Shown: in pieces, positions 1 through 33,393 of the stretch
Numbering within the stretch: position 1 is the stretch's first letter
Layout: each line of letters begins with the position of its first letter
Virus record (IMG/VR): IMGVR_UViG_3300028833_000069
Source of the DNA: a virus
Lineage: Duplodnaviria; Heunggongvirae; Uroviricota; Caudoviricetes
Reading direction: 5' to 3' (one strand)
DNA: 33,393 nt
Translations under genes and position numbers: made by a program
The notes under the pieces: generated by a model
Databases searched by the model: none
Seen by the model: the letters and a program-made list of their open reading frames with translations, nothing else
What the model was told of the DNA's origin: nothing

Positions 1-933
1 TCTTGCAGCATTCATAGCACTAAAGAATATATCATACATATTTTGATTAGCAGAACTATAAGAGCCACCATTACCAACATGATTAGCAATCAATGCATTC
101 TTCATGTTTTTTGGTAACATACTAAAGATGTATTTCATTGCATGATTCATTTGTGCAATTTGGTCTTTAGACATGTTTTTCTCTTTAAATACTGCTGTAG
201 CACCAATTGTAGAAGTGATTTCAGCAAGCTGCTGTATAGCAGTTAAGTCTTCAACAGTTGGTTTTTTAGGAAGTTGTTGTCCAAGAATAGTAGTAAGAGC
301 TTGGAAAGCTTCAGAAGTAGTTTTGCTACTACCAATCTTATCTACTATTTTCCAAATCCAGTCATTAGCTTTCTCCACACCTGTACCACTACCAACAGTA
401 GTAATAATGTCTTGATTATAAACACTATGCGGGTCAAACTTCCTATATTCTATAAGTTGACTATATGTCAGAGGTTGTTGCTTATTATGATTTACTTTAG
501 AAGCATGAACTTTAGAAACATCACCAGATGCATTTCTGACATACATAAAGCCATTTTCATCAATAGCATAGTCTTCTAATGCATTGTTATTTTTAATTCT
601 ATTTTCTGCTTCTTCCATCCACTTAAAGTTGTTAAACAACTCAGCAGCTTTAGCTTGTAATTTATAATAAGTTTTCTTGTCAAAGCCTGAAGGAGAAAAA
701 CTAGAAGTTGACTCAAAGGCCTCAACATCTCTGTAAAAATCATAAACCTCATTAGTAAGACCATTCTGCATTAACTTAGTTTTAATATTCTCAGATAATA
801 CTTTAGGTCTTTCTTCTGTAGGGGCTTCTTGTGAAGGAGCTTGACCAGTAGGAGGTACAAGGGAGGACTTGTAATAGTTCCTCCCTATGAATAAACCTCC
901 ACCAGCATATTTTTCAATGTTAAATTGTCTCAT
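1..933 (-). CDS. Putative virion cargo/ejection-region protein, 3' end outside the window
   Basis: ATG at 933 overlaps the upstream TGA (ATGA). The frame is open to base 1 (MRQFNIEKYAGGGLF...FSAMNAAR, 311 codons). It is missing from the ORF track because there is no stop in the window. Function is inferred from position and the N-terminal GG motif. Confidence 0.75.
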   Translation of the reverse strand, partial: MRQFNIEKYAGGGLFIGRNYYKSSLVPPTGQAPSQEAPTEERPKVLSENIKTKLMQNGLTNEVYDFYRDVEAFESTSSFSPSGFDKKTYYKLQAKAAELFNNFKWMEEAENRIKNNNALEDYAIDENGFMYVRNASGDVSKVHASKVNHNKQQPLTYSQLIEYRKFDPHSVYNQDIITTVGSGTGVEKANDWIWKIVDKIGSSKTTSEAFQALTTILGQQLPKKPTVEDLTAIQQLAEITSTIGATAVFKEKNMSKDQIAQMNHAMKYIFSMLPKNMKNALIANHVGNGGSYSSANQNMYDIFFSAMNAAR

Positions 934-2435
934 TTGAATACACTTCTTAGTAAAATCTATTCTTCTGCACTAAGTCTCTTTAAAGCCTCATTGAGGTTTC
1001 TAGACTGTATTTGTTGTGCTTTAAGAGTTTGTTCCTTTTCAGCTTGTTGCTTCTTTTGATGAAGCATTGCAAGTCTTACCCATCTATCAAGTTCCCTATC
1101 TCTTGGAGTTTTACCACCTTGCTTAAAGTGCATTGGTAAATATGCAGGAGTTGTACCAAGATTTTGCATTGGTAAGCTATTAACAATAGTTGGATAATAT
1201 CTTGTTTGTTGTTGTAAAGTAAGTATATTACTTTGCTGACCTAATCCTTTTTGTCTAGCAGCTTGTAAATCAGTAAAGGTTTTATACAGTTCTTTACCTT
1301 TATCAGTACCAAGAACAGATTCAATGGTAAGTTGAGAATTTGGATGTAAACTGTTGTATCTTTGAATGTCTCCAGTTAATTGCTTTTGAACATCAGCCCA
1401 ACTAAGATTACCAGCAAAGGAAGATTTAATTCCATTACCAAAATCATATTGAGCTCCTTCTCCAAAGTCATTCTGGAAATTATCCAAAGATAAACTGTCA
1501 TTGTATTGCTGTTGTAAAGCAAGCATTTGATTGTAGTACTGAGTAGCATCTTGATTCTTTTGTTGTGCTAAAGCCTCAGCATTATAATCATGTAATCTTG
1601 ATGTAATAGTATCAGCAGTAGCATCAATTGTCTGGATTAAATTACCAAACTTAGATTGATTATATGCTCTTTCTGCATTGATAACATTGTTAAATGCAGC
1701 AGCATGTTGTTGACTATTCTGATTAGCAACATTAGCATCAATTTGTGCTTGCTTGTTAGCAATCTCAGCGGCAGCTTGAGTATTAGTGTTTACTTCTTTT
1801 TCTTGTACTTGACCAATCTGTTCTTCATATTGTCTTGCCTGGTCTTCTCCCATTGCTCTAATTGCAGCATTTTGTGTAGCATCAGAAGTTGTTTGCTGTG
1901 CAGCATTACTTCTTACTCTAGCAGCATTAGATGCTAACCTAGCTTTAGAAGCTCCATAATTAACTTGTGGAGCAACTAATCTAGGTCCTACAACAGTAGG
2001 TGTAATCATCTATTTTTGTAAATCAGCATCATTTTTAGCTGCAACTGTTGCTAACAACCCATTTATTAAATTAGGAGTTGCAGAGAAAAGTCCTTGTAAA
2101 ATACCTTTACCATAAGAATATTTATTCTGTGGCTGAGGCTAGAATTGAGGAACCATTTCTCCTTGCAAGTTGTTAGGATCTGGAGAAGCAACAACTCCTG
2201 AAGGCATAGAACCAGCAGGAGATGGAGCAGGAGCTACCTAACTTACATACTCACCAAGTCTTTCTTTTAAAGGCTTTATTGCAGGCTTGTATGTGTAATC
2301 CTCAGGATTAAGTTTAGGTAGTGTTAAAGGTTTCCAAGTATTTTGTTGCAAAAATGGAAGGTTAAACTCTCCAAATCTTGGAACTGAACTTTGACCAGGA
2401 TTAAATGTATAATCAAGTTTTAAATTCTCAAACAT
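930..2435 (-). CDS. Putative cargo/ejection protein, Gln/Ala-rich and coiled-coil-like (501 aa with TAG=Gln)
   Basis: ORFs 2238..2435 and 957..2009 are in the same frame and join through TAGs at 2238, 2139, 2010 and 957. The gene ends in TGA at 930-932 and contains the motif FKQGGK. Confidence 0.75.
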
Positions 2436-2436
2436 G

Positions 2437-5400
2437 TTATTCTTTATTTAATGGAGTGTAAAACTTACCACCTTGTTTATAAACTATAAATGCAGGAGTT
2501 TGTTCGATACCCATTAAAATAGGAGTTCTACTCATAGAAGTAGGAGCAAACTCAGCACCAATTGGAGTACCAGCATTAAATGCATTAACACCAGTAGTAT
2601 TTAAGTGTTGTTGGTATCTTTGCATGAATGCATTGTGCTCTTTAGGGCTCATAGCATCCCAGAAATCATTTGGATTTTCTTTACCAAAATACCAACCTTT
2701 CTTTGTAGCAGGAGTACTTGTAGGAGCTGGTGTACTAACTGGAGCTTTTACTTGTTTAGGAGCAAAGAACAAAGCTCTATTTCTTCCTGTAGCAATATCT
2801 ACATCAGAAGCAAGTGGCCCAAGTCTTCTTTCTAGTCTTTCATTACCAGGAACTCCATAATCAAATGCAACTCTTTCAGGTTTGAAATTCTGTTCTGCAA
2901 GAGGATTATTAAACTGAGTTACTCTACCTCTCCAGAATTTCCATTGCATTTTCTTATCTGGAACTAATTCAAGGTCTTGATTTCCACCAATGTTTCTTAA
3001 CAGCTTGTTAGCTTCTTGTAAATCAGGAGCTGTTTGTAACTTCTTGAGTTCTTCAGCTGTTAAAGGAACTTCAACATCAGTTAACTTTCCTGTAGCAGTG
3101 TTAGCTTGTTTAGCTTTAATCTTAAAGAACTTCTTATCACTCTGTGCAAGTAATGCATTGTTTTGTGCTTTCTTAGTCTTATAACCACTTGCTGCTTGTC
3201 TGTTAAGACCTGCAATCATACTAAGACCTTGAATAAGAGTTCTCCAATCATTAGCAGTCATATCCTTACCTTCACCATTTATAAGTTTTGTAAAGGCTTG
3301 TTTGTAGTTTTCAGAATTACCAATGAATTCAAATCCTGCCATAATTGGAGTAGCAAATTTGGATAAAGTCTTAACAACCTTACCAACTTTACCTACACCT
3401 CCAAACAAACCTACAACATCAAAAGCTAAGTTAACTCCCAAGTTACCAATGTCTCTCCATTGGAAACCATCTTCAGTAATATCAGCAACTAAGTTATTAA
3501 CAGAAGAACCTACTCCAAGAACAGCTGAAGCAGCAGTACCATAACCAGGAATCCAAGCAGCTACAATAGAACTTAAATCTGCAATAGCAGAACCAAGTCT
3601 TTGCCAATCTTGTGCAGACCAACCATCTACACCTGGCATTCTGTTAGCAGCAGCTTCTTCTGTAATAGAGTTTGCTTCACCAGCACCAAAATAGCCAATC
3701 CTTGTCTTATCCCACTTACCATTACTTTGTTCACTAAGCGGAATTTTAGTACCTTTCTTAGCTGTGATTACACCACCTTCTTTTTTATTGTATATAGAAT
3801 TGTGAGCTGTTCTAATAATGTTTCTCAATTCAAGAATTTGTCCTTCAGTAAACTTAATATCTCCACTTCTATACTTTTGATTTAACCAAGCACCAAGTGC
3901 ATGAGCTTGTTGTTCACCATTTCTAGCATTATACAAGTCAGAACCAGCAATTCTTTTAAGAGAATCCATGAATCTGTTGAAATCTCCTGCATTATTAACA
4001 GTAAACATTCTATCCCAAGCTCTCACTAACTCAGGATTAGCTTCTCCAGTAAATAAAGTTTCATACTTTACTTCATTTGGAAAATCTTCTGTACCAAGTT
4101 CATTATCTCCCTGAATTACATAATTAAAAGGAGTATTTCCTAAATTAAAGGCAACACTATTACCGTTTGTGTCTTTGTAATATAATGGAGAGTTATTTCC
4201 TAATTCATAAGTTCCATAGAAGTTTTGACTTCTTTTTCCTCCTAACATCCAGATAGGTTTAGTACTACCAAACTGTCTACTAAAATCATAGAATCTCATG
4301 TCAGAAGGAGCTATATTTGACCTATAGAACCCTGCTGCTTGTGCATCACTTATATTATCTAAGAACAGGTTAACATCATAATAAGGAACCAAATCAGATT
4401 GTTGTTGCTGAATTGCTTGAGTTCTAGTAGTTAAGAAGTTCTTTAAATTGTTATCCAAACCATACTTAACTTGGTCTTCTTGTGCATTTGTACCATAATG
4501 TAACTTACCACTTGGGTCTACATAATAGTAATTGTTGAATTGAGGGTCTCTATAATCATAGTTAATGTCACCCTTGCCAATTTGAGTTTGGTCTGTTGTC
4601 CACCAAGCACCATCTCTAAATACCCAAGAGTTACCAAGATTACCAGAACCCCAAAGATTAGGAGTTGTAATCTTACCTGGTTTTACATTTCCTGGGCTTG
4701 CAGGACCACTTGGAGTAGTCGGGTCTGCTTCAGGAAACAATTGTTTAATCCATTCATTATCACCTCCAAGGTCTCTCCATAACTTCTTAGCATCTTTTCT
4801 GTTAGTCAAAGCTGCCATTCTCTCTGCAAGAGTAGAAGCATCAAAACCATGAGGAGTAATAAAGTTCCACTTAGATTTATTCTCTTCAGAATTATCAGAA
4901 TTGTATCTGTCAAGAGTTGCTTGAATTCTCCTATTCATAGCCTGAATTCTGGTAGCATCACTATTGTAATTGGTAGACATGTCACCAGTTTCATTCATAA
5001 CAGAACTCCAATCCCAATCAATTACAGAAGAAGAGGTTCCTTTTGGAGTAGCTTTCTTTCCTTTATGTTGATTATAACCAGCATATACATATCTGACAAT
5101 CTGGCCTGTCTCACTTTGAGAAGGATTAGTGTCACTATGATGTAATCTGCCAAAGAAATTCTTATCAGGAATTCTAGCACTTGCATTAGTTAGATGGAAG
5201 AAATCTCTATATTGACTATAATCATCTCCATCTAATGTGCCAAGTAAGTATTTCTTAGCATCATTTGTTACATGAGCTGCATCTGCTGGTCTAAGTTTAT
5301 AGGCAGAAGAATAGTTATTAACACCTGCTAAGATGTTCTCCCAATCTTGTTTTGTTTCAGCATCCAAACCAGCATATGCCTTATTGTAAGCCTGGTCCAA

Positions 5401-5457
5401 AGCAGATGGTTCTTGCTGTGCCTATCCTCCACCTTGTAATTTAGCAATTTGTGCCAT
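2437..5457 (-). CDS. Large putative cargo/ejection protein with a Gly-rich hydrophobic segment (1006 aa with TAG=Gln)
   Basis: ATG at 5457 (MAQIAKLQGGG), a single TAG at 5422, then the 987-aa ORF ending in TAA. Hydrophobic stretch LGSAIADLSSIVAAWIPGYGTAASAVLGVG...LAFDVVGLFGGVGKVGK. Confidence 0.75.
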
Positions 5458-5806
5458 ATTGTAATGTAAATTGTGATTTCTATTTAGTTATATTGCTTAC
5501 TATATTGTAAACAGTTTTTCTTGTTAGATGTAGTACTTTGGAGGCTTCCTTCTTGTTATCAAAAAGTCTTGTTGCTCCATTACTATATGTACATTTAATA
5601 GTATATTGAGGAATCTCCCAGTACTTATCATCATCATTTACATATTTCCATTTATATCCCTTGTAAGACTATCTTCTGCCAATGCACACATCTCTAATAG
5701 AAGATGCATTATAACCTGACTTTGAGGCTTCATAAGCAGATTGCCAAACTCTAACAATAGTCTCACCTTGTAACTGATATACTGGTTTTTTTGGAATACC
5801 TCGCAT
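5441..5806 (-). CDS. NUMOD1-like DNA-binding domain protein with no nuclease domain (121 aa with TAG=Gln)
   Basis: Manual translation: MRGIPKKPVYQLQGETIVRVWQSAYEASKSGYNASSIRDVCIGRR[Q]SYKGYKWKY...RLFDNKKEASKVLHLTRKTVYNIV... with TAGs at 5669 and 5480 and TAA at 5441. It matches the NUMOD1 pattern KPVxQ...S..EA...I..xC.G.....GY.W.Y. Confidence 0.75.
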
Positions 5807-5811
5807 AATGT

Positions 5812-5852
5812 AAAAAATAAAAAAGGAGAGATTAGCATCTCTAATCCCTCCT
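5812..5852 (-). terminator. Intrinsic terminator after the 83-aa gene
   Basis: Minus strand AGGAGGGATTAG-AGATG-CTAATCTCTCCT followed by TTTTTATTTTTT; 12-bp stem with one G-U pair. Confidence 0.75.
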
Positions 5853-5858
5853 CAAAAC

Positions 5859-6110
5859 TTATTTCAGTCTGCCAGTAATCTTGCCACCTTGTTTTTGGTA
5901 AACAGGACCTTGAGGAGCACCCTGAACAATTTGCATAATTACTTGTGCAAGTGCCATAGCACCTTCAGGACCAAGACTCTGTACAATCTCCATAGCCATT
6001 TGCTGCAATTGTTGCATTGCTTGCTCTTGTTCTGCTGGAGCTGGAGCTGCTGGAGCAGCAGGTGCTGCACCACCCTCCTGAAATTTAAATTTTCTTGCTT
6101 CTTTTGCCAT
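5859..6110 (-). CDS. Small Ala/Pro/Gln-rich protein (83 aa), probable virion or assembly protein
   Basis: Clean ATG-to-TAA ORF between a promoter and a terminator, with GG motifs at both ends (KFQEGG, YQKQGGKI). Confidence 0.8.
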   Translation of the reverse strand: MAKEARKFKFQEGGAAPAAPAAPAPAEQEQAMQQLQQMAMEIVQSLGPEGAMALAQVIMQIVQGAPQGPVYQKQGGKITGRLK

Positions 6111-6143
6111 GATTTAATATATTAAATAGGTTTGTAAAATTTT

Positions 6144-6213
6144 GTGCAAAGTTATATAAATTTTCATAAGAAAAAAACCAAAAGTATTAAATAATGATTT
6201 AAGCTTCCCATTT
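6144..6213 (-). promoter_or_regulatory. Bacteroidota-type promoter (-7 TAnnTTTG) with a conserved upstream 19-bp motif
   Basis: Minus strand TAACTTTG at 6147-6154, GGTTTTTT near the -33 position, and AAATGGGAAGCTTAAATCA at 6195-6213. The architecture is the same as at 25442-25511. Confidence 0.7.
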
Positions 6214-6231
6214 GCAAACAAACAGCCTAAA

Positions 6232-6825
6232 TTACTCATCAACATACTAAGCTGGCCTAGAATCTTGAGCTTTTATCTCTTTAATTACAGCTCTACCCAA
6301 CTTTTTATAATCTTTTTCTTCATCAGATTTATATGCTCTTAATGCAAGAGTAATTAGTTTTCTAGTAGATATTCTACTGAATATTCTCTCACCACCGTTA
6401 AGTGACATCTGTACATCTCCATCACTGTCTAGAACTAAGAGTTTAGAGTTTTTAACTTGCTCCTCTTCTGCCTTCTCAGTTTCCTCATCAAAATCTACTT
6501 CTAATAAATCTCCTGGTTCTACACCAGATTTAGGATTAACCTCCAATACATAAAGCACATTTTTTTCAAAAACAGGCTCTTCTGCATAAGGTTTCATTGT
6601 ATGTACAGATATTACTTCACAGTTATCATCAATAAATATAATATCTAAAGGTATACCAGTATCTTCCATTGTATAACCAATCTCTTCTTGAGGTTCATCA
6701 TAAACAAAAAGCATACCAGAATCAAGTGGAAGCCAAGTTTCATTACTTAACCCCACCTCCCTTTCTTCTTCTGTAGAAGCTACAAGGACATTATATTTTT
6801 TACCTCCAATTCTAATCTGCTTCAT
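6232..6825 (-). CDS. DUF192 family protein with an extra C-terminal domain (197 aa with TAG=Gln)
   Basis: DUF192 motifs VASTEEEREVGLS, GMLFVY, M.DTGIPLDIIFID and YVLEVN. TAG at 6247 is followed by YVDE and TAA at 6232. Confidence 0.8.
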
Positions 6826-8330
6826 TGTTTATCCTCCAAGTCATTGATTAAACCAGTATTATCTTCTGTATTAGACATAAGTTCTTTACAGAGTAATTTA
6901 CCAGCATAAATAAGATACTTATCATCTTTAGTTTCATCATATTTATCTCTACAGTATTCCAGTTTTTTAGTAAGAGATAAATTGAGAATTAACTCATTCT
7001 CTTCAATTTCTGCATGTTGCACAATCTCACCACCTTTTTGTTTAATTTCTTCAAGAGTAGTAGGAGTGCCTTCTGTAGAAATTACAGGAATACCTTTTTT
7101 TGTTATATCTTCAAGGTCTATATGATTTTTGTTCTTATGTAACGCTCCTTCTGGAATTACATTAGGTTCCTTACCAGTCTGTACTCCTTCAAGACTATGC
7201 TTCTTATCTTCAGCAAGTTTCTTTCTTCTAGCAATTACATAATCAGACATAGACTTTAATCTAGCACCATGCTTAGCTGCTAATATAGATGTATCAACAC
7301 CACCTGCTAAAGCTAACTGATTTGCAAGCATTACATCATTTAAAGAAGCTTGTCTAGCTTTTTGTTCAAATTTAGCATCTTCTACTAAGTTCTTGGCTTT
7401 CATTGCCATTTCAGCTTGTGCATTTCTTCTCTCATTCTTTCTCTCCTGGGCTCCTCTTTGCCAACTTCTACCAGATGATTCTTCAAAGTGACCAAGACCT
7501 GAACCATATGAGTTTGTATCAAGATTTACATGGAATCCTTCAACCTTTGAACCAAATGCTTTATCTGCAAAGTTAACTGCTTTTAAAGCAGCAGCTGCTG
7601 CCATAGCATATGGATTACCACTTGCCATAAGACCATTAGAAACAGTATCAACTCCAGCATCAATCATATTGGAAGTTTCATCCATTTTAAGGTCTTGTGT
7701 CATTAACTTATCAGCAGTACCTACAACAGAATTAACAACAGAAGCAGCTTTACCAACAACCTGACCAGCCTTTGCTGCTCTAGCAGCTCTTGCTTCAGCA
7801 GCCTTCTGTCCATCTGCATTTGCAGCATCAATTTGTTCTTGAGTTAAGTTAGCAGAAACAGCTTCATCTTGTTGTATTGAGGAATTCAAAGATTCTAACT
7901 GTGAAACATCATCAGGAGTTGCAATACCTCTATCAACTTTTAATTGAAGCTCTGTTTGCTTTAACTTATTTTGCCCAAGTCTAGCTTGTGCTTCTTGATA
8001 CTTAGTTGCTTGTAAGTCTTTAGCAGCATTATAAGCATTAGCATTAGCACTACTAGTAATTCTTCTCACATAAGCCTGACTAGGAGTATACTGAGATGAG
8101 CCAGCATAACCTGGAAACAATACATCCATAGTATTCATTAATGCACTGTTACCAGCAAACTGTGTACCAGGATACATTTGCCCAGGACTTTGCTCACCAA
8201 GTGCAGTAGTACCAGGAGGAGTTGTAACTCCTACAACCCCTCCTTGACTATCAGCAGCTTGGCTCATTGCACTAATCTAAGCATCACTAAAGCCCAACTG
8301 TAGAAGACCATTTATTTGTTCTTGTGTCAT
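6822..8330 (-). CDS. Putative cargo/ejection protein, Ala-rich and helical (502 aa with TAG=Gln)
   Basis: ATG at 8330 directly follows the upstream TAA. TAG at 8277, then the 481-aa ORF. The TGA stop overlaps the next ATG. Confidence 0.7.
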
Positions 8331-8331
8331 A

Positions 8332-11300
8332 TTAAGCAAAACTATAATCAAACAAAGTAGTGACACCTTGTATGATCGCAAGGTTTTCACCTGAATATCT
8401 TACCTTTACTTTAAGGTATTTATCTCTAAGTCTAGCTTCTATTGGAGCTGTAAAATTAACATCTCCAGCAGTAATTACCCAAGTATCTTCTGTGGGCTGT
8501 CTGAAGATTATTTCAGATTCAGAATTATCTGCAAGTACTGTCATTTCAACAATAGAGCAATTCTCACTAACTGAGAAGTAAATCTTGTTCAGACCTTTCT
8601 CAATAAATTGAGGTTCTTCTATATTGTCAAAGTAAACATAACAGTCATTATTAGAAAGTGTTTCAAAAGAGTACAGAATACCTTTTTTAAACTTACCATA
8701 TAACTTGAATGTAGTACTTGTAATACCTGTTAACTTCTTCAATTGCATAATATCTTCATCAACAGTAACTTCAGCTTGAGAAGATTCTTTTTCTCTTGCT
8801 TTAAATCTTTGTTGAGTATCATCCTTAAGTAAAGCATAGGAGAATCTAACAGGTCTTAATTCTACTCTCCACAAATCTTCTAGATACTGCATATTACCAG
8901 CAGCTCTACCATATTTCTTAATATCAACACCAAGTTGTTCTGTATGAACTCTGTTCTCATGTAACTGGGTGTCTTCTATCAGACAAGTTTCAACACAGTT
9001 GTTAAGATATTCAAAATCATTAGAACCTGTTTCTAAAGCTCTTTCTTTAATATCATTCTCAACCTGTGCTTTTTCAAATTCTGTAAATTCAACAAAGTAA
9101 GGAATCTTTGGGAATTTATAGGAAGCATCTTTACCAAATAATGTTGGGAAATCATCTTGCTTAATTAAATCTCCATAAGTACTTTCTAAAACTTGTTTAT
9201 ACAAATACTTTAGATTTTCTTCATAATTTCCTGGTAAAGTCTCAGCTTTACTATTTATCCACTCAATTACTTCTTTATATTCCCACCATTCATAAGACTC
9301 ACCAACTACTTCAAATTCAAACTTCTTAGGCTCTGCCTTATTTGAAAGAATCATTAAGTTATTGAATATCTTTTGAATCTATGGAGCTTCATTTACAATA
9401 AACTCAAAATTAAACTCATGCTGCTTACCATACCAGTTAGCAGGTTTAATCTTACCTTGATTATCATATAAACCTGCTTGACCATGTTTCCACAATTCCA
9501 TGAAGTCACTTGCAGTTCTTATTTCATAAGGTGCATGGTCTCCATCTGAAATTGGGTCAGACTCATCAGTAAGTTGAGTATAGTAATCAATTGTTTTTAA
9601 CTTATTGTTAATCTTATTGTAAATTTCAAAGTCTTCCTTAATTTCTGTAAAGTGAGGTTCACAGAGTTCTAATTGCTCTGCTTGCTTACTTGCTATAGTA
9701 ATGTAACTTCCTTTCTTCAAAGTACTATATTTGAAATATATACTGAAGAATTTCCAAGCATCATCATTACTTGAGCCTTTTGCAATGTTATTTTGTACTT
9801 CAATGGTATCACCTTCAAATACAAAATCTTTCTTTTCATACTCGCCATTCAGAACTAAATCTACATCATTTGTAGTTTTGATATAGAAGCTTAAACAAGC
9901 AATACTATCATCTGTAAGCCCCATATCTTTTAATGGCTCTGTAGAAGGTCTACTGGTACCAAGAACAATTACATACTTATAGTCAGTATCACTATAAGTA
10001 CTGTTCTCATCATCTACTTCATAGGTATATACATTGGTAAATCCAGTGTATGCTCCATCAATATTTGATTTCAGTTCTTGATAAGTACCTTCACCTTTTA
10101 TTGCATTAGGATAAACCTATAAGATTGCATTATAAGGTGTAAAGCCATCATTAAGTTTTTGATTCAAACTATCTTGAATCTTTAAGAATTTATCTCTATC
10201 AAAAGAGAAGAAAATATTATCAATATTCTGTGATAATACAGGATACCAATCATAGAAAGTAGTGAACTTTTGAGTTACAAGATTATAACACAAAGACCAC
10301 TTAATATTTCTATCATTGTTATAAAAAGTAAAGATAACATCCCTCTTGAAAGCATTATAGTGTGTAACAACATTCTTCTTTCCTAAATCTTCTTGCATGT
10401 CAAACTCTGACAAGTCTAAGTGGTCATTTAAGAATTTCTGTACTTTAAAGTCAGAAATACAAGTAAGTTCTCCATTATAAAGCCAAATCTTCTTAGCAAC
10501 TGTATCTACACCAAAAATACCAGATTCTGTCTTAATAATAGAGTCTTTCCACATAGAACCATATATGTCAGAAACAACAACAGGAGTTTCAGGTAATACA
10601 GAATTAGAGCCAATGTAAATTGGTCCACCTTCTGTAGCAGAAGTCATTGCTCTTTCATTTACTGTTAAGAAGAGGATACCATGCTCACATACACAAATAA
10701 TATTACCATTGTAATCTACAATCTTGGTAATAGAACCATAAATCTTTGGATAATCTCTATAAGCACTTTCATAGATTACTCTATAACCATTCTTAATAGA
10801 ATTATTTACAGATATTTCTGACCACCAAATTCTTGTATTATATTCTTCTTTAAAGAATGGTACATCAGGTAATTGTAAGTATTTCTTACTTGGTACTGAA
10901 ATAGCACAAGCACCATTTATAACATCAGAATCTTGTTGTGTACTATGTGCATCTAAGTTATTAGAGAATGGGAAGAAATCTCTTTTCTTACCAAAAATAA
11001 CTTCCTCTTCAGGATGATTATAATCAATGTCTCTTAATGACAAGTTGATAGAACAACAAACAGGGAATGTAATCCATGTACCAATTGGTACTGCATTAAC
11101 ATCAGCTCTGTTAATGTTAGACAAACCTCTTGTAACCCATTCTTCTTCCTTAACAGTACTGATGATAGAACCAAAGATTTTCTTTAATGTTCCACCACTA
11201 CTACTAGATTCCTAACTTTGTGGGTCAAGAGCCTTGTAGTTACTGTTTTCTTGCATATCTCCATTTATATTAACAGAGAATGCTTGAACTACTTCATTAG

Positions 11301-13698
11301 CTCTTAATTTCTCACTGTCATCTTTTTCATAGAAAGTATCTGTACCGCCTGAGTTAAATAAACTCAAGAAGTTATTAGCAGTTTGCTTTCTAGATAAAGT
11401 ATTTCTAACAATATAGTTTTCTGCCCAACACATTGGATTAACAACCTCTTGTACATTAGGTAATTCTGGGTCAGTGAAGTTTCTTTGTAATCTTGTAGTA
11501 ACATTACAGATGAAACAGTCACCACCATAGAACACATCAGTATTGTTATCAATTGGTTGTCTTGTGCTAATAGAGTAGAATGGGGATAAATCACTGAATC
11601 TTTGCAAGAATTGCAAATCATTAAAATCTTCTTTCTCAGAAGAAGGAACTTTAATGTTTAAGATTTGTCCTTGCTGGAAAGCTTCAGAGGTTAAACCAAC
11701 AAACGGAGTAAATAATCCTCTAACTTTATCAGAACTAGTTGTTAAATCTTGTGGAGCTGTTACCTTCCAGTCATGTTTAACATCCATACAAGTGTAAGCT
11801 TCTTCAGCAGTACCAGCTTTTGTTGAAAATAGTTCATCCTTAATCTTCTTGGCTGCTATATTTTCATCCATAAAGATTAAATTACTACTTGCCTTAGTGA
11901 TTTGCTCACTAACAACACCTTGAGCTACAATCAAACTAGAAGTATTATATTGTAAGTTAGCTCTAGCAACTTGCTCAAGATAGTATGTACTACCATTAAA
12001 CAATTGACCAAGAGTGCTTTTTCTTACAGCTGCTTCTGGTACAAGCATTGCTTTTGGAGAAGCCTTAATACCTGTAATAGTTTTAGGATTATCACCTAAT
12101 GTTCTACTTTGCTCTAAGAATCCTTTGCAAGACCCATAGAGACCACTCATCATTACTGGGATACCAGTCTTATCAACATCTGCTTTTCCAATTACTAAAC
12201 CTTGTGCAAGGATAGTAGGAATTCTTTTTTGTCTAACAATTCCATAGCCTTTAACATTAAAGTGATTTTTTAATATCTCAGATACTGATGCTGGAATGTT
12301 AAACTTAACACCTATAATAGTAGGCTGTAAGTTACCAACAGATACATTCAATTGATGAATATTAGCTTTAGGTAATCTTACAACACCTTTTGAATTTATA
12401 AAGTATTTCTTGTTAAAATAGAAATTATCTGGTTCAGGAATGCTTAGATTATTTACTGTAACATTTTGGTCTGATACAGAAAAACCTCCTAATTCATTTG
12501 CACCAGGATTATTATCTGGATTTGGAATAGTTTGTAAGTTGATACCTTGTATGTTAAATACAGGAGAAACTTGCCCATTTTCAAAGATATAGTAAATACC
12601 AAATCTATAGAATTCATCAGCCCAGTAACCAGTACTATAATATGTATTGTAAGTATTATAGTAAGCTCCTTTTGTAGTATCATCCAAACTTCTTTCAAAG
12701 CTATAATCTTTCTCAATAACAGAACCAATCTTACCAGATTTTATATCTACACTAGGAGTAATTCTCCAAGACAAAGATTGTAAATCATTATATCTGGTTC
12801 TATCTTGAGTTGTATTACCAAGGAACAATCTGTTTTGTGATTGGCAGATAGTTTTAGCAGTACCAATGTTAGCAAAGTCTTTTAAGAAATCTGCCTTATC
12901 TATTTCAACAATATCTTCAGAACCTGTAATAGTTATATCACAAGTTCCTTCTTTAATTGGGAATTTATAGTTAATACTATGATATGAAGTATGAGCTACT
13001 TGTGTGTTATCAGAAGTACTTCTTTCAAAATACACTTTTACAAAGTTATATCCTGAATGAATATTAGACATGTTAAACACAACAGATTTATTAGAAATCT
13101 CATCTTGCATTCCCATTCTAATATAAGGAGTTCCTATATCTCCAATAAATAATTGTACCAGATTAGATTCTTGCACAATTTCTGTTTCATTATCCTCATT
13201 ATCAAGTAATGAGAAGTAGAAGAAATAAGAACCACACTTCAATGAACCTGTTTCTAATAATTTAACAAATTCTAGTTTAGGAATACCTTCATAAGAAGGA
13301 AGTAAAGCAGATTGCTGCTCAAACTTATCTTCTTCATAAAGGTTTCTATCTTTCTCTCCTTTGTGGTCAACTATTTCATAAGTTTTACCTTCCTGGACAG
13401 AAAACCTAGAATTTATCAATTTAACTGAATTAACATCATCAGATAAAACAACATTAACACTTCCATCAAAGAAAGGTTGTATTTCCAACTCAACAGGAGT
13501 AGTCACTGGTTCATGTTGGAAATTAAGTTTATTTGTTGACATTTCAGTCAGTTTACCAGAATGTAAAATCAAGTTGTTAAACGGTGCATAGGAATCTGAC
13601 AAGTCTCCCTATAGATTCCTATTTGCCGCATATATTCTACTTTCTTCTTTATTAGAAGGGTTAAAAACAATATCTGGTTCTGTATTATATGTACTCAT
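8332..13698 (-). CDS. crAss-like tail stabilization/muzzle-type protein (1788 aa with TAG=Gln)
   Basis: Four listed ORFs plus an N-terminal piece join in one frame through TAGs at 13609, 11212, 10117 and 9379. Motifs I recall from crAss tail stabilization proteins: GYWADEFYRFGI, FYGGDCFIC, FGVDTVAKKIW, FTTFYDW and C-terminal RLRDKYLKVKVRYSG. Confidence 0.75.
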
Positions 13699-13703
13699 AA
13701 TTA

Positions 13704-16700
13704 TTAGCCATATTTTCTTACAGTTAAATTGTTAACATCTGTTGGTGTTCTACCTATAATCTAAGCTTTTTCATTACTTGCAGTACCAGCTCCTTCAAAG
13801 GTAAAATAACAATCTCTAAAGTCAAAGAATGAACCTTCTGTAGGATTCTCCAATATGTCACCATAATCTTTTTGCTCAGGATAGTAAATACCTGAATATT
13901 TAGCTACATCTAAACAACCGTGATTGTCATATCCACTTGGTCCCTCACAAACTACTGCCATAATTGGGAAGATTGTCCAGGAGTCCATTGCAGGAGTTAA
14001 TGTAACACAACCAGTTTGTTCAACAGTACTAGCAAATAATGCTAATTGGCTACCAGTAATCTCACCATTACCATCCTCAACATCTTCTGCATCTGCAATT
14101 CTAGCTTGTGCTAAGTTAGAACCTAAAGCATATACACCAAAGTTATACAGATTTACAGTGTAATCTTTATCAGCAGAAGAATCTTGAACTCCAAGATAAA
14201 GTACTGAATTATTTACTGCTATTTCTGTGATACCATCAGAATGTAAAGCTTCAAAAGATTTACCAGTTTTATTAGCCCAATCAAGGTTTACAATACCATA
14301 AGTAGAAGCTTGAACAGTTCCTGCTTCAATAACACCTTCAATAGTAAAGTTAGGTACATTTATAATAATATGACCAGTGCTATCGGTAAGCGTTAAATTA
14401 GTAACATACTTATAAGCAACAATACCATTAGAAGCTTCTGCTGTAATGTTCAAAGCTAATACTGTATACTTGGAAGATGGAGTTGTAATCATATCAGCAG
14501 TAACTGGAGATGCAACAGATGCAAATTGTTTTACATATGTCTGTCCAGTATCTGTTGTTGGAAGTGATACTCCTTGTGCAACAGTTTTACCTTTAAACTG
14601 ATAAAAGTAATTCTTAAATGTAACACCTTGCTTTACTTTCAATTGACTGTTCTTAAAAGTATAAGGACACAGGTTATGGTTAATATATCTAGTTAACTTA
14701 AATTCACCACCACTTGTTAAACCAACCAAAGAAGCTTCATGAATATCTTCAGAACTTCTCCAAACAACATAAGGAGTAAGTCTAAAATCACTCATATTCA
14801 TTCTTTCAGGTTTACCGCCACTTCCTAAATCATTATATTCAGCATATGCATTACCTCTTAACAATAAGTTAGGATTATGATTTGATTTAAATGAACCAGA
14901 GTTACTCTGGAAAGTTACTCTATATCTAGCTCCTTTACAAGCATCCTGTGGAGTAACTTGCATTTGAACATCTTCAGGAAAACCAAATTCACTAAATGTC
15001 TATGAGCCTTCTCTACTACTGTTGGAGAAACCTTTTGCACCTTTTCTTCCTTCTGTATTTGCAGAAGATAAAGCACTTTCATTCCATTTATCTGTATTTA
15101 ACTCATAAAGCATACCCCCATAAGTAATGGAGACATCTCCATGAGCATGAAGCATTTTTATTTTAGCATCCTTAGGATGGCTAAGCTTCACCAATAAGTT
15201 TCCTTCTGGATACAAATATTTTAAAGGTTGTGGATGTTCCCAAAATCTAACATCTCCTTGTAATAAGGTTTTATTAGCAGAAGGGTCAGAAGAATGTTGA
15301 CAATAAACACTATTTTTATAACCTTCTGGCATTTTGTTATAGAAAGTTGTCAAATATTTTAACAAAATTCTATCATCATGATTTCTTAAACCAGTAAGGT
15401 ATCCTCTAGCTACCCAGTTTAATTTTTTAGACCATGCTTGTTGCCAGTTTGTAGTACCTAAATCCATAAGAACACTTGGAGTATCTAATTCACATCCACC
15501 TGCATTAACAAGACCTACCCAATGCCAAGCTCTTCTTCCACCTCCACTTAAAGGTATACCATTACCAGCGTCATCTGAGTTATTACCACAAGCCATCCAG
15601 TCATACCATGTACCCCAGAAAGAACATTCTCCAACATAGTGTCTAGTAGTACCAGATTGCCAGTTTCTTCTATCTTCAAAATTAAATACTCCACCTCTGT
15701 AGTAAATTGAACCATTGTTAGTACCACCACTATTATGGGCTTTTGTAGATTCTACTACAGGATGCCAAGCATTCCAATAACCATAATTATGCCAGTTTGC
15801 TTCATATGTTGATTTATCATTTACAAAAGAACATTTTATAAAAGAACCATCATAGTCTCCACTAGCATTTGATCTTAAAGAAGGTAATATTGTTGTTGAA
15901 CTCAACACTAAAGGTTGATTATTTAAATAACCATTTTTAGAAGTACCACTACCATTAACAGCAAGATAAGCATGTGGGTCACAAGACCAGTTTTGTTCTC
16001 CCGATGAACTAAATGTTAACCAAGAAGAATCAGACCTCCACATACCAGAGTTAGAGTCTTTATTATCAATAAAGTGATAAACACCAAGGTCATACACTTT
16101 ATAGAAATACTTTTCAGCTTGCTCTTTGGATAAAGAGTTCAGTTCAGGAATAATGTTTTCACTATCACTCTTATTTACATCATAGTATTGAGGTAAAGTG
16201 TTGATAGTTTGATACATTGAAACTTTTATATTCTGCTGTATATAAGAATAAGCAGGATTGTAATGTAACAAAAGTTCATTATATCTTATTCCTAACTTAG
16301 AGTCAAGACCATAGATTCTAATTACAAGGTCTGTATCAGGGTCACTTAATTCAATTCTACAAAGAGCATTATTGTAGGTAAATGAAGTCTTTCTTGTTTC
16401 AAGTAAGCCTTTATTATTTGCTACAATGAATTCTGTACCTTCTTTGTTAGTAGCATATGTAGAAATGTGCTTTTCTGTAAGCATTACTTGAATACCTACA
16501 TTTTCTGCCCAACCATCTGGAACATCTGCTGTATCATTATCAATTCTAACTGCTTTAATATTTGGATGAGGTTCAATAGCAATATAAACTCTGTCTATTT
16601 TACATCCACAGTCAGAATGATAAAGTAATTCTTGTATTGCTACTGTACAAGTTCTATCAGCAAATTCTTCAGATAAGTCATCTAATTCAATACCAGGAAT

Positions 16701-17777
16701 AACAGTACTGTAAGGCATATTGAAAGCTACACCATTGTAAATAACAGGATTTAACCTAATGTTACTTACTTCCTTGCCTTTGAATAGAACTCCTAACTTA
16801 CCAGATTGCATGTTAGGATAAGCAATAGCAATATTTCTTTTTATATATTCATTGACATCTGTACAAGCATTTTGATAAGCAGAAGACAAAGGAATATACC
16901 AAGTTGGTAAATCTTTTTGAATAAATCTATTACCATTCTTCTCTAACCAATAAAAGTTTGTATCTTCAAACTGTACTGTCTTTACAGAAGATGCTCCTAC
17001 AGATACTAAGTTACAATCTACTGTATATGGTCTTTTATCCCAATCTACTGTATAAACAATAAACTTACCCAGACCAGTATCATCAGCTGCACCATAAGCA
17101 GCTTCTTTCTCTGCATCAGTAGCAGGATAAGTAATTGTTATTCCACTATTAAGGTCTTTCTCACCTGTTAAAGAGTTCTTTAAATCAGTAGCAGATAAAG
17201 GAGTAATAGAACCATAACCTTGTTGTGCTGCTGTTAAATATGGTGCGCTATCTTGTACACTTAAAAAAAGGATGAATTGGTCTCCTACATTAAATACTTT
17301 TTCTTCACCAGTACCTGTCATACTTTGAAGTACAATAGGAATAGGTTTAATTCTAGTCTCATGTTTTACATAGGTATCAAAGCTATTCTTGTTAAAGTTA
17401 TTATCCAAGACATCTCTGATATGCCAATCATCTTCACTGTTATAGTTAGCTACATATTCTGCATTATTATAAGTAATAATAGGGCTTGGAATACTACCTA
17501 ACTCACACTCACCATTCTAATTAACAGAAGCAATATAGAGCACACCACCATGCTCTTTCATACCAACAGGAATAAAGCCAGGATGTAGGCCCATAATCTT
17601 GCCAGTCCTGGAATCTACAATCCTGGTATTACCCATATCATTTTGTAATGCGGTTTCATTACCATTATAAGTAATAAAGGTAGCATTAAGTGCATCAGTA
17701 TATGTGTCTTTACCAGTGTTTAAGGGGTGTAAGTCCTTTATCAATCCCCCTGAGAAAGCTTGTGTTGTATTTTCCAT
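13704..17777 (-). CDS. Large crAss-like tail protein with a muzzle-like N-terminus and a long variable region (1357 aa with TAG=Gln)
   Basis: ORFs 17517..17777, 15000..17408 and 13761..14963 join through TAGs at 17517, 15000 and 13761; TAA at 13704. The N-terminus F.GGLIKDLHP...ALNAT.ITYNGNE.ALQNDMGN...GECELGSIPSP resembles crAss tail proteins. Confidence 0.7.
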
Positions 17778-18729
17778 ATTTATTTTTGCCTACAAATTCA
17801 GCTTTAGTTGTTATCAATTTAGGATACCATACTCTAAAACCTAAATCTTTAGGAGCAGGCACCCTCCATATATATTTGACCATTTTATCATGATAAAGTT
17901 CAGATTTTACTTTAGTTAAAGTTACTGATTTAAATTCTTTTGTACCACCCTACTGAACAACTTGCTAATGTTTTGTCTAGCTACATCCAATATAGTAATA
18001 CTTATCCCAAACTCTTCTCTAAATCCTAAATAAAAATCTTTCCTTCATTCTCCACTTAAACATAGCCTGGTCAAACCATGAAAGTGGATTTATAAATAAC
18101 ATGCCAGTAAACATAAAGATGCTGTCTCTATTATCACAAGTAAAAACATCACATTTCTTATGATTTACATACCAATACATTCTAAGACCATAAGATAAAA
18201 TATTTTTAATCTCTTCTCTAGTAAATATTGTATGTTTTTTCTAAACAGCTTCTACATAATCCTCAACAGTCCTGTAATCACCAGCACCAAACTTCTTACC
18301 ACTATTAGCAGCATTTAATAGTTCATGAGCTAAAGTAGAAGTGATGTATATAGGCTTTTTATATTCCTAATAGACTGTTCTCCATTTTAAATAAACTCTA
18401 TAACCAGTGAAGTTAGTTGCAATATAATCAACTCCTTCAAAACCACCTAATTGTCTAGCTTTTTTAAAATCATCACCAGTAATAGGATGAACTTCAATCC
18501 ATGCTCTAGTACCAGGAGGAAGTTTAAAAGCTATGTTTTCTCTAACAATATCAGGTAATAAGATTCTAAAGAAATCTCTTAATATAAGAGCTAAAAGATT
18601 TTGAAATGACATTCCATATACTTCTTCTGCTCTTTCTTTAGATATTCTAATTTTTTTAACTTTGAAATTGGTATATAAGTCATCAAAGTGGACACTGTAG
18701 CTTACTGGATAAACAGGTCCTTCATACAT
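17710..18729 (-). CDS. Basic protein, possibly HU/IHF-like (339 aa, 6 TAGs)
   Basis: The 120-aa ORF continues through six in-frame TAGs (first at 18367) to TAA at 17710, filling a 600-bp gap in the ORF track. The ORF is well supported. The HU/IHF call rests on position and weak helical pattern only. Confidence 0.6.
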
Positions 18730-18731
18730 TA

Positions 18732-19433
18732 TTAGTGTGCAATATGAGCACTAAGCCCATACAATTTTCTGTTAAATGATGTCTGTACATCAAGTACTTC
18801 ATCAATAACATTTTGGTTAATATGTTCAGGAATTCTAGCTAATTGACTAAGCTTAATCCATTCCTGTTTTTCTGCTTGTGCTAGCTGGAATGTTGAAGCA
18901 TCCCTAGTTAATCTAGCTTTTTTAAAATCTTCTGAATATGCACAATACATTGCAATTGCTTGCATTTCTCTTTCTGTAAGATAAGGTAATTCATTTTCAT
19001 CCATATAGTGACCAAGATAGTAAAGATGAACTTCACCATAGTTTTTATTGAACACTAACTTATCACCTAAATCTTCAAAAAGTGCAAATTCATTATGTGT
19101 ATATAAACGATGAGAATTTCTTCTCCTTAATTCAATATCAGACTCAATTGAGTATGCCCCACCTGCATACCATTCATGAGTAGTAGTAAGCTCTTTAACA
19201 TCTAAAAATTTAGTTGTTACAGCTTCTATATAAACAAGGTTACATGGTTTATAAACATACCACCCTTCAGGTCCTCTTTGAACCTTTAATACAGTATGAT
19301 ACATCCTAGTATCTTTGTTTCCTATTTTATTGAAGGCTACCATACCTATGGTTTCAAATGTATCCTCATCTAAATCAACACCATAAAGGTCATTAGCCAA
19401 AGCTAATGCTGAATAAAAATTATATTTTTTCAT
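18732..19433 (-). CDS. crAss-like tail ring/tubular protein (233 aa)
   Basis: Clean ORF, translationally coupled to the upstream gene (TAATG). Its size, position and Y.G...DENELPY motif fit crAss ring proteins. Confidence 0.6.
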   Translation of the reverse strand: MKKYNFYSALALANDLYGVDLDEDTFETIGMVAFNKIGNKDTRMYHTVLKVQRGPEGWYVYKPCNLVYIEAVTTKFLDVKELTTTHEWYAGGAYSIESDIELRRRNSHRLYTHNEFALFEDLGDKLVFNKNYGEVHLYYLGHYMDENELPYLTEREMQAIAMYCAYSEDFKKARLTRDASTFQLAQAEKQEWIKLSQLARIPEHINQNVIDEVLDVQTSFNRKLYGLSAHIAH

Positions 19434-20098
19434 TATTTAGGAACTTGATTATTTGGCATTGGTGGTTGCCAATATTGTTTGTAATATGATAGGTATTTTT
19501 GTGTTAACCTTCTTTCAACTTCATTATTTATAGCAGAGAAATTTTCAGAATCTGCTAAATCACAACAACCCCATTCTGCAACTTGTCTTGGATCTTTAAA
19601 AATTGCTTCAACTGATATTATTTCAAGCATTGGAGCATTAAATACCCAGCCATCATAAAGATTATCTGCATTAGGAGTAGTATCAATATATACATAAGGA
19701 GATTTGCTTCTCCTCATTCTAAACTTATGAAATCTAAAGTTCTTATTTGTATATACTTTGAAAGGTATTTGTTTGTCAACTGTACCAATGTAAACAATGC
19801 CCTCATCCCCAAAGTCATTGATTATTTGTGGTATCTGGAAATGTTGCTCTGGTTGAGAATAATCTCCTGAACAGCATTTGTCCAAAGACTTACAGTCTAA
19901 CTTAATACAGTTGATTGCATATGTTAAATCCTTTACAGGAATAAGATTTCTTTTTGAGTACTCTTGTATAACTTGTAATCTTTCTGCTACTACAGCATCT
20001 TCTAATTGTTCAATGGAGATATTAAGAGTAGCATTATAACCACTCAATCCACTAACAACATTATTATACACAGCACTTGCTAATTTGCTTACATTCAT
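19433..20098 (-). CDS. crAss-like tail ring protein (221 aa)
   Basis: Clean ORF with Cys cluster CIKLDCKSLDKCC, PYVYID and AIFKDPR motifs; lies in the head-tail module. Confidence 0.6.
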   Translation of the reverse strand: MNVSKLASAVYNNVVSGLSGYNATLNISIEQLEDAVVAERLQVIQEYSKRNLIPVKDLTYAINCIKLDCKSLDKCCSGDYSQPEQHFQIPQIINDFGDEGIVYIGTVDKQIPFKVYTNKNFRFHKFRMRRSKSPYVYIDTTPNADNLYDGWVFNAPMLEIISVEAIFKDPRQVAEWGCCDLADSENFSAINNEVERRLTQKYLSYYKQYWQPPMPNNQVPK

Positions 20099-20106
20099 AC
20101 CAATAT

Positions 20107-20151
20107 AAATAAAGAAAGGGAGACAGGTAGATTACTCCACCTACCTCCCTT
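20107..20151 (-). terminator. Intrinsic terminator after the 296-aa gene
   Basis: Minus strand AAGGGAGGTAGGTGGA-GTAA-TCTACCTGTCTCCCTT-TCTTTATTT; 16-bp stem with G-U pairs and a GNRA loop. Confidence 0.8.
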
Positions 20152-20174
20152 ATTAAGATTTAGGACTAAATATC

Positions 20175-21065
20175 TTATGCTACAACAACCTCTGCTGTGT
20201 TACCATTAACAGTCTTAATAGCAGCAATCAAAGCAGCTGTAGAAGCAGCAGGCACATATACTACAGTGTAAACTCTAGATACAGCCAACTGACTAACAAC
20301 ACCGTGTGCAACACTCTGTCTGTCAGTATCAACAGACCAGCTTACCTGGTCATACAAAGTACCAGGAACAGGATACTCACCTCTAAATGCAGCACCATCA
20401 CCAAATGGATGAACATTCTGAGTAGTAGGCAGGATAGCATCCTTAACCAATCTCTTGTAAGTTCCAAGTCCTTCATCACCATGAACAAGGCTTGTGTAAA
20501 CAGAACTATCAAGCAAGTTAACAGACTCTACAGGTCTAGCAGCAAGGTCGTTGTCATAAACATTAACCTTAACTTCTTTCAGTCTCTGATAGCAGTCAAC
20601 AGCTTCAATAGTTAATACAGCACCACTAGCACTTACCTTGATGATTTCATAACCAGCCATTTTAGCAGCTTTCTCAAATACAGCAGCAAGCTTTGGAACA
20701 ATAGTAGCAATAGTATCGCTAGAACCAACTGTTACAGTTGCAGTCAGAGGTTTATCTCTGTCTGGCATTCTAGTATTGTCCTCAGAAGCATTCAAGCCTT
20801 CTCTGACATAGTTAACAAACAATTCAACTACCTTACCAGCACTCAGTGTAAGTCCTGAAACAGTAGCAATCAGCTTTTCTTTAGCTTCAGCTCTACCTGC
20901 TCTCTTGGAGAGGTTCTTAACAGAACCATTGTTGAGCAGCTGTCCAAGACCAGGAATACTGATACTTGCAACAGCAGAAGTAGCATCAGTTGGATCTACA
21001 TGAGCAGTGCTAATTGCTGTAACATCGTCAGCTGTCAGAATGGCAAATTTCTTAAATTCATTCAT
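20175..21065 (-). CDS. Probable high-copy virion protein (auxiliary capsid/decoration-like, 296 aa)
   Basis: Clean ORF, Ala/Val/Thr-rich, with no TAG. It lies three genes after the MCP and is followed by a terminator. Confidence 0.55.
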   Translation of the reverse strand: MNEFKKFAILTADDVTAISTAHVDPTDATSAVASISIPGLGQLLNNGSVKNLSKRAGRAEAKEKLIATVSGLTLSAGKVVELFVNYVREGLNASEDNTRMPDRDKPLTATVTVGSSDTIATIVPKLAAVFEKAAKMAGYEIIKVSASGAVLTIEAVDCYQRLKEVKVNVYDNDLAARPVESVNLLDSSVYTSLVHGDEGLGTYKRLVKDAILPTTQNVHPFGDGAAFRGEYPVPGTLYDQVSWSVDTDRQSVAHGVVSQLAVSRVYTVVYVPAASTAALIAAIKTVNGNTAEVVVA

Positions 21066-21104
21066 TGCTTAAAAATATATGATAGGTATTAAAACCAATG
21101 CTTA

Positions 21105-21920
21105 TTATCTTTGTTGTGGGATAGGTTGATTGGTTGCAATATGTGTCTACAACCTTGCATCTTTAGCATTTTCCAATGCAATCATTACTATCTTGTTAAT
21201 TATCTTATATTGCATCCCAATTGGGAATTCTAATGTTGCTGAAGTGTCTCCAACAGCATCTATTTCATCTTGTGTGAGCTACATTTGTATTGGAGCTCTG
21301 AGGTAATCTACAAAAACTTTATTTAACCTATATCTTCTATTATTGCCAAACTTCAATTCCATTACTGGAAGAGAAGTATTGGCATAATTTCTAGAACCTA
21401 CAGTGTCATCAGTAGTATTACTTAATACAACAGGCTCATCTATATTAGAAATATAATAGTATGGTCTCTTGACAGAAGGCTTCATATAGTAGTTAGTATG
21501 AATAGAAGACCACTGATTAGATGTTACCTTATTAGCAGTTGCTTGAAAGATAGAAGGATTAACAGCTTCACATTTACAATCTTTTTGATTTAAATCTTCA
21601 AATTCAAATATGCAATTTAAAATATGCATATAGTCTTTTGGTAAATGAATGTAGTATCTATCAGTCCCAGTAAAGATAGGGTCTGAATTAGAACCTTTTT
21701 CAATTATTAGTGGACTGCTACCACCATAAACAATGGTTTTAGATAATACTCTTAATTCATCAGTATTCTTCTGTTCAACTTCAAAGGCTTGATAAGCCTC
21801 TTCAATAACTTGCTGTACAGCCTTGTTATAGAAGTACTCATAGTCCTTCAAGAGCAAGGCAGGTGCCTGAACTTTGTTAAGTTCTGTGAGCACATTTCTA
21901 TAAACTTCAAGTTCTGTCAT
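21105..21920 (-). CDS. crAss-like head-tail connector/ring protein (271 aa with TAG=Gln)
   Basis: The 213-aa ORF extends through TAGs at 21279 and ~21147 to TAA at 21105. Motifs FEVEQKNTDELRVL, LPKDYMHIL, DYLRAP and LENAKDARL[Q]T. Confidence 0.65.
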
Positions 21921-21929
21921 AAGAAATTA

Positions 21930-22784
21930 TTATTTGTTAGTTCTTGCAGTCTTTTTAACAGGCTCATACTCTGGATATGCAGCCTTTTTTATTTCCTCGT
22001 AAACAGCCTGATAAGCATCTTGTGCCAACATTCTAGCTGCTGACTCAATGTCTTTTCCAAGCATTGTATCTCCATAGTAGAGTAAACCTCTAATTCTAGT
22101 TACTACTCCAACTTCAACAGCCTTTGTAACAACAATAATTACATTAGTAATAGGATTTTCATAGAGGTCAATAATCTTGTTTGGATCTTTACCAGCTTCT
22201 CTAAGTAAGAAAGCTTTAATGTCAAAGCTAGACTGTCTTTCCATACCGTCTCTACCTAACAGCTTGCACTTAGAAATCATATCTTCAATACTGTCATTAT
22301 TGAAAATAAGAGATTTTGCTTTAAAGATCAACTCATCTCTCTTAACTCTGGCTTCTGCCATCTTACCTGGCTTGTAGATGTAAAACTCAGCTGCACCAAG
22401 TCTTCCTTTAGCATTACCGTGCTCATCTACAACACTATCAGGACCATCAATCAGATAACCATCAGTACCTCTTTCAGCTCTGTCCTTAGCAATAGCTCTG
22501 GAATACTTAATAGCTTCCCATTCAGCAGCATCTTTGAGATTACCAAGATTGAACTCCTTATTATGGTAAATCTCAATAAGGTCATCTGTACCAATGAAAT
22601 AAACTTTACCTTTAGATTGAGCTTCCAAATCAGAACTGGAAAGAATTAACTTACCGTGCTCATCTCTAGGTCTTATAAAATCAGGATATTCCCCAGATTC
22701 AGGGTTTCTACAAGGTTGAAGAAGGATCTTTCTGCCTGATTTATCATAAGCATCCTTCAAAATAATAATTTCATTACTAGCCAT
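21930..22784 (-). CDS. Hypothetical protein immediately downstream of the MCP (284 aa)
   Basis: Clean ATG-to-TAA ORF at a position occupied by a conserved gene in crAss-like phages. Confidence 0.7.
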   Translation of the reverse strand: MASNEIIILKDAYDKSGRKILLQPCRNPESGEYPDFIRPRDEHGKLILSSSDLEAQSKGKVYFIGTDDLIEIYHNKEFNLGNLKDAAEWEAIKYSRAIAKDRAERGTDGYLIDGPDSVVDEHGNAKGRLGAAEFYIYKPGKMAEARVKRDELIFKAKSLIFNNDSIEDMISKCKLLGRDGMERQSSFDIKAFLLREAGKDPNKIIDLYENPITNVIIVVTKAVEVGVVTRIRGLLYYGDTMLGKDIESAARMLAQDAYQAVYEEIKKAAYPEYEPVKKTARTNK

Positions 22785-22804
22785 AATACTTATTCACATT
22801 TTCT

Positions 22805-22855
22805 AAAAATAAAAAGGAAGGGAGGCAGGGTATCTAACCCCACCATCCCTCACCT
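22805..22855 (-). terminator. Intrinsic terminator/attenuator after the MCP
   Basis: Minus strand AGGTGAGGGATGGTGGGGT-TAGAT-ACCCTGCCTCCCTTCCT-TTTTATTTTT; imperfect GC-rich stem plus a U tract. Confidence 0.7.
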
Positions 22856-22878
22856 AAAAAAGGACATTATCTAAGAGA

Positions 22879-24285
22879 TTAGTTCTCAAAGATAATAACA
22901 CTTCTGTATGGGTTGAAGACACCCAGACCTGCATAACCACTGACAGTCAACTTAGCACCAGCAACAGGGCTAGCAGCAGGACCATCCTTGAATGCAACAC
23001 CAGTTACATCATTAGAGATGAACTCTTTACCCTTGATAGTAAATCCTTGCATTGCAGGACTACCAGTAGTAGCATCAGCAGTCAGGTCAATCAGAACACC
23101 ATAACCCTTATCTTCCCACTCTGCATCAAGAGCCTTGTCAGTCTTGAAGATGAGAGTATTACCCATGTAAGAGTAACCTACAAATTCAGCACCAACAGTA
23201 ATCTTGTTACCAGCGGCTTTAGAGTAAATATAGGTGTTATCTGCCTGGAATTGCTGCAACCACAAGAGTAATGTGTCTTGGATGTCAGCATACATCTTAG
23301 TGTTTACAATAAATGTCCAAGTGTTACCAGTGGACTTTTTGCATTTCTGACCCAGAATCTGAATCATTCTCTTAAACAGAGCAACAGAGAAGTTACCATT
23401 GTAACCAATCTTAGTTGCAAATCTGTTAATTTGAGCCATCAGACCATCACCTGCAATCAGAGGTCTACCTTCTCTGTCAAACAGAGTGCACTTACCATTA
23501 GCATCCATAGTGGATTTCTGCCACATAAGAGACTCATTCTTTGCATGAGTAAAGTTCTCAAGCAAGAGTTTCTTTTTGTCATCCAACTTATAGATTCTAG
23601 TCTGTAAGTTATGCTCATCAGTACCAGCTGCAATCTTGATAAACATATCCTCAAGAGCATCATATCTCGAAGAGTAGTTAATATCATTTCTGTGCTCAGT
23701 AATGTAGTTTCTCTGTTTCTCTACATTAGAGGTATACTTGGTGAAGCCCATTTCATGGAACTCTGGCATGATGTTACCAATCCATCTTGTCTTCATACCT
23801 ACTTGGCAGTAAGCTGTATCAAGAACTTGTGCACCATCATTAGTCACCAATTTAACTTGATAGTTCCAGTAATCATCAGCTCTCCTTACAGGAGCATCAA
23901 CTACCAGACACATCTGATGAGAACCATCAATTTTGAAGGTATCATAAGTTTCATACCATCTCTCTTTGAAGGCCATTGTAATTTCAGAGCCATACTGTCC
24001 ATCACCTACAGGAACTGCTGCAAAGGCAATTTTCTTAATTTGCTCTGTTTCTACAGCCCACTCAAAAGCCATACTATTGATAGCCTGGAACTTGTTACCA
24101 AGTTTTTCCTCATTGTACATAATATTACCAAGACCCTCAGTGAGGAAGGTAATAGTGTAATCTGGATTCATTCTGGATACAATACCAAGTCTTGCGGGCT
24201 GATTACCAAGGAATTTGTAGAAATCCTCAGCAGTTCTATCTGCTGAAATCTCTGCCTTGTTTGTTGTAAATTGCGCTACAATCAT
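22879..24285 (-). CDS. Major capsid protein, crAss-like (HK97 fold)
   Basis: 468 aa with motifs characteristic of crAss MCPs: YTITFLTEGL, F.ERWY, Y.VKLV, PEFHEMG.TKY.SN.EK.RNYIT.HR, GRPLIAGDGLMAQI, VGAEF..Y...GN.L.F and G..VFNPYRS. Followed by a terminator. Confidence 0.88.
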   Translation of the reverse strand: MIVAQFTTNKAEISADRTAEDFYKFLGNQPARLGIVSRMNPDYTITFLTEGLGNIMYNEEKLGNKFQAINSMAFEWAVETEQIKKIAFAAVPVGDGQYGSEITMAFKERWYETYDTFKIDGSHQMCLVVDAPVRRADDYWNYQVKLVTNDGAQVLDTAYCQVGMKTRWIGNIMPEFHEMGFTKYTSNVEKQRNYITEHRNDINYSSRYDALEDMFIKIAAGTDEHNLQTRIYKLDDKKKLLLENFTHAKNESLMWQKSTMDANGKCTLFDREGRPLIAGDGLMAQINRFATKIGYNGNFSVALFKRMIQILGQKCKKSTGNTWTFIVNTKMYADIQDTLLLWLQQFQADNTYIYSKAAGNKITVGAEFVGYSYMGNTLIFKTDKALDAEWEDKGYGVLIDLTADATTGSPAMQGFTIKGKEFISNDVTGVAFKDGPAASPVAGAKLTVSGYAGLGVFNPYRSVIIFEN

Positions 24286-24297
24286 GAATTAAATATA

Positions 24298-25404
24298 TTA
24301 TGAGATTAAACCTAATGCTCTCAATTCTGCCTCCTGTTGAAGCTTAGATAATTCAGCTTGTGTTTTAGGAGGTGTTGTTGGAGTACTTTTTGGGGTTTCA
24401 ACAGGGGGTTTCTTCTCAGAAGGTTTAGGTTGCCCCTGTTTTTTAGCTTCAGCCATGAGATATTTAACCATATCATTCATAGCCTCTTCTCCATGTGTCA
24501 TTAACCAAGCAATTTTAATTTGTTTCTTGACATCTTGCATGTCCTCTTGGAACTGTGAAAGACCTTTATCATTAGTTTGAAGATAATATGCCATAGCATC
24601 ATTTCTATCTTCATCAGTGAGTACAGCACCAAAGATGTCTGTAGTCTCACCAGCTGCTTGGTTTAATGCTTCAACATATCTTTTTGTCTCAGCCTACATC
24701 TTTTCTTCATTTGCCTTGGTCTGCATCTCTCTGTAGGAACTCTCTTCCTCAAGCATAACCTTTCTCAAGGCATCTGCTTTTTGTTTGAACAGATCTTCAT
24801 TTTCTTTCTCTTTATCTACAAGAGCTTGATACTGTTCATCAGTTAGAGCATCCTTATATCTACTTTTATAATCATTAAGAACTAACTCTTCATCACTCAT
24901 ATCTTTAATAGATACATATTCAGCAGAGTTATTTCTTTTGTATTCTTCAATAGCAGCATCTACATTACTTTGGATAAGCTGTTGTAAGTTAATGCCTTTA
25001 GTTCTTAAAAGATTAACTGTGTTAAGTTCATCCTCAGTTAAATCAGATCCTCTCTCTTGTGAAAGAATACTTAATTTATCTTCTTCTGTTAAATCATCAA
25101 AACTAGCTTCCTCATAAGCTCCTTTATCGTTGATGAAATATACTTTCTTATCCTTAAAACCTTTTAACTCCAACAGTTTGTCAATTAAACTTGGATCTGT
25201 TGTAGGTTCAGCAGGAGGTTCTGGTCCTGGCTCAGTTGGTGGCACAGGAGGAACTGGTTCCTGAGGAGGTTCTGGACTAGCTGGACTAGGTTCAGCAGGA
25301 GGTGGAGTCTGTGGCTGCACAGGCTCTTGTGGTGGCTCTTGAGGAGTATTTCCCCAATCAGCCAATAAGTCTTGTTCAAGACTTGGGTCAACAAAAAAAT
25401 CCAT
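24298..25404 (-). CDS. Putative capsid scaffolding/assembly protein (368 aa with TAG=Gln)
   Basis: ORFs 24694..25404 and 24298..24594 join through TAG at 24694. Acidic, with a Pro-rich N-terminus and helical core; lies directly upstream of the MCP. Confidence 0.65.
25200..25345 (-). repeat. Pro/Glu/Gln-rich low-complexity coding repeat (PQEP/PAEP)
   Basis: TPQEPPQEPVQPQTPPPAEPSPASPEPPQEPVPPVPPTEPGPEPPAEPTT. Confidence 0.8.
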
Positions 25405-25441
25405 AAAACTTATATATCATTTAGATTAACATCAATTGTGG

Positions 25442-25527
25442 GTGCAAAATTACTACATTTTTAAGCAATAAAAAACCCAGAATTAAAAAAAGTGATTTAA
25501 GCTTCTCATTTAACAATGAGCTTCCCA
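25442..25527 (-). promoter_or_regulatory. Bacteroidota-type promoter for the scaffold/MCP operon with a conserved upstream motif
   Basis: Minus strand TAATTTTG at 25445-25452, GGTTTTTT near -33, AAATGAGAAGCTTAAATCA at 25493-25511, and a partial second copy (plus strand AGCTTCCCA) at 25519-25527. Confidence 0.7.
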
Positions 25528-25597
25528 ATTTAATTTAAAAGAAGTCTATTGTAAATTTAAAATTTTACACTTTTATATAAATCTTATGAAATTTTGT

Positions 25598-25630
25598 TAT
25601 AAACCCATCCCCTTTTGATGGGGGATGGGT
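25598..25630 (-). terminator. GC-rich hairpin, probable terminator of the DGR/tail fibre transcript
   Basis: ACCCATCCCC (25603-25612) and GGGGATGGGT (25621-25630) form a perfect 10-bp stem 9 nt after the TAA; the U tract is short. Confidence 0.6.
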
Positions 25631-25639
25631 GATAAACTA

Positions 25640-26947
25640 TTAAAGAATTAAAGAAGCACAAACAATTAAATCTTTTTGTTCAGCCTTATCAGAACTATCC
25701 CAATCTGCATAATTAGTAAGACTCTAATCAATATTCCAGGCTTCAGAAGAAATTGCTTGACAAATACTCCAATATGCTCTATTAAATGTTGCATTTAAAT
25801 CTTGTGAATCATAGTGTCTCCAAAGATTGTCAACATTATTAGGTACTTTCAGTATTTTTCTCAATACAAGTTTATGAGCCATAGAAGCAAGCATTAACTC
25901 AGATTCTGTTGGTAAATAAGGTTGCTGAATTATTCCATCTAAAGGTAATTCAATGTTATCACACCATTGTGTAGCTTCAAAAGTACCCCAGTTAAGAACA
26001 AGTGCTTGTGTACCTAAATTACCATTATAATCATTTAAAAATGCTTGTGTTGCTGATTGAACAGGATTACTAACAATATCATTATAATTATGATAGCAAG
26101 GGTTACTTGTTATATTAAGCTTATCATTACTCCAAGGAATATTGACAGTATCTTTTGGTAAAATAACAAAAGATGCATCTTCATCAACAATTAACAATCC
26201 ATCAATATTTGTTACATTTTCTGTAGTAATGTCCCAACTTCTATCTCCAGCCCAAGTATCAATGCTAGGATTATAGAAAATGTTATTCTTAATATAATAG
26301 CAGGTCATTGGCTGTAGTGTATTCAAACTACCATGTGATCCAGCAGCATCTGCATTATCTATATTTTGATAATTGATATTATGATATTTCCAAGAACCTG
26401 CACTAAAACTATAGTTAATAGGTCTATCACTCATGAAATTGTTAGTAATAGGTAGTAAACAAAGTTCAATATCTTGATTTACTTGTTTATATACTTGTCT
26501 TGGAGCTGCACCATATCCATTTTTCTTAGCATATACTTGATATATATCACAAGTAGGAATAGTAATTGTTACTTCTCCATATTCATTTGTAGTATATTCT
26601 TTATGATAATTAGTTGCTTGAGTATCTTGTAAAGATACACCATATTTACTATCAATTGTGTAACAGTCAACAATTACTGTTGCATTTCCAGCAGTTTTTC
26701 TTACCATATAATCCTCATCAGAAGTATCTACAAGTTCATCAATATGGTAAACCTTAATAGTTGCTTTAAATTGATCAATATGTCTATACTTATCAAAATA
26801 AGTAGTCATATCTTCTACATCAACCAATCTATTAGTAGTACCAACAAGACTATATGTTGGATTTTTAATCCCACCTTGTGCTGTTACATCCTAAGTACCA
26901 TGAAGAACAATACCTTTAAGATAATCAAAAAGTTTAATTTTACTCAT
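25640..26947 (-). CDS. Putative receptor-binding protein: Ig/prealbumin-like segment plus C-terminal CLec/DUF1566-like domain (435 aa with TAG=Gln)
   Basis: ATG at 26947, TAGs at 26891 and 25724, TAA at 25640. Contains the TTNEYGEVTI...Y.V.AKKNGY module and C-terminal DYNG..GT, YLPTESEL and YWS......AW motifs. Confidence 0.6.
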
Positions 26948-26980
26948 TTTTGTCTTTTTTAAAATGTTATGCACTACTTA

Positions 26981-28291
26981 TTATATAGAAGGTGTAGGTA
27001 CTTCAAACACAACATCAATGTCTTGTTGAACATTTCTTAAAGCTTCCTCACTTACTGACCAAGCTCCATTATCAGAATAATCATCATAATCAAGAGCAGG
27101 CCATTCTACAGCACTTCCTTTAAATACATTTTTCTTGCAAATAAGATTAGCAGTAGTAATACTATTTTTGTAGAAAGATACTGTAACAATATCTCCTGTA
27201 ATAGCACCTACTGCATTATCAACATAAGTTTTAACAGCTCCTGAAGTTGGTGCTACAGAACTATTATCAATAGTTGTTACAAGACTTCTTTCAACAGCAG
27301 AAACTTGTCCATCTGCCTGAGATACTTGTTCAATGTATTTACCAGTACCTCCTTGCTGTGCTAAATCTAATGCATTAACTTTATTGTCAATATATGTTTT
27401 AACAGCTGTAGATGTAGGCGCAGTATTACCACCAGTAGCTAAATCAGAAGCAAATTCAACTGCAACAGCTGCAACTTGGCCATCAGCTTGACTTACTTTT
27501 TGAATAAACTTACCTGCTTGACCAACTTCTACTAAATCTAGTGCATTTATTTTATTATCTGTATAAGTATTTGCATCTTGTAAAGCCTGTGCAGCAGCAC
27601 CTCTTAAATCCCAAGCACCTTCATCACCAAATTCTGTCCAAGTTCCATTATAAAGAATGTACTCTTTTGTACCAAGCATTACAATATCACCATCCTAATA
27701 GTTAGCAGGATCTGGTAATTCTTGTACAATTCCTCTAAAATGAGTAGCACCTGCAAGAGGAGCAACTGCTTGTGCAACATGGTCATAAACTGCTTTTGCA
27801 GTAGGAGCAATTGTTCCATCAGCAGTTACAGATTGGGCAAACTATTTTTTTGTTGCAGTAACAACACCATCTGTCTCAGAAACAGTTTCTATAAAAGAAC
27901 CTGATTCTCCTACACTTTGCATGTCTAAAGCTTCTATCTTACTTTTGGTATCTGCTTTAGCAGCAGCTTCAGCATCATTTGCCTTATTTTGTGCAAATTC
28001 TTTTGTTGCTATAATTTCTAAGTCTACACCAGCTTGAGTAGCAATAGGGGTCTTCCATTGTCTAACCCCACCCTAATCTAAACCAGCATAAACATACATT
28101 TGGTTATCAGCTATGACATATACAGCCATACCTTCTTCCAATCTGTTTTCAGTAATAGTAGCAAGGTCAGCATAAGTCTAAACACTTCTGTAACCTCCTT
28201 TACCATACTTTGCATCATGAGTAGCATAAATGTCTTCAGTAGTAAAAGGAACTACTGGAGCAGCTACATTTGTACCTTGTATATTTGCCAT
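26981..28291 (-). CDS. Tail fibre-like protein with three ~56-aa repeats (436 aa with TAG=Gln)
   Basis: ATG at 28291 (MANIQGTNVAAPVVPFTTEDIYATH...YGKGG); four TAGs join it to ORF 26981..27679; TAA stop. Confidence 0.7.
27215..27940 (-). repeat. Three imperfect ~56-aa protein repeats, K(I/V)xALD...G.(F/Y)I..VS..DG.V.A...APT..AV
   Basis: Units start at 27940, 27553 and 27382. Confidence 0.8.
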
Positions 28292-28293
28292 AG

Positions 28294-29817
28294 TTATGAA
28301 ATAATTACATTTATTGCAGAACCAGTTTGGATGTCACCACTTCTATAAACATCATATTGTACTTCCAAACCATACTGATTAGTTATTGTTTCAGTTGTCT
28401 TAACCCAACCTGTATAAGATAAACCACCAACAGTAGTTGTTATGTTTCCAAGAGCATGAGGGATTGCATAATAAAAATATTTACCACCAGAACAGTCATA
28501 AGTGATTGTTTTTGCTTTAGAGTTACTAAGTTCTGAACTAGAAATCTCATCAGCATGTAAATCAGGATATTCACTTACACCCCAGAATCTTTTATAACTA
28601 AAATTAACAGAAGCTGTTGCAGAATTAGTATCACTACCAGTTGCTTTTACAACTTTATTATTACTTACAATCAAACCACTCTTAGGAGCACTTAATGTAC
28701 AAGTAAATGTTCTATTACTTGTTATTCCTGCTACTTCAAGTCTATCTGATATGAGAGCATCTTCACCAAATATAAAATTACCAGTTATTGTAGTAGGTGC
28801 TTTCTAATACTCACTTGGAGCATAATATCTAGCAACACCACTGAAATCTATAATAGCTCCTTTCTCAACAGTTAGAGATGTCTAAGTACTAGTAACCACA
28901 TGAGTATTATCTTGTTTTTTAATATCCCATTCAGGACTAATAAAGGGCTAAACTAATAATAAATCACCAACATAGTTACTACCATCTTTGTTCATCTTAG
29001 TATCTAAACTATTATTGATTGCAGTAATCTAGTCGTTAATACCATTTATAGTAGAATCAATATCTTCTTTATTATAATATTCATCTGCTACTTTTTGTAT
29101 CAAGGCTTCAAGATCTTCTTGCTTAGCAATTGTTTCATCAACTGCAATTTCATAACCAATAACTACATTGTTTTGTTTAATCTCAGTTACTGCAATACCC
29201 TCACCTTGTGATATAATGGTCTTTGTTAAACCTTGTAATTGTTCAAGAACCCATTCGGTTGTGGCAAAAATAGAAACATCTGGACCAAGCAAAATCCAGA
29301 CTCTGCCATTCCAGATATATTCATCTGTACCAGCTCTATAAAAATCACCCTTATGCAACTATTCTACAGGAATTGCATCAAGCTCTTCTTTATCTGCTAC
29401 AATTCCACCAAAATGGAAGTAATCATCATATTTGGTTTCATCATTAGTGATTCTTTCACTAAGTGCTTGATCGAGATCATTGATCATTGCTTCTAATCTA
29501 GCAAATTCACCATCTCCACCACTAACTTGATATAGATATATAAGAGATCCTTGTAAAAGTTTACACAAGTGTCCAAGGTCTTCCTTAGTAAGGAATTTAG
29601 CACCATTATCAAATCTAATTACTACTTCAGAAAGTTGTCTAAGTAAATCATCTAAACTTGTTATGTTTGGGTATGGTTCAGAATAAATGTTTTGTGCAGT
29701 TGTCTGCAAAGATTCTAAATCCCTTACTAAATAACTATTAGCTAATGTGTGATCCAAACTTCTGGAAGTACCAATTGGATTTATAAAAATTGGAATTTGT
29801 ACTTGTCCATTATTCAT
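28294..29817 (-). CDS. Tail fibre/structural protein (507 aa with TAG=Gln)
   Basis: Three listed ORFs join through TAGs at 29359, 29029, 28948, 28882 and 28804; TAA at 28294. Contains a GDFY...EYIWNG..W..LG module and a C-terminal beta-rich domain (GKYFYYAIP...Y.VYRS). Confidence 0.7.
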
Positions 29818-29818
29818 G

Positions 29819-31120
29819 TTAGTTGTAATAATAATATTTTTGTTTATTTAATATTGTCGTTGCAAAAGGAAGATATTCATTGTCCCTAACAAGTCTATCT
29901 TTCAATACAGAAGAAGCTGTAATAAATACATAGTCTTCAGATTCTATATCATTATCTAAATAAGCAAATCTTACTACTATTTTTTCTTCTCCTTTAATAG
30001 GCACTACCTCAAACTGTTTAATAGCAATTAACTTACCAATAACATCTGTTATACTAACTCTTTTATCAGTTGGTACACCTAACCAGTTATCATAGCCCTT
30101 CTTTTCAGCTAAAGATTGATACTACATTTTCTTAAATAAATTTATGTTTCTATCACCTTTTATAGATAGCCAAAAACCAATAGACTTGGTTAATTGTAGC
30201 CACCCTAGGTAACTAGCCATCTGTTGTTTAAATGTATGATCGTCAACACCTCTTTTATTAAGTCTAGCTGCTTTTCTTCTTATTTTTATATAAAGGTGTC
30301 TTTGTAATGTCATTTTATTTTCTGTAAATTTACAGCCAACCATTTTAACACCACACTTTACTGGAGCAATTCTAACATTATTTTTAATAGTTAATTTATA
30401 CTCATCAGCAAATTGTTGAAGTTCTTTAAGAAGTTTCTAAGCTTCTTCTTTAGTTGGAATAAACATTATTATATCATCCATATATCTAAAGTAAAACTTA
30501 ATTCCAAGAACTTCTTTAAAATAGTGGTCACATATAGATAAAAATAAATTAGCAAGATACTAGCTACTACCAACACCAATTGCTAAACCTTTTTTGTTTC
30601 TATCTATTAACTTTTCAAAATATCTTATTATTCTTTTATCTTTAAATACTTTTCTGACAATTTCTTTCATCTTTTCATGGTCAATAGACTCATAAAAATG
30701 TCTGAAATCTGTCTTTAAGTAATACCAATTTTGATGTTTACTTACTACTACAGAAAGTGACTTAGCTAATCTGTGTAAACCTCTATATTGTAAACTACCA
30801 TAAGAACAATAAGGTATTCTATCTAATAATTCCCATTTTACTATTCTTAGTACAGCATGGTCAATTATTTTATCTGGATAAAGCTTTGGGGCATGTATAT
30901 CTCTTTCTTTAGGTTCATAAACTTTAAATGAAAACAAAGGACTTAAAGTATATGTTTCATTTTTTAAGTTTGTATATATTTCTTCAATTATTTCATCATG
31001 CTTTTCCCAAGCAGCTTTAACAGCTTTCTTGTTTTTACAAACTCTCAATGCTTCTTTAAAAGCATTTTCCAAGTTCATTTTGTCATAAACTTGTTCCCAA
31101 GTAACTTTGGACTTCTTCAT
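29819..31120 (-). CDS. DGR reverse transcriptase with a fused ~100-aa C-terminal domain (433 aa with TAG=Gln)
   Basis: RT motifs FKVYEPKERDI, PDKIIDHA, YYLKTDFRHFYESIDH, GLAIGVGSS[Q]YLANLFL (DGR-type SQ), YFRYMDD (YMDD at 30473-30484) and SYLGW. TAGs at 30560, 30437 and 30122; the first TAA is at 29819. Confidence 0.9.
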
Positions 31121-31149
31121 ATCCAGTCCTGTTAACAAGTCATCTTCAG

Positions 31150-31347
31150 CATTAGCTTACCAACACCTTGTCGTTATACTGTGTTTTGTTGTTAAACAAC
31201 AAGGTCTAGCCAGGTTTGGTGCTATGTACACCTTAATTATAAGAACTGTTTGGAGGCAAACCCATTCACATTGTTAGCATTGTTAACATTGTTAGCATTG
31301 TTAGCACGCCCCAAGCCATAGAGGGAAAGCCTGACCTGGCTAGACCT
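31150..31347 (-). ncRNA. DGR template RNA (TR plus structured flanks/spacer)
   Basis: Intergenic region upstream of the RT. Holds the AAY-rich TR, a perfect 14-bp inverted repeat (31202-31215 / 31334-31347) and an 11-bp stem (31165-31175 / 31195-31205). Boundaries are approximate. Confidence 0.7.
31251..31330 (-). repeat. DGR template repeat (TR)
   Basis: Minus strand ...CGT GCT AAC AAT GCT AAC AAT GTT AAC AAT GCT AAC AAT GTG AAT GGG TTT GCC TCC A. Positions 31251-31290 align without gaps to 33354-33393 with 10 mismatches, all at TR adenines. The 5' boundary is uncertain because the VR is cut by the window edge. Confidence 0.92.
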
Positions 31348-31355
31348 ATATATAT

Positions 31356-31622
31356 TTATTTTCTAATTATCTTAAAATAGGTATTTGTTATTGAACCAGC
31401 ACCACCTTCACTACCAGGAGTACCTGTAGTTGGATAGGGAGCTTCTTTCAATGAGATACCTCTAACATTTATATTGGAAACAGCTTCTGGCCCATTTAAG
31501 AATTGGAAGTAACTCAGAGATAAACCCCTCAACACTTCCTCAATAGGACTGTGAGCTTCTTCACCTTCAAGAAACTAAAAGTAACTTAAAGATATTCCTC
31601 TCAAGAGTACATCACTATCCAT
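31356..31622 (-). CDS. Small hypothetical protein with an internal repeat (88 aa with TAG=Gln)
   Basis: MDSDVLLRGISLSYF[TAG]FLEGEEAHSPIEEVLRGLSLSYFQFLNGPEAVSNINVRGISLKEAPYPTTGTPGSEGGAGSITNTYFKIIRK-TAA. The ATG is 1 nt after the target gene stop. Not in the ORF track. Confidence 0.75.
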
Positions 31623-31623
31623 A

Positions 31624-33393
31624 TTATACACTCTTTGTTACAAATACTGCAAATTGCATATAAGGTTGATCTAATACAGATTTAGTTCCTGCCATAATTG
31701 AGCCATTAGCTTGATAAGAATATGGATTACCAGAACCAAGCAACTGATCATTGATTGTACTTCTGTTAATTACTCCATTACTCTTTAAAGCAAAATATTC
31801 TCCTCTAGTAGCAGCTGGAACCCAAGGAGCAGTTGGAACCAATCTTTCGCTATCTGCTGCTGCAATTTCTTCATCTGTTCTATCATCAAACATCATTGCA
31901 ATTTGATATGCATTGTCTTCTGGACAAATAAATGTTGCAGTTGTTTCAGCTACAAAAGATTCTCCTGGTACAATAGTTCTGCCATTAAAACTGATGCTTT
32001 TACCATTTTCAGGATTATAATAAGTTATACCTTGAATAAGAGTATTACCAGAAGTAACTGTTCTATATACACTTGATCTACATCTGCAATATACAACATT
32101 CTGTACATTTGGATCATTGATAGCATATGCATAAATAGTTCCATCTGCTCCAGCACTCATGTTATACTTATTATATTCTCCTGTTACTGCATCTGCTGTT
32201 ACTACAAGCATATCATCTGCTTTATATGCTACATAATCAGCATAAGTAGGATGCCAATACATAACTCTATCATCTACAGATGCTTGATCATCTGCTCTTA
32301 ACAAATACTTACCAGCTGGAAGAGAATCTCCAGGACCATATTTAGCAACTACTTGATTGCCATTACCATCATCTTTAGTGCCAATGTAGTCATCAGTGTT
32401 CATTGTTATACCTTTGTCAGTAATATGGTCAGATTGTAAAGCATAGACTCCATTATACTGAAGTTCAGCAGGATTCATCTTCATTATCTTGGATAAGATT
32501 GCACCAGTTGTTGCAACAGAACCTTCATTGATTTTAATGCTTCCATTTTCAATCTTTAAGCATCCTGTAAGTGTTCTATTATCAAAACACCAAGTATGTC
32601 CATCTGAAGCTGTTCTAATGTTCTCTGTTTCTCCATATACTTGGATATGTGCAGCAGGAGGTAATGCCCCATAATAAATATTGTTTTCAGGGAATATACA
32701 AGCTGCTGTTGGTTTTAATGTAAAATCTAAACCATCTGGATCATTAAAGATGTCATATGCACTTTGATCAGGGAATATACAAGCATTACTACCAGTACCA
32801 AATTGCATTGAATTAGATTCTGTAATTAAACTTAATCTAACCATTGCTGGTATAACATGAGAAATGTTTGGAGTAACACCTTCATCAACTACTACTGTAA
32901 TTGTTATGGTATCATTCTCATCATCATATGCATATCCTTCTGTATCTCCTGTTTCCCAGAGTACTTGCCAGTTTTTAGTTGTATTATTAGCACCACCTGC
33001 TCTGTAAACATAATATCTACAGTCATTAGCAAAACAACAGTTTATAAAATAATCTCTACTATTTTCAGAACCTGTTGCTACAAAGAAATCCCACTTCGAG
33101 TATACACATCTGTTACCATAGTGTCTACCAGTTACAGCGCCAGTACCTCTTCTACCTACATTTTGTCCAGTAACACCTTGTCTATCTATTCTTGTATTGT
33201 AATATGTACAATAAGTTGAAGCAGATCCAGAATAATTACTCAGAATAACAGGACAACCTGTGTTTCTAATAATATCTGAATAGATTATTCTAGTGGGGGA
33301 AGATCCCCCACATCCCCCTCTCCATAGTTTACTGTGGTGTACCAGGACTGGACTGGAGGCAAACCCAGACACACTGCCAGCACCGCCAACATA
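31624..33393 (-). CDS. DGR target protein (putative tail spike/adhesin), 5' end outside the window
   Basis: The frame is open for 590 codons from the window edge to TAA at 31624. The VR is in frame at the window edge (YVGGAGSVSGFAS). Confidence 0.85.
   Translation of the reverse strand, partial: YVGGAGSVSGFASSPVLVHHSKLWRGGCGGSSPTRIIYSDIIRNTGCPVILSNYSGSASTYCTYYNTRIDRQGVTGQNVGRRGTGAVTGRHYGNRCVYSKWDFFVATGSENSRDYFINCCFANDCRYYVYRAGGANNTTKNWQVLWETGDTEGYAYDDENDTITITVVVDEGVTPNISHVIPAMVRLSLITESNSMQFGTGSNACIFPDQSAYDIFNDPDGLDFTLKPTAACIFPENNIYYGALPPAAHIQVYGETENIRTASDGHTWCFDNRTLTGCLKIENGSIKINEGSVATTGAILSKIMKMNPAELQYNGVYALQSDHITDKGITMNTDDYIGTKDDGNGNQVVAKYGPGDSLPAGKYLLRADDQASVDDRVMYWHPTYADYVAYKADDMLVVTADAVTGEYNKYNMSAGADGTIYAYAINDPNVQNVVYCRCRSSVYRTVTSGNTLIQGITYYNPENGKSISFNGRTIVPGESFVAETTATFICPEDNAYQIAMMFDDRTDEEIAAADSERLVPTAPWVPAATRGEYFALKSNGVINRSTINDQLLGSGNPYSYQANGSIMAGTKSVLDQPYMQFAVFVTKSV
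33293..33311. promoter_or_regulatory. GC-rich hairpin/cruciform downstream of the VR (candidate DGR target-recognition element)
   Basis: GTGGGGGA-AGA-TCCCCCAC, a perfect 8-bp stem 42 nt past the VR end in an otherwise AT-rich gene. Confidence 0.7.
33354..33393 (-). repeat. DGR variable repeat (VR), truncated by the window edge
   Basis: TAT GTT GGC GGT GCT GGC AGT GTG TCT GGG TTT GCC TCC A versus TR AAT GTT AAC AAT GCT AAC AAT GTG AAT GGG TTT GCC TCC A. Confidence 0.92.

Follow-up and report, generated by a model that had tools for sequence, protein, structure and literature searches.

A Hankyphage-type DGR reverse transcriptase of a TAG-recoded phage carries a predicted OB-like C-terminal module, a candidate helper of Avd-less systems

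In the only DGR that, to our knowledge, has been studied biochemically, the helper protein Avd is essential. About a quarter of DGRs have no avd gene, including an abundant lineage of gut Bacteroides phages to which Hankyphage and crAss-like phages belong. The BPP-1 helper is a separate helical barrel, the Avd pentamer (PDB 8ub7–8ubf), encoded between the target gene and the template repeat (TR); in the assembled complex, the DGR RNA is wrapped around the BPP-1 reverse transcriptase (bRT) and runs over the barrel formed by Avd (bioRxiv 10.1101/2023.10.23.563531). Lineage 3 of the DGR reverse transcriptases (RTs) lacks avd and probably uses an Avd-independent mechanism, and the avd-less lineages have other small flanking genes, with CH1, MSL and HRDC described as accessory genes (Wu et al. 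2018, PMC5758913). In the same study, extensions of up to ~150 amino acids beyond the thumb, in which no motif could be identified, were reported for about 20% of DGR RTs. The study gives neither a fold nor a family definition for these extensions, nor a relation between fused and split forms, all of which are added by the present analysis; our full-text searches of the DGR literature found no paper that assigns a fold to an RT extension or mentions fused and split forms.

The phage RTs nearest to the one described here are those of crAssphage LMMB and Hankyphage. CrAssphage LMMB (MT006214; PMC7290462) is a crAss-like phage assigned to lineage 3, for whose DGR an Avd-independent mechanism has also been proposed, and like our locus it has the order target gene, variable repeat (VR), TR and RT without avd. 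Its RT (431 aa), together with those of near-identical crAssphage records, is the most similar phage RT in our collection, with ~33% identity over residues 5–375. LMMB is annotated in the standard code, and the tail of its RT is not detected by a profile of the module described below, even at E 10; this tail may have diverged strongly, or it may be another domain.

Hankyphage (Bacteroides phage p00, BK010646) shares the order target, VR, TR and RT with our locus, but it uses the standard code, its RT (434 aa) is only ~26% identical to ours and its VR forms the C-terminal end of a tail fibre of 2245 aa. The Hankyphage RT ends in a homologous C-terminal module (pairwise E 4e-4, plus profile matches), encoded in one uninterrupted standard-code ORF. 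A preliminary description of our locus had proposed that it defines an Avd-independent DGR architecture. This claim has to be withdrawn, because RT and tail already form an uninterrupted 434-aa ORF in Hankyphage. The Hankyphage RT is followed by a 161-aa DUF4376 gene, which is labelled 'Avd' in PV107404 and has no match to the Avd family, whereas the gene after the RT in our locus encodes a 507-aa protein. The helical N-terminus of the latter (152 aa) is unrelated to the Hankyphage gene labelled 'Avd' or to any Pfam family.

The DNA analysed here (the window) is a stretch of 33,393 nucleotides of viral origin (IMG/VR record IMGVR_UViG_3300028833_000069), in which all long ORFs are on the minus strand. 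The element it carries is a DGR (Table 1). Its RT matches RVT_1 in a Pfam scan (E 7.5e-16) and the reverse transcriptase family phrog_1423 (E 7e-79). The catalytic YxDD motif is present as YMDD (residues 219–222), and the [I/L/V]GxxxSQ sequence of RT motif 4 as IGVGSSQ. When compared with the PDB, the RT profile finds BPP-1 bRT (8ub7_A) with E 6.9e-58, and group II intron and retron RTs follow only at a wide distance (next family at 8.9e-30). Foldseek also ranks 8ub7_A first for the full-length RT model (pLDDT 86.8), with a TM score of 0.84 normalised to bRT, and the core of the enzyme clearly belongs to the same family as that of BPP-1.

Table 1. Features of the DGR locus in the window
Feature	Coordinates	Strand	Remarks
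DGR reverse transcriptase CDS	29819..31120	-	433 aa from ATG 31120; TAA 29819-29821; needs TAG = Gln at three codons
RT body (fingers, palm, thumb)	30128..31120	-	YMDD residues 219-222; IGVGSSQ, Q193 = TAG
In-frame TAG, Gln193, invariant Q of GxxxSQ motif	30560..30562	-	
In-frame TAG, Gln234	30437..30439	-	
In-frame TAG, Gln339, in linker	30122..30124	-	preceded by ATG 30125-30127 (Met338)
Predicted flexible linker between thumb and module, residues 336-349	30092..30133	-	pLDDT <50; contains TAG-encoded Gln339
C-terminal module, residues 338-439	29822..30127	-	predicted OB-like: beta1-beta2-beta3, helix, beta4-beta5
Template repeat (visible part)	31251..31305	-	run of AAC/AAT codons ending in GGGTTTGCCTCC
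88-aa ORF between target stop and TR (usual avd slot)	31356..31622	-	internal repeat LRG[IL]SLSYFQFL[EN]G
Target gene	31624..33393	-	589 codons visible; 5' end outside window
Variable repeat, cut by window end	33354..33393	-	in frame with long target ORF

TR positions 31251–31289 and VR positions 33354–33392 are 77% identical and share the 3' sequence GGGTTTGCCTCC. Every mismatch between them corresponds to a TR adenine of the coding strand, and such adenine-only differences are also found in BPP-1. Since the VR runs off the window, the 5' limit of the TR cannot be set. The target ORF matches no Pfam or PHROG family. Target, TR and RT follow each other on one strand and no avd, HRDC or MSL gene is seen, an arrangement that agrees with the gene order described for the Avd-less lineage 3 (architecture A), in a window that ends inside the target gene. 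A difference from BPP-1 concerns the end of the RT. With 328 aa, bRT stops where the thumb of the window RT ends and has no C-terminal module; since profile positions 2–319 cover bRT end to end, the ~100 residues after the thumb of the window RT have no counterpart in it. The candidate helper in the window is a predicted beta-barrel fused to the enzyme, as opposed to the separate helical barrel of BPP-1.

With TAG translated as Gln, the RT is a single open frame that runs from either TTG 31138 or ATG 31120 to the TAA at 29819–29821. We number residues according to the 439-aa protein P0001, counted from the TTG at 31138. The ATG at 31120 is the start used by P0004, a database protein with 93% identity, which has 433 aa, belongs to a cluster of 50 members and carries Gln at all three TAG positions of the window RT. 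A fragment of the RT called in the standard code (186 aa) is also present on a JGI contig of 168.5 kb. Under table 11, the region is split into 30560–31138, 30122–30343 and a 61-aa fragment with a GTG start at 29819–30004. The latter is the only ORF left in the tail, and standard-code annotation therefore misses the fusion, as the preliminary description had anticipated. The minus-strand codons around the third TAG are AAG AAA ATG TAG TAT CAA TCT, with the ATG at 30127–30125 and the TAG at 30124–30122, so that the ATG lies immediately before the TAG, where it had been placed. The frame had also been read onwards through this TAG, from the thumb peptide SYLGWLQLT through YQSLAEKKGYDNWLGVPTDKRVSITD to LPFATTILNKQKYYYYN, and our translation reproduces these peptides exactly. 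The central proposal, an RT fused to an extra domain of ~100 aa, stands as well: if TAG is Gln, the gene encodes one 433-aa protein, and its tail is conserved in homologues.

The use of TAG across the window supports its translation as Gln. The 21 long minus-strand ORFs end in TAA (19) or TGA (2) and never in TAG, and 16 of them contain in-frame TAG codons, 41 in total. In the RT, the first TAG codon supplies the Gln (Q193) of the DGR hallmark motif IGVGSSQ, and this column is invariant in comparison with the RTs of Hankyphage and crAssphage LMMB. A further example is provided by the 88-aa ORF between target and TR. Between its repeat units there are eight synonymous and two non-synonymous differences; a TAG in one unit corresponds to CAA in the other and is among the synonymous ones. 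The window thus derives from a TAG-to-Gln recoded gut phage, in which TAG is never a terminator and occurs at conserved Gln positions. A suppressor tRNA(CUA) was not found in the window, where the sole tRNA is tRNA-Leu(TAA).

Searching 1.8 billion representative proteins in full with HMMER yielded 39 homologues of the 100-aa tail. About half of them are RTs of 409–478 aa that end in the module; the remainder, again about half, are proteins of ~95–120 aa that start at a Met aligned with Met338. These free-standing homologues begin with MEYKRLSE, and the window RT reads M-Q(TAG)-YQSLAE at this point. Fused database proteins are P0007, P0014–16, P0019, P0020, P0022 and P0025, and stop-free fusions are also present in standard-code genomes, three of Bacteroidales and two of Paludibacteraceae (L084, L085, L119, L086, L087).

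The tail is 93% identical in P0004, and its conservation reaches down to ~30% identity with invariant residues. Conserved positions include VSI (361–363), K386, F391, T407, S409, D414-R415, P424-F425 and Y435, and all of these except V361 and F425 belong to the invariant or nearly invariant columns. Among fused RTs that are 33–41% identical to the window RT, the module is conserved as strongly as the RT body. The window copy is mildly acidic (pI 5.4), whereas the median pI of the family is 8.6. No match was obtained when the viral contig collection was scanned with the module alone, with P0010 or with P0013, or when the phage collection was searched with P0010 by tblastn; alignments A2 and A3 are too divergent for pattern scans. 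The last ~100 residues are a genuine, conserved domain of a subgroup of Avd-less DGR RTs, that of the Hankyphage type.

At the loci analysed, the free-standing forms are closely linked to RT genes. Locus L164 (standard code, 54% GC) has the order target, TR and RT (4001–4999), followed by a separate module gene of 97 aa (5001–5294). The stop codon of the RT (TAA) is separated by one base from the ATG of the module, which is in another frame; here RT and module are two coupled genes. A module-profile search of 401 Bacteroidota genomes gave five matches, and each of them is either part of a DGR-type RT or encoded shortly after one. The co-occurrence of tail homologues with DGR RTs, raised as a check in the preliminary description, is thus observed in this set. 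The match in L165 is fused and is found at the same place as L084. At three loci (L167–L169), the module is a free gene ~300 nt after the RT stop, and in L166 an intact module lies behind a decayed RT. In 28 further loci of phages and bacteria, the second gene after the RT encodes a member of A5 (~128 aa), a distant free-standing family. A5 aligns with the module in hhalign at a probability of 96% (E 3e-9), and its profile also matches the tail of the Hankyphage RT. A module that is found both fused to an enzyme and next to it usually acts as a subunit of that enzyme, and the one described here probably does so.

We modelled the module alone with an alignment of 21 sequences (pLDDT 83.6, pTM 0.72). 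The model is mostly beta, with five main strands and one main helix located between strands 3 and 4 (E31–42, E45–54, E64–68, H71–79, E86–93, E96–99), and the same elements are seen in the full-length RT model. In the latter, residues 336–349 have pLDDT values below 50, and the module therefore looks tethered to the thumb rather than rigidly packed against the enzyme. The predicted topology is that of an OB-like beta-barrel, in agreement with the beta-rich, possibly OB-fold-like domain suggested by the preliminary description.

Structure comparisons with the model gave weak matches. In VIA-align against representative structures, about 40 of the best 50 matches are OB-fold single-strand binders, headed by Rim1 (Z 6.0), the OB domain of RuvBL2 (5.7) and bacterial SSB (5.4) and also including editosome OB proteins, PriB, RPA, CST and Teb1; the Z scores of 4.0–6.0 are below the tool's caution level of 8 and may reflect just a common arrangement. 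Foldseek against the PDB gave nothing at E 0.001 or better, and its top rows, at a best E of 0.07, are weak matches to the B subunits of AB5 toxins, themselves OB folds. The top of the BFVD ranking is taken by C-terminal regions of further viral RTs (E 2e-5 to 3e-4), and ssDNA-binding proteins of phages come next. An Atlas feature score of 0.83 to clusters of phi29-type SSBs serves as a lead only. The OB single-strand binders (bacterial and mitochondrial SSB, phage SSBs, Teb1 and RPA) share the predicted order of strands and helix with the module and are its best structural matches, but no sequence relationship to them was found and the Z scores are just 4–6. The module profile has no match among PDB sequences at E 10. 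Against Pfam (E 0.1 or better), the module gave a single match, to SH3, which is due to chance, and the 21 family members all lack a Pfam match. We also considered whether the module could be an Avd protein (PF05635/PF22296) and rejected this, as there is no profile match and the model is mostly beta, whereas Avd is an all-helical four-helix bundle of ~110–130 aa. The telomerase holoenzyme offers a precedent for an OB domain that helps a reverse transcriptase to hold on to single strands, in the form of the OB domains of Teb1 and RPA.

Pfam scans detected no match to the Avd families PF05635 and PF22296 among the ORFs tested in the window. Since the window ends inside the target gene, an avd gene may still lie upstream of the target. 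It had been stated that no Avd-like ORF lies between target, TR and RT. This is correct as far as the Avd families are concerned, but a small ORF (31356–31622) does occupy the place, and by sequence it is not Avd-like. The 88-aa ORF matches no Pfam family, and the sole homologue found is 99% identical. We rejected it as Avd for want of an Avd-family match, and also as a copy of the OB-like module, since it shows no relation to module alignment A2. Given its position, it could be the real helper, or a second one.

Elsewhere, neither the Hankyphage nor the LMMB record contains a PF05635 match. The module is present in nine bacterial genomes, and their matches to PF05635 or PF22296 never lie beside it but on other contigs or hundreds of kilobases away. 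As a test of the mutual exclusivity of module and avd brought up in the preliminary description, the comparison offers no contrast: no Avd is found beside any carrier, but nearly all related RT loci lack PF05635, whether or not they have the module. Of the 82 phage records whose RTs are most similar, PF05635 is matched in one and in 81 it is not, regardless of the module, which leaves the exclusivity test powerless here. Moreover, in about 130 of 151 related RTs the core is followed by fewer than 60 residues and thus by no long tail, so that the module is not a general answer to Avd-less retrohoming. Most of the related Avd-less RTs carry neither module nor Avd, and related enzymes can evidently work without the module or with other partners.

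Taking these observations together, we consider it probable that the module is a genuine OB-like RT domain of the Hankyphage type, which acts as a single-stranded nucleic-acid-binding accessory and partly covers the scaffolding provided by the Avd barrel. It would be joined to the thumb by a flexible linker of ~14 residues containing the TAG-encoded Gln. In related elements, the module is an autonomous unit encoded by a separate small gene directly after the RT gene or within ~300 nt of it, and in a further clade a distant homologue is encoded two genes downstream of the RT. We propose that it may be the RT's own accessory for single-stranded nucleic acid: tethered to the thumb, it could grip either the DGR RNA next to the template or the cDNA as it emerges, and could in this way do at least some of the scaffolding for which the BPP-1 ribonucleoprotein uses its Avd barrel. 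Both nucleic-acid binding and any equivalence to Avd are inferences, and we regard the module as a good candidate for the helper used by those Avd-less systems that carry it. A stronger version, in which the OB-like module functionally replaces Avd, binds the DGR RNA and/or the nascent cDNA and is required for cis-primed, adenine-mutagenic cDNA synthesis, is conceivable, and we put it forward only tentatively.

The tail might instead be a real domain whose job has nothing to do with Avd-type cDNA synthesis, such as a step after synthesis in which the single-stranded cDNA is protected or delivered to the VR, recruiting host recombination or replication factors, or serving as a protein–protein adaptor. 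Coating of single-stranded DNA and recruitment of partners are common among SSB-like OB folds, the window copy of the module is acidic, and most Avd-less relatives manage without the module, as would be expected of a component outside the core priming machinery. The strict adjacency or fusion to the RT fits such a job and the accessory role proposed above equally well, and computation does not separate the two; on balance we think a job of this kind unlikely.

Two further explanations concern the TAG at 30122 itself. The gene could give rise to two products, either because initiation at Met338 (ATG 30125–30127) yields a free 102-aa module or because inefficient decoding of the TAG yields a tail-less RT (residues 1–338), so that the phage would adjust how much RT is made relative to helper. 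Nature has both split and fused forms, the TAG sits in a linker that is predicted to be disordered, and the Met is kept in most fused homologues and equals the start codon of the free-standing forms. However, several fused homologues have Leu, Ile or no Met at position 338, and the Met may be a leftover of gene fusion. Stopping at TAG-339 would have a further cost: the two earlier TAG codons need Gln, and a phage that terminates at TAG would also truncate the enzyme at residue 192. Two products are for these reasons quite improbable. That the TAG is a true stop, with the RT ending at Met338 and an untranslated or decaying remnant downstream, agrees with the break in the frame at 30122 under table 11. 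TAG ends no gene in the window and interrupts 16 of 21 ORFs, and the RT itself would be inactive unless TAG were read as Gln in the SQ motif. The tail, moreover, shows the conservation described above, from 93% identity in P0004 to ~30% with invariant residues, and homologues are fused without any stop. We regard a true stop at this position as effectively refuted, and the accessory domain remains our preferred reading of the tail.

For annotation, the locus shows that table-11 gene calling truncates the window RT and conceals its C-terminal domain. A single polypeptide combining RT and helper would be attractive for engineered DGR mutagenesis systems. With respect to the question of how Avd-less DGRs prime and control mutagenic cDNA synthesis, the RT-linked module, in its fused and split forms, provides a concrete experimental target. 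If the module does replace Avd, DGR helpers would fall into two classes of unrelated structure, and the functioning of one or more branches of the Avd-less DGRs would be accounted for.

The variable repeat lies in frame with the target ORF, and since about 575 further in-frame codons follow it, it is not located at the C-terminus of the target protein. Directly downstream of the target, an 88-aa ORF occupies the position usually taken by avd. It contains the motif LRG[IL]SLSYFQFL[EN]G, repeated two and a half times, and the full copies differ by eight synonymous versus two non-synonymous changes (a TAG/CAA exchange among them), indicating that the ORF is under selection at the protein level. 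No Pfam or PHROG family matches the ORF, and its sole homolog is the database protein P0075, with 99% identity. The ORF is unrelated to the OB-like module of the reverse transcriptase (RT); it could be a second accessory protein of the DGR.

Features discussed in this section, with positions in nucleotides
Feature	Record	Position	Strand	Remarks
Variable repeat	window	33354-33393	-	
Target ORF	window	31624-33393	-	
88-aa ORF	window	31356-31622	-	between target TAA (starts 2 nt after) and TR (ends ~50 nt before)
Gene after RT	window	28294-29817	-	507 aa, five TAGs
PF25702 match	window	19433-20098	-	
tRNA-Leu(TAA)	window	7531-7618	-	
522-aa ORF	window	6822-8390		
Hankyphage gene after RT	L003 (PV107404)	4302-4787		same as L001 (BK010646) 6302-6787
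RT ORF joined to cluster 5 protein	L149	4998-6420		
Module	L073	5920-6255		
Decayed element	L166	1269-1803	reverse	RT remnants and module

The gene that follows the RT in the window shows no significant family match; under translation table 11, the 152 codons from its start to its first TAG make up an ORF of their own. The gene in the corresponding place in Hankyphage is labelled 'Avd' in record PV107404. It matches DUF4376 (E 1e-6) and phrog_19239 but neither of the Avd families, PF05635 and PF22296. At about 40 other loci, the RT is followed by a member of a large cluster similar to this Hankyphage gene, and the C-terminus of these proteins resembles tail assembly chaperones.

The tRNA-Leu(TAA) predicted by ARAGORN falls within the 522-aa ORF, which points to a misassigned start of this ORF or else to a false tRNA prediction. 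The window contains no suppressor tRNA(CUA). Two observations suggest that the phage is crAss-like: the window has a weak match to PF25702, the family of crAss tail ring protein 2, with an E-value of 3.6e-5 that falls short of the cut-off, and the RT has its best matches in crAssphage records. Part of the same RT, 186 aa long under code 11, is recorded on a 168.5-kb JGI contig.

In L073, the module is encoded in a different frame from the RT; it begins ~15 nt past an A7 run and overlaps the open frame of the RT along the final ~280 nt of the latter. Programmed frameshifting, an overlap of two genes or misassembly at the homopolymer could each account for this arrangement. In the decayed element L166, the RT is reduced to its first 67 and last ~20 residues, and the module behind these remnants is intact.

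A further clade of Avd-less DGRs encodes a conserved protein of ~150 aa (cluster 5) after the RT and, next to it, A5, the ~128-aa distant, free-standing homolog of the module; this order is found in L006, L014, L015, L020 and about 22 other loci. In L149 and L161, the cluster 5 protein is joined to the C-terminus of the RT. The two proteins are a second fused/split pair besides that formed with the module, and the cluster 5 protein is possibly the CH1 accessory gene product of Wu et al. 2018 (PMC5758913).

Follow-up and report, generated by a model that had tools for sequence, protein, structure and literature searches.

Organization of the locus

We analysed a 33,393-nucleotide stretch of viral DNA (the window) from the record IMGVR_UViG_3300028833_000069; unless stated otherwise, coordinates are window positions. 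Every long open reading frame (ORF) of the window lies on the minus strand. The parts of a diversity-generating retroelement (DGR) follow one another along this strand in the order target gene, 91-aa ORF, template repeat (TR) and reverse transcriptase (RT). For comparison we used the related contig L001 (IMGVR_UViG_3300024345_000685), which holds the whole cassette (target 7351..9483, 710 aa; variable repeat (VR) 7709-7785; 89-aa ORF 9486-9755; TR 9783-9859; RT 10010..11311) and whose RT is 72–73% identical to that of the window. The features of the window cassette are as follows.

31624..33393, minus strand: target gene, cut by the window end so that 589 C-terminal codons of an approximately 721-aa protein are visible; no TAG
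33354..33393, minus strand: 3′ portion of the VR, which runs off the window end; 40 nt align with the TR
31356..31631, minus strand: 91-aa ORF between target and TR, the usual place of Avd; one TAG
31251..31327, minus strand: TR, rich in AAC and AAT, a direct repeat with the VR; length put at about 77 nt from the L001 counterpart, with a putative 5′ end
29819..31138, minus strand: DGR RT, a single ORF only when TAG is read as Gln; 439 codons from a TTG, 433 from the ATG at 31120
30560..30562, minus strand: first TAG of the RT, codon 193; encodes the Gln of GxxxSQ, 26 codons ahead of YMDD
30437..30439, minus strand: second TAG, codon 234; a variable site after YMDD, occupied by Q, K, N or H in relatives and encoded by AAG in L001
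30122..30124, minus strand: third TAG, codon 339; junction of the thumb and C-terminal extension, mostly E but also Q or P in relatives and encoded by CCC in L001

The window covers late, structural genes of a gut phage, and the gene counts below refer to this block alone, 33 kb of the genome. It includes a match to a major head protein (PHROG 11589), a 1,788-aa gene with matches to virion structural proteins and a tail-fibre repeat; a weak portal match lies upstream in L001.

Genetic code of the phage

Translation with table 11 breaks many ORFs of the window, and reading TAG as glutamine joins the pieces. Frames of 796, 335, 181 and 340 codons become one frame of about 1,788–1,799 codons when TAG is a sense codon, and a second fused frame reaches 1,368 codons. 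Long-ORF coverage of the window rises from 0.815 to 0.952 with TAG as sense; treating TGA as sense brings no gain. There are 41 in-frame TAG codons, spread over 15 of the 22 window genes, and the 21 visible terminators are TAA (19) or TGA (2), never TAG. Among the 15 codon pairs with a TAG in an alignment of the window with L001, TAG stands opposite CAA or CAG in seven and opposite TAG in one. This pairing, together with the position of RT codon 193 on a near-invariant glutamine, assigns TAG to glutamine, and the codon evidence indicates that the phage uses genetic code 15. Dependence on TAG is common to about two thirds of the window genes.

The TAG load is uneven. The major capsid gene and four other complete genes have no TAG, and two tail-fibre genes neighbouring the cassette have 5 in 507 and 4 in 436 codons. 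The strongest bias in the window belongs to a 339-aa gene at 17710-18729 (minus strand), in which 6 of 11 Gln codons are TAG (Poisson P = 0.002). It matched no family; by analogy with the genes discussed by Borges et al., it may be lysis-related or tail-tube-like.

Neither the window nor L001 yielded a suppressor tRNA(CUA) with ARAGORN or Rfam, no Rfam family matched in either, and neither a release factor nor GlnRS was found within the 33-kb window. ARAGORN reported a tRNA-Leu(TAA) at 7531-7618 (minus strand), which is probably a false positive: it lies inside a 522-aa ORF and no Rfam tRNA reaches the gathering threshold there. The absence of a tRNA says little, because only about one third of the genome is visible, given a size of at least roughly 100 kb as judged from relatives.

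The reverse transcriptase and its in-frame TAG codons

The RT matches Pfam RVT_1 (7.5e-16) and PHROG 1423 'reverse transcriptase' (7e-79). It has the motifs of a DGR-type enzyme, IGVGSS-Q(TAG) at residues 187–193 and YMDD at residues 219–222, followed by a C-terminal extension of about 100 aa that is common to its family. RT relatives begin at a position matching the ATG at 31120. Under table 11 the gene falls into three pieces (30560..31138, 30122..30343 and 29819..30004), the first of which is 192 aa long from the TTG or 186 aa from the ATG and lacks the active site. A preliminary description of this DNA had counted three TAGs in the RT and had predicted a 186-aa product without the catalytic motif under the host code. 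The three codons were located at 193, 234 and 339, with the interval 30122-30562 running from the first to the last of them, and table 11 translation from ATG 31120 gives the predicted fragment. Standard-code gene calling therefore hides the DGR.

In an alignment of 21 sequences (the window RT and 20 relatives), the column of codon 193 is at least 90% Gln. It directly follows the invariant I187-G188 and S192 and lies upstream of R218-Y-M-D221-D222, and the corresponding codon in L001 is CAA. The earlier assignment of the first TAG to the Gln of GxxxSQ upstream of YMDD is thereby confirmed, and a TAG on this near-invariant glutamine provides internal proof that the window phage reads TAG as Gln. 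Every invariant column of the same alignment is retained in the window RT.

Template repeat, variable repeat and target

The 40 visible nucleotides of the VR differ from the TR at ten positions, all ten of which are adenines in the TR; in L001, where both repeats are complete at 77 nt, 14 of 14 mismatches fall at TR adenines. The window VR lies in frame inside the target ORF. From the full-length L001 cassette, the VR corresponds to about residues 121–141 of a target of about 710–721 aa.

The visible part of the target has no TAG in 589 sense codons, as the preliminary description had reported for its visible portion, and full-length relatives are also free of TAG (P0075, 95% identical and 721 aa long, and the 710-aa target of L001). 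The family spans about 640–720 aa, and its N terminus resembles a beta-helix cap (GSDxxGDGTxxxPY) placed before the hypervariable stretch. An AlphaFold2 model of the target was of moderate confidence (pLDDT 65). A Foldseek search of the PDB with this model returned no match at E ≤ 0.001, and the top weak matches were beta-helix tailspikes and glycosidases. The target is probably a beta-helix protein, as far as the model can be relied on.

A perfect, GC-rich 7-bp hairpin, TGGGGGA-TCT-TCCCCCA, occurs at 33294-33310 (minus strand), beginning 44 nt downstream of the VR and in the coding frame. It is translated within the peptide WRGGCGGSSP, which L001 keeps at the protein level, and it is a candidate homing hairpin.

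The 91-aa ORF is 65% identical to its 89-aa counterpart in L001, with a dN/dS of 0.16. It holds the peptide LRGxSLxYFQ[FY]L twice; one copy encodes the repeat glutamine by TAG and its partner by CAA or CAG, and which copy has the TAG differs between the window and L001. The ORF has no Pfam or PHROG match, and neither it nor its neighbours gave an Avd-like match in Pfam or PHROGs, Avd being the four-helix-bundle accessory protein. Because many phage DGRs do without Avd, its absence does not exclude membership of this class of element. The 91-aa ORF may be a new DGR accessory protein.

Signs that the element is active

The RT has a dN/dS of 0.17 relative to L001 over 433 codons, at a dS of about 1.1, and the target has a dN/dS of 0.18 in the same comparison. 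As far as can be judged from sequence, the RT is intact and under purifying selection. Differences between near-identical strains are concentrated in the VR: of the 15 residues that distinguish the L001 target from the 98%-identical P0074, 11 lie at positions 121–141, and comparison of the window target with P0075 gives 29 differences, 4 of which fall in the visible VR (residues 136–141). From these patterns, the DGR looks active.

The window ends inside the VR (33354-33393). Variable repeats of DGRs are known to break assemblies (Benler et al.), and the contig probably broke at this hypervariable repeat, which would be indirect, circumstantial evidence of VR heterogeneity in the sample.

The RT could also be a decaying pseudogene, with the TAGs as nonsense mutations and the DGR as a fossil. 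Its three fragments under the standard code would fit such a state, and in a distant lineage the RT of contig L042 may be broken, with TGA in place of a conserved Trp codon. Against decay stand the low dN/dS, the retention of all invariant columns, the identity of the three TAGs in the 97%-identical strain L081, the use of TAG as a sense codon in 14 other window genes, the restriction of TR/VR differences to adenines and the VR-focused differences between near-identical strains. We consider a pseudogene extremely improbable and, within the limits of sequence analysis, reject it on the strength of the dN/dS, the invariant columns, L081 and the adenine-only mismatches. Among the states that would speak against its proposal, the preliminary description had named a decaying RT and a lack of VR diversity. 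We found instead a conserved RT whose TAGs recur in L081, and VR diversity among near-identical strains.

Relatives and host

L081, whose contig starts inside the target, came from a metagenome scan that returned one further, distant RT and nothing more. The nearest sequences by protein are P0001, with a 91% identical RT, and P0075, with a 95% identical target. No longer contig of the window phage emerged from IMG/VR scans with the RT and with the capsid protein, a search with an exact 41-nt pattern found nothing, and megablast of 13.4 kb against GenBank phages gave no match. The capsid protein is 47% identical to those of two unannotated human-gut phage genomes of 117–122 kb and 23% identical to that of the crAss-like uncultured phage cr4_1; it has no close relative among GenBank phages. 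MT835470.1, the closest complete genome by capsid (47%, 117 kb), uses the standard code, so recoding would have arisen in the clade after the two lineages split. Having no tRNA as well, this genome is uninformative as a clue to the suppressor of the window phage.

In-frame stops are rare among RT relatives. The preliminary description had proposed comparing TAG use between RTs of recoded and non-recoded origin, and we found that all 80 relatives on bacterial or metagenome-assembled genome (MAG) contigs are stop-free, as are 77 of 80 on IMG/VR contigs; the three with an in-frame stop are L001, L040 and L042. RTs of the family with the C-terminal extension, 35–42% identical to the window RT, sit with the same target family on Bacteroidales MAG contigs, carried by Paludibacteraceae, Caccoplasma, Sangeribacter and others on contigs of up to 1.39 Mb. 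The lack of in-frame stops on these contigs indicates that these relatives use the standard code. Stop-free relatives in standard-code contexts in turn imply that the cassette family predates recoding and that the TAGs were gained inside recoded lineages. In the sense of codon amelioration, then, the suggestion that the DGR is adapted to the code of this phage holds. The sequence relationships suggest a Bacteroidales host.

The RT of L040 is 27% identical to that of the window and belongs to an independent recoded lineage, in which the VR lies at the C terminus of a 604-aa target. L040 (10001-11296) and L042 (10016-11311) carry near-identical phage RTs that differ as TGG and TAG at one site and have one further TAG in common. 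The TGA of L042 falls on the conserved Trp of a GW motif and splits the RT; either this RT is broken or the codon is a sign of mixed suppression. A recoding screen of all loci by gain in long-ORF coverage was too noisy at GC-rich loci to be used, and the 'TGA gains' of L058 and L004 look spurious.

A further explanation is that the host, or the system as a whole, decodes TAG as Gln constitutively, so that there would be no temporal gate and the TAGs would carry no regulatory meaning. No suppressor tRNA or code-change gene lies within the 33 kb, as this explanation would have it, and MT835470 also has no tRNA, although its code is standard. However, the closest relatives of the RT and target sit on stop-free Bacteroidales MAG contigs, which points to the standard code, and published work finds the standard code in hosts infected by TAG-recoded gut phages (PMC12386605; bioRxiv 10.1101/2021.08.26.457843). 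We regard constitutive decoding as highly improbable.

TAG load, placement and turnover

The preliminary description had proposed that hypermutation is gated by the genetic code, such that diversification can run only while recoding is active. One part of this proposal stands: a full RT requires decoding of TAG as Gln. The catalytically complete enzyme would not be made otherwise, and the cassette is accordingly predicted to fail in a standard-code cell, as had been suggested. The part that would make this a gate specific to the DGR is unsupported: 15 of 22 window genes need TAG likewise, TAG sites in the RT change from one relative to the next, chance alone would be expected to place a TAG upstream of the active site, and we found no suppressor tRNA in the window.

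The four TAGs of the L001 RT fall at codons 31, 43, 49 and 414, and none of the seven sites is common to the two RTs. With TAGs placed randomly among Gln codons, one or more would precede YxDD with a probability of 0.64 for the window, 0.96 for L001 and 0.85 for L040. We reject a position-specific gate at the SQ codon, because L001 has CAA there.

Within the window, the RT has three TAGs against 1.67 expected (Poisson P≥3 = 0.23), and TAG makes up 3 of its 15 Gln codons compared with 8% overall (Fisher p = 0.11). For the target, 2.24 TAGs are expected and none occurs (P = 0.11). The same direction recurs in each recoded lineage: TAG accounts for 3/15, 4/23 and 2/12 Gln codons in the RTs of the window, L001 and L040, and for 0/17, 0/27 and 0/26 in the corresponding targets. 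Pooled over these three lineages, two of which are related, TAG is used in 9 of 50 RT Gln codons and in 52 of 824 elsewhere (p = 0.0055), and in 0 of 70 target Gln codons and 61 of 804 elsewhere (p = 0.0051), both p-values being uncorrected for about 20 gene families. This asymmetry is suggestive, a lead and not a result, and the pooled bias hints at gene-specific selection over pure drift.

Such selection could take the form of a throttle, in which TAGs are kept in the RT (and the 91-aa ORF) and kept out of the target, with selection acting on the presence or number of TAGs at any position. If TAG is decoded inefficiently, the mutagenic RT would appear late and be scarce relative to the co-transcribed tail genes, and the tail target would be made freely. 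The TAG-rich RT and TAG-free target of all three recoded lineages fit this idea, as does the fact that the RT still has TAGs although all their positions have changed at a dS of about 1.1; Borges et al. reason in the same way about lysis genes and an intron homing endonuclease. However, the pooled values carry no correction for the number of families, the RT alone is not significant in the window (p = 0.11 to 0.23), the neighbouring tail-fibre genes are equally TAG-rich (5/507 and 4/436), so that the signal may be regional, further large genes including the major capsid protein are TAG-free, and Lou et al. describe DGR targets that are themselves recoded. On balance we think a selected throttle unlikely.

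Interpretation

The reading that we judge to be very probably correct is that the three TAGs of the RT are ordinary glutamine codons that arose by drift after the code change, and that TAG dependence is a by-product and not a device specific to the DGR. The lineage would have switched to code 15, and Gln codons of the RT, which lies within the late structural block, would have drifted to TAG afterwards. With TAGs in its gene, full-length, competent RT would be made only where TAG is decoded, presumably during infection, in cells where a suppressor tRNA of the phage is expressed; where the suppressor originates and when expression takes place are the conjectural parts of this scheme. Mutagenic retrohoming would proceed from TR RNA through an adenine-mutagenised cDNA to replacement of the VR, and, since it needs the full RT, would be confined to the TAG-decoding state.

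The locus supports the view that DGRs keep their activity when the genetic code changes. Both recoded DGR RTs and the late-gene gating model have already been published. Code-gated hypermutation derives from that model and fits most window genes equally well, and it would matter only if RT genes proved, in a broad survey, to be specifically TAG-biased. The contrast between TAG-rich RTs and TAG-free targets over three lineages is weak, and is the sole lead worth a large-scale test. If true, the throttle would be a codon-level brake on hypermutation that recurs in independent lineages.

Comparison with known systems

The DGR of Bordetella phage BPP-1, whose parts are Mtd, Avd, TR and Brt, uses the standard code and has its VR in a C-terminal lectin fold. 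The window cassette resembles it in the order of target with VR, accessory ORF, TR and RT, in the adenine-specific differences between TR and VR, in the GC-rich hairpin downstream of the VR and in the SQ motif of the RT. It differs in its use of code 15, in a VR near the N terminus of a probably beta-helix target, in an unrelated 91-aa ORF in place of Avd and in an RT with a C-terminal extension of about 100 aa.

The closest published parallels are recoded phages. Three TAG-recoded phages persisting in the infant gut have DGR RTs with multiple in-frame TAGs, and their VRs mutated over three years (Lou et al., bioRxiv 10.1101/2023.08.07.552389), which indicates that the recoded RT is active there. 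These, like the window phage, are code 15 gut phages in which a multi-TAG DGR RT adjoins a tail-protein target. Their target, however, is described as recoded, a tail protein whose VR lies close to the 3′ end, whereas the window target is free of TAG and has its VR at about residues 121–141 of 721. Lou et al. make no claim of gating (bioRxiv 10.1101/2023.08.07.552389). [quoted passage not shown] These elements share GxxxSQ RTs and, in most cassettes, the lack of Avd with the window element, but in their case the target is a tail-fibre protein bearing a C-type lectin domain at its C terminus (PMC12386605), and the window phage is only distantly crAss-like.

Borges et al. proposed that recoded stops hold back the translation of structural and lysis genes until the code change acts, and extended this late-gene argument to an intron homing endonuclease (bioRxiv 10.1101/2021.08.26.457843); DGRs and reverse transcriptases receive no mention in that paper. 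The RT gating idea is this late-gene model applied to a DGR RT. We found no paper that states the corollary for DGRs explicitly; it follows directly from Lou et al. and Borges et al. taken together. The statistics of Borges et al. span many genomes, whereas our pooled RT test covers three lineages. The locus itself is unusual for placing its VR close to the N terminus of a target that is probably a beta-helix protein, and for an Avd-less cassette with a conserved 91-aa ORF.

Follow-up and report, generated by a model that had tools for sequence, protein, structure and literature searches.

The C-terminal position of the variable region (VR) in the targets of diversity-generating retroelements (DGRs) has been attributed to keeping the cis-acting homing signals out of the coding sequence (PMC8144416; PMC5758913). 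The locus described here raises the question of which protein scaffold is diversified when the VR lies near the beginning of its gene instead of at the end. The window, a stretch of 33,393 nucleotides, is a fragment of a crAss-like phage from ruminant gut metagenomes in which TAG is read as Gln, a code that applies across the entire stretch. Searching the GenBank phage records gave just one, spurious, 38-nt match, and all leads of a protein-atlas feature search scored below 0.9. On the evidence presented below, we assign a probability of about 0.8 to the reading that an active DGR of this phage diversifies a 721-residue tail protein within a predicted beta-helix.

Organization of the cassette

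The cassette has the order target, template repeat (TR), reverse transcriptase (RT), and the features are collected in Table 1. The VR is interrupted by the window edge, with 132 residues of the target lying upstream of it. The RT frame contains three in-frame TAG codons and is intact when these are read as Gln, the first of them supplying the Q of the GxxxSQ motif. Both GVGSSQ and YMDD, as found in RTs of the DGR type, are visible directly in the translation, which matches RVT_1 (Pfam, TAG=Q translation, E 7.5e-16) and the reverse transcriptase family phrog_1423 (PHROG, E 7e-79). The sole ORF between target and RT encodes a repeat-rich protein of 91 aa that has no Pfam or PHROG match; ORFs of 75–95 aa are found between target and TR in five related loci. 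No Avd-like accessory gene was recognised at the locus; Avd is missing from roughly one DGR in four (PMC7290462).

Table 1. Features of the locus, numbered from the first nucleotide of the window.
Feature	Position	Strand	Basis
DGR target gene, 3' 1770 nt (residues 133-721 of 721 aa)	31624..33393	-	open frame, 589 codons to TAA; 5' end beyond window edge
VR, 3' 40 nt of about 75 nt	33354..33393	-	10/10 TR mismatches at template adenines; full VR/TR pairs in L001, L002
GC-rich hairpin, candidate retrohoming target-recognition element	33293..33311	-	sequence; comparison with relatives
Predicted beta-helix domain, portion in window (residues 133-385)	32635..33393	-	AF2 model, pLDDT 89; PDB and ESM Atlas matches
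DIFNDPDGLDFTLKPTAACI motif (residues 346-365)	32695..32754	-	translation; DSSP of model; conservation
C-terminal half, beta-rich (residues 386-721)	31627..32634	-	full-length model, moderate confidence
Small ORF between target and TR, 91 aa, one TAG as Gln	31356..31631	-	ORF calling
TR, 75 nt, nine AAY codons and one TAT	31251..31325	-	repeat comparison
Perfect 14-bp inverted repeat around TR (arms 31202-31215, 31334-31347)	31202..31347	.	repeat search
DGR reverse transcriptase	29819..31138	-	RVT_1 and phrog_1423 matches; likely start ATG at 31120

Adenine-directed divergence of the VR

The translation of the TR is LYGLGRANNANNVNNANNVNGFAS. All of its fixed residues are encoded by adenine-free codons (CGT, GCT, GTT, GTG, GGG, TTT, GCC and TCC), and the variable residues by nine AAY codons (AAC or AAT) and a single TAT. 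The alternation of fixed small residues with variable pairs, noted in the original prediction, is written into the codons. Such a strict period of three residues would not be expected of a regular beta-strand rung and counts against the beta-helix reading.

The sequence YVGGAGSVSGFAS, which makes up the first 13 codons of the target frame in the window, is part of a VR that in full spans codons from about 121 to 145 (residues 123–143, with the variable residues at 123–141). Over the 40 nt available in the window, all 10 differences from the TR fall at template adenines; a contig from what is probably the source sample supplies a further 30 nt beyond the window edge and brings the count to 14 of 14, for which the chance probability, computed from the 20 adenines of the 75-nt TR, is about 1e-8. 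The complete pairs of two relatives behave in the same way (14/14 mismatches at TR adenines in L001 and 11/11 in L002). At greater distances (about 28–75% identity), a VR/TR pair is present in 20 of 22 full-length related loci, always in the same N-terminal place of the target (residues about 110–158 of 590–720), and no TR was seen in the flanks examined of the other two, L018 and L022. Mismatches were counted in 18 family pairs, two pairs with an upstream TR having been located and left out of the counts. All of them fall at TR adenines apart from a single base in L014 and, at the 5' boundary of the L006 pair, two bases. In the target of the window the relative position of the VR is about 0.18, far from the C terminus.

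Integrity of the target gene

The window encodes the target as a single frame that ends in TAA and is free of internal TAA, TAG or TGA. Subtracting the 13 VR codons from its 589 leaves the approximately 576 uninterrupted codons originally reported to follow the VR, and the motifs YCTYYNT, FINCCFAN and DIFNDPDGLDFTLKPTAACI that were quoted as solenoid-like or cap-like are all present in the translation. The part missing at the 5' end is present in complete database copies of this gene's product (P0169, P0174, P0179 and P0004), which are 721 aa long and continuous through the VR, with about 580 residues following it. A stop hidden just after the VR by an assembly error had been named as a possible flaw. 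None was found in the 15 full-length products read (718–721 aa, from the gene's 27-member cluster at ≥90% identity), nor in about 55 diverged representatives of the family (clusters at 50% identity), which are likewise uninterrupted across the VR.

Predicted fold of the target

For the N-terminal ~380 residues of the target, the predicted fold is a right-handed parallel beta-helix. The AlphaFold2 model of residues 1–385, built from a 62-sequence alignment, has a pLDDT of 89 and a pTM of 0.90. It was compared exhaustively with 48,161 PDB chains using VIA-align Z scores, and the best 50 are all right-handed beta-helices or related solenoids, with no lectin-fold chain among them. Absence from such a list does not by itself rule a fold out; the positive result is that these very residues are modelled as a beta-helix. 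The top match is a rhamnogalacturonan lyase (5olq; Z 11.8, 240 aligned residues, rmsd 4.7), followed by BT_1002 (5mqp; Z 11.4) and a PL6 alginate lyase (7dmk; Z 11.1); a Z of about 12 represents moderate similarity. The alignments extend from about residue 14 to about residue 370 and thus bracket the VR. Re-aligned Foldseek matches gave the same beta-helix result; their E-values are weak (8.3e-4 for the full model and 4.7e-3 at best for the domain model), and the credible ones are all beta-helices. Neighbours in the ESM Atlas are clusters of DUF1565, Beta_helix and Chondroitinase_B (TM 0.47–0.58 by the model), together with unannotated clusters.

The first full-length model, made from 20 sequences, is of moderate confidence (pLDDT 65.5), and for the C-terminal half (386–721) no sequence relative was found in the PDB. 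At the level of sequence families, no Pfam family was assigned to the 721-aa protein, and no Pfam beta-helix family scores above threshold: DUF1565 reaches 14.7 bits against P0004, below its curated cut-off of 20.3, and at E 0.05 or better DUF1565 is seen in 3 and Beta_helix in 1 of the 62 family members. The target as modelled is hence similar to beta-helix proteins in fold and is not a member of a curated family.

The N terminus carries the motif YVDSxxGSDxxGDGTxxNPY, which profile matches (8fqc, 9rkv and 3vst) identify as a beta-helix cap; 8fqc is a phage tail spike and 9rkv a tail fibre. Residues 11–100 are modelled as this cap and the first solenoid rungs, with block pLDDT means of 91–97. 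The VR occupies an irregular stretch between the beta-helix strands 99–102 and 148–151, consisting of isolated beta-bridges and two one-turn helices; its pLDDT is about 70–75, falling below 50 in the loop ahead of it (111–119), and the solenoid resumes at residue 148. At the other end of the modelled domain lies DIFNDPDGLDFTLKP (residues 346–360). DSSP assigns a helix to residues 344–347 and strands to 348–350 and 355–358 in the DIFNDPDGLDFTLKPTAACI region, where D355 is more than 90% conserved in the family. The fold, together with a gene neighbourhood that includes tail-fibre-like genes, suggests that the target is a tail spike. The proposal of a non-lectin, beta-solenoid DGR scaffold, made originally from the sequence, thus finds support in the predicted model.

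The same structural matches allow a different view of what the VR does. The protein may be an active beta-helix depolymerase with the VR at the lip of its substrate groove, in which case the DGR would tune the specificity of an enzyme rather than a lectin-like binding site. The best matches include polysaccharide lyases, pectin methylesterases and phage capsule depolymerases, and four acidic or polar residues that flank the VR in sequence, D75, D83, N103 and D256, are more than 90% conserved in the family. However, having a beta-helix fold in common does not in itself demonstrate catalysis, and neither a lyase or hydrolase catalytic motif nor a match to an enzyme Pfam family was found in the target; we regard catalysis as unlikely, if worth bearing in mind.

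It is much harder to maintain that the beta-helix prediction is an artefact and that the N-terminal ~145 residues form a compact, divergent lectin-like or DUF6273/tentaclin-like VR domain joined to unrelated domains. Lectin-type VRs end in GFR, which the G-F/V-A-S/G ending of the present VR loosely resembles, and the model is weak at residues 111–143. Such an architecture would also fit the targets of the Ig1/Ig2 class, in which a VR domain at the N terminus is extended far towards the C terminus; targets whose N-terminal VR precedes more than 250 aa have been described, and uncharacterised VR domains are expected to be new variants of the lectin fold (Roux et al. 2021, PMC8144416). Against this, the region that the lectin-like domain would have to occupy begins with the well-predicted cap and rungs, its N-terminal motif being that of beta-helix caps, and the PDB alignments run continuously over the VR into the solenoid beyond it. 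Moreover, none of the 62 members has a match to DUF6273, FGE-sulfatase, DUF1566 or any lectin Pfam family at E 0.05. A VR closing an internal lectin or Ig domain, which would have spoken against a solenoid scaffold, did not emerge from the model or from the best 50 of its PDB matches, and we consider the lectin-like arrangement highly improbable.

Strain variation at the VR

Between near-identical genomes, variation is confined to the VR. Three proteins of separate assemblies, P0169, P0174 and P0179, agree with the window product throughout its 589 residues save for 4–6 VR positions. P0174 is encoded on an 82-kb contig and was compared as a protein. Among 15 members of the ≥90% cluster, the columns with at least four residue types are 129, 130, 132, 133, 135, 136, 138, 139 and 141, plus 323 and 627; the nine between 129 and 141 coincide exactly with the AAY codons. 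Position 123 shows Y, C and S only, as expected of a TAT codon changing to TNT. Goat-gut contigs from other samples end or diverge at 33367, within the VR, and many contigs and database proteins break there as well; assemblies of these phages thus break at the target gene because the VR is diversified there.

That the TR/VR likeness is a relic of an inactive DGR and the strain differences are old is scarcely credible: the RT requires three TAG readthroughs, no Avd was recognised and the comparison was made on assembled contigs, not raw reads, but with the code of the whole window the RT reads through without interruption, the TR/VR mismatches all lie at adenines with no decay elsewhere, the breaks at the VR recur in many assemblies, and old variation would be expected to be accompanied by other substitutions, in contrast to the identity seen outside the VR in the three proteins.

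Conserved scaffold of the VR and a candidate homing hairpin

The fixed positions of the VR are retained far beyond the close relatives. In an alignment of 62 diverged homologues, G124 is conserved in 100%, G126 in 98%, A128 in 79%, V134 in 74%, V140 in 74% and G142 in 97% of the sequences, and each of the positions between them shows 12–16 residue types.

A GC-rich hairpin with an 8-bp stem and a 3-nt loop (GTGGGGGA-TCT-TCCCCCAC) is located 42 nt 3' of the VR. It lies within the coding sequence and is translated as WRGGCGGSSP. In the near-identical relative L002, the corresponding site ranks first among perfect hairpins against 27 control windows taken from the gene, and a GGCGG-N5-CCGCC hairpin is found at a similar offset (38–43) in several relatives; none was evident in a scan of L003, L008, L009 and L010. 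The hairpin is a candidate retrohoming recognition element.

A proposed model for diversification of the target

A mechanism can be proposed by analogy with BPP-1. The TR would be transcribed and copied by the RT with misreading of adenines, and the resulting cDNA would replace codons from about 121 to 145 of the target. Randomization would affect the nine AAY codons and the TAT; NNY never yields a stop, and Ala, Val and Gly at every third position would stay fixed through their adenine-free codons. These small residues may pack on the solenoid with the variable pairs facing outward, and the hypervariable patch so formed may bind structures of the host surface, which would assign the protein a receptor-binding role on the virion. 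With a VR placed so early, within the first fifth of the gene, retrohoming must rely on cis elements that are part of the reading frame; the probable ones are the adenine-free 3' homology GGGTTTGCCTCC and the GC hairpin downstream of it.

The family, which in gut and rumen phages forms 55 or more clusters when grouped at 50% identity, breaks both rules of DGR targets, the C-terminal VR and, by prediction, the lectin fold. The candidate homing hairpin is translated within a conserved Gly-rich motif, and a second protein scaffold appears to be tolerant of DGR hypervariation. If an experimental structure confirms the model, this would constitute a second natural way to display about 10^10–10^11 variants, would show that DGR cis elements are compatible with coding constraints, and would equip DGR-based directed evolution with a new scaffold and with a cassette of 75 nt. 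Should the VR indeed form the lip of a substrate groove, a retroelement would be evolving enzyme specificity, beyond a lectin-like binding site, and the solenoid-borne ribbon, with a small hydrophobic residue at every third position, would serve as a second, portable scaffold for sequence variation on a massive scale.

Comparison with known DGR targets and beta-helix proteins

The family probably corresponds to the rare target cluster PC_00083 of Roux et al. 2021 (PMC8144416), a match made by metagenome identifier only: the metagenomes of the cluster's members (3300003523, 3300007961 and 3300020011) are also the sources of the related loci L011, L012 and L013. PC_00083 has a relative VR position of 0.2 and the labels viral, rumen and Bacteria:FCB (PMC8144416 supplementary data); the FCB label points to Bacteroidota as possible hosts. 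It is listed there among the rare targets, its fold, VR position and mechanism being undiscussed, and the text generalizes to C-terminal lectin folds. Our search of the literature yielded no account of a beta-helix serving as a DGR scaffold.

The lectin-fold targets BPP-1 Mtd, Treponema TvpA, Thermus TaqVP and archaeal AvpA share several features with the present one: AAY codons in the TR, small fixed residues between the variable ones, and a constant, adenine-free 3' end of the VR. BPP-1 is reported to have a GC hairpin beyond its VR (Guo et al. 2011, as cited in PMC8144416), to which the candidate hairpin of the present locus would correspond. In those proteins, however, the VR makes up the last ~45 residues of a C-terminal fold, whereas here it occupies residues 123–143 of 721 and the cis elements are coding.

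Published DGR targets of crAss-like phages are the LMMB tail-collar fibre of crAssphage (PMC7290462), the RBP of the epsilon phage crAssE-Sib (PMC11054128) and tail fibre proteins of zeta phages (PMC12386605). Their DGRs lack Avd and have the same target-TR-RT order and the same GxxxSQ motif, and some zeta phages also have an amber-recoded RT. In all three cases the VR is described as borne by a C-terminal lectin domain, with no mention of a beta-helix or of a VR close to the N terminus.

The beta-helix tailspikes, lyases and esterases compared (K2-2 TSP, 8iq9; Kp7 gp52, 7xyc; CBA120 TSP4, 5w6h; rhamnogalacturonan lyase, 5olq; PL6, 7dmk; PemA, 1qjv) resemble the target in predicted fold, with Z of 9–12 over 205–240 aligned residues, and in the N-cap motif. 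Sequence identity to them is only 8–13%, and no catalytic residues were identified in the target. The helix of the target begins at residue 15 or so, without an N-terminal virion-anchor domain, and for none of those proteins is diversification through a retroelement known.

A parallel in VR position exists with the Ig1/Ig2-class targets (Wu et al. 2018, PMC5758913), which are also phage tail proteins with an internal or N-terminal VR and an IMH that overlaps the coding sequence. The original prediction had counted some known VRs as lying in Ig-like domains. That part of its background is out of date, as the VR domain is non-Ig according to Roux et al. 2021 (PMC8144416); the Ig1/Ig2 targets have been re-read in that study and as tentaclins/DUF6273 (PMC10743442; bioRxiv 10.1101/2024.10.15.618418). 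In these proteins the VR forms the end of a small DUF6273 domain of lectin-like type, which is followed by Ig-like domains. In the family described here, by contrast, none of the 62 members matches DUF6273 at E 0.05, and the VR is placed between the coils of one continuous predicted solenoid.

A variable region deep within the target gene of an active retroelement

The variable region (VR) of this diversity-generating retroelement (DGR) is cut by the window edge, and a further 132 target residues lie upstream of the cut. Within the 40 nt retained, the VR differs from the template repeat (TR) at 10 positions, all of them template adenines; once 30 letters beyond the edge are added from a contig from the probable sample of origin, 14 of 14 mismatches fall at adenines. 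The full gene, whose recovery the original prediction had proposed as a check, is represented by the 721-aa protein P0004 and its 27-member cluster at no less than 90% identity, and a 710-aa homologue is found on the related IMG/VR contig L001. There the VR occupies nt 9972-10048 (residues about 120-145), with the TR 2 kb downstream and, again, 14 of 14 mismatches at adenines.

These full-length proteins bear out the proposed position of the VR deep within the target, about 18% into the tail protein. The frame runs from the VR to the TAA without a stop, as had been claimed, and the three motifs quoted from it are all in the translation. A stop hidden after the VR by misassembly is excluded by the near-identical full-length cluster members, which read through.

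Three full-length proteins of the same gene (P0169, P0174 and P0179) agree with the window product at all 589 residues save 4-6 positions, every one within residues 133-141 of the 721-aa target. Among 15 cluster members, 94-98% identical overall, the columns with at least four residue types are 129, 130, 132, 133, 135, 136, 138, 139 and 141, plus only 323 and 627. The nine VR columns coincide exactly with AAY codons, and position 123 (TR codon TAT) carries Y, C and S only. The TR was correctly described as having fixed residues between variable ones, every fixed codon being adenine-free. This pattern is the signature of ongoing mutagenic retrohoming; the DGR is active.

Coordinates of the retroelement features in the window
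Feature	Position	Strand	Remarks
Target gene, 3' part	31624-33393	-	Open frame, 589 codons, TAA end
VR, 40 nt inside window	33354-33393	-	Compared with TR
Candidate hairpin GTGGGGGA-TCT-TCCCCCAC	33293-33311	-	In target, 42 nt past the shared 3' end of TR and VR
Small ORF	31356-31631	-	Between target gene and TR
TR	31251-31325	-	Reads LYGLGRANNANNVNNANNVNGFAS; nine AAY codons, one TAT
Reverse transcriptase (RT)	29819-31138	-	439 codons with TAG=Gln; RVT_1 E 7.5e-16; phrog_1423 E 7e-79; GVGSSQ and YMDD motifs

Predicted fold of the target and placement of the VR

A first model of the full-length target, built from 20 sequences, had a moderate pLDDT of 65.5; its N-terminal 370 residues align to enzymes and tailspikes of the beta-helix type (5olr, Z 12.3; 7dmk, Z 12.0; 8iq9, Z 10.1). 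A model of residues 1-385 from 62 sequences reached a pLDDT of 89 and a pTM of 0.90. In the structure search, also suggested by the original prediction, this model was aligned exhaustively to 48,161 PDB representatives, and the best 50 are all right-handed beta-helix or related solenoid structures. Heading the list are 5olq (Z 11.8, 240 aligned, rmsd 4.7), 5mqp (Z 11.4) and 7dmk (Z 11.1); pectin methylesterases, pectate lyases and phage tailspikes come next, and the alignments extend from about residue 14 to about 370. Neighbours in the ESM Atlas (TM 0.47-0.58 by the model) are DUF1565, Beta_helix, NosD and Chondroitinase_B clusters, together with some that lack annotation. At the sequence level, an N-terminal YVDSxxGSDxxGDGTxxNPY motif matches the helix start of the tail spike 8fqc, the tail fibre 9rkv and the xylosidase 3vst, with a weak match to DUF1565. 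The motif DIFNDPDGLDFTLKP lies at the C-terminal end of the domain as modelled (346-360); motifs of this kind are probably typical of beta-helix caps. No Pfam beta-helix family matches the target at threshold, so the assignment is one of fold and not of family membership. Residues 386-721 are beta-rich, without an assigned fold.

The model supports a beta-helix instead of a C-terminal lectin fold, with the VR inside the right-handed helix. The main uncertainty is that the fold is a prediction, most of all where the conformation of the VR is concerned. Strands are modelled before the VR (53-60, 71-74, 80-83 and 99-102) and the solenoid resumes after it at 148-151, 159-162 and 168-171, so that in the model coils of a single domain flank the VR, which does not end a separate one. 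The preceding loop (111-119) is poorly modelled, with pLDDT below 50, and the VR itself (123-143) has block means of 70-75, with isolated DSSP bridges at 125, 128, 140 and 143 and one-turn helices at 131-133 and 137-139. Its three-residue period, Ala or Val followed by two variable residues, is unlike a regular strand and fits a tightly turning ribbon whose small residues pack against the body, the variable ones presumably being exposed.

Conservation in the target family and assembly breaks

A family profile found 357 matches among 1.84 billion representatives, about 55 of these matches being full-length (600-720 aa). Across 62 family members, 27-40% identical to P0004 (with the exception of P0002, 75%), the scaffold residues of the VR are conserved (G124 100%, G126 98%, A128 79%, V134 74%, V140 74%, G142 97%), with 12-16 residue types per position in between. 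A TR/VR pair is present in 20 of the 22 full-length loci whose DNA was examined, with the VR at residues about 110-158. Mismatches were counted in 18 pairs, those of L012 and L013 being located but left out, and TR adenines account for all of them apart from two bases at the L006 5' boundary and a single base in L014. The order target, small ORF, TR, RT is found in 18 loci. L012 and L013 have their TR upstream of the target instead (about 2524-2600 and about 2537-2610, respectively); the cassette order is therefore altered within the family while the VR position is unchanged.

Like the window, many database proteins and four IMG/VR contigs (L023, L024, L025 and L027) break off at the VR, and contigs of other goat samples halt or diverge at 33367, within it. 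Contigs and the truncated proteins predicted from them (P0081, P0084-P0090, P0093 and P0095-P0097) terminate at the VR or immediately ahead of it (profile positions about 131-150). These ends are consistent with assembly failing on a hypervariable site, which seems to break assemblies systematically at the target gene.

Retroelement components and genetic code

The TR and VR share an A-free 3' end, GGGTTTGCCTCC, beyond which they diverge. The candidate hairpin is coding, as part of WRGGCGGSSP. The corresponding site of the near-identical relative L002 holds the strongest perfect hairpin, judged against 27 control windows from the gene. About ten relatives have a GGCGG-N5-CCGCC hairpin at this offset, overlapping the conserved G-x-I-G-G motif, and L004-L006 carry a second hairpin further on, (G/C)TCGGC-N4-GCCGA(C/G), whose first pair is compensatory in L006; four relatives have nothing clear. 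By analogy, the candidate resembles the BPP-1 hairpin, which is required for target recognition.

An ORF of 75-95 aa separates target and TR in six loci: the window, L002 (8168-8434), L003 (7079-7333), L004 (7075-7362), L005 (6940-7167) and L006 (6910-7143). It is internally duplicated (VLLRGISLSYFQFL occurs twice in the window), and its basic C-terminus ends in IRK(K). It matches no Pfam or PHROG family, is unlike Avd in appearance, and may serve as an accessory factor of the DGR or in tail assembly.

All large ORFs of the window are on the minus strand, and TAG is the sole stop breaking their frames; read as Gln, it gives long fused genes. This, the match of one product to the crassvirus major capsid protein family PF23898 (E 2.5e-13) and an RT made whole by the Gln reading identify a crAss-like phage with TAG=Gln. 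Most phages of the target family use the standard code. Three in-frame TAGs lie in the RT, one at the Gln of GxxxSQ, and none in the visible 589 codons of the target; RT production, and hence diversification, depends on the recoding machinery. The RT has a tail of ~100 residues beyond the thumb, after the third TAG (29819-30127, minus strand); the RTs of relatives have 431-472 aa.

The stretch is present in gut metagenomes of sheep, goat and bovine, and close relatives of the target gene are on contigs up to 169 kb. On the upstream side of the target, past the window edge, L002 carries a 152-aa ORF (5556-6014) with a 14-nt overlap with the target start, preceded by a 943-aa protein (2672-5503) with weak tail-fibre PHROG matches; these genes support a tail module context. 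Two genes downstream of the RT, a minus-strand gene (26981-27679) with a Phage_fiber_2 repeat match (E 1e-5) contains a 47-nt repeat three times (27193-27578, spacing 168-171 nt) and is probably a further tail fibre gene.

Comparison with known systems

Internal or N-terminal VRs were reported in a few cases by Wu et al. 2018, mostly in the Ig1/Ig2 classes (PMC5758913). Roux et al. 2021 reinterpreted the Ig1/Ig2 cases as having the VR in a non-Ig domain with Ig-like domains after it, stated that annotated VR regions are systematically lectin folds, and linked the C-terminal VR position to cis elements (PMC8144416). Their supplementary tables list a target cluster, 'Rare: PC_00083', with a relative VR position of 0.2 and the labels viral, rumen and Bacteria:FCB (PMC8144416). 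Its members share their source metagenomes with L011-L013, so the comparison with catalogued targets yields a probable match by metagenome identifier only: the family has probably been catalogued already, without interpretation. Full-text literature searches for DGRs together with beta-helix, tailspike, solenoid, pectate or pectin lyase, or depolymerase brought up no description of such a target, which, coverage being incomplete, is absence of evidence only. All published crAss-like DGR targets have been described as bearing the VR on a C-terminal lectin domain (PMC7290462, PMC11054128, PMC12386605), whereas here the VR lies ~18% into the protein, within a predicted beta-helix.
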